Positions 1 to 64,000 of a stretch of DNA of 64,000 bases are shown in pieces. The notes below the pieces were generated by a model that did not search any database, was not told where the DNA came from, and worked only from the letters and a program-made list of their open reading frames with translations. The translations under genes were made by a program, and so were the position numbers. Each line of letters starts with the position of its first letter. The stretch's first letter is position 1. This stretch comes from Methanotrichaceae archaeon (lineage in GTDB: Archaea > Halobacteriota > Methanosarcinia > Methanotrichales > Methanotrichaceae), in NCBI GenBank assembly GCA_963813075.1, contig CAWEXU010000031.1:96001-160000 (forward strand). The letters run 5' to 3'.

Positions 1-591
1 AGTTATATAGCCAATCTCCTTCTTGCCAGCCCTCCCTCCAGCTTCGAGATAGCCATGGGAGTCTCGTTGGGCAAATTGCCGATAACCATGAAGACCGAAA
101 GCGGCTGGACGATCAAGGTCCTTGCCGATGCCTATACAGAGGACGAGACCATCGTTCCCAAGGGCAAGGCAAAGACATTCATAAAACTGCCCAAGATGCT
201 GGTCAGGTGGACCTCAAGATCCGGCAAGGCAGAGAACATCCGGGTGGATAAGACATTCTTTATACAGACGGTATACGGCAGCGGGACGGGCCGGACATCA
301 CCCTCCGGATATGGCAGGGGCACAACGGAAGAGGACATAAAGAGTGAGAGAACGACGCTTGCCCATCATGAAGGTTCCCATGCGATGGATCTGGTGGATT
401 TCCTGATGAAAAACCCGCCGCCCAGGTTTGGCGGGAGAGGGGGCATGGAAATATCGAGCGCGCAGGAGGAAGGGCGAAAGTACAGGGCAGCTCTTGACGA
501 TTACATAGAAAATGCCCTGGAGTACAGTTCGAAAATAACGGACTGTGTGGGTGCCGAATCGGGTCTGCCTATTTGCAGGCAATCTCCCTGA
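1..591 (+). CDS. C-terminal part of a probable DUF4157-array effector with an HExxH zinc-metallopeptidase-like motif (5' end outside window)
   Basis: Frame is open from base 1; contains TLAHHEGSHAMD; first of four co-oriented genes in the array. Confidence 0.5.
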   Translation, partial: SYIANLLLASPPSSFEIAMGVSLGKLPITMKTESGWTIKVLADAYTEDETIVPKGKAKTFIKLPKMLVRWTSRSGKAENIRVDKTFFIQTVYGSGTGRTSPSGYGRGTTEEDIKSERTTLAHHEGSHAMDLVDFLMKNPPPRFGGRGGMEISSAQEEGRKYRAALDDYIENALEYSSKITDCVGAESGLPICRQSP

Positions 592-645
592 TGTTGCTCA
601 TAGGATTATGCAGAAATGCAGAATCGATAAGGAGGTTTAAAGAAG

Positions 646-1881
646 ATGAGTCAGCTTACAGCTGCGGCTGCACAAAAGCAGAGCACGCTGCGTTCGTCAG
701 GCATTCTGCTGCGCAAATGCGGCAAGAAGAAGCCGGCCTTGCAGCGGTCCAAGACCGGATCAACCTCAGAGGCAGTGCTGGCAGTGCCTGGAAAACAGCT
801 TTCCAGTGCGTCGGCAGGTACAATTGAATCGGCGTTTGTGGATCCTCGCTTTGCTTATGAATTCAGCCAGATGTCGATATATCCCGGACCCCGGCCAAGA
901 ATCCAGGCAAAGCTCAGAGTAAACGCCCCTGGTGATATCTATGAACAGGAGGCGGACCGGATAGCAGATCAGGTATCAGCTGCACCGGCAAATATCGGAT
1001 TAAGCTGCAGGCCACCATGCATCCAGCGTTTCTCGGGACAGCCAACCGGGCGGGCTGAGATGGTGGCGCCGCCGAGCGTGGACCGGGCGCTGGCCAGCTC
1101 AGGCAGGCCGCTGGAGCCGGGACTGAGGCAGGAGATGGAGGGGCGTTTCGGGCACGACTTCTCCCGGGTAAGGGTGCATTCCGGTTCGGAGGCGGAGCAG
1201 TCGGCGCAGGAGGTGAATGCCTATGCGTTTACTGTCGGACATGATGTAGTCTTTGGCCCGGGTCAATTCTCTCCAGAGACTCGTGGAGGGCGGCGGCTGA
1301 TCGCCCACGAATTGGCACATGTGGTCCAGCAGGAAACGGGCCTCAGAAGTAATCTTGTTCAGAGATATTCCGGATGCTCCGCCAGCCAAGATACAATCGT
1401 CACCGATGATCATAAAAGAGCCCGGAGTATGTTATCGAATGCTATCGCCGCGGTCAGCTCATACAATGGGACGACGCCAGCCAAGGTGTTCAATGCCTTA
1501 TCAACGCATTTTCATGGCTCCACGAGCAACGCCTTTGCCACCTGGATCAATGTAAATTTGCGGTTCCTTTGGGCGGTGACATGGATGGCGGGATACGACT
1601 GTTACACTGGAGGTCTTTTTGAAGGCACGTGGGCATGTGGACCCAGTGCTCTTGCCACCACCTTCTGGTGCGTGCCAGGAGTGAACATAAGGCTGTGCCC
1701 GTCTTACTTTGGCCAGGGCCCGACAGAGCGATCGACGACACTGATCCATGAGTGGGTGCATAAGTATGGCTGCAATTTCGACCTGGGCTACGAAGGCGAG
1801 GCTGAGTATCCCCAAAACATGACCTTAACCCAGCTATTGAATGCTGATTCTTTTTCAAGCTTCATTCGGGATGTACAGTGA
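646..1881 (+). CDS. DUF4157 (eCIS core) protein with C-terminal M35/aspzincin-like metalloendopeptidase
   Basis: IQAKLRVNAPGDIYEQEADR leader; FGHDFSRVRVH...AYAFTVGHDVVF...LIAHELAHVVQQ; tip TLIHEWVH...DLGY...LNADSF. Confidence 0.85.
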   Translation: MSQLTAAAAQKQSTLRSSGILLRKCGKKKPALQRSKTGSTSEAVLAVPGKQLSSASAGTIESAFVDPRFAYEFSQMSIYPGPRPRIQAKLRVNAPGDIYEQEADRIADQVSAAPANIGLSCRPPCIQRFSGQPTGRAEMVAPPSVDRALASSGRPLEPGLRQEMEGRFGHDFSRVRVHSGSEAEQSAQEVNAYAFTVGHDVVFGPGQFSPETRGGRRLIAHELAHVVQQETGLRSNLVQRYSGCSASQDTIVTDDHKRARSMLSNAIAAVSSYNGTTPAKVFNALSTHFHGSTSNAFATWINVNLRFLWAVTWMAGYDCYTGGLFEGTWACGPSALATTFWCVPGVNIRLCPSYFGQGPTERSTTLIHEWVHKYGCNFDLGYEGEAEYPQNMTLTQLLNADSFSSFIRDVQ

Positions 1882-1929
1882 TCACTGAGGGGCATACCCC
1901 ATTTCATTCAGCACAGGAGGTTTGGATGG

Positions 1930-4900
1930 ATGAGTCAAAGAGCATTTGTTCAATCTGATTGTCAGGGTCAGAGCGAACCGCCGGTAAGTGGGGTCCTTCA
2001 GCGAAAATGCAGCAAAAGCCGCAAAAAGTCAATCCTTCAGCATATAAAGCCCGGCAATGCTGCGTTAGCTTTGCCAGTAGTCCCTGAAAGACAGAATTCG
2101 CCTGCGGCAAATGCAGCAACACCCATCCATCCAGAACCTTGCTTCTCTTATGATTTCAGCCGGATCCAGGTGCATTCCCGATCGCCTGCAAGAATCCAGG
2201 CAAAGCTTGCGGTGAATACTCCAGGAGATAGCTATGAACAGGAAGCGGACAGGATTGCAGATAAGGTGATGGCGATTCCGAGGCAGGCCGTCAGATCAGC
2301 ACCACTGCAGATCCAGCGCTTTGCAGGAGAATCGACAGGGCAGACTGTTGAGGCACCAGCAAGCGTGGATAGAGCGCTGGCCAGCTCCGGCAGGTCGCTC
2401 CCTGCGGCGCTGCAGCATGATATGGAGGGGCGTTTCGGACACGACTTTTCCAAGGTGCGAGTGCATACCGACGATGCTGCCGACCAATCGGTGCGGGACG
2501 TGAACGCCCATGCCTATACCGTGGGACACGATATTGTATTCGGTGCGGGTCGATTCGCGCCGGGGGCGCGCCGAGGGGCGACGGTTGATTGCGCATGAAT
2601 TGACTCATGTACGGCAGCAATTAACCGGGCAGACCACGAAAGAAGTTGTTCAACGGAGCCCTGATAAAGACGACTGGAGTATCTTCGAGTCTACCTTCGC
2701 CGGCGAGCCAAGATTTGTCTTTTGGGCCAAGCGCCACGGCAAACCCCCTGCTACCCACGGCGAAGAGCTTAGGCTACTCGACCAATACAAAGAAGCAATG
2801 AGAATCAATCCGAAGGGCGTGCTGGAAGAATACGACCGGGCACTGCTGGAAAAAGACAGGAGCGAGATCGAGAAGCGGCGACAAGCGGCACGCGCCGCGG
2901 AAGCTCGTGCAGCAGAGGTCAAACCTGTGCTCGGGCAAAAGCAACGTGAGCAGGCACGGTATCGGAATAGGGATCGGCTCTATACAGCGATCCAGAAAGC
3001 GTGGGAGGAGCGCCGGAGATATGCAGACGCAGAGGTGTTAAACCAAGCAAAGTCTCTCGTCGCTCATCGGATTCCACTCCCAAAAGCATTACGCCTCGGT
3101 CTGCACTGGAAATCTGACCAGCAGCGTTGGGTCTTTATTTATTATTACTATCATGAATCCATCAAAGTCCGTCCGGAATCTTTCGAGAACCCGTCTGCTG
3201 ATGACGCTGAACTGCTGCGGTATGCGGTTCTAGCAGAATTAGACTATCTGGAAACGTCTACAAAGGAGGCTGAGGCGGCCGAGCTCGCTCAATATCGTAA
3301 GGGAATACCCAGAGCAGCACTGACCGAGCGGATCAAAAAGGAGGCTGCGGCCCGGCCGATGAACCCGCTGGAGGATTTTGAACCGGGTATATGCGACTAT
3401 TTTGCATATTCGGCGAAGCCGCAATCGGTTGATGTCGATATCGTCGGCGGTGACTTCGACGCTGAGAACCTTATGATTAAATACTCAGACGGTAAGGAGT
3501 TGGATATTCCGCTGGACGACAGGTTATTCTTTTACAACAAACCGCTTGATCCAAAAATAGTATTAAAGATCTTTACCCGTCGCCACAAGAAATCGCAACG
3601 TTTAATTCCATTCGTTATCTATGAAAACACCCTCGGCGTAGACTTGGATGTACTGTCAGAAGAGGATCTGGCTTTGATGGGCTGGCCACGTTTTGATCCG
3701 GCACTGACTCCATATATTATGTACTTCCGTTCACCCGAATTTGCGATGCGCAAAGTCACCCTTGGCGCACTTCAGGTTGCCTCGCTTCACGCTAGTGGGC
3801 TCGGACTTAGGCAGCTTGGAGTGCCACTTGCTTCGAGCGCGATGAAGACCGGGGGTACACTCCTTACGGGAGCAGCGAGGCTCGGCACGGCAGCGGCAGG
3901 GCAAATAAGAGTTGCCGTGAGCACTTATGGGTATTCGAGCGTCGCAGCCACCTATTTGGGCAGATCGGCCTACACATTCTACCTGGCCAAAGCGGTCGAA
4001 ATCAACACGCTTGGTCTCATGGGAGCCGAGATAGCGTTTAGCCTGGCCGGCCAAGACATGGGCATCGTTTCCCCTGGCGACGAGGTGAGCATGGTGGTCG
4101 CTGAGGCGAAAGCCGCCGCTAGAGGCGTTAAGGAATGGAAGCTGATCGAAGCCGAAGTGCAAGAGGTGAAAGTCGCCGGCAAGCAGGCGAGACTTCGCAT
4201 CACCAATGTCGCCAATATCGCGGAAAAAACGGCTAAGGCCGAATATGACCTGGGCAAGAAGCTGAAGTTGACAGGAAAAGAGGTGCTTGCTTCGGAACCC
4301 GTGAGCGGCAATCACACGGTGAATGCGACACGCAAAGGAATAACACTCTGCTCTCCTGATCCATGCCCATTGGTGAAGAATGTCTACAAAAAGGAGCTAA
4401 CTCCGGCACTGAAGGAGCGGCTGCTACATGCTGAAAACAACCGTCTAGTTGATCCGCGCGCGGCTGCAGCGGAAGCCGCGGATGTCAGAGAGGAACTGGA
4501 ACTTGCTCGACAGTATGCCTCGGGCGGGATTACTCGCGATCGCCGCACGGTGACACAGTACCAGAGAGATCTCGCCCGTCGTGGTCTCTGGGGAGAAAGT
4601 CGCATAGGGACGATTGCGAAACGTAAATTGGCGCGAGATATTGAGAGAGTGCTGCCTCCAACCACATCTGTCGAATTGGTTGCGGTTGAGGGTTCAGAAG
4701 CCGGACTGGCGCAGGGGCGTGCGGCCGCACGCCAAGGCACGATTGTCAATCTCGAAGTCGAACCACGGATTGATTTACCCAATGCAGTGCGAAAGAAGGC
4801 CGGACTCTACGTTCCTGGGCCCGGTGAACCGCGCATCAAAGGAAGCTTCAAACCTGACGATATCGAGTTTTTAGGCGGCGACTCTTACCGGTTCAAGGAC

Positions 4901-5125
4901 CATAAGGAAGTGGATACTATTTGGAAAGAGTCGTATTATTCATCGGACAAAGCCCGTGATAAGCTTCGCGAATTGCTCTTTCGTGACCTCGAGATCGCCC
5001 GGGCGCTACAGCCCAACTGCAAAGGTTTCGCGTTTACAACCAATAGCAAGGAACTCAAGCTATTGCTCGCAGAGCTGATCGGCGATCTACCTAAAGAGGC
5101 CAGAGCGCTGCTGCATACCCCATAA
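1930..5125 (+). CDS. Large DUF4157 protein (frameshift ~2575) with C-terminal putative PD-(D/E)xK nuclease tip
   Basis: ORF 1930..2598 carries LQRKC, the EQEADR leader and FGHDFSKVRVH; ORF 2510..5125 resumes at GRRLIAHELTHVRQQ; tip FKPDDIEF...RFKDHK. Confidence 0.8.
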
Positions 5126-5288
5126 ATTATTAAAATGAGCCAGGATCAACCCCGACGCCGCCCAGTTCGGCATAAATCTCAGCTCGCCGCCCTGGAGACA
5201 CTGGTCTACCCTCCGAGCAGACTCCTCCAGGAGAACAACCGCCTGGCTGGTTTCGACACACTGGAGATCTTGCCCAGAGTCGTCTCTG

Positions 5289-5840
5289 ATGATATGGAGG
5301 ATCAAATCGGTGAACGAGCACGTCCATGCAGAACCTGGAAAAAAGCAGCCATCAGTAACTTCAGGCATCCTGCAGCGGAAGTGCTACAAATGCAAAAAGA
5401 AGAGGCCACTGCAGAGAAAAACCTCGCAGGAAAAGCTATCGGAGGCGCCACCCATAGCGCATGAGGTCCTGCGCTTGCCAGGACCGCCGCTTGATCCGGC
5501 AAACCGTGCGTTCACGGAGCCGGGGATTGGGCATGATTTTAGCCGGACTCCCCTACATCCTCCTGTTCGCGGAGTGATTCAGACCAAGCTGGCAATCAAC
5601 GCTCCTGGAGACAAATATGAGCAGGAGGCGGACCGGATCGATGTAGACGCAGAGCATGTTTGGGATTTGAAACTTCTGGGACTCAAATACTATCGCTTCG
5701 ATAACCTCTGGCCTGCCAGCAACCAGGAACAGCAGCTTGCCGGTGGGCAACACGAGCGCCAAATTCGGAACTACCGGGAGGTCATTGATCGAGGGGATCC
5801 GATGACAGTGCTGGCCCATTGGAGGAGCGCTGGTTCGTAA
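5289..5840 (+). pseudogene. Internally deleted DUF4157-array member: conserved leader fused to an HNH-like toxin fragment
   Basis: LQRKC and IQTKLAINAPGDKYEQEADRI join directly to DVDAEHVWDLKLLG...DNLWP; the DUF4157 core is absent. Confidence 0.6.
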
Positions 5841-5981
5841 TCACCCGCGTCCTTCACCCTGCGCTCGGTGAATGATAGCCTTTGACAGAGACAATGCTTT
5901 CATAGTCGCTGCCCCCCCAAAACAGTGTCCAGGTCTCAGGGAGGGCAACGGTCTATGGAAGGTCGTTATCTCAAACCGGTT

Positions 5982-7019
5982 TCAGGATATGACTCCAAGT
6001 ACCTTCAGGGGGTGGACCCCGGCACCCTGAAGGGCGATCAGCTCATCATTATTCGCGAGGCTGAACTCCTTTATGGTGGAGACGAACTCTTCAGGAGAGT
6101 CAGCGGCGTCCATCAGGACAAAATCCTCCTTCAGCCTGTTAGCCCAGCTCGGCAAGGTGTCTTTGTCGCTCATGTTTTCGGCCTTGGTAAAGTTGAACCC
6201 GAGGACCTGGCCCTCACCAGAATTGGACGATGCATCCCAGCGGATGAATATCCCCGCGACTCTGGTGCCGTTATACTTCTCCGTCAGAACGCTCGTCTCG
6301 TCTGCAGTGAGGTATTTGACGAAGATGCCGCTCTTTCCAGGAGTGCAGTCCCAAGCGATCTGGAAGTAATCATCCTTGCACCAGTTGGGACAGGCTATCA
6401 CCTTGTAGCTCTGGTTAGAGGGGTCCTCGATGGGGAGCTCTTTTTCCATGTACCTCGCGAGCAGGAAGCCGCTGGAGACTCCAGGGCAAAGGTGGTCATG
6501 GAACTGGACCGCCTTCATGAAGACCGGTGGGGTTTTCTCATGGGCCCAGAGGTTGGCTACGGGCAGTATGTGGCTGAAGTTGCCCGGCTCCCAGGTCTCG
6601 ACGTTGGCGAGGACTGTCTTGGCGTCGATCTTATCCTTATCCTGGATCTCGAAGCCGGAGGCGTCAGCGTTCGCCTTCATGTAAACCGCCTCTCCGGTGT
6701 TCTTGTTGAAGAAGCCGAACCAGAGGGGCTTCCAGGGTGCGCTCAAGATGTTGACCAGGTTCTCCTTTCCAGGAGTGCAGCCGGAGACCTCCATCACGGC
6801 ATCAAGGCACATATCGGTCGTCTGGCCGTCGATCACCGGGTATCCGGCGTTGGTAATGGCCAGGATGTTCACATCTCCCTTCTCAAACCCCAGCTCAGTC
6901 ATGGCATAGTCCGTTGCATTCGCGCCGAGCTGGTACATGTCTACCCCTTCAGCCAGGGTAATTCCCGGTACCAGGGCCAAAAGAAGCAGAGCAGTTGCTA
7001 CAAATTTATCTATTTTCAT
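5982..7019 (-). CDS. Secreted FmdE-family protein
   Basis: Signal peptide; FHDHLCPGVSSG, WCKDD and CTPGK motifs. Confidence 0.8.
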   Translation of the reverse strand: MKIDKFVATALLLLALVPGITLAEGVDMYQLGANATDYAMTELGFEKGDVNILAITNAGYPVIDGQTTDMCLDAVMEVSGCTPGKENLVNILSAPWKPLWFGFFNKNTGEAVYMKANADASGFEIQDKDKIDAKTVLANVETWEPGNFSHILPVANLWAHEKTPPVFMKAVQFHDHLCPGVSSGFLLARYMEKELPIEDPSNQSYKVIACPNWCKDDYFQIAWDCTPGKSGIFVKYLTADETSVLTEKYNGTRVAGIFIRWDASSNSGEGQVLGFNFTKAENMSDKDTLPSWANRLKEDFVLMDAADSPEEFVSTIKEFSLANNDELIALQGAGVHPLKVLGVIS

Positions 7020-7389
7020 TTTATCTCCTCATCTTCGGTACAGTGATTGCAATCTGCGAATAGTAGCAGACATGGAGAGGTTAATCCAAATAGTTTATAA
7101 CTTTTTCGCTAAAATTCATACTATATACGAATGAATGAGATAAATCTATTGCAATATTTCAGCGCTTAAATGAAGAAGAGACATAAAAGAGAATTATCGC
7201 GTCGAGATAATGATGAAAGGATGGTGATGAAAGGATGGTGATTGCAGGCCTATAAGCACAAATAAGAGAGAATTAGCAGCCCCAGATTTGCCCATAGAAA
7301 CGTCCATGAGCCCAGGCAGGAGCTCACAAGCGACCGATGGAAAACGAGATCAATCGATATCAAAAATTTAGTGTTGATCAGATCATCCC

Positions 7390-7654
7390 TTATATACCGT
7401 ATCCTTGGGGCGGACGAACTGCATCCCCCGAGCCCACAATGCACAGAAGCATGGCCTTCTCGAAGTCCATCCCCTTCTCCAGAGAAAAGAATCGGTCATC
7501 AGCCTCCAGGTGGACCACCCGGCCAATGATAAGCACATACTTCTCCCTGGCACATTGATCACAAACTCCCCCGTCTGGCGGATGTTTTCCAGGGTGCGGC
7601 ATTTCGCACCCCGTCTCTGGAGATGGTGGATAAGAGCACTACCGGCAGAGGCAT
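7390..7654 (-). pseudogene. Flavin reductase-like protein remnant with internal deletions
   Basis: MPLPVVLLSTISRDGVRNAAPW, then TLENIRQTGEFVINVP, then REKYVLIIGRVVHLE in shifting frames. Confidence 0.7.
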
Positions 7655-7675
7655 GACCTGGGATCTTTTATTGGG

Positions 7676-7807
7676 TTACAGACCGAAGTTGGACTCGTCG
7701 GTGTCCACCACCAGCACCTTTTCACCTCTTGATGCCATCTGTTGGGCGATAAGAGCGGAGACGGTGCTCTTTCCGCTTCCGCCTTTGCCGCAGATCACAA
7801 ATTTCAT
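7676..7807 (-). pseudogene. Truncated CooC/MinD-type P-loop ATPase (43 aa)
   Basis: MKFVICGKGGSGKSTVSALIAQQMASRGEKVLVVDTDESNFGL then stop. Confidence 0.75.
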
Positions 7808-7822
7808 TTTTATTCACAACCT

Positions 7823-9460
7823 TCAGTTGACAAATATCTGCTTGTTCAGTGCCAGGGGAACGCCATTGGCGATTCCATGCCTGGTGAAATACATATCCAC
7901 TGTGCCGTCGTGCGCCCAGTAGGTGTCGGCATAATAAAGGGGAAGAACCGGCAATTCCAGGGCATGGATCACCTGAATCTGATCGATCAGATCCTCACGT
8001 TTCTGCTCGTCGATCTCAGCAACCTCCTGATCCAGCAGCTCATTGAGATCCGAGTTCTCTGTGAAGCGGGCGCTGTTGAATGTGTATCCCTCGCCGGTCA
8101 TCCTCTTCAGGATCTCAGGGTCTGCACCCATTCCGCCGTGGCTGTTCAAAGCCAGATCGAACTTCCATTCAGAAACCAGGCTGTCAAGGGTCTTGGAATC
8201 CACTGTGCGAAGGCTTATCAAAAAGCCGGCCTGCTCAAGCTGCTGGCGTATCAGCTCTCCTGCCCGCTCGTTGAGCGAGGTGACGAGCATCTCCAGCTTG
8301 ACCGGACTGCCATCTCTGGAGAAGTAGCCGTCCACTTTGCTGTAGCCAAGCTCTGTCATCAGCTCCTCTGTCATAGCCTGGTCGTAGTCATACTGCTCTA
8401 CATCGGGGTTATACCAGTCGTTATCCACAGCGAAGAGGCCGGGGCTGGCCAGGACTCCGTAGCCGCGGGCGGCATTGTCCATTAGCGCCTGGCGGTCGAT
8501 GGCATAGTAAAGGGCCTGCCGGAATTGGGAATCAGATAGAGGCTCCTTCTTGTGATTGACCATGACCTTGGTGATCGAGTCATGGGAGGAGAGCATCACT
8601 GTAAAACCCTCGTCCTCCAGATCCTCTACCACCTCCGGAGGCACGTTTGCCGCGTTCACATCCCCTTTCTCCAGGGCGGCAGCAGACATCTCCAGGTTAA
8701 CCTTGACGAACCTGAGCTGTTTCACCTTCGGGCTTCCCAGATAGTATTCGTCGTTGGCCTGATAGAGATAGCTTCCCTGGGACTGGTCATAGTCCACCAG
8801 CTGGAATGGACCGGTGCCCACAAGAGCAGCATCATCCCGGAACTCTGCCGGGTCGTCTACGTTCTCATATATGTGTTCAGGGATTATGGGCAGGGTCCCG
8901 GCAACCAGCTCCAGAAAAGGAGCATAAGGCTGGTTGAGGCTGATTTTGACTGTATGGTCGTCGAGCGCCTCTGCCGTCTTTATTATGTCGGAGGAGACCC
9001 AAACATAAGGATGCTCTTTGATGTAATCGATGGTGAAGACCACATCGTTGGCGCTGAACTTCTTGCCATCATGCCAGAGGACGTCGTCCCTCAGCTTGAA
9101 TGTATAAGCGTCATCTTCCTCCATCTCCCAGCTCTCGGCCAGAGCGGGGACGATGCCCTTTTCGTCCTTCCAGACCAATGTGTCGAAGATCAGGCTCATC
9201 CTGACGTATCCCGGGCCGCGCGAGTAATGGCCGTAGGGCGAGGGGTAGCCCCAGTCGCCGATATAGTCGGCAATGGTCAGCACCTCGACATCATCACCAC
9301 CGTTGCCACCTTCACTAACATCGCCACCATCACTACCTTCGCCTCCATCATCTGCCTGGGCGGTACAAAGTAATAAAAGCAGCAATCCAGCTGCGATAAA
9401 GCCGATCAATGGGAGACATCTCATCAGGATGGAACCCCTTGTTAACGATCCAATAGGCAT
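7823..9460 (-). CDS. ABC transporter substrate-binding protein, family 5 (nickel/peptide)
   Basis: Signal peptide; PALAESW, YTFKLRDDVLWHDG, VGTGPF, FRQALYYAIDR. Confidence 0.9.
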   Translation of the reverse strand: MPIGSLTRGSILMRCLPLIGFIAAGLLLLLLCTAQADDGGEGSDGGDVSEGGNGGDDVEVLTIADYIGDWGYPSPYGHYSRGPGYVRMSLIFDTLVWKDEKGIVPALAESWEMEEDDAYTFKLRDDVLWHDGKKFSANDVVFTIDYIKEHPYVWVSSDIIKTAEALDDHTVKISLNQPYAPFLELVAGTLPIIPEHIYENVDDPAEFRDDAALVGTGPFQLVDYDQSQGSYLYQANDEYYLGSPKVKQLRFVKVNLEMSAAALEKGDVNAANVPPEVVEDLEDEGFTVMLSSHDSITKVMVNHKKEPLSDSQFRQALYYAIDRQALMDNAARGYGVLASPGLFAVDNDWYNPDVEQYDYDQAMTEELMTELGYSKVDGYFSRDGSPVKLEMLVTSLNERAGELIRQQLEQAGFLISLRTVDSKTLDSLVSEWKFDLALNSHGGMGADPEILKRMTGEGYTFNSARFTENSDLNELLDQEVAEIDEQKREDLIDQIQVIHALELPVLPLYYADTYWAHDGTVDMYFTRHGIANGVPLALNKQIFVN

Positions 9461-9639
9461 TCAAATTTCACCTGTAAGAGAGAATATCGTATATTGTTTT
9501 AAGAACCTTTCCATTAATACTATGAAATATAATTTCTTGAGGAATTCTAGTAACACTGTTATAATGGACAAATTTGCAGAAAGCCCTGGCATTTTAGTCG
9601 ATGAGGAAAGATATTAACATCTATGATGACAATAGATGA

Positions 9640-10146
9640 TTGAGAGATATGCAGCAAAAGTTGACGGAAATCGCAGACCTGAAAAATATCGATCAGGAGA
9701 ATGCCAGGCGGCTGGAGTCGTGTCTTGATTCCCAGTTTGTCTCCTGTCCCATTCGGTATTTCAGAGCAAGAAAGGCGATATTTATCGCTGGCGCCTCCGA
9801 GCCTTTGTCAATAAGGATCTCGGGGTTTGGCCAGCCCTTTCTGGCGAAAGAGCTGATATGCTGCAACACCGACAACCCGGAAGACCTGGAGGTGAGCGTG
9901 GAGTGCTGCGACCTATTATTTCAGTCAACTAAAGATCCTGATATCCTCTATCTGAATGAGGGCACGACCTCAATCAGTGGGAAAAAGCATTCAGACCTTG
10001 ACCGGGAGCTGGATCAACCCGCTCAGCTCCTGAAGGCGCTGCCAAGAAGGGACCCGGATGTGGTGCAGATAGACGGGAGGGTATTCCGTCAGACGGGGAC
10101 GGTCTGCGTCCGAAGCGCCTTTTATCTCGTCATCCTGGAGCGGTAG
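9640..10146 (+). CDS. Hypothetical protein
   Basis: 168-aa ORF ending 2 bp before the next gene. Confidence 0.55.
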   Translation: MRDMQQKLTEIADLKNIDQENARRLESCLDSQFVSCPIRYFRARKAIFIAGASEPLSIRISGFGQPFLAKELICCNTDNPEDLEVSVECCDLLFQSTKDPDILYLNEGTTSISGKKHSDLDRELDQPAQLLKALPRRDPDVVQIDGRVFRQTGTVCVRSAFYLVILER

Positions 10147-10148
10147 CG

Positions 10149-11045
10149 ATGAATGAGATACAGGAGATCTCCAGCCTTTTGGACCGAGAGCTAGAGGCGA
10201 TAAAGCTTTCTTTGCCCGAAGACGGGGCATCCGAAAAAATAGGGGGAAAGGCCTCCTCCAGGGTAGTCAAGCTGCAAAATCCCAAGATCATCACCCAGGA
10301 GAATAAGATAGAGATCATGGGGCCCGTATTTCTCATAAGCCTTGCCGAGCTGAAGAAGGCCATCAAGAACCGCTACAAGACTCCGGGACGGAATATATTC
10401 CCCGAAGTGGTGGACGACTTCGTCTTCAAGAACGGCATGGATGCCGTAAGCCGGTTGAGCAGCTTTGACTCCAGCCAGGCGGCAAGCGACCTGGTGAACC
10501 TCTCCAGGCTGGTTAAAGTGCCCTCGGACTCGGAAAAGCTGGCAATAGTAAAGAGGATAAAGCCGCTGGAGCTGGTGGACGAGTATATAATCGATGGCAG
10601 ACACACCACGGGAAGTTTCCTGGGGAGATTTGACCTTCCAATAGTAGTCATGACCGACGAAGGAGCCCAGTTTGATTTTGAGAATCCGTCTGATGTGGTG
10701 GGCACAAATAAGCGGCTGGAAGAGTCGATGTCCCTTAACATGAAGAGCATTATGCTCATAGCAGAGAGGGTGGATGACAACACCATTCAGACCACCAGCG
10801 GCCTTAAGCATGTCCTCCTGGGAAATACGATGGCTGCAGTCTCCTTGATCTGCCTGTTGATTGGAGCCTTCTCGCTCATTGAAAGGAGGCTGTTCTTTTT
10901 TATAGTGCTGTTCATCTGCGGAGTGGCCCTGGCGGTGGCCAGATATCTGCCCACCAGCTGGAACAGAGAGTTCTTTGGAGTCTCAGAATTACAGGTGGTT
11001 GGCAATGGCTACACAGTCTTCAAGTTCTATGGAGACATGGCATGA
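10149..11045 (+). CDS. Hypothetical membrane protein with a possible ParB/Srx-like motif
   Basis: YIIDGRHT motif; two hydrophobic helices near the C-terminus. Confidence 0.55.
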   Translation: MNEIQEISSLLDRELEAIKLSLPEDGASEKIGGKASSRVVKLQNPKIITQENKIEIMGPVFLISLAELKKAIKNRYKTPGRNIFPEVVDDFVFKNGMDAVSRLSSFDSSQAASDLVNLSRLVKVPSDSEKLAIVKRIKPLELVDEYIIDGRHTTGSFLGRFDLPIVVMTDEGAQFDFENPSDVVGTNKRLEESMSLNMKSIMLIAERVDDNTIQTTSGLKHVLLGNTMAAVSLICLLIGAFSLIERRLFFFIVLFICGVALAVARYLPTSWNREFFGVSELQVVGNGYTVFKFYGDMA

Positions 11046-11124
11046 TCCCACCCGAGAGATACGGATCTATTTACCCGCAATGAAATTTCAGATCAAGTAC
11101 AGCGGGCTATGGTCTGAATGCAGA

Positions 11125-11420
11125 AAGATACCGCTGGATAAAGCGAGATAAAGCGGGATAAGAGCGATAGAGCGGATAAGAGAGTAGAGCGGGATAAGAG
11201 AGATAGAGCGGGATAAGAGAATAGAGCGGGATAAGAGAGATAGAGCGGGATAGAAGACAGGATAGTGACGACATAGCGAGATTATGCGGGATAATGCGGG
11301 ATAATGATGGATAATGCGGAATATGCCAGATAGAACAGGGTATAGCGTAAAGAGCGGTATAATGCAGGATAGACAAAATATAGCAGGTATAGCAGGTAAT
11401 GCAGGATATAGGAGGAGTAG
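11125..11420. repeat. Purine-rich degenerate minisatellite
   Basis: Repeats of GAGCGGGATAAGAGAGATA, GCGGGATAAT and ATAGCAGGT directly upstream of the SPFH gene. Confidence 0.8.
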
Positions 11421-12302
11421 ATGAGCGGGATAGATAGCGATATATTGAGGGAGAAGATAAAAGAGAAGATGCCAAAGGCACCAAAATTCTCTCTTGGATT
11501 TACGGCCTTCCTTGCCACTGCCATCATCTTATTGCTGCTGCTGGTTTTAGTGGGAGGGTCCTTTATAGCGATAATCCCTGCCGGGCATGTGGGAGTGCAG
11601 GACCGGTTCGGGGTGGTCTCTGATACCATCCTGAGTCCGGGGTTCAACTTCAAAGATCCTCTGACCAGCGTCCACCAGATGAACACCCAGACCCAGCAGA
11701 TAGAGTACAAACAGGTAACCGGGACGCTGACCCGTGAGGGCCTGGAGATCAATCTGGACAGCAGCGTCCTGTGGCACCTTGATCCGGACATGGCCCCTGA
11801 CATCTATAGATCAGTAAGAGGAGACTATGTGGACACCAAGCTAACTCCTTCTTTCATGGGCCTATTGCGGGCGGAGATCAAGAAGTACACCGCTGAGGAC
11901 ATTTACACCAATAAGTCGACTGAGATCCAGGCGGATGTAGAAAAGCAGCTCAAGCTGGAGCTGGATAAAACCGGGATCATCATCGAGAGGGTCTGGCTGA
12001 GGGGAATCTTCTTGCCGGTTGAGCTTCAGGAGGCCATCACCACCAAGCAGCAGAAGCAGCAGCAGGCCCAGCAGATGCAGTTTACCATCCAGCAGTCAGA
12101 GCAGGAGGCGGATAGGCTGGTAATCGAGGCCAAGGGCATTGCTGAGGCAAACCGGATAAAAGGAGAATCGGTAACGCCAACCCTGGTCTCCTGGGAGTTC
12201 GTGCAGGCGATCAAGAACAATCCCAATGTGCTCTATGTGCCCATAGGCTCGGGCGGGGGAGAGGTGCTATTCAACCTCCCCGCCCCTGGGCTGAAGAGCT
12301 GA
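11421..12302 (+). CDS. SPFH/prohibitin (band 7) membrane protein
   Basis: N-terminal TM; IIPAGHVGVQDRFG, EAKGIAEANRI. Confidence 0.9.
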   Translation: MSGIDSDILREKIKEKMPKAPKFSLGFTAFLATAIILLLLLVLVGGSFIAIIPAGHVGVQDRFGVVSDTILSPGFNFKDPLTSVHQMNTQTQQIEYKQVTGTLTREGLEINLDSSVLWHLDPDMAPDIYRSVRGDYVDTKLTPSFMGLLRAEIKKYTAEDIYTNKSTEIQADVEKQLKLELDKTGIIIERVWLRGIFLPVELQEAITTKQQKQQQAQQMQFTIQQSEQEADRLVIEAKGIAEANRIKGESVTPTLVSWEFVQAIKNNPNVLYVPIGSGGGEVLFNLPAPGLKS

Positions 12303-12369
12303 GGATGATGATTTAGAGAGAGGAAGGTAAGGGCGGATCGTCAGCTGTACTTAATATATCGAGGACAAT

Positions 12370-12606
12370 ATTCTCCAGGCGGACCCAGGTGAAAGTTTGA
12401 ACTGCTTTCATGAGGCTCAAAAGATCTCGACTGTCAGCACAGTTGAGTTCTCGAATCCAGGCTGTCATCAAGGCTAAGATTGATCTACACGAGACTGTTT
12501 TTTTTGTGCACGCCGCGAGTCGGCCCTCCGGGCCGCGGCCAACGACGGTCCCCTCAACGCCGGGGAGGCTCGGATACAATTGGAGGCAAGCCGTTGAGGA
12601 TTTGAT
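12370..12606. repeat. ~240-bp dispersed non-coding repeat, copy A
   Basis: CCAGGCGGxCCCAGGTGAAAGTTT...TTTTTTGTGCACGCCGCGAGTCGGCC...CCTCAACGCCGGGGAGGCT...CAAGCCGTTGAGG shared with 13376 and 17066. Confidence 0.9.
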
Positions 12607-12677
12607 ATGAGAATGCGAGGTTAATTAAGCTGTCCAGGCAAAAATACATATCCATAGACGTCAATAAAGGTCCAGCT

Positions 12678-12935
12678 ATGTTCACAGAGTATATTCAGGC
12701 GGCCTTGGAGAAAGTGCAGTATAAGGTCATAGATAATGGCGATGAGCCCTATTTTGCAGATGTCCCAGAGCTTGATGGTGTGTGGGCCACCGGTCATACC
12801 GTCGAGGATGCACGCAGAAATTTCATTGAGGCTCTGGAAGAGTGGATCGCAGCTCGCCTGCAATGGGGCCTGCCCATTCCACCGATAGGCGGCCAGACCA
12901 TCGAGGTCTCCAAGGAGCCGGTTTCGGTTGTCTAG
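12678..12935 (+). CDS. hicB: HicB-family antitoxin
   Basis: YFADVPELDGVWATGHTVEDARRNFIEALEEWI. Confidence 0.85.
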   Translation: MFTEYIQAALEKVQYKVIDNGDEPYFADVPELDGVWATGHTVEDARRNFIEALEEWIAARLQWGLPIPPIGGQTIEVSKEPVSVV

Positions 12936-13152
12936 GCTCGTCCCGGTCCCACGGGTGGAGATGGTCCGAAGGTTGAAGAAACTCGGTTTCGAGGGGCCGT
13001 TTCCAGGCAAGAGACACCAGCACCTGATTCGAGGGACCACGCTCGTCATTATTCCGAATCCACATCATGGCCAGGATATCAGCGCCGACTTGATAGCTGA
13101 GATCTTGAGAAAGGCTAAGGTATCACGTGAGGAGTGGTTCTCAGTTGCATGA
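12928..13152 (+). CDS. hicA: HicA-family mRNA interferase toxin
   Basis: LKKLGFEGPFPGKRHQHL...IPNPHHG; overlaps hicB. Confidence 0.85.
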   Translation: MSRLVPVPRVEMVRRLKKLGFEGPFPGKRHQHLIRGTTLVIIPNPHHGQDISADLIAEILRKAKVSREEWFSVA

Positions 13153-13254
13153 GCCTCTTTTCAGGCTTTTCGAAGAGATTGAAAAGAATGTGATTTCTCT
13201 CAGTCGATTTTCCGAATCTTGGCTGGATTAAAGGTTAGTGTTGATAAATGCGAG

Positions 13255-13320
13255 CTCTTTTTTTAGTGGGCGCCGCGAGTCGGCCCTCCGGGAGGCAGGC
13301 AAAGGGGGCCCCCAAAGCCA
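13255..13320. repeat. Partial copy of the repeat's T-tract/GC-hairpin core
   Basis: TTTTTTTAGTGGGCGCCGCGAGTCGGCCCTCCGGG matches copy A 12497-12532. Confidence 0.65.
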
Positions 13321-13375
13321 GAGAGATCAGAATTAGACGTTGATGGTTTTTGCATTGAGATATATTAAAGCGAAA

Positions 13376-13670
13376 ATTCGCCAGGCGGGCCCAGGTGAAA
13401 GTTTGAACTGCTTTTAAGAGGCTGGAAGGATCTCAAACGTCAGCATAGTCGATTTCTTGAATACAGAGATATTGTCAAGGCTAAGATTGATCTACACGGA
13501 CTGTTTTTTTGTGCACGCCGCGAGTCGGCCTGCTGGCCTCCCGCGCTATGCCCTGGTCCCCTCAACGCCGGGGAGGCTTGGATACAATTGGAGGCAAGCC
13601 GTTGAGGATTGAGATATTGAACACAATTATTCACCGGATGTAGATTGAAAAAAGACAATATGAGATTTGT
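13376..13670. repeat. ~240-290-bp dispersed non-coding repeat, copy B
   Basis: Near-identical to copy C, with a further ~60 bp of shared 3' extension. Confidence 0.9.
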
Positions 13671-13828
13671 GTTAGAAAAGATTTGCAACAAATTTTATAA
13701 TAATTAAAATATTTTGTTTGCCATTAGTGCAACGGTCACAGTCTCAATTGGGCAACGACTTTCGTATGCATGTCGAAATGATGATATCGATACCTTTCAA
13801 TTATCATCTCTGGCGAGGGATACAAAAT

Positions 13829-14269
13829 CTAAGTAGCCTTGTGGGGAGATGCAATCATATCCATATGTGATGAAGCGCATTTGTGCTCAATTTGCACATC
13901 CTCAGTTGGATGCGCTTGTTTCAGCGAGTAATCTGCGATCTCTGCTAATTTTTCTGCTCCAAGCATTTGCTCTATTATGCAGTTGTTCAGGCTTTCAAAT
14001 GCTTCAATAAAGCCCGATTCCTCATTAAGTGCATAATAATTGGCATTCCCATGCTTGCATGCTATTTTCAGTACGTTCCATTTCACGAGTTTTCTTACAA
14101 CGTGCACCAGTGTTTGCCGAGTGACACCTGTACCGCGCGAAAGCTCACTGATATTGAACTCTAAGCCTTTTAAGGGCAGCATGAATTGGATCACACTCAA
14201 CTCGCTGCTGTCACCAAATAAGCCCTCGAAAGGTTTCGCCATATTACACTCCGTTGTCTCATTGAGCAT
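13829..14269 (-). CDS. Winged helix-turn-helix protein
   Basis: EFNISELSRGTGVTRQTLVHVVRKLVKWNVL. Confidence 0.7.
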   Translation of the reverse strand: MLNETTECNMAKPFEGLFGDSSELSVIQFMLPLKGLEFNISELSRGTGVTRQTLVHVVRKLVKWNVLKIACKHGNANYYALNEESGFIEAFESLNNCIIEQMLGAEKLAEIADYSLKQAHPTEDVQIEHKCASSHMDMIASPHKAT

Positions 14270-14310
14270 TCATGGTATATAGTGTTTTTGACATTGATGT
14301 TAAATGAATT

Positions 14311-14613
14311 TTACAGCCTCCGAACCCTTCCAGGAAGGATTCTTCCTGCAGTTGCGTTATATCCATGACAATTGAGAGCATAACAGGCTCTCTCCATGCT
14401 AGAAATATAATATTTAATGTCTTTTTTCCTTATTTGGCCTAAATACTCTTTGCTTGCTAGACCTCTCGCGACATCTTCAGGATTTTGATTAAATTTTGAT
14501 CGAAAGGCTTTGGCAATTTCACCAAGATTCTTGCTTCGATTGCTATTGACACATCGATGTTGATAGAGCACATTAAGAATAAATAGCTCTTCTATAGTAA
14601 GGCCACAAGCCAT
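14311..14613 (-). CDS. Small basic hypothetical protein (possible wHTH)
   Basis: 100-aa ORF co-oriented upstream of the wHTH gene. Confidence 0.55.
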   Translation of the reverse strand: MACGLTIEELFILNVLYQHRCVNSNRSKNLGEIAKAFRSKFNQNPEDVARGLASKEYLGQIRKKDIKYYISSMERACYALNCHGYNATAGRILPGRVRRL

Positions 14614-14878
14614 CTTGCCTACACCTTCTCACAGTTGAGAATTTGATGACATGATGAAATAGCTTTTGCTTGTTTAGCAAGGGCGGGGCCTCCGCCCTGA
14701 AGACCTCCGGCCAGGGTGGTCGGCGAGGAATAGGGTGAAGTTCAATAACTCAATCCATTCGGAACTTTCCGATCGATTACGAAGTTATTCAGAAATCCAG
14801 CATTTTAGCCGAAGGCAGCAGGGGCAGTCCATCGGCAATCGATTGAAATTTCGATATATTATCACCAGATTTCTTGAT

Positions 14879-15151
14879 CTACTCCTTTCTTTTTCTCCTA
14901 ATCTCTTCAAGGATCTCCTCAAGGCTCTGGTCCAGCCACCTCGCCCTTTCCTTGGTATAGTCGCCGCTCCCCAGATCAAAGCTCTGCAAGAATCTAGCCA
15001 TATCCACTGGCCCCAGGGCTTCAGCTAGAGCATCTATCCCCAGCTTCCTTATCTCATTGATGCTTCTGACATCCGATTCCATCCTGATTCTCTCTTCGGT
15101 TTGGTCGTCAAATGGCCGGTTGATGCAGCAGACGTCCAGGTAGATTTTCAT
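14879..15151 (-). pseudogene. Chimera of a PIN (VapC-like) toxin N-terminus and its downstream antitoxin
   Basis: MKIYLDVCCINRPFDDQTEERIR joins MESDVRSINEIRKLGIDALAEALGPVDMARFLQSFDLGSGDYTKER. Confidence 0.7.
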
Positions 15152-15556
15152 GAGTATCTTGGCCGTATTTGATATCTTGTTGGTAAGTGGTGGGTTTGCC
15201 CATCTATTAAATCTTTGGACAAATTCGATCATCGTGATTGAAAGAAGTGATTTCTGTAATCGATTTCTCGATTCTGGGCAGGGCTAAGGCTAGTACTGAT
15301 ATTGTATGGCTGTCTTTTTAGTGGGGGCCGCTCAAAGCCGCAGCCGGCAGAACGACGACGGTTAAGCTGCAGACTGATAAAGAATGTAAAAAAATGTTGG
15401 GCCATGTCTTTTCGCATAGTGTGAGACACCTGGAAAGCCCATGTCGCACTCGGCCCGAAAATAGATCATGGAGCAGATCTTCATTCATCTTGCGAGCACG
15501 CCCGTCCAGGAACTCAGCATTAGAGGGATGAAATGGCTGAAATTAGAGCTTAAATC

Positions 15557-16919
15557 CTAATTCCATGGCCTTTTCCAAAGCTGCATCGGCTTCTGCGGTG
15601 CGCCCGAGAGACAAGAATGTAAAGGCTTTGCCCACCCAGGCTTTAGCGTAATGTGGATCAATTCTGATGGCCTCATCGAATGCTTTGACGGCCTCATTAT
15701 ATTTGCCCTGGTCATAGAGAGCAAGGCATTTGTTGTATCAGACCATAGCATATTGTGGATTTATCTCGATGGCCTGATCGTATGCCTTGACTGCCTCATT
15801 GTGTTTGCCCTGACCATCGAGAGCAAGGCCTTTGTTGTACCAGGCATTGGCAAAGGTGGGATCGAGACGGATGGCTTCTTCTGATGCCTTCAAGGCCTCG
15901 TCGTACTTGCCCTGGCTAATGAGAACCTTGCCTTTATTTTTCCAGGCTACGGCATTATTGGAATCGAGACGGATGCCCTCATCAAAAGCCTCGATCGATT
16001 CGTTATATTTGCCCTGTTGAGAGAGAGCAAGGCCTTTGTTGTTCCAGGCATCCGCATACTTGGGATTGAGTCTTATAGCCTCATCCAAAGCTTGAATGGC
16101 TTCATCATTTTTATCCGCGAGAGCGAGAGCTCCGCCTTTATTGTTCCAGGCTTCCACGAGGTTGGGATCAAGACGGATGGCCTCATCGTACGCCTTGATG
16201 GCTTCATCGTGCTTGTCCTGATAAAAGAAAGCGAAGCCTTTGTTACTCCATGCATGGGCATAGGTGGGATCGAGACCGATGGCCTCATCGTAAGCCCGGA
16301 TGGCCTCATCGTAATTGCTCTGGCCAGATAGAGCAAGGCCCTTGTTGTACCAGGCTTCCGCATCTTCTGGATTCAGCTCAATCGCTCTGTCATATGCTTT
16401 GATGGCCTCATCATATTTGCCTTGACCATAAAGAGCAAGTCCTTTGTTATACCAGCCATCTGCAAATTGTGGATTAAGTTCGATTGACTTATCGAGTGCT
16501 TGCAATGCCTCATAGTACTTACCTTGTTGAGATAAAATTGAACCTTTGTTGCACCAGGCGATCGCCAATTGTGGATCCAGCTCAATCGCTCTGTCGCACG
16601 ATTCGATGGCTTCATCGTGTTTGCCCTGGTCAAAGAAGGCAGCACATTTGTTGCACCAGGCGATCGCCATTTGTGGATTCAGCTCAATCGCCCTGTCATA
16701 CGCTTCGATCGCTTCATCGTATTTGCCCTGGTCATCGAGAGCAAGGCCTTTGTTGTACCAGGCTTCAGCATAATGGGGATTTATCTCTATAGCTATGTCA
16801 TTTGCCTCAATGGCCTCGTCGTATTTGCCCTGGCCGGAAAAATCAACTCCTTTCTGGAGCCAATCCTTTGCAGTTGTTTGCCCAAATGCCGGGGCACATA
16901 GCATTGCCAACGTTATCAA
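15557..16919 (-). CDS. Secreted tetratricopeptide-repeat protein (frameshift ~15745)
   Basis: Signal peptide; a dozen or so 34-aa repeats of the type AWYNKGLALxxQGKYDEAIxAYDxAIELNP. Confidence 0.9.
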
Positions 16920-17065
16920 TACAAGAATAAATTTTCCTTTAATATGGCCTTCCTCCGCTTTCGATCATATGACCTAATTAGCGAAATAGTTTGCGCAAGT
17001 CGGAACCTGCTCCTTTGGATATGCTTGCTCCGGCGGTTGATGATTCCAGATATATCAAAGATAGT

Positions 17066-17360
17066 ATTCGCCAGGCGGGCCCAGATGAAAGTTTAAACTG
17101 CTTTTAAGAGGCTCGAAGGATCTTAAACGTCAGCATAGTCGATTTCTTGAATACAGAGATATTGTCAAAGCTGAGATTGATCTACACAAACTGTTTTTTT
17201 GTACACGCCGCGAGTCGGCCTGCTGGCCTCCCGCGCTATGCCCTGGTCCCCTCAACGCCGGGGAGGCTTGGATACAATTGGAGGCAAGCCGTTGAGGATT
17301 TGATAGGTTAGAGACAAATTTTTCTCCGGATGTAGAATGAAAAGGCTATATTAGACTTAT
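17066..17360. repeat. ~240-290-bp dispersed non-coding repeat, copy C
   Basis: See copies A and B. Confidence 0.9.
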
Positions 17361-17625
17361 CCAGGAAGCACATTTTATTCATCTCCCGCTAGCCTGTGCA
17401 GATCCTGCCAGGCCAAAGTCTTGTCAGGGACATGGCTGAACGCATTCGCCCAGAGCATCTGCAGCTCGCCATCGCACGATTCTGTCTTCATCTGCAGCTC
17501 ATCCTGTGAATCTCAGCCTGATCTGGCAAGGAAACTTCACCTGCCTTTAATTGGAGACAAATGATGAAAAACTTATTCCTTCCGACAAATCATTTTATAT
17601 ATCTAAAAAAACTAATACAATAAAC

Positions 17626-17955
17626 ATGGCACGGAATGAGCGACATGTGGTCAAGAACCCCCGGAACGGCTGGGATATCAAAAAGCCCCACGCATGGCGG
17701 CCCTGCGGTCACGCTCAGACTAAGGCCGAGGCGGTCATGCTGGCGCGGGAGATCTGCAGAAAGGAAGGGGCGGAGTGCATCATCCACGGCGAGGATGGAA
17801 AGTTCAGGGTCTACGACAGCTTTGGAAGGCCCCTGGATTCATCCCGGGATGTAAAGACCGGTCCATTTGGAGGATTTATATCCTGGATGCATCAGCTCTT
17901 CCAGTCAATATTTGCCCTCATCAAGATCCCGGCAATAAATCAGCAAAGCTCATAA
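17626..17955 (+). CDS. DUF2188-family small protein
   Basis: RHVVKNPRNGWDIK...TKAEAV..AREI...IHGEDGK...DSFG. Confidence 0.75.
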   Translation: MARNERHVVKNPRNGWDIKKPHAWRPCGHAQTKAEAVMLAREICRKEGAECIIHGEDGKFRVYDSFGRPLDSSRDVKTGPFGGFISWMHQLFQSIFALIKIPAINQQSS

Positions 17956-17982
17956 GCCAGTGGGGAATGGAAATGGATCGTT

Positions 17983-19471
17983 ATGTCCCAAAAGATCCTC
18001 TCCCCCTGGCTCAAGAACCTTAAAAGAACCCGGCCAGCAAACCCTCTCCAGGAAGACTGCAACTGCGACGTGGCGGTGGTGGGAGCAGGGATCTCAGGAG
18101 TTGCCACCTCCTACTTCCTCCTCCGGGACACGGGCCTCGATGTTATGCTTTTGGAGAAGGACCGAATTGCCCAGGGGGCGACGGGCCACAATGGAGGCCA
18201 GGCGGTGGCGGGCTTTGAGCAATCACTGAAAAAGCTCTGCCAGATCTTTGGCGAAGAGCTGGTCTCCGATGGGCTGAAGGCCATCGAAGGGGCCTGGGAC
18301 CTGCTCTACTCCATAGTCTCCGAGACGGGGATCGATATCGATATCCAGGAGGTCTCCGCCAGTATGGCCTTCTCTTCGATTGACGATGTCCTGGAAATCC
18401 TCCAGGAGCGCAGGATGTCTAGAACGGCTCGGCATTGCCAGGGGAGATATAATTCTGGCAGAGGATGTGGCAGGCAAGATTCCTGAGGAGTACCGAGATC
18501 TGTTCACGATAAAGAGAAGTGATGTTTTAGCCGATATCCTGCACACAGAACCTGGCAGATACATATGCCTTCAGAAGACGAGAATCGGGCTTATGAACAG
18601 CGCGCTTTTCTGCGAAGAGATTGTATCCTGGATGCTCGAAAGGTATCCGGACAGATTTAAGGTGTTTGAGAATACCGCAGTGCAGAGCATAGAGCCTGGC
18701 AAGAGATCGAATGGCCCACGTGGGAGGCCCGATTCTGAGGATTGCGAAGGCGGCTACAGAAGAAAGGAATTCCCCTGAGGATATGCAGATTGAGGCATTG
18801 GAGCATGAGAGCTGATTATGAGGATGCCCCTTGCAGCCAGCATTGGGCGGTCGGGCATTCAGTCTATGCGAAGTATGCGGTGTTATGCACCAACGGCTAC
18901 GACAACCTGACCATAGAGGGAATAAATAGCTCAATCATGAATAGCACTCGCGGCATCATGGGATTTATGATCGGCTGCCTTGATGAGGCCGAGCGAGAGC
19001 CAATGGCCTCTGCCTATTTCGACTCCAGTTGGCATGATCCGGACGATGGCTACTACTATCTCTCTTCTCGTGCGTATACGGACACAGATAGCTCAAAAAG
19101 AACGTCTGATATGCGTGGGCGGCCAGGACAGGAACCTGAACGAGAATGAGAGGCGCTGCTTTGATTCAATAGCCGTAAAGGAAGAGCAGTACTCCCGGAT
19201 CGAGAGCTTCTACCGGGAAACGATCAGGGATCTGCCTCAAAGCCAGATTCCGGATTTCTCCTGGAACGGCCTGATGGGCTACACTAAAAACAAGGTCAGA
19301 CTGATCGGCCCGGACCCGGCGGATCCGTCATTGATCTACAATCTGGGCTGCAACGGCATAGGCATTCTGCCGGCCATCTACGGGGGAAAGAGGGTGGCCC
19401 AGCTTCTCGGAGGCGTGAAGCTGGCTCCATCGATGTTCGATCCGAATCTGCTTTTGCGCCGAGCACCATAA
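17983..19471 (+). CDS. FAD-dependent oxidoreductase (DAO/DadA-like), several frameshifts
   Basis: DVAVVGAGISG, GATGHNGG, VLCTNGY, WNGLMGYT, GCNGIG spread over four overlapping ORFs. Confidence 0.8.
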
Positions 19472-19737
19472 ATCATGCTCGGCTCCTCGCTATTTAGCAC
19501 GGGTGGACTTGAATCGCAAATTCTAAACCACAAAGCACACAAAGGAACACGAAAGACTACACCAAAGGATTATTGGGCTATCAAGAACTGGATTAACCTT
19601 TGCGAGGCCTTTGTGCTCTTTGTGGTTAAAATCCGTTATCTATAATCCAATCAAACCACAGAGGCGCAGAGAAACAGAGGCTATAATCTCTGCCGGGCCT
19701 GACCCACATAATTCAGCGAAGAGCCTCATGCTCTCTA

Positions 19738-20631
19738 CTACTCTTCCTCATTGCTTTCCGTCTCTCCAGTTGCCCTCTGAAGTGCTGCTTTGCCCGCTTT
19801 TTCATAGGCCCTGGGAAGCAATGCCGCTAAATTGACGCCTCCTATGTGAAAAGGGGCCTGTCCCAATCTTTTCAGAACCGCGCCCTCCACATCAGGGGCT
19901 CTTGGATTGACCTCCAGCAGATCAAGTTCGCTTCCTTTTTGCCAGTAGCAATCCAGGCACTCCTCCAGGGGCCTTGATTCCTCCCTTGGGCCCGGGCTTG
20001 ATCTCGATATCCCATCTGGCTCCTCAACAGCTTCAGCGGAACGCAACTTGCGCATCGCTTCCATGATCTCTTCCTTGCTCCTCCCTCGAAGCTTGAAGAT
20101 CAGGAATGGATCGCAGTCAAACTGCTCCGCCAGAAGATAGTAGACCGCAGCTATATGCTTGCAGGGATTGGACCAGTCCGGGCAGGAGCAGTCGGTCTTC
20201 AGGTCCTTGCCCTTGCTGGGAAAGAGGGACAGACCGGACTCGGAAAAGGCCTCTTCGATGTCCTGCGGCATCTCCCCGCCCAGCAGCCGGGCTGCAAATA
20301 CTGCTTTTGAGGCCATAGCCGAGGCAGCCTTATCCCACTCAGCATCCGAGAGTGGCTTGAGCTTTATTTCAACATCATAGGGCTCCGATCCTGTCCCCTG
20401 CACCCTGGCCTTCACTATGCCGGGATTGACATCTATGGATATAACCTGCCCTTTTCGAGCATAGCTCTTTCCTCGAGTGAGCCTGGCTCCCAGATTGAAG
20501 GATTCAAGGGTCTTGACCCAGCGCTTGGACCACCAGGTCTCCCCTATGCATCCCCTAATGCTCTTGGCCTTCAGCCCGTTCTTGACCTCTTTGGGCTTTG
20601 CCGGCTCGTAGTAGCTCCAGTAGGGGCTCAT
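19738..20631 (-). CDS. SWIM zinc-finger protein
   Basis: CSCPDWSNPCKHIAAV; RLTRGKSYAR; next to SNF2 gene. Confidence 0.9.
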   Translation of the reverse strand: MSPYWSYYEPAKPKEVKNGLKAKSIRGCIGETWWSKRWVKTLESFNLGARLTRGKSYARKGQVISIDVNPGIVKARVQGTGSEPYDVEIKLKPLSDAEWDKAASAMASKAVFAARLLGGEMPQDIEEAFSESGLSLFPSKGKDLKTDCSCPDWSNPCKHIAAVYYLLAEQFDCDPFLIFKLRGRSKEEIMEAMRKLRSAEAVEEPDGISRSSPGPREESRPLEECLDCYWQKGSELDLLEVNPRAPDVEGAVLKRLGQAPFHIGGVNLAALLPRAYEKAGKAALQRATGETESNEEE

Positions 20632-20634
20632 CTT

Positions 20635-23600
20635 TTATCGCTCCTCTCCGGCTATCGCCTCGATCGCTCCTCTCGCTCTATCGCTGCTATCGCTGCTATC
20701 GCTGCTATCGCTCTCATTGCTCACTGCCTCCTGCCTCAGAACGAGCAGCTCTCTTAAGTTATCGTTAGACAGCTCCGTCAGCCAGGCTTCGCCGGTCCCT
20801 ATCACCGATTCTGCCAGAGCCTTCTTCTTCTCGATCATCTGGTCTATTCTCTCCTCCAGTGTCCCAGCACAGACGAACTTATGCACAAAGACGTTCTTCT
20901 TCTGGCCGATGCGGAAGGCGCGGTCGGTAGCCTGATTCTCTACCGCTGGATTCCACCAGCGATCGAAGTGGAATACGTGGTTGGCAGCAGTCAGATTGAG
21001 GCCGAAGCCTCCCGCCTTTAGTGATAGTATGAATACTGGCGAATTTCCCTGCTGGAACCTCTGGATCATCTCCTCTCTCTGCTTCCGGCTGGTCTTGCCG
21101 TGCAGGAAGAGCGACTTCAACCCCAAGCTTCTCCTGCAGCTGATGTCTGAGCATCGCCCCCATGCCGGCGAACTGAGTGAATATCAAGGACCCTGTCACC
21201 AACAGAAATGGCCTCATCGAGCATCTCCTCCAGGCGGGACAGCTTTCCGGAGCGGCCCTCCAGCGGGCTTCCGTCCTGCAGGAAGAGCGCCGGGTGGTTG
21301 CAGATCTGTTTGAGTTTGGTCAGTGCCGCCAGAATCTGGCCTTTGCGCTCAATGCCTTCAGAAGACTCGATCCGGATTAGCATATCCTCCACCACCGCAG
21401 CATAAAGGCTCGCCTGCTCTGGTGTCAGATTATAGCCCACCTTCATCTCCGTCTTTTCTGGGAGGTCCGTTATCACAGAGGAATCGGTCTTCAGCCGGCG
21501 CAGGACAAAAGGCTGAATGAGATTTCGCAGAGCCTCGGAATGAGCCTTATTGTTGTATCTTTCTATGGGCAGCACGAAATCCCTGCGGAAGGATTCGAAT
21601 GAGCCCAGATAGCCGGGATTGAGGAAATCCATGATCGACCATAGCTCAGAGAGCCTGTTCTCCACGGGCGTTCCGGTCAGAGCGATCTTTTGGATGGCTT
21701 TCAAGCGCTTTATGGACTGGGTCTGCCGGGCAGACCGGTTCTTGATGCCCTGCGCCTCGTCCAGGACGATATGACCCCAGGATACACCACCAAGCTCTTC
21801 CTCATCCCTCTGGGCGAGAGCGTAGGTGGTGATGACCACGTCTGCCTTTTCCGCCGCCTCCTCGAAGTCCTGGCCGGTGAGGCGGCCAAGGCCGTGATGC
21901 ATGAGGACCTTCAGACCGGGAGCAAAGCGCTCGATCTCCCGCTCCCAGTTGCCGGCAACAGACATGGGACAGATGAGAAGAGTGGGACCGGGACCGTTCA
22001 CAGTCTCTTCTCTCATTCTGTCATTCTGTCCATTCTGTCTCTCATTCTCTCTCTCATGCAGAAGAAATGCAATCAACTCTATCGTTTTTCCCAGACCCAT
22101 ATCATCCGCCAGACAGGCCCCCAGGCCGAGCCGGTTCAGGTACATGAGCCAGGATACGCCCCGCAGCTGATAGGGCCGCAGGGTTCCCTGGAAATCTCGG
22201 GGTGAAGTGAGCTGCTCCATATGGCCGCCGGGGTCAGAAAGGGCGGAAATCATCTCTTTGATCTTACCCTCGGCCTCAAAGCCATTCACGGGAAGGGTGG
22301 TTTTCGCTTCAGGCAAAAGACTACCAGCCGGATTCAGGCCCAGATGGAGAGCTTCGGCCAGGGTCATCTCCTGATCCCTGTTCTTATGGAAGAAATCAAT
22401 GGCCGCCTCGATATCCTCAGGCCTCAGCTCCATCCACTCTCCCCTTATTTGAATAAGAGGGATCTTGAGGTGAGAGAGCTGGTCGAACTCCTCTTGAGAG
22501 ATATTATAATCACCCATAGATAGTTGCCAGTCGTATTCCACAACTGAGTTCAGGCCGAAGAAGGCAGAACCTGCGTTGCCTTCTTTCCTGGGAGCGTCCT
22601 TCAGCTGCAGCTTTACCCCCAGACGGGTGCCGGGTCGCTGCCACCAGGCGGGAAGCATTACTCCAAAGCCGTTCTGCTCTAAAAGAGGGGCCGACTGGCG
22701 CAGGAATGAATAGGCCTCATCGGTTTCCATCTCCAATTCTACAGGCCGGGCCGTCTCCAGGCTCTTTTCCAGCTGGGGAAAGAGTCGTGCTGCTCTGCCC
22801 AGGTCAGCGAGAAGCTGCTCATGCGGATTCTTTATGCTCTTTTTCAGGAGGGTGAGAGCATCTGACTTTGTCCTCCACACCTCTCCTGCCGGGACCATCA
22901 GGCTGCGGTCATCTTTTGCCTGCAGGAAGAAGCTCAATCTCCAGGTCTCCTCTTCCGCCGGGGCTTCCAGCCGGAAACAGGTGCGAAACGGCACAGACAC
23001 CGCTTTCGGCTCAAGTTCGCCGGTCCATGAATTCATCTTCTCGGCGAAGGCGGCAATCTCCTCAGTCGAGGCCTCAAGCGTTGGATCCATTGAGGTAAGA
23101 GACTGCAGGAACTGCTGGGGCAGAGGAGTCACCCGCGGTCTGCGCCCTCTCCTGGGTGGGAGGAGTGTAAGCTGTCTCAGGCTGCTGCGCACCAGAGAGT
23201 CAACCATTCTGTCCACGAAGCTTCTGGTCAGATCTTTGGGAGATGATCTATCGGTAGGAAATGATCTGAGAGCCTGGCAGCTTGGGGGAACGGCTTTTGA
23301 GAAGCGATCAAGCCTTTCCATATCATTCTCATCCATCACCGCCTTCCATAGAGAGGTCCTTACTCTGACCGCAGGCATAAACTGCTCTTTTGCCACCAGC
23401 TCCAGGGAATAGAGGGCGAGCCTGGACCAAAACCGCATTGAATCAGCATAAACAACTCCCTGGGGCGGATGTACGGGCAGGTCCAGAAGCAATTTGGCTG
23501 CCAGGTCAGGCTCAAGGGCAATTGCATCCACAGCGCATTCAGTCAGCCCGGCAGGCTTTTGTGAGATATAATCCTCTCTTAAGAGCCAGGGCGAGGGAAG

Positions 23601-23832
23601 AGGTCCATTTTTGCCGGAAGGAATTCTGAGAACCAGTGATCTTGTGTTGGCGTCATTCAGATGAAATGCTCTGGAAATTTGCGTTTTCAGCTCCTTTCCC
23701 GGCAAGGAGAATGGATGTGCCCGAATCCCTTCGCTGCTGGTAAAAGAGCCCTGATTGACCAGAGGCAGAGCTCGAGGATTCAGCCCAGATGTAAAATGCC
23801 TCGGTATCCCATAGAGAGTGCAAGACGTGCAT
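20635..23832 (-). CDS. SNF2/SWI2-family helicase (frameshifts ~23710 and ~21120-21200)
   Basis: [40 protein letters not shown]-terminus MHVLHSLW at 23832. Confidence 0.9.
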
Positions 23833-23878
23833 GCGTTTCGAGTCCTTCGGTCAGATCCAGCTTAGGTTATATTTGTAC

Positions 23879-24427
23879 TTAAATGCTCAGCCAGCGCAGC
23901 ACGGCGACGATCAAGACCGCCATCAGGGTGACGACAATGGCCGGCCTGATGCCGATAATCTCCGGTATTGTGCCCTCAGGAAGGGGGCCCCATTTCAGCA
24001 CTGACCGGTTCAGGGCTGGATAGAGGCGGGCGAAAATCCCCGCTCCAATAATGATCCCTATCATCCCCACCAGGGCATCTATCGCTCCAGACCCAAATGC
24101 AGCAGCAGCGGTCCCTGGACAGTAGCCCAGAATGGCAAACCCCGCCCCGAATATCAGCCCGCCGAGAACGGTAGATCCGATCGACCCGGATTTGTTGTGC
24201 AGACTGACCAGTCCCGCCGACCTCATGATATGAATCCCTATCATCCCCACCAAAATGGCGGTGAGCATCACCTCTGCCACTGTGTTGTCAGTGAGGAGCA
24301 GCTGGCCAACTATCACCCCATAGTCGGTCAGGCCGCCCTTCTGGAGGAGAAATCCGAATAATACGCCGAATATGAAACCGAGGGCGATCTGCATCCTTCC
24401 ATTTGACCTGATACTCTCAAAAGGCAT
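23879..24427 (-). CDS. YeeE/YedE sulfur-transporter family protein
   Basis: FGFLLQKGG, GFAILGYCPGT. Confidence 0.85.
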   Translation of the reverse strand: MPFESIRSNGRMQIALGFIFGVLFGFLLQKGGLTDYGVIVGQLLLTDNTVAEVMLTAILVGMIGIHIMRSAGLVSLHNKSGSIGSTVLGGLIFGAGFAILGYCPGTAAAAFGSGAIDALVGMIGIIIGAGIFARLYPALNRSVLKWGPLPEGTIPEIIGIRPAIVVTLMAVLIVAVLRWLSI

Positions 24428-24975
24428 TCTCGTCCCTCCTCATTCCTTCACCAACCCAAAGATCAGCGCGGCGACCACAATCCCGACCGGCAAAAAAGCA
24501 TATCACCGCAATCCAGCTGACCAGCGATAGCTGCAGAGTGCCGGATATGCCGTGCCCGGAGGTGCAGCCATCAGCCCAGCGAGCCCCCAGACCGATCAGA
24601 ATCCCTCCAAAGAGAGCGACGGCCAGGCGAAAGAGGTTATCCGCTCCGAAGGCCCCAGCGAAGACCGGAGGCACAATCAGAACTGCCAGACTGCCCGAGA
24701 GGAATGCGGACAGAAAAGAGCCAACTATCAGGCCGATGACGATCATCCACTGCCAGTCAATTTTGGGCTTGACCTTCCGGTAGTAGGGCATCTGAGCCGG
24801 CATTCTCCCGGTTTGCTGCCAATTCTATCATCCCGGCAGACTTGGCAAAAGCGGTCGAGGCACCCAGAGGGCGATCGGAAAGGAGAAAGGTGATCCAGGA
24901 GAGGACCCCTATCCCCGCTCCCACCACATACGGCGACCATGAATCCATTGTAAGCCAATCGATCATATAGATCAT
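24417..24975 (-). CDS. YeeE/YedE family protein (frameshifted)
   Basis: WSPYVVGAGIG...LGASTAF and GARWADGCTSGHGISG in overlapping ORFs. Confidence 0.8.
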
Positions 24976-26357
24976 TCTCTAAGGGTGCAGATACCGAGCT
25001 TCTGGTATGCAGTAAATCCGCCCGCCATATTATAGACGTTATTAATTCCGTTCATCTTCAAAATGGACGCCCCGATGCTCGCCCTCTGCCCTCCTTTGCA
25101 CATCACAATGTACTTTTTGTCCCTGGATAGCTCTTTATGCCTGGTCCGGAGGTCATGCCAGGGGATCTGAATCGCTCCGCTGACACAGTCATCAGTCATC
25201 TCCTCTGCGGACCGGACATCGATTATTGTCGCGTTTTCCGATACCACCATATCGTTCGCCTTCTGGGGGGTTACTATTGGAACACTATCCACTGGCAGGG
25301 CGTTCACTCCCCAGGCCAGCATGCCCCTTTCCAGGAACGCTTCTACCCTGTCCAAACCTACCCGGCGCAGCTGCAAAGCGGCCTCGTCCACCTGCTCATT
25401 CCCTTCAACCACCAGGAAGATGTCCTTTTCCGGGGGTATGACCCAGCCCGCCTGGGTGGCGAAGCTGCCGGCAAGATCGATATTCCAGGCTCCGGGTATA
25501 TGCAGGCCGGAGAATGCCGGATAGCTTCGTACATCCAGAATTTCTGCAGTTTCGGATCTTGTGCTCTTAAAAAAGGACTTCGGATCCATAGGCCTGGGAG
25601 GCTCAAGACTCCTCATGAGCTGGGGCCCGGTCCGGTTGATCTCCGAGCAGCGGGCGAAGTGGTCCGGGGCAGCCGGCATATCCGAGGTGAGAGAATGTAT
25701 GAACTCCTGCCGATCGGCTATCTGCAGGGCATAGTTGTACTTTCTCTCGTAGCCTATGGTGCTGGTCCTCTTCGCGCTCATCGCCCGTCCGCAGAGCGAA
25801 CCCATGCCATGAGCGGGATAGACCTCGCAGTGATCCGGCAATTTCAGGATCTTATCATGCAGACTGCTATAGAGAGATGACGCCAGCTCCTCCGCCATTC
25901 CCGGAAAGAGGTCAGGCCGGCCCACGTCCCCGACGAATAGGGTATCACCGCAAAAAAGGGAGACCGGAGTATCTGCTCGGCCGGTGTCAATGGCGATGTA
26001 AGAGATGTGCTCGGGGGTGTGGCCTGGAGTCTCGATCACCGAGAAGATGATGTCCTCCAGCTTTATCCTGTCCCCTTCTTTTAAGGGCTCATGGGGAAAA
26101 GCGCAGTTCCCGGATGCCGGAGCATATATCCTGGCTCCAGTCGCTTCCGCCAGGTCGAGGTGGCCGGAGATGAAGTCCGCATGCAGGTGCGTTTCCAGGA
26201 TATGAGTGATCTTAAGGCCCATCCTCCTGGCAGAATCGAGGTAAGGGCGGATGTTGCGTTCCGGGTCGATTACGGCACAGGCGTTATTCCCGGCGACCAT
26301 GTAGGAGCTATGGGCGATGCCAGGGACGAAATGCTGGTGAATGATCATAATTCTCAC
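24972..26357 (-). CDS. MBL-fold hydrolase (persulfide dioxygenase-like) fused to rhodanese domains
   Basis: THLHADFISG, TPGHTPEH, GDVGRPDL, C-terminal CKGGQRAS. Confidence 0.9.
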   Translation of the reverse strand: MRIMIIHQHFVPGIAHSSYMVAGNNACAVIDPERNIRPYLDSARRMGLKITHILETHLHADFISGHLDLAEATGARIYAPASGNCAFPHEPLKEGDRIKLEDIIFSVIETPGHTPEHISYIAIDTGRADTPVSLFCGDTLFVGDVGRPDLFPGMAEELASSLYSSLHDKILKLPDHCEVYPAHGMGSLCGRAMSAKRTSTIGYERKYNYALQIADRQEFIHSLTSDMPAAPDHFARCSEINRTGPQLMRSLEPPRPMDPKSFFKSTRSETAEILDVRSYPAFSGLHIPGAWNIDLAGSFATQAGWVIPPEKDIFLVVEGNEQVDEAALQLRRVGLDRVEAFLERGMLAWGVNALPVDSVPIVTPQKANDMVVSENATIIDVRSAEEMTDDCVSGAIQIPWHDLRTRHKELSRDKKYIVMCKGGQRASIGASILKMNGINNVYNMAGGFTAYQKLGICTLRE

Positions 26358-26363
26358 CTTCTA

Positions 26364-28139
26364 TCAGACGAACAGATAGATGAATATTGTTGCAATGCAT
26401 ATGAAAAGCACGGTCATAACGCCCCCCGCCTTGAGATAGTCCCTGGGAGTATATCCTCCGGGATCCATCAGCAGGGCGTTCACCTGGTGGGTGGGAAGGA
26501 TAAAGGAGTTCTGGGAGGAGACGGCCACCAGCAGAGCCAATGCCCGGGGATCCGCCCCTATCCCTGCGCTCAAAATGAGAACCAGTGGCACTAAGAGGAC
26601 TGTTGCTGCCACATTGGATATGATCAGAGAGAGAGCAGTTGTCAGGACGGCTACAGAGAGCATGACCGCGATTGGGTGGGCACCTGCCAGGAGATCGACA
26701 AAAGAGCTGGCGATTGCCATTGAGGCTCCGGTGTTCTCCATCGCTATTCCGAAAGGAATCAGGCCGCCGATAAGAACCACGCTCTTCCAGTCTATGGAGT
26801 GATAGGCCTCGTCCGGAGTCAGAATCCCCGCCAGTATCATGGCCACAGCGCCGGTGAGAAGGGCAACGGAGATCGGCATTCCCGTAAAAGTTAGGGCCAG
26901 GGAAGCAATGAAGATCAGCACCGCCAGGGATCCCTTCTTGTAGCGGACCTCCTCGCCCTCGGGATGGGTGAGCAGCAAAAGGTCCTGGTGGCTGGCGAGA
27001 ATCCTCAAAGTGTCCCAGGACCCGAAGGCGATTATGGTATCGCCGGCGGCCAGAGGGATATCGTAGAAATCAGATCTTGACTCCCTCATTTTGCTGTAGT
27101 GAACTATCGGCTCGATGGAGAACTTCTGGCGAAATCCAATCTCCCGCAGGGTCTTATCAAGGATAGAGGCTTTGGGCCGGACGATCAGCTCCGCCAGGCC
27201 GAATCCTTCGCTATCCAGGATGGACTTCAATCGGCTTGTATCCCCTGTGGGCACGCAGCCGGTGTCGGATATGAAATCCTCAAAATCCTCTCCGGACCCG
27301 AGGAAGGCCAGCTCCTGGCCGGATTCCAGACGGGCATAGCGGGAAGGGGCTACAGTCACCTCGGTGCCCTTCCGGATGGCGAGCAGGTTGAGGTCATATT
27401 TGATCTTGAATGATGCCTCTTCCCGGGTCTGGCCTGCCAGAAAAGAGGTGCGTGGCAGAATGCAGGTCTTGACTGTATAGTCGATGCCCCAGATCTCAGC
27501 CACCGTGGGCTGGCATTTCTTTTCCTTTTTATCTGGGAGTATGCGGGATCCAGCCAGGGCGAAGAGTGCCACCCCGACGACTAGCAGAGGAAGCCCCACC
27601 GGGGTGACGGCAAACATGGAGAATGGCTCGAGATTGTTCTGGCGCAGGAGATCATTGAGGATGATCAGAGGTCCTGAGCCGATCATGGTCACCGTTCCAC
27701 CCAGGATGGCGGCAAAGCCCATGGGCATCATCAGGCGAGAGGCGGGAATTGAGGTCTGCTTTCCTATTCGCCTCATCGCCGGCAGGAACAGGGCAGCAGC
27801 TCCGATATTCTGCATCACTGAGGAGAGCAGGCCCACAGTCAGGGAGATGGTTGTGGTGATCCTCCTCTCATCCGTCCCAGCGTATCTGATAATGCTGCTG
27901 GCCAGGCGGGATGTAACCCCGGTTCTCTCGATCCCGTATCCCAGTATCATCACCGATGCCATTGCCATCACCGCATTTGAGGCGAAGCCGGAGATGGCCT
28001 CCAATGGGCTGATGAGGCCCAGCCAGGCCAAAGCGAGGCAGGCCATGATGGCGACTAGATCGAGCCGGACGCGGTTGCTGATAAATAAGACGAGAGTGGC
28101 TGCGATCACGATGCTGAGCAATAGAATACCATCATCCAT
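26364..28139 (-). CDS. SLC13-family permease with TrkA-C domains
   Basis: Multi-TM; SRLMMPMGFAAILGGT, ISNVAATVL; central soluble domains. Confidence 0.85.
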   Translation of the reverse strand: MDDGILLLSIVIAATLVLFISNRVRLDLVAIMACLALAWLGLISPLEAISGFASNAVMAMASVMILGYGIERTGVTSRLASSIIRYAGTDERRITTTISLTVGLLSSVMQNIGAAALFLPAMRRIGKQTSIPASRLMMPMGFAAILGGTVTMIGSGPLIILNDLLRQNNLEPFSMFAVTPVGLPLLVVGVALFALAGSRILPDKKEKKCQPTVAEIWGIDYTVKTCILPRTSFLAGQTREEASFKIKYDLNLLAIRKGTEVTVAPSRYARLESGQELAFLGSGEDFEDFISDTGCVPTGDTSRLKSILDSEGFGLAELIVRPKASILDKTLREIGFRQKFSIEPIVHYSKMRESRSDFYDIPLAAGDTIIAFGSWDTLRILASHQDLLLLTHPEGEEVRYKKGSLAVLIFIASLALTFTGMPISVALLTGAVAMILAGILTPDEAYHSIDWKSVVLIGGLIPFGIAMENTGASMAIASSFVDLLAGAHPIAVMLSVAVLTTALSLIISNVAATVLLVPLVLILSAGIGADPRALALLVAVSSQNSFILPTHQVNALLMDPGGYTPRDYLKAGGVMTVLFICIATIFIYLFV

Positions 28140-28219
28140 AGGGAACAGGATTTGTGCAGCCCCAGGAGGATAAAAAGGTTATCTCCTAAGCAAAAATTAA
28201 AAAAAGGGATATGCTCTCA

Positions 28220-29296
28220 TCAGATGGTGAATCTATATGCCGCTCCGCTCACAAATGTCCCTTTCTCCCAATAGCTCTTTCCGTCTTTTGTGATCACTAT
28301 GGTATGCCACATGTCCCCCGGAACATTGAATCGGTAGATGCCGTCGGATAGATCCGTTCCGAATCCCTCTGTGCTGACATAATCTCCGTCAAGGTATACA
28401 TCATAACCTGAGAGCCAGCTTGACCTGAGGGTCACAGATGACGTGCCGCTGGAGGGTGTCGGGACGTTGGACTCCTGACCGGTCCAGTAGCTGCCGTAGA
28501 CATAGATGTAGATGTAGTTGCTCCATCCATTGCAGTAGTACTGGAGGATATGCCAGCCGGGAACATCTCCATTGAACCATTTCTTGTTCCATCCGGAAGA
28601 CGAATAGCCAAGATATTTTACCCTCAATTCGCCGTTGGGGTACCACTCATAGAACCAGAACGGCCCGGAGGAGGAGATCTGCAGCCACATGGGCTGCCAG
28701 CCGAACAGCTTGCAGCCTCCCGTCGTCTGGGGAACATAGCTCACATAAAGCTTATTTTTCGCTTTCACTGCTTCCGAGACCACTGCCTTGCTGCTGGAGG
28801 GATAGGTATACTCGATACTCGATGTTCCTCTTCTCTGCTGGCCCAAAGTAGAGGCAGGTTCTGCATTAAAGCTGCCACCGATGCCAGTTGCCGCGAAGTC
28901 ATTTGGAGAGAAATCAGATGCCGCGATCAGCGAGTCCTCTGATCCCAAGGAGCCTGGAGCTTCTCTGTAGTCAACCACTGTTGATTCTGCAGGGGAATTC
29001 AACCCCAGTACATCCGGACTGCTGGGGGCAACTGGAGCAGGAGCGCCGGAAGGAGCAGCAGTCTGGTATACTGTGCTCTGCTGCAAATCTGAGCCACTCC
29101 CCGATACTGTATTATCATTAAATTGAACATCATCATACTGGAGATCGCCGTAATTGCTGTCCGCATAGGTCGGGCCAAAGCCCCCCTGTCCAATTGCAGA
29201 TATCGCCATGATAAGAGTGAAAATGCTCATCATAGCAAGAAAAACAGTCTTATTCATCCACTTCACCTCGATCTTATATAATCTTACACTCCCCAT
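28220..29296 (-). CDS. Secreted hypothetical protein
   Basis: Signal peptide, S/P/G-rich linker, aromatic beta-rich C-terminus. Confidence 0.65.
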   Translation of the reverse strand: MGSVRLYKIEVKWMNKTVFLAMMSIFTLIMAISAIGQGGFGPTYADSNYGDLQYDDVQFNDNTVSGSGSDLQQSTVYQTAAPSGAPAPVAPSSPDVLGLNSPAESTVVDYREAPGSLGSEDSLIAASDFSPNDFAATGIGGSFNAEPASTLGQQRRGTSSIEYTYPSSSKAVVSEAVKAKNKLYVSYVPQTTGGCKLFGWQPMWLQISSSGPFWFYEWYPNGELRVKYLGYSSSGWNKKWFNGDVPGWHILQYYCNGWSNYIYIYVYGSYWTGQESNVPTPSSGTSSVTLRSSWLSGYDVYLDGDYVSTEGFGTDLSDGIYRFNVPGDMWHTIVITKDGKSYWEKGTFVSGAAYRFTI

Positions 29297-29414
29297 TGAT
29301 CCAACCTCTCTATCTACTATCCAGATAGATTATAATTTGATTCATTTCATGATGTAAAAAAGTATGTTTTGTATGAACCCTATGAAGATCAATTACAAGG
29401 TCCATTTACCATTG

Positions 29415-31403
29415 TCAGGGGAACATGGCCACCAGCTCATAGACTCCTGAATCGCTCCTTTTGCTGACTGCAAATCCCATCTTTTTGAAGAGATGGAATA
29501 CCGGATCGTTTCCTGCCAGGACCTCAGCAGTGAAGCCAAGGAGGCCCTGCCTTTTCGCGAGATAGGTCAGATATGCCAAGAGCTCGCCCCCTATTCCATG
29601 GTTCTGGCAGTTGTCCCTCACCACCAGCGCTACATCTGCGGTGAACATATCGCTGTTTATGCCGTACTGGCCCAGGCCGCAGATGGATTCCATGCCGTCC
29701 TCCTCTATGACCGCCACCAGCATCATCTTCTGGAAGTAGTCCACTGCAGCAAACTTCTGAAGCTCCTGGTGGGGAATGTCTCTCCTGGCGGAGATGAACC
29801 TCTGATACATGCTCTCATCAGACAGGGAATAGAAGAAGTCCTTCAGCAGGGGCTCATCGCTGATCTTCACCGGCCGCAACAGAATTCCGAGGCCCGTCCT
29901 GGTGGTCTTCCAGGCCTCCAGCTCCTCTGGATACTCTCCCTGTGCTCCGGGGATGAAGGCCTGGTCCGGATAGATCAAATGCATCCTCTTCGCCTCCTCG
30001 ATCAGCCAGAGGCGGAATATGGGATGGGCGATGGCGATGAGAGCCATGGCCCTCTCTCGAATGCTCTTTCCATGCAGGTATGCTATGCCGAACTCAGTGA
30101 CCACATAGTGAATATCCCCCCGGGTCAATGTGACCCCGGCCCCTTCCTTCAGGAATGGAACGATCCTGGAGACGCTACCCCCTTCCTGCGGGACCCCGCT
30201 TTCAGAGCAATCCGCACCGGTGATCAGGGCGGTGGAGGGCAGAGCGAGAATGGTCTTTCCCCCAGGAGCATAAGCCGTTCCGCGCATGAAATCAGCCTGC
30301 CCGCCGATTCCGCTGTAGAAATTGTGGCCCAAAGATTCGGCCGTTGCCTGGCCGGTGAGATCGATCTCCAGGGCGCTGTTGATGGCGATCATCTTTCTGT
30401 TCTGGGCGATGATCAGGGGATTGTTGGTGTAGTCTATGGTCCTGAACTCTATGCTGTCGTTATTTCGCAGAAAATCATAGGTCGAGCGCTGGCCCATGCA
30501 GAAGGTGGCAATGGTCTTTCCCGGATTGATGCTTTTATTGCTGTTATCCACCACCCCATCCCTTATCAGGCTGGCTATGCCATCGCTCAGCAGCTCAGAA
30601 TGCACCCCCAGATGCTTTTTATTCTTCAGGCTGGAGACGATGGCATTGGGAATGCTCCCGTATCCCACCTGGATTGTAGAGCCGTCTTCCACAATCCTGG
30701 CCACATATTTTCCTATCCCCTGGGCGATCTCTCCCGGGACATCCTCTATGTACTCCAGCAGAGGCTCATCCCAGGGGATCAGATAGTCTACCTCGTCCAT
30801 GTTGATCCAGCCGTCTCCATTGATGGCGGGCATATGCGAATTTGGCTGGGCGATTACTATCCTCGCCTTATCCACCGCCGTGCGGACGATATCAACGCTC
30901 ACTCCCAGGTTCATTCTGCCGTCCCTGTCCGGGAGAGTGGTCTGGATTAGAGCTACATCCAGCGGTATTCTCTCCGATCGAATCAGCTGGGGGAGGTTTG
31001 ATAGGAAGATGGGGGTATAGTCGGCAGCCCCTCGATTGACCGCATTTCTGGTATGGTCGCCAATGAAAAAGGAGTTGAGCCGAAAGTTGCTCTGGAACTT
31101 TTCGTCCGTATATGGTGCCACCCCAAGGATCACTATATTTATCAATTCAGCATCAAGAAAGGCTTTGGGCTTGTCTTTGACGAAATCAAGGAGCGATTTA
31201 ACCAGATGCTGAGGCTCCCCGCAGCCTGTTCCCACGAATATCCTGTTGCCAGGGCGAATTTCCTGGAAGATGAAGCGCTCCTTATCTCTGAACTTGCCAG
31301 GCCATTTATCCTTTATATCCTGCCAGAAGGCTAAATTATCATATGATTCCGGGTTAAGTGATTCCTGCATTTCGGGCTCCTGAGTAGTGTGATATATATT
31401 CAA
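29415..31403 (-). CDS. Acetyl-CoA hydrolase/transferase fused to a GNAT acetyltransferase
   Basis: GCGEPQHL, INSALEIDLTGQ, SGIGGQADF, YVVTEFGIA; C-terminal QNHGIGGELL. Confidence 0.9.
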   Translation of the reverse strand: MNIYHTTQEPEMQESLNPESYDNLAFWQDIKDKWPGKFRDKERFIFQEIRPGNRIFVGTGCGEPQHLVKSLLDFVKDKPKAFLDAELINIVILGVAPYTDEKFQSNFRLNSFFIGDHTRNAVNRGAADYTPIFLSNLPQLIRSERIPLDVALIQTTLPDRDGRMNLGVSVDIVRTAVDKARIVIAQPNSHMPAINGDGWINMDEVDYLIPWDEPLLEYIEDVPGEIAQGIGKYVARIVEDGSTIQVGYGSIPNAIVSSLKNKKHLGVHSELLSDGIASLIRDGVVDNSNKSINPGKTIATFCMGQRSTYDFLRNNDSIEFRTIDYTNNPLIIAQNRKMIAINSALEIDLTGQATAESLGHNFYSGIGGQADFMRGTAYAPGGKTILALPSTALITGADCSESGVPQEGGSVSRIVPFLKEGAGVTLTRGDIHYVVTEFGIAYLHGKSIRERAMALIAIAHPIFRLWLIEEAKRMHLIYPDQAFIPGAQGEYPEELEAWKTTRTGLGILLRPVKISDEPLLKDFFYSLSDESMYQRFISARRDIPHQELQKFAAVDYFQKMMLVAVIEEDGMESICGLGQYGINSDMFTADVALVVRDNCQNHGIGGELLAYLTYLAKRQGLLGFTAEVLAGNDPVFHLFKKMGFAVSKRSDSGVYELVAMFP

Positions 31404-31563
31404 TATGTATTTAATATTTATTTAAATTTTTATTTCATTTTTTTATTGTTATATTTAATCATCGGCAGTTCCAAAGGGAATTGAATCCATCATGAGGATG
31501 GAAGAGCACAGTGCCGACAGCATCTTTGGCAATTCCAGCTAACACCTCCATATTTAGCATCTC

Positions 31564-31678
31564 TTTCAGATAGGCGGCTCCTATATTTCAGATAGGCACC
31601 CTATATTTCAGATAGGCACCCTATAGTTCAGATAGCACCCTATAGTTCAGATAGCACCCTATAGTTCAGATAGGCGGC
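31564..31678. repeat. Tandem array of five 19-20-bp palindromic units plus a partial unit
   Basis: CCTATA(T/G)TTCAGATAG(G)CAC repeated head-to-tail. Confidence 0.9.
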
Positions 31679-31749
31679 CAATGTGTTATAATTATTTCGA
31701 TAAAGCGATCGCGCTGGAATATGATTTTTCTCATTTTTGCCGCATATCT

Positions 31750-32614
31750 TCATTTAGAATCAATGCAGTTGGATTGCACAAACTTATTCATTATATTTAC
31801 GAATACCCCTGCCCTTTCTGAAATGCGATCGATCAAGGCAGTATCTCGTGAAGCTGCCCGGATGACGCAGCCGGCAGCGTCAGTATATTCCAGCCCAATC
31901 CGGGAGAACTGAAGGAAAAGTTCCGTGAACTGATCCGAGGATGATGATCGACATATGAATGGTGATTGCTCCGGATGAATTTCATTTTGGAGGTGAAGCT
32001 TTTCAGGAACAGAGTAATTCATATGCCAGCAGAGCACCGTCCAGCCCGATTCCCTGGCTGCGAGGAAAAGCTCTTCTGCCGCTCTCTTATCGCCTGGATA
32101 TATGAAAGGAGGATCTATCAGCAGAAGTCCGGGAGAAGAGCTCTTTAAGATTGACCTGGCTCCGGCAAAGCCATCTTTCAGATGAAATGAAATAGTGGAA
32201 TCATCAAGATATTCAGTCCAGGCGGCCTGGACTGAGGGGTCGATATCCCAGATCTGCATCCTCAGGTCTGATTTTTTTCTTTTTGCCAGCTTTGCCACCA
32301 GTAGAGCAGACCCTGGATAGCATTCTATCTGCAGAAGGAGGGAGCGATTCAGAGGAATTCAATTCCGTAAGGATATCGAAATAAGGAAAGTCTTTTAGGA
32401 GAGGCAGAGCCGGCCAGATTCTGCCGATTCCGCTCTCCCAATCACCAGATGGCTTTAAGGCATACTTTGGGCGTCCCACATGGCTCTCTGCATAAACCAG
32501 GCTGCTATCGGGGGTGAGGAGGCAATCAGCCGCCTCAAGCAGGAGGAAATGCTTCCAGACGTCACCTGCATTGCCTGCATGCACTCTGTGATCATAAGGG
32601 CCCATCAGGGCCAA
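31750..32614 (-). CDS. RlmJ-like adenine-N6 methyltransferase (frameshift ~32300)
   Basis: YDHRVHAGNAGDVWKH, YAESHVGRPKY, LIDPPF. Confidence 0.7.
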
Positions 32615-33087
32615 TTCTGCTCGTTCTGGTACATCTTCTTGGCGATATTGAAGGCCTGGGCAGGAGTTGCCATGGCGATCTTCTGGGAGTCGTCGAAGTT
32701 TGCTTTTGAGGCGGCAGCAGTGGCTGCGGCTGTCCGGAGGAGCTTCTTGTCCACCTCATTGGTCAGCCAGCGGGCTCCACCGATTCCCACCAGCAGAGCG
32801 CCGGCGATGGAGGAGATGGAGACGGATATCTCCTCTGCTCCAATTCCGGAGGCAGTCCCAAATAGAACGGCATCGGCAAAGGCTCCATAGAGGCCCCAGG
32901 AAATGAAGGCGGCAACCGCTCCCAGGAGGATATTGCCGGCAAATCCGGGACGGATGATTGTAACCCTTCCTGCGCTCTCCTCGCTGGGCTTGACAAAGCC
33001 ATTATCGCTGACAAGCGCATTCACGATTCCTCCTACAGCACCGCTCAACATTATAACTCCAATTGGTATCAGCATCGTAATCGGCAT
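32605..33087 (-). CDS. Small membrane protein
   Basis: Three Gly-rich hydrophobic segments; overlaps the start of the RlmJ-like gene. Confidence 0.65.
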   Translation of the reverse strand: MPITMLIPIGVIMLSGAVGGIVNALVSDNGFVKPSEESAGRVTIIRPGFAGNILLGAVAAFISWGLYGAFADAVLFGTASGIGAEEISVSISSIAGALLVGIGGARWLTNEVDKKLLRTAAATAAASKANFDDSQKIAMATPAQAFNIAKKMYQNEQNWP

Positions 33088-33389
33088 TGTGTCCTCCCAC
33101 TTTTCATCTCAGATTCTTCCCAGAGAGCATCCATTTCCTCGTGCATCCAAACACCAGGATGGCCCCTGATACATAGGTATCTCTTAATAATTTTTTTAAG
33201 AATGATAAGGAGTCATGCTATTTGAACATTACGCCAAGATAAAATCCGGAGAATAGCTAAAAAAAGTCGCAGATGAATCTTAGAAATCGGGCGTTGCCCG
33301 ATAATTGGAGTTCGGATAAACTAAGTTTTTATAATAGCGGTTATCTGGTGGTAGAAGAGATGCAAATGAATTAACAGGAGCAATAGATC

Positions 33390-35090
33390 TTGAAGATCCT
33401 CCTGATGGGCAATCCCAATGTGGGAAAGAGCGTGATCTTTTCCCGGCTTACAGGAATCGAGGTAGTCTCAGCAAACTACCCAGGCACTACGATCGAGTAT
33501 ACGGAAGGGAGAATGAAGCTAGGGGATAGGATGGCGACGCTCATAGACCCGCCTGGCGTCTATTCTCTTGATCCCACCTCCAAGGTGGAGGAGGTGACCG
33601 GCCAGATCCTGGCCCAGGGTGCAGATGTGGTGGTGAATGTAATCGACTCCACCAATCTGGAGAGAAATCTAAACCTAACCTTACAGCTCCTGGAGAGGGG
33701 TCTAGCCACCGTGGTGGCTCTCAATCTCTGGGACGTGGCAACGCGCAAGGGAATCGAGATCGATACCATCACCCTGGCAGAGGAGCTGGGGGTGGATGTG
33801 GTTCCCACGGTGGCAGTGAGCGGCCAGGGGATCTACGATCTGGTCGAGGCCATAGGAAAGGCGAAAACCCCTAAGCCTGTGCATTTTGAATCATCTGACC
33901 AGCGCTGGGCGCGGATAGGGGAGATAGCGGAGAAGAGCCAGAAGGTCCTGCACCGGCATCCATCCTTTTTTGACCGGCTGGAGGACATCTCACTCAAACC
34001 CCTGACAGGGATTCCCATTGCCGTGCTTATTTTATATCTATCCTTCAGCCTGATAATCGAGATAGGCGAGACGCTGCAGCTGAGGGTCACCGACCCCATT
34101 TTCATCGCCTACTCCAATTTCATTACCGATTTGGTGCAGAGCCATATCAGCTCGGAACTATTAAAGGAGATATTGATCGGCAGCAGTCCGGAGCTCTTAA
34201 AGTCCTTTGGAATTCTGACCACCGGCCTCTATATTCCTCTGGGAGTAGTCCTGCCGTTTTTGATTCCCTTCTATTTGCTCCTGGGAATCCTGGAGGATAT
34301 AGGCTACCTTCCCAGGCTGAGCGTCATCCTGGATGCCTTCATGCACAGGATCGGCCTGCACGGAGCGGCTATCCTCCCCTGCGTATTGGGAATGGGCTGC
34401 AGCGTTCCTGCCGTCCTCTCGGTCCGAATACTGGAATCGGCCAAGCAGAGGTATCTGGCTGCCACCCTGATGACTATGGCTATTCCCTGCGCCTCCCAGA
34501 GCGCCATGATATTCGGCATTCTCGCTCCCTATGGCCTCAGATATATCTTCACAGTCTATGCCACCCTGTTCTTCTCTTTCGTCGTCACAGGCTATCTGCT
34601 CCACAAGTTCATTGGCGGTGAGTCGCCGGAGATCTTCCTGGAGATCCCTCCCTACAGGATGCCCAATCCAAAAGCCCTATTGAAGAAGACCTTCATCAGG
34701 GTGCGGGAGTTCCTGAAAGAGGCCGTGCCTTATATCGGCCTGGGGATGATCATAATGAACTTCTTCTATCTGACCGGACTGATGCACCTGATCGGCGAGG
34801 AGTTGAAGCCGGTTGTATCCGGGCTGCTCGGGCTTCCCAGCGATGCGGCCACGGCATTGATCATCGGCTTTCTCCGCAAGGACGTTGGGATAGGCATGTT
34901 CGCTCCCCTGGATATGAACCCGGTGCAGTATGTCATTGCGGCCGTGGTATTGGCCATGTATATGCCCTGCGTTGCCACATTCATGGTGATGCTCAAGGAG
35001 CTTGGCGTCTCGGGAACGGCAAAATCAGTAGCTTTAAGGCTTGTAGCTGCTCTTGTTGTGGGATCTGCTCTGAACTTTATTCTCAGCTAG
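33390..35090 (+). CDS. feoB: Ferrous iron transporter B
   Basis: GNPNVGKS, NYPGTT, DPPG; multi-TM with GMGCSVPA. Confidence 0.93.
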   Translation: MKILLMGNPNVGKSVIFSRLTGIEVVSANYPGTTIEYTEGRMKLGDRMATLIDPPGVYSLDPTSKVEEVTGQILAQGADVVVNVIDSTNLERNLNLTLQLLERGLATVVALNLWDVATRKGIEIDTITLAEELGVDVVPTVAVSGQGIYDLVEAIGKAKTPKPVHFESSDQRWARIGEIAEKSQKVLHRHPSFFDRLEDISLKPLTGIPIAVLILYLSFSLIIEIGETLQLRVTDPIFIAYSNFITDLVQSHISSELLKEILIGSSPELLKSFGILTTGLYIPLGVVLPFLIPFYLLLGILEDIGYLPRLSVILDAFMHRIGLHGAAILPCVLGMGCSVPAVLSVRILESAKQRYLAATLMTMAIPCASQSAMIFGILAPYGLRYIFTVYATLFFSFVVTGYLLHKFIGGESPEIFLEIPPYRMPNPKALLKKTFIRVREFLKEAVPYIGLGMIIMNFFYLTGLMHLIGEELKPVVSGLLGLPSDAATALIIGFLRKDVGIGMFAPLDMNPVQYVIAAVVLAMYMPCVATFMVMLKELGVSGTAKSVALRLVAALVVGSALNFILS

Positions 35091-36387
35091 ATCTGTTTAA
35101 GGATTAGTCTGGCCCTCTCTTTTTGGGCATCCAATCCCATATAGACCGGACCCTGTTGGGGGCTGCAATATACTCCATCAAAATCCATCACTCTTCAATA
35201 CGCTCAGGCTGCTTAGATCCCTGATCTCGATTTTTACTTCTTCCTCTCCTATTTTTCTTCTCACCTGTTTTTCCTTTTCTTCTTCACCTGTTTTTCCTTT
35301 TTATCCTCCTCCTATGATCGTCTTTCTCTCATTAAATCTCAGCCTTTCTTAACTCTAACTTTTTACCCCAAAATCATGACTCTAATATGAAAAATTTAAT
35401 AAAATTCTATTTTCAGAAAAATTAAACAATAAATTATTTCTGAGATAATTAATAGAATAAAGTGTTTATTTTGTTTTTTGATTTTATGATAATTTTAAAA
35501 CATAATCAATTCATCATAATCATAAATAAATAACTTTAATAAAAACTGATTTAACTTGCCAAATCTCTTGTTAATATAGTTATAAATTTTATAAATAAAA
35601 CTGATTGATGATAAAAGGTTTTAAATCGTTTATTTTTATAAATATTTACTTGGGGCAGAAAGTATAGCAGAATGAACCTAGTTAATATTCTATAAAATTT
35701 TATGTATTAATTTTTTCGAAGCCCTGTAATCTTATAGTATATACGAATGAATGGGACAGCAAAACCAATTTGATTTGCAGGACTATTTCCATCTCGTAAA
35801 TAATGAGTATATGCGCCAGGGAGGGTATATTCATGTAGTGTATGGAATGATCCAGTTGGCAAAAGAGAAAATTTCCCCTGGGGCGAAGATGCGATACACA
35901 TAGTTTATGGAATAAAGCATAATCACATGGTATTTCATCTGGCATTTCATCAGTCACCTTAAGTCTTCTCAAAATCTACTTGATTTGAAATAAAATTATA
36001 AAATTTTTAATTTTAATATATCATTATAGTAGTAATCAGATTATTGACAACTTTTATTCTAGTACATAATTTAATATATAATAATTTCAGTACAATATTA
36101 AATAATAAAATTAAAGTTTAAAAAACATAATAATTTTACAACTAATTTAAATAAAATATATAAAGCTCATTTCAAACATTTTTTATTTAAAATATTATAT
36201 TTTCAAACATCCTGAATTCAAGCTTGTAAAGTGAGAGTTACGAGGGAATGAGATGTTCCCCGTCTGCCTGAAGTGAGACCAAATTATTATAAAATTTCTA
36301 TATCCAGGACCTCATCTGCGAACGGATGGAAGGGATAAAATAGGAATTCGATTGCTCTATTAGCGTTCAAGTAAGAGGTCGGGAAAG

Positions 36388-39300
36388 ATGCCCAAGCGAG
36401 AAGATATAAACAAGATCATGATCATCGGGTCTGGCCCGATCGTTATCGGTCAGGCCTGCGAATTCGATTACTCCGGCACCCAGGCCTGCAAGGCGCTAAA
36501 GGCCCTGGGATACAAAATAGTCCTGGTCAACTCCAATCCAGCTACCATTATGACCGATCCGGGGATGGCTGATGCCACCTATATTGAGCCGCTTAATGTG
36601 GAGAGGCTGGCTCAGATCATCGAAAAGGAGAGGCCGGATGCACTGCTGCCAAACCTGGGGGGGCAAAACGGCCTCAACCTGAGCCTTGAGCTCTCCCGCG
36701 CAGGCATTCTGGATAAGTTCAATGTTATGGTTATAGGGGTGAAGCTGGATGCCATCGAGCGGGGTGAGGACAGGATCATCTTCAAAGATACCATGAACTC
36801 CCTGGGGATCGAGGTTCCCAAGAGCACTGCGATCTATACGGTTGAGGATGCGGAAAAGGTGGCCCTGGAACTCGGTTACCCGGTTGTCGTCCGGCCGGCC
36901 TACACCATGGGAGGAACAGGAGGCGGTCTGGTCTATAACGCTGAAGAGCTGAGGACGGTGGTCAGCCGGGGAATTGCCGCCAGCCTGATCGGCCAGGTGC
37001 TGATCGAGGAGTCGGTCGCCGGTTGGGAGGAGCTGGAGCTGGAGGTGGTCAGGGACGCCAAGAATCATATGATCACCGTCTGCTTCATAGAGAATGTGGA
37101 TGCCATGGGCGTACATACAGGCGACTCCTTTTGCACTGCCCCCATGCTCACCATATCCCAGGAGCTGCAGGATAGGCTGCAGGACTTCTCATACCGGATC
37201 GTTGAGGCCATCAAGGTCATCGGCGGGACAAACATCCAGTTCGCTCACGATCCGAAGACCGGAAGGGTGGTGGTGATAGAAATCAACCCCCGCACCTCCC
37301 GCTCATCCGCCCTCGCCTCCAAGGCCACCGGATTTCCCATCGCCCTGATCTCGGCGAAGCTCGCCGCCGGCCTGAACCTGGATGAGATACCCTACTGGAA
37401 GGAGGGAACCCTGGAGAGGTATAAGCCCTCAGGAGATTACGTTGTGGTCAAGTTCCCCCGCTGGGCCTTCGAGAAGTTCCGGGGCTCAAAGGACGTCCTC
37501 GGCACCCAGATGAAGGCGGTGGGTGAGGCAATGAGCATCGGCAAGACCTACAAGGAGGCCTTCCAGAAGGCCATACGCTCACTGGAGAACGGCAGGTATG
37601 GCCTGGGTTTTGCCCGGGACTATAATAGCAGATCTTCTGAAGAGCTCATGATGCTTCTCAAGGAGCCCTCAAGCGAGCGGCAGTTCATTCTCTACGAGGC
37701 GATCCGAAAGGGTGCCGACATCCAAAAGCTCTATCATTTGACCCATATCAAGCCCTGGTTCCTCCAGCAGATGAAGGAATTGGTGCAGCTGGAAGAGGAG
37801 ATTTTGGCCTACAAGGGCAAGTCACTGGCCGATCTGCCAGACGAGCTTCTGGGCCGGGCCAAGAGGGATGGCTTTGCAGACCGATACCTCTCGAAGCTCC
37901 TGGCTGTCCCGGAGGCTGAGATCCGGGCGCGGCGCAAGTCCCTGGGAATTGTGCAGGGCTGGGAGCCGGTGCCCGTGAGCGGGGTGGAGAATGCCTTCTA
38001 CTATTACTCCACATACAATGCTCCCGATAACCCCACCAGCGATAAGATCCCAGCAGCAGCCGGCGAAAGGTCATGGTCTTAGGAGGAGGGCCCAACCGCA
38101 TCGGCCAGGGAATTGAGTTCGACTACTGCTGCGTTCATGCCGCTTTTGCCCTTAAGGATATGGGCATTGAGACCATCATGGTCAACTGCAATCCAGAGAC
38201 GGTCTCGACCGATTATGACACCTCGGATAAGCTGTACTTCGAGCCACTGACGGTGGAGGATGTGCTCAGCATCTATGAGAAGGAGAAGCCTGAAGGGGTG
38301 ATAGTCCAGTTCGGCGGCCAGACGCCCCTGAACATCTCCCGGGAGCTGGAGGAGGCAGGGGTGAAGATCCTGGGGACCTCGGTGGATGCCATAGATCTGG
38401 CTGAGGACAGAGACCGATTCAGGATGATGATGGAGGAGCTGGAGATACCCATGCCGGAATCGGGAATGGCAAGCAACCTCGACCAGGCGCTGGAGGTAGC
38501 GGCAAGGATCGGCTATCCCCTCATGGTCCGGCCCTCATATGTCCTGGGCGGACGGGGGATGGAGGTGATATACGACGAGGAGATGCTCGAAAGGTACGTC
38601 GCTGCGGCGGTCGACGTCACCCCGGAGCGGCCCATTCTCATCGATCGCTTCTTAGAGAACGCCCTGGAGACGGAGGCCGATGCCCTATCCGATGGCCATG
38701 AGGCCTTTGTGCCCGCAGTGATGGAGCATATCGAGCAGGCGGGCATTCATTCCGGCGATTCGGCATGCGTTATCCCTCCGGTGAGCATCTCTGCTGAGCA
38801 CCTCCGAATCATAGAAGAGTACACCCGCAAGATCGCCCAGAAGCTGCATGTGGTGGGCCTGATGAATATGCAGTATGCCATCAGTCACGATGTGGTCTAT
38901 GTGCTGGAGGCCAATCCCCGCGCCTCCCGGACGGTGCCGCTGGTATCCAAAGTGTGCAATGTATCCATGGCCAGGATAGCCACTCAGATGATGATGAATA
39001 AGAGAATGGACGAGCTGGATCTAAAGAAGAGGACTATCCCTCATTTTGGGGTGAAGGAGTCGGTCTTCCCCTTCAATATGTTCCCGGAGGTCGACCCCCT
39101 TTTGGGCCCGGAGATGCGTTCTACTGGAGAGGTCCTGGGGCTGGCCGACTCATTCGGCATGGCCTTCTACAAAGCGGAAGAAGCGGCCAAGCCCTCCCTT
39201 CCCGAAGAGGGGACGGTCATGATCACCGTGGCCGCCAAGGACCGATCGGCGAAGCTGGTGGAGGTTGCGCGGGAGTTCCAGAAGCTGGGCTTTCGCCATC

Positions 39301-39615
39301 AAGGCCACCAGCGGGACCCGAGCGGTCCTGGCAGAGAATGGCATCCAGTCGGAGATCATCAAGAAGATCTACCAGGGCCGGCCCAATATCGATGACGCCA
39401 TCAAGAACAAGGAGATTCAGCTGGTGATTAACACCCCCATCGGCAAGGCCAGCCAGTATGATGACTCTTATATCCGAAAGGCAGCAATCAAATACAAGGT
39501 GCCTTATATCACCACCATTGCTGCTGCCTCGGCGGCGGCGAAGGGGATTAGTGCCTCAAGGGCCGGCCATTCGGGAGTGAAGTCGCTGCAGGAGTATCAC
39601 CGGGATATCAAGTAG
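36388..39615 (+). CDS. carB: Carbamoyl-phosphate synthase large subunit (frameshifts ~38075 and ~39295)
   Basis: MPKREDI...GSGPIVIGQACEFDYSG; GGGPNRIGQGIEFDY; C-terminal MGS domain. Confidence 0.95.
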
Positions 39616-39685
39616 AATTGAGAAAGGATCTGGAATTACATCCCTTTCTCAAGCTTTTCTTTTTCACAGGCAGTATCTTCTTTCC

Positions 39686-41300
39686 CTATGCCACCGATGC
39701 GCTATAGTAAGGAGATGGCAATGTGGGATAAGCCCAAAAGACATGTCTGAATACATCTTCTGCCCTTTGTGCTACATCAGCTTCTGAATACAGGCCAACA
39801 GGAAGGCCTATATCTTCATTCCATAAAAAGTTATGAATAGTCACTCGAACAGCATCACGAGTTGCTTCCTTATCGCGCCATTGATCAACCCGGAGCTTTT
39901 CCTCCTTCAGCGTTTTCAACAATTCAACGGCCACTTTCTTGATGCGCTTAATATCAGCGCCCCTCTGATCTGGCTTTTTCAGCAGGTCGAAGATGGCCAA
40001 TGATTCTTCATCAAGTCCCTCTCGTACTGCTCTGCTTTCTTCTTCGTTGAGTCCTTGGACGAGCTTGAGCAATGCCTCAAAGGTCTGTTGAATTGTTGCC
40101 CAATCCTTCTCACGGTTGTATTCGGCAACGATCTTCTCGTAGTGTTGCTGGAAGTCTGTGCGCAAGGGATTTTGCTGTAGCAGTCTCTGCAATCGGATCT
40201 CCACTGCCTGACGCAAGTTCTGAACCACTGTGTTCTTGTTCTTGTATCTCTCGAACTCTTGTTTGAGCCGGACGAAGTCGATTTTGCTGATATCGTACGG
40301 CTCCCCAGGCTTAGTCACCGCTTCGGACCGGACATCGATTGCTTCATCCACTAGCTGTTGGAGTTGTCTCATGATGTTTGTGATGTCAGCCTTTTCTCGA
40401 TCCTGCTGGAGGCTCTTGTAAACGATGTTGACCGCATCCCGATCATCACGATAGGCGTTTATGTCCTGGAGGGTGATGCAAGCTCGGAATTTTTTGAAGA
40501 CCTCCCGGCACATGATTTCAAAGCGCTTGCGCGTCTCATCATTTTCGTTGGCCGCCTCTTTACAGGCCGCGATAGCTGCATTGCGCTCAAAGCCTGTCTT
40601 TTGGATTATGTCATCCAAAGGAGCATTCCGCTCATCGAGGAAGGCCCGCACAAAGCTGATCGCCTCGGCCAGATCGGACAGTAGCTCCTCCTCTGGCCTG
40701 GCCGGATCGATCTCACCGCCCGGTTCACCATCTATCTGGGCGGGGACCAGCAAAGGTTGCCAGCGCTCGACGCAAGTGCTTTAGGATGCCGCAGTAGTCG
40801 ACGATCAGGCCGTTGTTCTTGCCCTCGTTCACGCGGTTAGCCCGAGCTATGGCCTGCATCAGAGTATGGGCCTTCAGAGGCTTGTCCAGGTAGAGGGTAG
40901 AGAGGCTCGGCACATCAAATCCTGTCAGCCACATGGCGCAGACTATGGCGATGCGAAACGGATGTTCATCGGTTTTGAAGGCGTCGTCCAGACTAATCCG
41001 CTGCATGTTATGAAACTGGGATTTGCTGCGCATTGACTCAGACAGGTCGATGCCTTCCTTGATGAGTCTGCGATGGGGCGTTATGTCCAGGCCGCTCTTG
41101 CGGAACTTATCGACCTCGCCCTGCTCTTCACTAACCACTACAGCCGCCCGAGTCTCTCGCATCCATTCTATCTGACGCTTAAGATAGATCTCCTCGGTAT
41201 CGTATGAGGTAGAAGAGAGTCCTGCCTCCAGCTCAGCTATCCGTTCTTCCCAGTGACCGTTGATCAGGTTGTACATCCGCACACAGGTTATCTTCTTGAT
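39686..41300 (-). pseudogene. hsdR: Type I restriction endonuclease R subunit, C-terminal remnant
   Basis: IVCAMWLTGFDVP...LMQAIARANRV...IVDYCG; DUF3387-like tail; nuclease and Walker A region missing. Confidence 0.85.
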
Positions 41301-41374
41301 CTTCGAAGCTGGTCGCACTCCCCCTGGATTGTTCTCTTCCATGAGGTCAGGCCCCTTCATTTTCATCCCAGGTC

Positions 41375-41769
41375 AGTTCAAGCCTCGATCTCGGCCACGC
41401 TTGGCAGTCTGCTCTGCAGCTCTTCAGGCAGAGTCTTCACAAGCTTTGTCTCCCAGCCTGCAACACCCATCGGCTTTTGGATTCCACGCAGGGCGTATTC
41501 GACCTCGATGAAATAGATTTCAATTCAACCACTACGTAGGAGCGCAACTTCAGATGATAAAATAATAGGTCAAGGTAATAGTCCTTAGTTGCGAATTCGA
41601 GGTGAACCTGTCTTCCCACAAAGGCAAATCCTTCTCCAAGCTCCAGGAGGAAGCGCTGGATGTGGTCTATCAGCCCTTTTTCCACTTCTCGCTCCCGGCG
41701 TGGATCGGCAGTTCCAAGGAAGTCAAACAGATATGGATCTTTGAATATGCTATCTCGTTTAGTCTTCAT
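41375..41769 (-). pseudogene. DUF1016/YhcG PD-(D/E)xK protein, C-terminal remnant
   Basis: FKDPYLFDFL, FLLELGEGFAFVGRQ, YLDLLFYH...VVVELK, EYALRG. Confidence 0.85.
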
Positions 41770-42006
41770 CCCTGGCCAGTGAGGAGCATTATCCCATCGT
41801 CTGACCAGCTTATCATTTTTTGGAGATGATACGAGTAGCTTCTAAAGCTCTTTCCAAGAGCCTCAGTCACGTGCAGCAAAAACCATTCTTCAGGGAGGCT
41901 CTGGCACGCAACGCTTGCTTTCCCGGCTCCTCGACGAGTACGATGACATCCACCTTCAGGATGATATCGCTGCAAGATAAGGTGTCCAATATATCCTTAA
42001 TCTGAG
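41760..42006 (-). pseudogene. DUF6516/TumE-like toxin remnant
   Basis: IKDILDTL...RARASLKNG / LHVTEALG..SYSYHLQ / LVRRWDNAPHW across homopolymer frameshifts. Confidence 0.65.
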
Positions 42007-43130
42007 GATTTCGAATATCGTTGCATTAGCATCTCTGAAAAGGACTACGTTAATATTTTCAATTTAAACTCTCATTTCTTTGTGTAATCCTCCATTATTC
42101 GACATCTTTTTCCTATTTTGTCATCATTTCTTGATACTTTTCGCGTTTTTCTCCATAGCTTCCGCTAGGCAGCCTTTTTGGCGACCTTGCCAAGAAGGTT
42201 GAACAAGTTATAACCGATAGCATTGAACGTCATTTTGACTGCAGCTCTTTCAACTGTTGTTACCATAACATGACCTGATTTGAATACTATTTTTATGACA
42301 CTAAAGCATCTTTCCACAGGAGATCGAATACTGCTGATTCTTTTGTTTCGCAATTCATCAAAAATGCTAAGCGGATGCCCCCTTGCTGCTCTTTTCATGG
42401 CTGCATCGTATCCCTTGGTTTCTGCGCCATGATAGCCTTTATCGCCGTATCGAACCTCGCCCTCGTTTGCTAAATCCACCCGGCTGTCATGGATATTGGC
42501 GACGGTTGTCTCAACCTCCCAGATGAAGTGGTTCTCTGTATCCACTTTCGCATGTCCCTTGTATCCGAAATATGATTTGTTTCCTTTCTTCGCCCATTCA
42601 CCATCTTTGCTTCTTCTGGTCTTGGCTTCCTTCCCTCGTGGGACATCGCTCTTAGCATGACCTGGATCAGATGTTATAAAAGTGGCATCTTGAATGACCC
42701 CCTTCTTCACCTCATATCCTTTAGCCTTGAGCTGATTTGTGAATTCTTCCCAGATGGCATCAAGCTTACCGTTTTTTATCAATCTTTCGCGAAACAGCCA
42801 CACGGTAGTATAATCAGGGATAACTTCTGTTGTCCCTAAAAAAACGCGAAACGATATTCTATCTGCGACCTGAAGCTCTAATTGGGGATCTGATAGACCA
42901 TACAGTTGTTGGAGTATGAGGAGCTTAATCATTATAATAATGCTAATATTTGGCCTACCGCCTCGTTCAGTTCTATTTTTATATAGATCGTCTTCGAATC
43001 GCAGAAACGCATCCCAGTCAACTAATTTTGCCAAGGATTTCAGCTTATCGCCACGCGGTTGAACTTTTTCATTATATTCTTGCAAGATAGAAAAGTCTAT
43101 GAGGGTCCTCATAATATGTAATATGGTCAT
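42007..43130 (-). mobile_element. IS5-family element with transposase 42165..43130
   Basis: GGRP, QLYGLSD, QDATF, YGDKGY, RSPVERCF; TCTGAG direct repeat at 42001 and 43131; terminal inverted repeats not identified. Confidence 0.85.
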
Positions 43131-43452
43131 TCTGAGTTCCCGATAATTTACCTTCCACTTTCAGCCAGTAGCTTTTGGCTGACTCGTAGGCATCCCAGAT
43201 GATGAAGTCATCCCACTCTTCAAAGACCTCCTCTTCCCTCCTTGCTTCTATACGGCGTTTGAAGTCCTCATAGCTCATATTGTATTTCGACCTCATCTCC
43301 AGGATCATGGAATCGAAGTAATGGATCTTTGCTTTAGCCTGATCCAGGACTAGATTCTTCAGAGCCTCCTTTTCATCTTTAAAGAGGCCAATCTTAACCA
43401 GATCGGTTATGGGCTCGAAGACATCCCTGGAGACCTCAATGGTATCGCTCAT
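43072..43452 (-). CDS. Probable antitoxin partner of the DUF6516 toxin; C-terminus runs into the IS
   Basis: KYNMSYEDFKRR...FEEWDDFIIWDA. Confidence 0.6.
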   Translation of the reverse strand: MSDTIEVSRDVFEPITDLVKIGLFKDEKEALKNLVLDQAKAKIHYFDSMILEMRSKYNMSYEDFKRRIEARREEEVFEEWDDFIIWDAYESAKSYWLKVEGKLSGTQNDHITYYEDPHRLFYLARI

Positions 43453-43887
43453 TCTTTCCTCACTTAGTAATACATTTATGAAGATATAAATATGATGTGG
43501 TTATTCCTAAACCTCGCCCTGAAACCACTTCGATCAGGGAGAGGCAGATTGCAGAAACGCAAATGCAGGCTGAAAGGAATCCGGTCCTAGCTAGGAAGAC
43601 AATGGCATGGGTGCTAAACCGTTCCATCCCCGCCCGCCTGGAGCATATTTATTAAATTATAAAATTTAAAGCCTTCCCGTCTTCACACTCGCGCCGCGGG
43701 CGTGACGCGCGCATAGCCAGCCAGCACCTGCCAAATCTGCTCGCGCCCGCAAAGAGAGTATTTCACTGCCCGCTATGCATGCTGGATTTTGAATATACGT
43801 CTTCCGCCGGCATATAGCAACAACCGTAATCATGATCACAGAAAAAAAGGGATCCGGCGATGGAGCGCAGTCAATAGACTCCCAGCT

Positions 43888-44517
43888 CTACCTCGTCCAG
43901 ACCGAACCGCTAAATCCTCCTGTCTTGGAGAGGGCCACCAATTTATTATCGGACTCGATCTGGAGGGCCAGATTGCCGTACTGCATAACGCTTCCCTTGG
44001 GAACGTCAGTCCATTCGGCGTCGATCATATTGCCGCTGATAGTGCCGCGCATGACATTGGACCAGCTCGGCATATTGGGATCCAGCTCGCCATACCACCA
44101 GACGTTTGTTCCTAGCTGGCGAATATAGTACTTGCCGCCGTCATCACAGTTCCAGACCCCGGTTAAGTCCATCGAAGCGATGGAGCCTTTGACACCGGAG
44201 ACGCAGCAGTCGCTGGGATTGGCTGCAGGAATGTCGTTTTTCAGCCAGCATCGAGCGTTGGCCCCCTGAACTCCAGGTTTGACATAGGTGAAAGCCCGGC
44301 AGTTGGGATCAGCATTGCAGGCTTGCTCGCACAGAGTCGGGTTGGCAGCAGCGAGGTCGAAACTATTGTAGTCCATTCCAGGACGGTCCGTATTCATTTC
44401 CAGGGCCATGGATTCAAAAACGCCGGTCAAGACAAAGAACAGAACAGCGATAGATACCATGGCAACCATTTCTTCCTTAGGTCTTTCCTTTATCATTTTG
44501 TAATTCCTCCAGATCAT
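43888..44517 (-). CDS. Secreted PAN/Apple-domain protein
   Basis: NTDRPGMDY...CEQACNADPNCRAFTYVKPG...CWLK...CCVSG plus a second beta domain. Confidence 0.85.
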   Translation of the reverse strand: MIWRNYKMIKERPKEEMVAMVSIAVLFFVLTGVFESMALEMNTDRPGMDYNSFDLAAANPTLCEQACNADPNCRAFTYVKPGVQGANARCWLKNDIPAANPSDCCVSGVKGSIASMDLTGVWNCDDGGKYYIRQLGTNVWWYGELDPNMPSWSNVMRGTISGNMIDAEWTDVPKGSVMQYGNLALQIESDNKLVALSKTGGFSGSVWTR

Positions 44518-44869
44518 GTGAAATTAATTAATCTAAAATTGTGCCTTAAATCGGTCCGCATTTTAGGCAATTCGGAAATCCTTAGTCCTGCCAGTACCAG
44601 TGGCTCCAATTCTCTTGCTGGGCTGCTCCATAACAGAGGTCGTCATCATCTCCTCTTTTTTAGATAAGATACACTCAACTTTTAACTATTTAAAATATGT
44701 GCTAGCATGTGTCAGGATACGAGATAAAAAAAATTTGCGAAAAAATTCATCCGAGAGCTGAATCCTGAAGACCTCAGACAAGATCTCTGGCGGCATCCAG
44801 CTCCATATTGAATAATGTTAAAGACAGGGAAACGTCCAAATAGAAGCGAAACCATACCCGAAAGCTAAA

Positions 44870-45562
44870 ATGAAGCTCAAAATCTTAATCACCGGAGCCA
44901 GAGTGCATGATGTGGGATACAGGGTATTCCTTCTAAAACATGCCATGAACCTGGCTATTCCTGGGCTTTCCGTTTATAACTGGGATAAAGACGGCCAGCA
45001 ACAGGTAATAGCCCTTGTGGAAGCTGATGAAGGCAGAATAGCCACCTTCAAACAGGTAGCCACAGAGAAGAGACCTGAACTTGCCGAAGTATCCGAAGTA
45101 GCCTTTGAACCTTACGATGAAGATATAGGGCGAGCTAGTGAGTTAGCGATGTTTTGCTCTTTTGTTCAGTTAGACAAGGCAATCCCTCTTATGCTAAAGA
45201 TGAATGAAAGGTCTAGCTCATCAGATAATAAATTAGGTTCAATAGATGATAAATTAGGCTCGATGAATGAAAAAATGGACTCGTTAGCTGAAAATATGGG
45301 CTCGATGAATGAAAAAGTGGGCTCGATGAATGAAAAAGTGGGCTCGATGAATGAAAAAATGGACTCGTTGGCTGAAAATATGGGCTCAATGGCTGAAAAA
45401 ATGGGCTCAATGGCTGAAAACATGGGCTCAATGGCGGAAAACCAAAAGGAAACACTTGAGGAGATTAGGGGCCTTCGCGAGGATCTTGTTGGCAGCCGGG
45501 AATGGCAACGTAGAATTGAACGTGATATCTCAGTGATTAAGAGCAAAGTCGGAATCCGTTAG
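44870..45562 (+). CDS. Acylphosphatase-domain protein with heptad-repeat tail
   Basis: ITGARVHDVGYRVFL; 21-nt repeats encoding GSMNEKx/GSMAExM. Confidence 0.8.
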   Translation: MKLKILITGARVHDVGYRVFLLKHAMNLAIPGLSVYNWDKDGQQQVIALVEADEGRIATFKQVATEKRPELAEVSEVAFEPYDEDIGRASELAMFCSFVQLDKAIPLMLKMNERSSSSDNKLGSIDDKLGSMNEKMDSLAENMGSMNEKVGSMNEKVGSMNEKMDSLAENMGSMAEKMGSMAENMGSMAENQKETLEEIRGLREDLVGSREWQRRIERDISVIKSKVGIR

Positions 45563-46141
45563 AATAGCGTATCAAACGCAATATCTAGGAAATCCCGCTG
45601 ATCTCCTGGTCTAGTGTGGCCTCAAAGGAAGCCATTTTTATGAATATCGCCCTTACGTTCTCCAGCAAAAGAAAGGAGCAACCACTGCAATGCCCGCCGC
45701 TGTGGAGATGAGAGACGCACCCAAAATTATGTTGAAGGCATCCCTTCTGGATGGCCTCCTTTTCATCCCCCCATCGGCAATGTACAAGAGCAAGCTCCCG
45801 TATAATTTCGTCCTCTTCTCCTCTTTTATGTTCCTGAGGATGGTATCATCAAGCTGCTCTTTTATTAGAGGTATAAGCGCTGCTTGCTTCCTTTATAGAC
45901 CACCCAGGGAATAAGGCAGTCAATGAGAAGAAGAAAAGCCTTCCCAAAGCTTTCCACCTAAGGAATGCAGCAGTGCCCCATCATAGCCAAGCGCCTCCAG
46001 CCTGAAGACCACCATCATCCGGTGCCAGATGATTCCAACCAGAATGATATCAATCACCCATTCCCAAAACTGGTCCTCTCAGCTCGCCAGGTCTAAACTT
46101 CTCATTAATTCATTAGCTTCCCCTGCGCTCATCTTTCAGGT

Positions 46142-47436
46142 TTAACTTCCTTTCCCATGGCATTTCTTATACTTCAGTCCGCTCCCGCAGGGGCAGGGAT
46201 CGTTTCTACCGGGCTTATAGATCACCTGGGGAACCTGGCCGTTCCGGGTGTACTTCATAATCTCTGCCGCATCCCGGCCTGAGCGCAGCTCGTGGGCCAT
46301 AAAGCGCATGGGTCCGTCGATGTGCCTGAAAAACTCCCTGTAGCCGGCGCAGAGATAATTGAGCCCCGATTCTCCATCGGGCGTCTTGATGAAGCGGTTC
46401 TTGGGGCACTCGCCGTTGCAGACGAATCTCACCTCGCAGCGGAGGCAGTATTCGGGCAGAGTATCCAGCTTATCCCGGCCGAACTTTCTGCTGCTTTTTA
46501 GAGCTGGCTATCTGGGCCATGCTCCTCTCATTGATATTGCCCAGGTAGTATTTCGGCTCCACAAAGTGATCGCATGAGTACATGTCCCCGTTGTGCTCCA
46601 AGGCCATGGCCGTGCCGCATCTCTCGGAGAAGGCGCAGATTCCGGGAGGCATTCCCATCCAGGCGGCCAGGGCCACATCGAAGATCTGCACGAACATCCG
46701 CCCCACATCCCGTCGCACCCATTCATCGAAAACCGAGATCAGAAAGCGGCCGTACTGACGAGCCTCGACTGAGCGATCGGTGACATGATCTCCTTCCTGG
46801 AATCCGGTCTCGTTGTCCCTCTCCACAATGGGTATGAACTGGATGAAGTTGGCCCGGACCTCATCTCTGATAAAGCGGTAGACCTCCAGGGGATGCTCGC
46901 CATTGGCGGCATGGACGGTGGTCAGGATGTTGTAGTCCACCTTGTGCCGGCGAAGGAGCCGGGCGGCGTTCATCACTCTATCGAAGGTGGGCCCTCCCGA
47001 TTTGTCCACCCGGTAGGCATCATGAAGCTCTCTTGGCCCGTCTAAAGATAAGCCGATTAAGAAGTTGTTCTCCCGGAAGAACCGACACCATTCGTCGTCC
47101 AGGAGAGTGCCGTTGGTCTGCATGGTGTTCTGGATGAGCATATTCGGGTACATGCGCATGTACTTCTTTTCACACTCAATCGAGCGCCTGGAAGAAGTCC
47201 AGGCCCATCAGAGTGGGCTCGCCCCCCTGCCAGGCAATGGTGGCCAGAGGGCATTGTTGGGCTTCGATGTACTGGCGGATGTAGTTCTCCAAAAGCTCGT
47301 CGGACATCCTGAAACTGCTGCCTGGGTAAAGGCTCTTTTTGGACAGGAAAAAGCAGTATTTGCAGCCTAAATTGCATGACGCTCCTGTGGGCTTGGCCAG
47401 GAGATGAAAGCCAGGCAGTGTGCTGGTTTTGCTCAT
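46142..47436 (-). CDS. Anaerobic sulfatase maturase (radical SAM/SPASM) with SEC-C tail, frameshifted
   Basis: [49 protein letters not shown]. Confidence 0.9.
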
Positions 47437-47484
47437 GTGATAGCAGATATCTCTTTTTAATTGATATTTTTATCTGATAAGCAT

Positions 47485-47600
47485 TAACTTTAAATAGCTT
47501 AAGCTTTATAAATATTAAAGAAATCCTTCTAAATAATATCAGATTAGGCGGGATTACTCGATAAAAAAATAGCTGAAATTCCCATGTGGTGGTGTATCTT
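47485..47600 (+). promoter_or_regulatory. TATA-type promoter and short leader of adhesin paralogue 1
   Basis: TTTAAATAGCTTAAGCTT shared with 59581 and nearly with 57415. Confidence 0.65.
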
Positions 47601-47601
47601 A

Positions 47602-48997
47602 ATGAAACGGACAAATTGGATATTGCTGGTCGCCTTTTTGGGGCTGGTTTTTGGCCAGATGGGCTCCGCCCTGAAATATGAGGAGCATTGTTTTATGTTC
47701 GAAAATAGTATCCCTTCTATCCAAATCGCATCATTTCCCCAGTTCGATCCGAACCTGGGTACTTTGACAAGGGTTAAAGTGACTGTGGATGCTTCGGCTT
47801 GTCAATCCTTTGCCATTGATGCCGAAGACTTTTGGTCCGCCCATACAATTGTTCATCTTGACACGACAGTATCGGCTGGAGAGCAATTTGCCCTGGTCCC
47901 ATTGGAAATATGGCGCAATGAATTTGATTCATACAATGACTTTGTATGCGGTAATGATAGCGATGAATTTATCTACGACGATCCTGCTGCTCTCGCCGAC
48001 TGGACTGGCTCAGGCAATGTGGACTTTATAACCCAGGCAGTCGATGACACAATAATAGATGCATCCGGTTCCGTCGATGCCAGAATTAGCAGCGATGCCG
48101 GTGAGACTATCTGCGTCGCCTATGAATACATTCCATTGCTTTGCATCAATGGCTCGAAGATAAATGACTGCACTGGAGAGGGAATTCCTGGCTGGGAGGT
48201 CTGCCTGATCAAACCTGATGGCGAAATGGTCTGCACCACGACCGATGAGAGCGGCGATTACTCGTTCTGCGAACTGGGGTCTGGAGACTATACAGTCTGC
48301 GAAGAAACCAGAGATGGCTGGTTGCCAAAGGGTCCGATCTGCATAGATGTGACCCTTGTGGATGAGAGTGCGGAAGGGGTCGAATTCCTTAACGAGCCGC
48401 TATTTTGCATAAGTGGCCACAAATATAACAGCAAGACCGATGCTGGCGTCTCTGGCTGGCTGATTACCCTCAAGGACGATAGTGGTGCCGTGCTCGATCA
48501 AAAACAGACCGGTACAGGGGGCTACTATGAGTTTTGCGGACTGGAGAGCGGTGACTATACTGTCTGCGAAGAGCTTAAATCCGGCTGGAAGCGGGTCGGA
48601 CCGGAATGCATAGATGTGACACTGGAATGCGCGAACTCTGAGGACAACGACTTCGAGAATAAGCCCGGCCCCAATCCCCCCTGCAGAAATGGGTGCCCGT
48701 GGTTCATCAAAAATGAGCTGTACACCGCCAGTTGCCAGGAGGTTAAGGAGGTCGATGCTAAGCAAAGGAATCCTGGCAAATGACCCGGCAGGCTCAATAG
48801 TAGCTGATCCTGAGTCGATAACCATCGACCCCAAGTACGGCACTATTGAGGTCCATGAGGATGGATCTTTTGTATACGACCCGGCTGGAGCTGCAGGATT
48901 AAATCCAGGTGCTTATGTGGTATTCAAGTACAACGCTAACAACGGAAGATGTGATGCAAAGTATCCTGGTATTGCTAAGATCCAGATCAGATGTTGA
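47602..48997 (+). CDS. Secreted Cys-rich adhesin-like protein 1 (choice-of-anchor E-like + 2 SdrD-B-like + Ig/cadherin-like; frameshift ~48765)
   Basis: Signal peptide; PQFDPNLGTL; GEGIPGW...G.Y.FC.L..G.Y.VCEE repeats; GILAND...DGSFVYDP...KIQIRC. Confidence 0.8.
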
Positions 48998-49039
48998 GAT
49001 TAACTAATATTTTTTAGATTAAATACTTAAATTGACCAT

Positions 49040-49330
49040 CAGCCCAGGGTTTCTTGAAAGCGATTCTTCGAAGGAATTCCCTATCAAGCGGCCAAAGCCA
49101 CTTCGAAGATCTGCGCGAACATTCGGATCACATCGCTTCGCATCCATTCATCCAGGCCCCATAAGGCGTGCGTACCTGTCTGTCAGGTGATGAGTCAAGA
49201 GGGCCACGCCAGTCATCGATGCACTAGGACATGATGTTCTCTGAAGAAGTTAATCTTATGTTGAACGCCTCTCAGGCCGGATGATATTCGGGTCATCGGG
49301 GAAAGGCTGACTGGCAGAAAGTTTCTCATT
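49040..49330 (-). pseudogene. Degenerate fragment of a second sulfatase maturase
   Basis: DEWMRSDVIRMFAQIFEVALAA (49084-49153) matches [22 protein letters not shown] (46660-46730). Confidence 0.75.
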
Positions 49331-50336
49331 GCGGCTGAGAGTCAATGGCCTGATATAAGGCAGAAAATTCACAGATAACATAGCATACAACCGATGGATG
49401 TGAATTCTCAGGTGATTCATCCTTTAGACTGATCATCTCCATTACCTCCAGAGAATATGCTAATATAAAAACACTAAATTAACTAATATTAGGAACAGAT
49501 TGCTCATAACTTTGCAGACGTGGTTAATTATTAGATGTTAATATTAAAAGATAATTCAAGAAAATGTCAAGAGTTTTCAGTATTTTATTTATAAATAAGT
49601 GTAAATTCTTTTTCTTATTTTAAAATTGTGTCAATTACTTATTTAATATATGTTCTATAGATAATTAGGCTTAATATTAGCAGGATAATTGGATTATTCG
49701 AATTAGGCTTGAAAATAGTAATAAAAATTTGATAGTATACAATAAAGTAAATTATAAATATCGGCAATCTCAACGTCAATTGACTACAATATTAATTAAA
49801 AAATTAGATAATTTAATATATTAAAAAGAAATTTCAAATTTGCATTTGCCATATCTGATATTAATATCATAATTAGGTTAACTAATTATCCCTGCACGAT
49901 GCCGTAGTAATAACAGAGATTTAATATTATTTTTTATAATTAGAATACTGTGAAAGGGAAACACATACTAATATAAAAAATTCTTTATGTGTCGATAAAA
50001 TATACCTTTTATACGGCAAAGCTTAAATATTACCGTCTTTAATGTCAATTGGTTGCGAATTTAATCCTAGATATTGGAGGGAGTGAATCAGGAAGCAAAA
50101 GTATTTGCAGGCATAAATTTGAGATTCAAATAGGTACTAATAATAAGGTAGTAAATTACTTATAATAGATACGTACATTAATACTACCAAGAAATGCCGA
50201 GTCGAATAATCGGTTAATGAGAATTGCAGGTTAGTCTTAGCTATAAAAATTAGAAGGTGTTAATACAATAAGTTTTATATATGATTAAAAAAAGATGGCA
50301 ATTCTCGACAATAGTCGATAAGAATCCAAATTTGTA

Positions 50337-53300
50337 TTGGATGGTGAGAATTTGAAAGGAAAAGTTGTTACGTGTTTGGTGTCTCTTGCTTTATTATTCA
50401 TAACCGCTTCATTTTCGCAGGCGGACACCTTCGATCTAGCCAAAATGAATAGCCCTCCGACAGAACCATCTGTTCCTTCAGGTCCAACATCTGGCTCATC
50501 GGGAACATACTACGGCTATACCACCAAATCAATCGATCCTGATGGAAACCAGATCAGGTACACCATTGACTGGGGTGATGGAACTGTTTCCACTACCTGC
50601 TTGGTCAACCAAGGCTTAACAATAAGAGTTTTCCATAAATGGAGTGTCTCTTCTGGAACAACTGATACCTTCGACGTAAGAGTGAAGGCTACCGATCGTT
50701 ACGGGCTGGCCTCAGACTGGTCAAGTTCGTTACCTGTCACCATAACTGGTTCATCTACCACAAGCATTAATAATCCTCCATCAACACCCTCTACTCCTTC
50801 AGGTTCAACATCTGGCTCCTCAGGGATATCTTATAGCTACACTACCAGAGCAAATGATCCCGATGGAGATAAGGTTAAATATTCATTTGATTGGGGAGAC
50901 GGAACCATATCTGCCACATCTCTGGTCAGCTCAGGCACAGCAGCTAGCGCACCTCATACCTGGACGGTTGCTTCTGGATCGACCAAGACATTCAGCGTGC
51001 GCTCCAAAGCCACAGATGAGAACGGGAAGGCGTCAGCCTGGTCAAGTCCATTGTCAGTTACCATAAAAGGTTCTGCCATCTCCAGCGATAACAATCCACC
51101 ATCAACACCGTCTATTCCTTCAGGCTCAACATCTGGCTCCTCAGGGATGCTATATCGCTACTCAACCAAAGCGATTGATCCTGATGGTGACAGAGTAAAA
51201 TACATCTTCGATTGGGGTGATGGAACTGTATCCACCACATCTCTGCTCAGCTCAGGCGCATCAGCAAGTGGATCTCATATCTGGAATGTTGATATTGGAT
51301 CGACAAAGACCTTCAGCGTGCGCTCCAAAGCCACAGATGAGAAGGGAATGGAGTCAGTCTGGTCAAGTCCACTGTCAGTTACCATAAAAGGTTCTTCCGC
51401 TTCCATTGAGAACTATCCTCCATCAATTCCATCAATTCCCTCAGGTCCTGCAACAGGCTCCTCAGGAATATCCTACGGCTTCACTACCAAGTCGTCAGAT
51501 CCTGATAAGGATCAGATAAGATATATATTTGACTGGGGTGATGGAACTGCATCTTCCACCTGCCTGGTCAGTCCAGACATCACGATAAGAGTATTTCATA
51601 AATGGGCTGTCGCTTCTGGATCAAAGACCTTTGATATTCGGGTAAAGTCCATGGACGAGCACGGGATGACCTCTAGCTATTCCAGTCCATCATCCATTAC
51701 CATAACCAATGAGGCTCTCCCAAGCATTAATAGCCCGCCGGCAGCTCCATCAGTTCCTTCTGGCTCCACATCGGGCAGCTCAGGGACCGCTTACAGCTAC
51801 TCTGCCAAAGCATCTGATCCCGATGGTGATCGGGTGAAGTACACCTTCGATTGGGGAGATGGAACCACATCTGCCACATCTCTGGTCGCCTCGGGCACAG
51901 CAGCGAGCGCACCTCATACCTGGACGGTTGCTGCTGGAACAACAAAGACATTCAGTGTGAAAGCAAAGACCACAGATGAGAAGGGTCTGGAGTCAGGCTG
52001 GTCAAGCGCATTATCGGTTACCATAACCGGTCCGGCTGCGGTGAACAATCCTCCAGATAGCTCCATCAATTCCCTCAGGTTCCACATCGGGCAGCTCAGG
52101 GTCGTCCTACAGCTACTCTGCCAAGACAACCGATCCCGATGGAGATAGGGTGAAATACACCTTCGATTGGGGAGATGGAACCATATCGACTACATCCCTG
52201 GTCAGCTCGGGCACAGCATCGAGCGCATCCCATAGCTGGACGGTTGCCTCTGGGTCGACAAAGACCTTCAGCGTGCGCGCTAAGGCCACAGATGAGAAGG
52301 GTTTGGATTCGGGCTGGTCAAGTGCATTATCAGTTACCATAAAGGGTCCGGCTCCGGTGAACAATCCTCCAGTAGCTCCATCAATTCCCTCAGGTCCCAC
52401 ATCGGGCAGCTCAGGGTCGTCTTACAGCTACTCTGCCAAGGCAACTGATCCCGATGGAGATCGGGTGAAATACACCTTCGATTGGGGAGACGGAACCACA
52501 TCTGCTACATCCCTGGTCAGCTCGGGCACAGCAGCGAGCGCATCCCATAGCTGGACGGTTGCTTCTGGATCGACCAAGACATTCAGTGTGAAAGCAAAGA
52601 CCACAGATGAGAAGGGGATTGGAGTCAGGCTGGTCAAGTGCATTATCGGTTAGCATAACCGGTCCGGCCGGTGAACAATCCACCAATAGCTCCATCAACT
52701 CCCTCAGGTTCCACATCGGGCAGCTCAGGGATCATCTTACAGCTATTCTGCTAAGGCAACTGATCCCGATGGAGATCGGGTGAAATACACCTTCGACTGG
52801 GGAGACGGAACCATATCTGCTACATCCCTGGTATCTTCGGGCACAGCAGCGAGCGCATCCCATAGCTGGACGGTTGCTTCTGGGACGACAAAGACCTTCA
52901 GCGTGAAAGCAAAGGCCACAGATGAGGAGGGACTGGAGTCAAGCTGGTCAAGCCCGCTTTCGGTTACGATAAAGGGGCCGGCGACCACGGATACTACCAA
53001 TAGTCCCCCAAGAGCTCCAAGAGCTCCAATCGGCAAATTGATGGGCGATACACGATACTCCTACACCTACGAAACCGTGGGACATGATCCAGAAGGGGAC
53101 GCGATAAAATACACGTTTGACTGGGGAGATGGTACTACTTCCACCACGGGATATGTAGCATCTGGTACATATGCTAGTGCAACGCATAAATGGTCAGGCA
53201 TAGCACCAGGAGACGGCAAAGCATTTACTCTCAAAGCGATGGCTACAGACAGCCATGGAACACAGTCGGTATGGTCACAGACTGTGAATGTGATTATGTG

Positions 53301-54147
53301 TGAACCATATGTAAACTATCCCCCAGCTAATCCGGTGCTCTCTGGGCCAGCAGAAGTCGAATCTGGAGTGCCTGCCAGGTTCACAGTTGTATCCACCGAC
53401 CCGAACGAAGTAGACAAGATACGATATGTAATCCATTGGGGCGACGCTACCAATACCGAGACTGATTTTTATCCATCCGGACAGAAAGTGACCGTATATC
53501 ATACCTGGAATGTTCCGGCAGGTATAACATTGAAACCCTATATAACTGCGATAGCGGTTGATCAGAGAAATCAGGCGTCTGATTATTTCTCAAATGCGTT
53601 GAAATATAGTATAACTGGTCTTGCATCAGAGACAAGTCCTTTAATCTATACTCAAAAATCTGGATTAGAATCTGAAGCATATGATTCAATGTATATGCAG
53701 ACTGAAGGGGCTGGCTCTGATATGCAGGCCAACGAATCAGACTCCGATGAAGTGCCAATTGAAGAGGCTGTTCCCTTGGATGAGCTGTTTATTGAATCAG
53801 AGTCAGTAGATGTGCCTATCGAAGAAGAACTCCCATTTGTAATGGATGATGAATATTCCATGGCATCTAATGGTAGTGTTCTGGAGATCAGCAATCCTAC
53901 AGTGTTAGAAAACGATCAATACTGGGGAGATAAATCTTTATCTGTAACAAGCTACACTCAGCCAGCACACGCCGCGGATTTCTTCATGAATCCAGATGGT
54001 TCCTTCGCATATACTCGCACCAAGGATTATTGTGGAGAAGACAGCTTCACCTATAGGGTAACAGATGGAGATTGGGAATCCAACATGGCTACAGTCACTA
54101 TCTACATAGACTGCGATATTAGAAGTGAAGAGGAGATGACGTATTAA
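50337..54147 (+). CDS. Large surface protein with ten PKD repeats and a C-terminal Ig/cadherin-like domain (frameshifted)
   Basis: Signal peptide; 10x Y(T/S/I/V)x(D/H)WGD with NxPPxxPxxPSG linkers; tail DGSFAY...DSFTYRVTDG. Confidence 0.85.
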
Positions 54148-54540
54148 AAGCAGCTATACTCGTTAACAAGTGCATGGCTAAATTTAATCATTTTCATATT
54201 TTTTATTATTTTAAACGGGCATTATTACTATTCGTCCAAATGTCCCCTACATTAAAGTATCTATGCCTACAAATTCGAGCATTGGTGGGACAGATGGTGC
54301 AAGTAGATGAGCCAGATCTGGTTTACAAGGGCCCCTGGGTCAGAAGCGCTCAACAAAGGTTGTTCTAAACGCTTGAAACCGACTATGCTTTCCGAGGGCT
54401 ACTTGTCGATCTCTGGTGAATCTTATCTGGGATTTTCTCAATGAGACTTTCAGTGAGAAGCTTCATGAAGGTCAGATTGCTTTCCATGCAGCATCTGCCC
54501 TCCGAGCCTCCTGGAAAAAGACTTTCGCAGGTCAAACAGC

Positions 54541-55120
54541 GCACCCCGCTGCAAGCAGCGGGGCATGTTCGCGCCGTTTGCCTTCATTCGAAATCTAGCA
54601 AATTCATTTGCTTATAGGCTTCCTTTTCTTCAGGCGTTCCTTGTGTTTCAACATAATTCCGTATGGTGTCAGCCATAACACCATCACCTACAGTTCCAAC
54701 ATAACCCCCATCGCTCCAAAATTCTCCTCCCCAAAGCTGTTTTTTTACTTCAGGATACTTTTTAAAAAATTCTCTTGCGGTTATACTCTTTACAATTTGC
54801 ACAATCCTTGAAGGCGAATATCTTGGCGCAGCGCCAACAAAGATGTGAACATGATCGCCATCAGTACCAATTGCATCGAAATCGAAATGATATCGTTCAC
54901 CAATCTCACTGCATATAAATTTAATATAATTAATACGATCGATATCTTGGAGTAACTTTCTTCTATATTTTATACTAAATACCATATGATATCGAATTTT
55001 ATAGGCACAATGACTTGCCTTTTTAACCTCAATCATTTGGCATCGAATATGCCGCTTTCCTTAAGTCGGTTTCCTGACCATCCCAGCCGCAGCAAGCTGC
55101 GGGGTATTCATTTAAAAATA
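54541..55120 (-). mobile_element. tnpA: IS200/IS605-family element; tnpA at 54584..55036, no tnpB
   Basis: HUH motif DHVHIF, LWGGEFWSDGGY, YVETQ; subterminal hairpins CCCCGCTGC-AA-GCAGCGGGG (54544) and CCGCAGC-AA-GCTGCGG (55087). Confidence 0.92.
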
Positions 55121-55422
55121 AAATCTGTCCCTGTCCATCTAACGGTTCATGATCAAAACGATATGGATATCCTAGCCAAAGAAGGCACCTCTGTTCTCAG
55201 AAAGCACAAAATTCTTCGCATGACCAGCGAGGCTCTTGATCAAGACGGTCTCCTGGCTCAAGAGGACCTTGTTGTCCTGCTTTGCAGTTCCCGCAGAATA
55301 ATCCGTCGCGATATCAAGGATTGCAAAGATGTTTTTGAAGGTTACGAGTACACTGACATCGAACGTAAAACGGGTCATTCTGGCTTTTTAACCCAGATAT
55401 CTCTCAGGATTTTTAAAATCGA

Positions 55423-55743
55423 TCAGACTCTACCTTCGCGAGAGGGCTGAATGATCTTTCGGTTTTTGGGAATGATCTCCTCCGCCAATCCTTCTTGCAC
55501 ATCTTTGACCTGGTGAAGATACTTTTTCACAGTGTTCCGGGATATGTTCAGTTCGCGGGCTACTTTTTTGTAGGATTTATGGAGTTCGTACAGGTCTACG
55601 ATTCTACGTACATCTGCCATCGTTTTCACCTTACCGCCCACCTCTCAGAGTACTTGGAGAGGGAAGGCTTTCCTTCTTGGGGGGGTCAAAAACGAATTGG
55701 CGTTTCCTTAAATAGAGGGGTCAAAATTGAGTCGGCGAAAACA
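55423..55743 (-). mobile_element. IS21-family left end with truncated IstA
   Basis: End TGTTTTCGCCGACTCAATTTTGACCCC with an internal repeat; HTH KKVARELNISRNTVKKYL. Confidence 0.75.
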
Positions 55744-56568
55744 TCCTGGGCGCAATAAGACCATCGAGAACACCAAAATGCTTCCGGTCATATTATCCAT
55801 AGCGAGTCAGGATGATTTAAAGCTTAGACTCGATGGTTACTCTGCTAAGGAGATCCGGAAGTGCAAGGTAGCCAGGATACTCCGGGAGGCATATGAGCAG
55901 AATGGCGTTTTGAATCAAGCAGATGTGAGCCTCTTGATGGGGATTAGCGCCGGAACCATTGGCAAGGATATCAGAGAATTCCAATTGGAACATGGAGTTA
56001 TCCTGCCTTATCGCGGGACGGTTCACGATATCGGACCAACATTGACTCACAAAAAGGTTATCATTCAGCAATTTGTTCGGAACATACCAACTCCTGAGAT
56101 CGCACGGAGGACCTCTCATAGCGAAGAAGCTTGTGATAGGTACATCAAGGGATTTAAGAAAGTCCTATAGCTTCATGGCGATGGAATTCCTGCGGAGAAC
56201 ATTGCTTCGGAACTGGAGATGAGCAAATCCCTGGTCCGAGAGATTTGCTACTATTTTGAGTACCGAATTCTTTTTTGAAATTCAACTATTGAAAAAATTT
56301 ATATACTTGTAGTACTTATCTATAATTAGTATCATAAGTAGGAGGTATTGCTGTTGAATTAAAATTGTAAAGGAATTCTTTGCTACAAAGAGTGGCCTGG
56401 GATTTCAGTCGGCTGCAATACATAAGATCGGCCAAACGTTGGTACTGAAGTATCTGTGCAGCAAAAAAGGATATGAGAGCTGTAGCTGATAGATCATATG
56501 CTACCAAATGTAGAATTGCTCTCAGTAATGAAGATAGAACATATTAGGGAATTGGAGGGCGATTAAAA

Positions 56569-57159
56569 ATGAGAAATATACTATCAATATTAGCGTTGAC
56601 ATTTATTATTTCAGTAATTGTAGCATCGGCGAGTGAATTTAGCATAACATCACCAGAATCTGATAAGAAGTATTATGTTTGGGATGAGATACCAGTCATT
56701 TATGGGGATGAAGGTGTGCATGATTATAGCACATACGCCAAGTTGCTTCCGGACGGTACTGAAACCCTTGTTGATGGTGATGTCCTTAAACCAGATATAG
56801 GCGGAGAGTATCTGATAACCGTTCGTTGTGACGACTGTGATGATGAGGATAGTGTGACTATCAACGTTAGAGACAGCCCACGGCCCACCAATACGCGAAT
56901 AGTCATCAAGTCACCCGATAAATATACGAATTATATAGTCGGCGAACCAGTCCCAATCATCTTTGAATCCTTACTTCCAACAATCAGGCCGGACGTTAAA
57001 ATCACATCCTATGTTACCGCCCCAAATAGCAGAGAACGAATAGAGACAGATACATGGGTACCGACGGTGGCAAATGAATATTACGTCATTGAAGTCAAAG
57101 CTGAGGTCGACGGATTTACCTTCATTGCTTCGAATGGGTTCAAAGCTGCAGCTTCGTAA
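56569..57159 (+). CDS. Secreted hypothetical protein with two Ig-like repeats
   Basis: Signal peptide; ITSPESDKKYYV / IKSPDKYTNYIV duplication. Confidence 0.65.
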   Translation: MRNILSILALTFIISVIVASASEFSITSPESDKKYYVWDEIPVIYGDEGVHDYSTYAKLLPDGTETLVDGDVLKPDIGGEYLITVRCDDCDDEDSVTINVRDSPRPTNTRIVIKSPDKYTNYIVGEPVPIIFESLLPTIRPDVKITSYVTAPNSRERIETDTWVPTVANEYYVIEVKAEVDGFTFIASNGFKAAAS

Positions 57160-57444
57160 TAGGAACCTATCACATCAATACCAAGAGGGTTATAAACTCT
57201 TCAGCCTTAAGACCGGTTGAAGTGGACCTTTTCTTTTCTTTTGTATAAATTGATTGGCTGATTTTTAGTAGCCCGTGATTTCGTAATTTACTTAAGCTTA
57301 AAATGTACTAATAATTAAAATATAAATATTTTTTGTTAAATTTACATTATCCTAAATTCTTAGATGTAAGTAATAATTTTTAAGAACTAAAATAAGAATG
57401 AAAAATACAATGATTATAAATAGCTTTAGCTTAGATGTATATAA

Positions 57445-57672
57445 AGTGTCCTTCCTCGGAATGGACGGGTGGAGCAGGCTCAATCAAACTGGTCATTTGT
57501 ATTGAGCATTCACTGGCTGTAGTAGAAATTGCAATGAGGGCCTTAAATTAATGCAAAAGATTGGCATACATCCAATAAAAGGAGGGCTAAAATTCCCCGA
57601 TCCCCAGGCATATCACCTAGCCCCTCGTCCAGTTTTAAGGCCTCCATTGCATTCTGGCCAGACGCCATCTAT
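57445..57672 (+). ncRNA. Candidate structured 5' leader RNA, copy 1
   Basis: Homologous to 59612-59845 with compensatory base changes in several stems. Confidence 0.6.
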
Positions 57673-57844
57673 TTGATGGTTGATTGAAATGAAAAAAAGA
57701 TAGGCTCAATGAAAAGGAAGATAATAAAGAAGCATGCTGGAGGATATATGGATATTCCTAATGTTTCGGCTTTAGCATATAGGTGTTCTTCGAATCCGGG
57801 ATGTGCATCAGATTCATACAAGAGCCTAGCCTTTACCAGATGAG

Positions 57845-59417
57845 GTGATTAATTTGAAAATAAGAATATTATTGGCGGCTGTTGTTCTAATAGGTCTACT
57901 TTTTAGCCTACCTGCATCAGCCCAGAATGCGCTGTGCGTATGTGATGACCCTCAACCAACCCCTGCAAAAGAGTACAAGATACCCATGGCGAGAAATATA
58001 GATACCCTAATCGGTGTTGAGAAATTCAATTCAAGCCTGGGATGTCTTCAAGAAGTTAGATTGACGGCAAAATCTTGCGGTTATATATGGGCTGAAGTTG
58101 ACAACGAAGATAATTTATCCCAAGAGTGGGAATACGTTGCAACATCAGGAATCAGTGTTGTTCTGCCAGAGAGCCTGGGAGAAACACATTGTCAATTTGG
58201 AACAGTCGATGGTCCTGAAACAATACCTACAGGAGCAGATGATCCTTCTGAGCTGCCACCAGGAGATGTATATAATCCAGATTATGAAGGTCCAGATTAC
58301 AGCAGAACTGATTACGGCACTAGAACAAACCCCACCTGTTGTGAACCTGAAGAAGGAAATGGTATTTTCATATTAGATTCATCAGCAGCTCTGGAACTAT
58401 TCAGTGGCACTGGCCTTCCGGGAGATACGGTTAATGTTTTAGTTCAAACAAGTGGTTCATCTGGGTTGACTCCAGGACAGAGTGCAAATGTAGGGTACCA
58501 GAGCTTTTCCGAAATGGACGCAACGATTACTGTCGAGTATGTATACTGCCCACCATCGCTTGCATGCATCAATGGCTCCAAGGTAGGCTGCGATAACGAA
58601 CCTCTTTCTGGCTGGACGATTACCCTGACCAAGCCTGATGGTTCCACAGCCACCGACGTGACCGATGACAACGGCGAATACTCATTCTGCGACCTCCCTG
58701 CAGGCAGCTATAAAGTCTGCGAAGAGACCAGACCTGGATGGTATCCCGTCGGACAGACCTAGCTATGACATAATCTTGGATGACGTTGATAAAGTCGAGG
58801 TGCCTCCCTTCAAGAACACGCAGCACTTCTGCATCAGCGGCTACAAGTACAACGTAACTAACAACGCCGAAGAACCACTTGAAGGCTGGACGATTACCCT
58901 TACCAAGCCTGATGGTTCCACAGTCATCGATACCACAGATGCCAACGGCTACTATGAGTTCTGCGATCTGGCCAATGGTCAGTATAAGGTCTCTGAAGAG
59001 CTGAAGCCAGAATGGATAGCTAAATCTCCAGCCTCCGTTAATGTTGTGCTGTATTGCGAAGATGAATCCGTTGACTTCAGAAATGCGAAACAGCCTAATC
59101 TGGTCTGCGTATGTCCGTTCTTCATCAGGAACGAGCTGTATGGCGCCAGCATGCAAAGAGGTAAAAGTGGTCGATGCCAGCAAAGGAGTCATTTCCAATG
59201 ATCCCCAGGCTCTGTGGTGCTCAATCCGGAATCAATAACCATTGATCCAAAATACGGCACACTCTTCGTCGAAGAGGATGGATCCTTTGTCTATGATCCA
59301 ACAGTTGCCACTGGACGCCTTTATTCTGGCATGTATGTGATGTTCAAGTACAACGCCAACAACGGGCTCTGTGATTCCGTATATCCAGGAATCGCCAAGA
59401 TCCAGCTCAGATGCTGA
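57845..59417 (+). CDS. Secreted Cys-rich adhesin-like protein 2 (frameshifts ~58755 and ~59150-59215)
   Basis: EKFNSSLGCLQEV; two SdrD-B-like repeats; CPFFIRNELY...KIQLRC. Confidence 0.8.
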
Positions 59418-59611
59418 GACGGATCGAACATCAAATTTTTATTTTTTTAATTTTTAATTATTTTTACAGGTTAAGCTCTTCTACTCCCAGATTCTTCAAT
59501 CGACATGTGAAAGAAAAGAACATAAGAGGCCCTTTCGCTGACGTTTTTGCCGCAAAATAAGCGAGCAGAAAGCCAATGACTTTAAATAGCTTAAGCTTAA
59601 TACATATTATA

Positions 59612-59845
59612 AGGGCATCCTTCTCTGAAACCGGACGGGTGTGAAGCAAGCTCAATCAAACTGGTCATTTGCATTGAGCGTTCCCTGGCTATGGCAAATT
59701 GTGATGAGGATCTTAAATGAAATCAGATTATCGGCAAAGTGATTCGATAAAAGGATGGCCGGACTTCCCCAATCCTCGGTTTTCATCATTTGGTCCCTCG
59801 CCCGGATTTAAGGTCCGCATCGCATTCAAGCCAGGAACCATCCAA
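59612..59845 (+). ncRNA. Candidate structured 5' leader RNA, copy 2
   Basis: Between TATA box 59581 and ATG 59864; nested stems. Confidence 0.6.
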
Positions 59846-59863
59846 AATGGTGGTGTTCTTGAA

Positions 59864-61060
59864 ATGAAACCGATAAAATGGATATTACTGGTTGCCTTTT
59901 TAGGGCTGGTTTTTGGCCAGATGGCCTCAGCCCTGGAAACTGAGCAGTATTGTGCTGTGTTCGATAACAAGAGTACTGATTGGGTCCAAACTAAAACAGT
60001 TCCCCAATTCGATCCCAGTCTGGGAACTCTGACCGAGGTCAGATTGACGGCAAACGCTTGCGGCTATCAGCTATTTCAACTGGATAGCGAAGATACCGCA
60101 GCGCAGTGTTGGACAGTCAGAACCTCCGGTGTGCTTACCACGCCTATGCCCAATGGAGATGTATTAACCCTCAACCTCCCGCCAGATCAACCAGAGAGAG
60201 TCCGCGAATTCTGTCTGGATGCTGACTCCGATGATGAGACAGACTTTATTGGAGACGACTCATACAGAGACTTTATTTCGGATTGCACTGATGACGAGAT
60301 GCAATTCTTCGGTGCCGACCTGGCAGATTGGATTGGCCCGGGCACTGTGAGCTTTACGACGACTGCAGACGCCACTACAATCGTAGATGGACCGGGCAGC
60401 TTCGATCAGAGCGTCCGCACCAATGCCGAGGAGACAATCTGCGTAGTCTATGTATATGAGCCGACAAAGCTGTGTATCGATGGCTACAAGTTCAACGGCT
60501 CAACCGATGAGGGTCTTGAAGGCTGGACAATTCAGCTGAAGGATGCATCCGGAGCGGTTATTAAAGAAGCGACGACCGATATAGACGGCTACTATAAGTT
60601 CTGTGATCTGGCCCCAGGCACCTACACAGTATGCGAGGTCACAAAGCCCAACTGGACACCCATTACGCCTACCTGCGTTCCTGTGGAGCTTATCGACCAG
60701 GATGAGACTGTAAACTTCAGAAATATAATTAAGCAAAAACCGCCATGCGGAACTGGATGCCCGTTCTTTATCAAGAATGAGCTGTACACCGCCAGCTGCA
60801 ATGAGGTAAAAGTGGTCGATGCCAGCAAAGGAATCCTGGCCAATGATCTTAAAGGTTCAATAGTGCTTGATCCCGAGTCAATAACCATCGATCCCAAGTA
60901 CGGATCTATTGAGGTCTATGAGGATGGAGCCTTCGTCTATGATCCGACGGGAGCTACGGGGCTTTATTCCGGCGTCTATGTGATATTCAAGTACAACGCT
61001 AACAACGGATTCTGTGATGCCAAGTATTTGGGTATTGCCAAGATCCAGATCAGATGCTGA
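59864..61060 (+). CDS. Secreted Cys-rich adhesin-like protein 3
   Basis: MKPIKWILLVAFLGLVFGQ; PQFDPSLGTL; one SdrD-B-like repeat; KIQIRC end. Confidence 0.85.
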   Translation: MKPIKWILLVAFLGLVFGQMASALETEQYCAVFDNKSTDWVQTKTVPQFDPSLGTLTEVRLTANACGYQLFQLDSEDTAAQCWTVRTSGVLTTPMPNGDVLTLNLPPDQPERVREFCLDADSDDETDFIGDDSYRDFISDCTDDEMQFFGADLADWIGPGTVSFTTTADATTIVDGPGSFDQSVRTNAEETICVVYVYEPTKLCIDGYKFNGSTDEGLEGWTIQLKDASGAVIKEATTDIDGYYKFCDLAPGTYTVCEVTKPNWTPITPTCVPVELIDQDETVNFRNIIKQKPPCGTGCPFFIKNELYTASCNEVKVVDASKGILANDLKGSIVLDPESITIDPKYGSIEVYEDGAFVYDPTGATGLYSGVYVIFKYNANNGFCDAKYLGIAKIQIRC

Positions 61061-61164
61061 GTCCAAGTAAATAAATTTTTAATTTTTTAAAATCTATTTT
61101 TTAATTAATTATTTTCTCGGGTTAAGCTTTTCTCCTTCCAGATCCATGCTTCGACTGGCTAGAA

Positions 61165-62544
61165 TTGAGCGATTGCCAGAGATCGGGATGCGGGCTATAT
61201 CCATGCAACACAAAGGCGAACATCGAAGAAAGTCGAGAAGAAATAGAGCAGAAAAAGTCTCCTGCCAGTTGCCCCATCAATAGCTTTGACCTGATCGTCA
61301 TAGGCGCGGGCCCGGCGGGTCTGTTTTGCGCCATAAGCTCCTGCCCGGGCGCAGGCGACAAGAGACGTATTCTTATTCTGGAGAAGAATGCCTCCCCAGG
61401 AAGAAAGCTCCTTATATCCGGCTCCGGCCAGTGCAATATCACCCATGCCGGAGACATCCGCTCTTTCCTTGACCACTATGGAGATCAGGGCAGATACCTG
61501 CGGCCGGCCATCCTCGGCTTCACCAACCAGGACCTCATATCCTACTTTGAGGCAAGAGGCCTGGGAATGTTCATTGAACCAGAAGGCAAGGTATTTCCCC
61601 TCACCCGGAAGGCCAGGGATGTCCTGGATATACTGCTGGAAGACTGCCGCAGGTGTGACATCGAAATCCATTGCCAGAGGGAGGTGATGGAAGTCGGCAG
61701 GACAGAAGAAGAGGGATTTCGTATTTCTTGTGTTGGCTGCGAGTACAGATCCCCAATCCTGGTCATTGCCACTGGAGGGTGCTCTTATCCAGCCACTGGA
61801 TCGACAGGAGACGGCTACCGATTCGCCCGCTCCCTGGGCCATAGCATAACCGAGATTGGGCCGGCCCTGACCCCCCTTTTGATAAAGGATTACCCCTTTA
61901 CCGACCTGGCAGGCATCTCATTTGAAAATATTAAAATATCTCTATACCACCAGGGGAAGAGGAGAGAAAGGCAGGGCGACGTCCTGTTCACCCATGAGGG
62001 GCTCTCCGGCCCTGGCGTTCTCGACCTGTCCCGCTATATCCGCTCGGGCGATGTCCTGGAGCTCTCTTTTGTGCCAAAGGAGAAGCGCCAGGAGCTGGAT
62101 CGATGGATGGTGGAATCAACTGGACAGGAGGGCAGTCGAACGGTAAAATCCAGGCTTTCAGTTCTCCCTCACTCCGTCCCCCTTCCCTCAAGGCTTATCC
62201 GCAGAATTATTGAGATATCGGGAATCGATCCCGATCTGAACCTCTCTCAGTTGAGACGAGAGGAGAGAATGCTACTCGTCGAAAACCTGGTCGGCCTGCC
62301 GCTTGTCGTCTCCAAGCCCGCGGGCTTTGCCGCCGCCATGGTCACCAGGGGTGGAGTAGAGTGGACTGAAGTAAATCCCAAGACGATGCAATCAAGGCTT
62401 GTCAGGGGGCTCTATCTGGCAGGTGAGGTGCTCGATATTGACGGCGATACAGGAGGCTACAACCTGCAGTCCTGCTTTTCAACCGGCTATCTGGCTGGAA
62501 GAAGCATTAAGAAGATCTGGGAAGAGGAAGATCGGTTAATATGA
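61165..62544 (+). CDS. HI0933/BaiN-family flavoprotein
   Basis: GAGPAG, GRKLLISGSGQCNIT, ATGG.SYP.TGSTGDGY, GGYNLQ. Confidence 0.9.
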   Translation: MSDCQRSGCGLYPCNTKANIEESREEIEQKKSPASCPINSFDLIVIGAGPAGLFCAISSCPGAGDKRRILILEKNASPGRKLLISGSGQCNITHAGDIRSFLDHYGDQGRYLRPAILGFTNQDLISYFEARGLGMFIEPEGKVFPLTRKARDVLDILLEDCRRCDIEIHCQREVMEVGRTEEEGFRISCVGCEYRSPILVIATGGCSYPATGSTGDGYRFARSLGHSITEIGPALTPLLIKDYPFTDLAGISFENIKISLYHQGKRRERQGDVLFTHEGLSGPGVLDLSRYIRSGDVLELSFVPKEKRQELDRWMVESTGQEGSRTVKSRLSVLPHSVPLPSRLIRRIIEISGIDPDLNLSQLRREERMLLVENLVGLPLVVSKPAGFAAAMVTRGGVEWTEVNPKTMQSRLVRGLYLAGEVLDIDGDTGGYNLQSCFSTGYLAGRSIKKIWEEEDRLI

Positions 62545-63726
62545 GCCCCACAGGAAAATCCCTCTCTTGCCCTCTCTTCACCTCATTTCTCAGGCTGGGC
62601 ATGAGCGCCTTCGGAGGGCCGGCGATGATCGCCTATATCCGCAGGATGGCGGTCGAGCGGAAGGGCTGGCTTGATGAAGAGACATTCCGGGCCGGGGTAG
62701 CCCTATGCCAGTTCATCCCCGGAGCCTCGGCCATGCAGATGGCAGCCTATGTCGGCCTGAAGGCGCGTGGGGTCGCAGGAGCTGCCACCTGCTTTATCGC
62801 TTTTGGCCTTCCCGCATTCCTGATGATCGTCATTCTCTCTGCACTGTACCAGAGAACACATGAGCTCCCCATTACAGCATCATTATTCAGCGGCCTGGAG
62901 GCAATAATCGTTGCTATCGTCGCCTATGCCGCCTTCATATTTGCCCGAAATTACTTCAGCCGCTGGAGGGATTTAGCCGTGGCTGTAACTGCCGCGGCAT
63001 TATTGATCCTTGGATTCAGCCCCTTTCTGGTGATCCTGGTTGCTGCATTTGCCGGGCTCATAATCTACCGGGACCTGCAGCCAAAAGAGAATGCAAAAGA
63101 GAATGGATCACAGGAGAGTGCACCACGTTCGAAGGAAACACCCAAAACCTCAGTGCCCTTAGTCCTCATATCTTCCGCCGCAGTACTCGGATTTGTACTC
63201 CTTTATATTTTCCAGCAGGACCTTTTCTCGCTTGCGGCATCGATGTTCTGGGTAGACCTTTTCGCATTTGGCGGCGGATTTGCCTCTCTTCCCCTGATGC
63301 TGAACGAGGTGGTAGCGGTACGATCCTGGATGGACTACCAGACCTTCATGAACGGAATAGCTCTCGGGCAGATCACCCCCGGACCGATTGTGATTACAGC
63401 GACGTTCGTCGGCTATATGGTTCAGGGTGTGGAGGGAAGCATTGTGGCCACGTTGGGAATCTTCCTGCCCTCTTTCCTTATTCTTATAGGAACGGTACCC
63501 TACTACGACCAGCTGAAGCGATCTGCTTCAATTCAACCGGGCAGTAAATGCCATACTATGCTCCTTTGTGGGATTGCTGGGACAGGTCGCCTTCCACTTC
63601 GCTATCAACATGGAAATCGACGCCGCTCATATTCTGATGGCAGCAGCAGCTTTCATTTTATTGTTCAAAATGGATATACTCTGGGTTATTCTGGGGGGAG
63701 CCCTGATCTCAGTGATCTTTCTCTAA
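62541..63726 (+). CDS. chrA: Chromate efflux transporter (frameshifted near the C-terminus)
   Basis: FGGPA, QFIPG, FGGG, GQITPGP. Confidence 0.9.
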
Positions 63727-63751
63727 GAAGGCCAGGCTCAGAGGATTAAAG

Positions 63752-63812
63752 GAATCAGAAAAATAAATCAGAAAAAATGAATCAGAAAAAATGAATCAGA
63801 ACAAATGAATCA
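63752..63812. repeat. Short tandem repeat
   Basis: GAATCAGAAAAAAT-like unit, about 4-5 copies. Confidence 0.7.
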
Positions 63813-63849
63813 TGATAAAATAAAAGGAATGTGACGGGGACCGGCCCCA

Positions 63850-64000
63850 TCACATCATTATCTCATAGCTGTCCTTATGCGGATTTATGAGCAGCTTCTC
63901 TGCAATCTCCTGGGCAGTGATCTGTGCCTCGGGTTTCAGCAGCCTGAAGTACAGCTTCCAGACGGTGGCTTTCTTTACATCCACCACATTACGGTAGCCC
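63850..64000 (-). CDS. 3' end of a PurS-like protein
   Basis: GYRNVVDVKKATVWKLY...EIAEKLLINPHKDSYEIMM. Confidence 0.55.
   Translation of the reverse strand, partial: GYRNVVDVKKATVWKLYFRLLKPEAQITAQEIAEKLLINPHKDSYEIMM

Follow-up and report, generated by a model that had tools for sequence, protein, structure and literature searches.

A duplicated multi-stem leader of surface-protein genes in a Methanotrichaceae archaeon, derived in part from a decayed upstream gene

In a 64,000-nt stretch of DNA from a Methanotrichaceae archaeon (hereafter, the window), two copies of a leader built of nested inverted repeats precede genes for secreted proteins with choice-of-anchor E (NF033208) and SdrD-B/SpaA domains. 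This duplicated leader is real, narrow in range and partly explained as the relic of a protein-coding gene, and it is probably, but not provably, functional. From their domains, the downstream proteins may be adhesins, which is how an earlier note on this DNA labelled them.

Leader copies, their transcription and their range

The earlier note had placed leader copies at 57445-57672 and 59612-59845, each behind the same TATA element. Both are there, with 72.7% identity over 300 nt (E 1.8e-33), and each follows a TATA-like box, TTATAAATA at 57414-57422 and TTTAAATA at 59581-59588. No third full copy was found in the 2.71-Mb, 83%-complete host genome. The host is a methanogen with mcrA and tandem acetyl-CoA synthetase genes, and a search of the same 83%-complete genome gave no match to ackA; this combination presumably fits a Methanothrix-like acetoclastic archaeon. 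The features of the locus, all on the + strand, are listed here, with a slash separating the two arms of a stem.

57414-57422, +: TATA-like box of copy 1, sequence TTATAAATA
57445-57688, +: copy 1 of the structured leader (domain 1), its start placed from the TATA spacing; 235.9 bits with the covariance model, of whose training set it is a member; RNA contigs 57463-57657 and 57496-57692
57463-57469, +: GGACGGG strand of copy 1 with two possible partners, a 5′ GTCC that would make a local hairpin and CTCGTCC at 57624-57630 that would make a crossing helix (pseudoknot-like or alternative)
57478-57507, +: hairpin (a) of copy 1, 11 bp, with a variable bulged base and the invariant loop CTGGTCA
57513-57518/57656-57661, +: long-range stem (b) of copy 1, from folding and homologue alignment
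57530-57547/57634-57651, +: long-range stem (c) of copy 1, from folding and homologue alignment
57566-57688, +: part of domain 1 homologous, by a two-step link, to the coding 3′ end of a short choice-of-anchor E gene
57664-57680, +: predicted terminal hairpin GCCATC/GATGGT, spanning the ribosome-binding region that precedes the next ATG; probability of being unpaired predicted at 0.25-0.51 in 10 copies
57689-57853, +: domain 2, a second gene relic, with a mini-ORF inside the long-range stem TAGGCTC 57701-57707/GAGCCTA 57822-57828
57842-57849, +: ribosome-binding site GAGGTGAT of gene 1, complementary to the 16S tail GGATCACCTCCT
57854-59417, +: choice-of-anchor E/SdrD-B surface gene 1, interrupted in the assembly by a stop at 58760-58762 and later frame breaks; RNA contigs show one-base indels near 59151 and 59204
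59581-59600, +: TATA-like box TTTAAATA (59581-59588) and palindrome TTAAGCTTAA of copy 2, from sequence
59612-59863, +: copy 2 of domain 1, adjoining its gene without a domain 2; from folding, alignment, covariance model and an RNA contig
59650-59679; 59684-59690/59829-59835; 59700-59718/59806-59824, +: hairpin (a), stem (b) and stem (c) of copy 2
59633-59639/59797-59803; 59837-59851, +: crossing helix and terminal hairpin of copy 2
59864-61060, +: choice-of-anchor E/SdrD-B surface gene 2, 398 aa (NF033208 E 9e-22; PF17210)
47489-47601, +: short paralogous promoter and leader (leader 47517-47601), with the inner segment kept and both outer arms missing

Among divergent copies, the 60 nt preceding the leader are mostly 65-83% identical, and farther upstream identity is about the shuffled/aligner baseline of 0.60.

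Contigs assembled from RNA libraries (4 of 20 listed runs, each from a different study), which carry neither strand nor transcript ends and may contain DNA, cover the leader of copy 2 in all four runs and the leader body of copy 1 in three. Among the pieces listed, the earliest contig starts are 57463 and 59620, just inside the predicted 5′ ends, and the promoter bins 57100-57432 and 59431-59541 were empty in all four runs. One contig (59661-59976) bridges the copy 2 leader and its gene. This pattern is a weak hint that the leaders are transcribed. Two skips that lie within copy 2 are consistent with divergent paralogues, whose loose ends continue as homologous leader. The proposal that the element might be a processed RNA found no echo in these contigs, which show no sign of processing or splicing.

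Homologues came from the genomes G022 (3 copies) and G090 and from 13 metagenome loci picked by the hairpin pattern, which gave a first alignment of 15 sequences after removal of duplicates; with copies from G081 and G023 added and the near-duplicate L029 dropped, the set comprised 16 distinct homologues. The G023 copy, which lies outside the training set, scores 132.6 bits with the covariance model. Besides the metagenome loci, this model matches 5 of 105 genomes of the family, all of one genus, and among 150 genomes of the class it gave no match outside that genus (0/76 in other families). A degenerate pattern matched nothing in the genome_contigs collection. Building such a model had been suggested earlier, and the search did recover homologues in family genomes; the covariation that it was meant to reveal in domain 1 is not significant with 15 sequences, as detailed below. 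In 15 of the 16 copies the DNA that follows is long enough for a gene, and all of these stand before a choice-of-anchor E surface gene; the contig of the sixteenth (G023) ends just past a matching gene start.

The leader belongs to no Rfam family. The expectation that it would be unfamiliar was borne out, in that Rfam 15 gave no match in the window and none over either copy at E<=10, and the best match on eight homologous loci was ssnA, at 23.5 bits against a gathering threshold of 37.3. Likenesses to a cobalamin riboswitch, a hammerhead, a C/D box, RNase P, attC and dif were dismissed, as Rfam lends them no support and their motifs lack conservation among the aligned copies. A literature search, with subscription journals and supplements outside its coverage, found no description of the element.

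The earlier note had also reported a paralogue that keeps the promoter and inner segment without the outer arms. It is supported by a local alignment score of 46 (shuffled maximum 33), and an orthologue in G090 scores 54 (shuffled maximum 29). The short form thus occurs in two species, and the orthologous leaders are 83% identical next to 11 scored 4-fold sites that are all identical, in contrast to what domain 1 shows (see below). Intact genes of the family do have the 3′ arm that this short paralogue (47517-47601, also in G090) lacks (see below), and we therefore take it for a deletion derivative.

The nested imperfect inverted repeats, together with a short form that lacks both arms, could also suggest a mobile, invertible or spliced element, such as a MITE, a phase-variation switch or an archaeal intron. 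We regard this as extremely unlikely. All 16 copies have one orientation and stand only before one gene family with the same promoter. There is no other copy in G000, and the 22-mer of hairpin (a) had no match in viral contigs. The element is not a MITE, because no copies occur away from the choice-of-anchor E gene family; no target-site duplication was seen by inspection either. An invertible phase-variation switch was likewise rejected, given the uniform orientation (16/16) and the lack of any strand-change joint in the RNA contigs, which also show no removal of the arms. Inspection revealed no bulge-helix-bulge motif.

Origin of the 3′ half in a decayed gene

The choice-of-anchor E family is present in 21 of the 105 family genomes, often as a pair of a short and a long gene. 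In these sister loci, the promoter is followed by a gene of ~205 aa with a single domain, ending in VCVTYTYEPxGS, and then by the long gene, with a stop/start overlap or at most 17 nt between them. The short protein is predicted with a pLDDT of 86.5 to be all-beta after a signal helix; the predicted fold has no useful match in the PDB (TM <= 0.33 among the matches listed), and its Atlas matches are below 0.9. The first gene is intact in G000 (C5), G022, G099 and G090, frameshifted at full length at G000 C30:294600-295500, and reduced to remnants at G000 C4, G000 C30:291330, L074 and L075, so that G000, G022 and G090 hold a decay series.

When a DNA profile was made only from the full-length pseudogene and five intact genes, it hit the G081 and G023 leaders over their final 130 nt (E 1.4e-9 and 2.9e-9). 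A second profile, made from the 3′ half of nine window-type leaders with G081 and G023 excluded, matches the same 127 nt there at E ~1e-12, and the alignment is collinear through KVCxT and EP up to the Shine-Dalgarno (SD) sequence. Direct matches between the window copies and intact genes are not significant, and only this two-step link via G081 and G023 holds. These comparisons establish, at the level of sequence homology, that the 3′ half of domain 1 derives from the last coding part (VCVTYTYEP) of the short upstream gene. For the 5′ half, which includes hairpin (a), no significant source was found in the intact gene or its UTR (shuffles scored as high in 69/200 and 39/200 cases; nhmmer E>=0.47); the best candidate segments, neither of them significant, are the UTR/start region and the region of the FDPGLG motif.

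Both domains took their 3′ half from the short-gene/long-gene pair (NF033208). Compared with that pair, domain 1 has neither a conserved start nor an open frame, and domain 2 keeps only ~50 codons. The earlier note recognized the leader and overlooked this coding origin. Much of the sequence is a protein-coding relic, and therefore part of the similarity between copies needs no RNA function.

The coding origin invites the reading that the leader is a functionless pseudogene relic carried along with the promoter, its likeness among copies kept by gene conversion between tandem paralogues and its inverted repeats perhaps sharpened by template-switch correction of quasi-palindromes. Many other decayed first genes exist that share no motif, and the short form persists in two species, both of which fit a neutral relic. 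So does the comparison of copy 2 with locus L023, whose leaders are 82% identical and whose proteins are 32% identical, as exchange of a promoter-leader block would produce. We consider a purely neutral relic somewhat unlikely, for reasons given in the next two sections.

Pairing potential and conservation of domain 1

Pairing was scored stem by stem on 15 homologues. Three of the stems described earlier are present: hairpin (a), with 98.8% of cells paired and a bulged base that may also be A rather than only a pyrimidine, stem (b), with 82.6%, and stem (c), with 88.3% and two-sided changes in 5 of 18 pairs. The proposed inner hairpin (d) is present in both window copies, and overall only 67.9% of its cells are paired; its 5′ arm is missing from the G022 copies, and the same deletion is found in the G090 copy. 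Stem (e) is weak and depends on register. The closing stem (f), GGACGG/CCATC, fails, as an unbiased helix scan pairs GGACGAG with CTCGTCC instead (7 bp, 95.7% of cells, no two-sided change), and the local partner of CCATC is GGTGGT in the ribosome-binding region.

The nested inverted repeats exceed chance. The longest conserved helix has 12 bp, a length reached in 0 of 200 block-shuffled alignments, and it is 12 bp long if G-U pairs are allowed versus 7 bp if A-C pairs are allowed instead. The consensus fold has −39.1 kcal/mol on the sense strand versus −24.4 on the antisense strand, with a null of −12.1 ± 2.9 from 60 block-shuffled alignments and an SCI of 0.57. Single sequences give a more modest picture, with folding z-scores of −1.74 and −1.13 for the window copies and of +0.3 to −4.3 individually (5 of 11 weaker than −1). 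The ratio of G-U to A-C is 29:11 by cells, and by distinct pair types it is 14:10 (p 0.27) or 20:14, which is not significant. We conclude that there is conserved pairing potential favouring the sense strand, and this potential may be realized as folding in vivo.

The claim that sequence changes preserve pairing stands only in part. Stem (c) does contain two-sided changes, and the percentage of paired cells is matched by 5 of 500 shuffles. Whole-structure covariation over the 15 sequences is not significant (95/500 shuffles), nor is the number of pairs with two-sided change (71/500), and these statistics ignore kinship, as changes were not counted on a tree. This lack of significant covariation in domain 1 agrees with a neutral relic. 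Window-type copies read TTTAA within stem (c) at the place of TCCAA in intact genes and G081, so that two A-C mismatches become A-U pairs. Hairpin (a) shows no covariation because it is invariant in all 14 window-type copies. In the G081 and G023 orthologues, stem-breaking changes occur and hairpin (a) is not kept.

Conservation of domain 1 exceeds that of synonymous sites. Identity is 0.66-0.84 among divergent window-type copies (0.59-0.69 for the G081 copy), compared with mostly 0.5-0.7 at the 4-fold synonymous sites of the adjacent genes, of which there are few per pair, and with 29-57% for their proteins. Within the G022-like group, the values are 0.90-0.98 for domain 1 versus 0.74-0.90 for 4-fold sites. 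Domain 1 has thus probably not diverged at the neutral pace expected of a pseudogene relic, although gene conversion among paralogues may have contributed to the likeness. In its old reading frame there are stops, shifts and no excess of third-position changes, and therefore the constraint is not on a peptide.

Gene conversion predicts even similarity along the leader, but the observed similarity is sharply uneven. Among nine lineage representatives, identity is 0.87 in paired columns, a figure inflated by choosing the helices from the same sequences, 0.69 in unpaired columns and 0.58 in the middle of domain 2. The conserved TTCCCCRAT reaches 0.93. A 22-nt run in hairpin (a) is invariant even in the six copies found through genomes rather than picked by pattern, with a rough P of ~2e-6 from four lineages. 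The preference for the sense strand with G-U pairs would also be unexpected if correction acted at the level of DNA.

An invariant hairpin could alternatively be explained by control at the DNA level, in which a transcription factor would recognize hairpin (a) as an inverted-repeat operator lying ~35-65 bp past the transcription start and the rest of the leader would be a relic. Both arms and the spacer are indeed invariant without compensatory change, and a palindrome also directly follows a TATA box. We find such an operator improbable, since one arm carries an extra, freely varying base, as expected of a bulge in a single-stranded hairpin, and since stem (c), the crossing helix and the strand asymmetry would be left unexplained.

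Some of the helices are mutually exclusive, namely the 5′ hairpin and the crossing helix, and the pairing of the loop CTGGTCA and stem (b). Together with the invariant loop, TTCCCCRAT and a terminal hairpin over the SD, this could suggest a ligand-sensing riboswitch or an RNA thermometer in which alternative pairings switch access to the ribosome-binding site. As with riboswitches, the leader stands before a consistent class of genes (15/16 copies), and its transcription is weakly hinted at. Such a role is nevertheless very unlikely in our view: there is no Rfam match, the range is very narrow, the coding origin is recent, no link between the alternative helices and SD access was computed in domain 1, and the conserved loop is not kept in G081 and G023. 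The idea of an undescribed cis-regulatory RNA, as first put forward, therefore survives with qualifications. The absence of Rfam matches, the rejection of a MITE, conservation above synonymous sites and the sense-strand fold agree with it; covariation is not established, and nothing points to ligand sensing.

Domain 2 and a proposed role for the leader

A part of the element had been missed, as it continues into a second relic with a mini-ORF. In 14 of the first 15 homologues (all except window copy 2), ~165 nt lie between the leader and the TTG start of the gene, and the 3′ part of this domain 2 matches the ends of intact genes at four loci (E 3e-4 to 5e-3). Domain 2 opens with an SD-like GGTGGTG and an ATG, the 16S tail being GGATCACCTCCT. 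An SD-led ORF that stays open and ends near the next start is found in 11 of 13 sequences, which are related rather than independent trials (L029 was left out as a near-duplicate). These mini-ORFs have 43-56 codons, a length of at least 43 codons being reached in 3-11% of shuffled sequences (per-sequence null 0.03-0.11), and stop at −36 to +1 of the TTG; in four of the 13, stop and start overlap by 4 nt. A frameshift leaves the window's own mini-ORF with 4 codons, and a frame of 44 codons runs from a second ATG at 57709 to 13 nt short of the TTG.

The mini-ORF peptide is poorly conserved, with a mean column identity of 39%, and two of seven such peptides exist as called proteins, both of them singletons. 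A comparison of the peptides with intact proteins by hhalign gave no more than a probability of 2.5%, and the 11 aligned columns all lie at the VCxTY end. Codons 3-7 of the mini-ORF and a strand just before the SD of the following gene can form the two arms of a long-range stem, with 91.8% of cells paired and covariation that 0 of 500 shuffles equalled, in a test that relatedness alone can pass in 5-25% of trials. Locus L070, outside that alignment, has an additional two-sided change in this stem, GCTCG/CGAGC. The anti-SD strand can also pair with the SD (62 of 63 cells), in part because its 5′ partner resembles the SD. In folding models, SD occlusion is predicted to rise by at least 0.18 in 6 of 11 sequences once the first 30 nt are masked. 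The open mini-ORF and its covarying stem would not be expected of a neutral relic.

We therefore come to the reading that the element is an exapted gene relic acting post-transcriptionally as a folded RNA leader, a proposal that we regard as evenly balanced between right and wrong. The short upstream gene has decayed repeatedly, and in one clade its remnant would have shrunk to ~250 nt that can fold back through stems (b) and (c) and the crossing 7-bp helix. Transcribed and kept by selection, this leader would act after transcription by stabilizing the message and gating the ribosome-binding site, which the last hairpin is predicted to cover in part. Hairpin (a), being invariant, would offer a site recognized by its sequence, most probably by a protein. 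Where domain 2 follows, the second relic is mostly kept as an open mini-ORF ending at the start of the long gene. Its anti-SD strand, paired in silico with either mini-ORF codons 3-7 or the SD, may let ribosomes moving along the mini-ORF govern initiation at the TTG. Several observations count against an exapted leader: the structure is dispensable in the short paralogue, the window has a frameshift in its mini-ORF and an interruption in gene 1, the element occurs in only 5 of the 105 genomes of the family, and the stems are broken in G081 and G023.

The leader invites comparison with three kinds of known system. The mRNAs of Lactobacillus S-layer proteins (slpA) have long, stabilizing 5′ UTRs for which a post-transcriptional role has been proposed (PMC3666127), and by analogy the present leader, likewise long, folded and on a surface-protein message, would work like these. 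In contrast to slpA, the host is an archaeon and a coding relic makes up half of the leader or more; a sequence relationship is not expected. In the methanogen Methanolobus psychrophilus, 24% of mRNAs have UTRs of more than 150 nt (PMC5378194), so the length of the present leader is ordinary, and processing of 5′ UTRs in methanogens stabilizes transcripts and activates translation (PMC5499594); the portions of these two papers considered here describe no conserved multi-stem motif for the choice-of-anchor E family. Finally, translational coupling can operate through overlapping stop and start codons or through long-range structure melted by an upstream ORF (PMC6728339). The likeness covers domain 2 only, where the stop of the upstream ORF coincides with or shortly precedes the next start and the ORF has a strand that can pair with the SD; in contrast to the coupled ORFs, this one is a shrunken relic with a barely conserved peptide.

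Within one archaeal genus, an intact gene, a frameshifted gene, a mini-ORF with a covarying stem and a non-coding multi-stem leader can all be seen. A bolder reading, which we find rather doubtful, is that a coding gene has been caught in the act of becoming a regulatory RNA, with all stages in one genus and a new conformational switch for the surface proteins of acetoclastic methanogens as the end product. Even if the leader is neutral, it cautions that conserved ‘stems’ before paralogous genes can be relics of upstream genes. If it is functional, it would be a prokaryotic example in which the rise of a structured cis-regulatory RNA from coding sequence can be traced and its intermediates directly compared, and it would offer a handle on how Methanothrix-like methanogens control their surface proteins in sludge and granules.

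Short genes, their relics and domain 2

In the intact short genes, which encode choice-of-anchor E proteins of about 205 residues upstream of the long surface gene in sister loci, the end coding for EPxGS specifies a local hairpin immediately 5′ of the SD of the next gene.

Hairpin GAGCC...GGCTC at the EPxGS-coding end: source genome (G000), contigs C5 and C30; homologous loci L067, L041, L043 and L074

The two arms of this hairpin are altered in matching fashion at several loci. In the decayed relics of the short gene now found in leaders, the GAGCC strand takes part in long-range pairing in place of the local hairpin. The structure model of one intact protein (L034, G000 C5:161037-161528) has a signal helix followed by an elongated all-beta fold, for which comparison with the PDB gave no clear match.

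One leader in another genome of the family (L070, G090:C126, 616-752) consists of domain 2, the second gene relic, alone. Its outer stem is retained with a two-sided change, and its promoter differs from that of the other leaders.

Reading frames of the surface genes

The 3′ half of the copy 2 leader (window 59717-59863) lacks stops and shares the frame of surface gene 2, so gene callers lengthen the protein by 49 residues into the leader (P0005, P0007); this extended start is probably mis-called. Surface gene 1 (window 57854-59417) is interrupted by a stop at 58760-58762. RNA contigs from three studies differ from the assembly by single-base insertions or deletions around positions 59151 and 59204, so some of this disruption may reflect strain differences or errors in the assembly.

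Transposases, DUF1670 fragments and the promoter palindrome

DDE transposase and two DUF1670 fragments: window 42165-43130 and 54986-56170, inside the surface-protein gene cluster

PKD, Big_9 and PAN domains lie near these genes. In G022, another family genome, an IS21-family transposase, split in two, lies between leader-gene units 2 and 3 (L007, 8257-9311).

Directly 3′ of the TATA box, the copy 2 promoter carries the palindrome TTAAGCTTAA (window 59591-59600), whereas the G022 promoters (L002, L004 and L005) carry TTAGATCTAA. This change, symmetric across the palindrome, fits a putative transcription-factor site.
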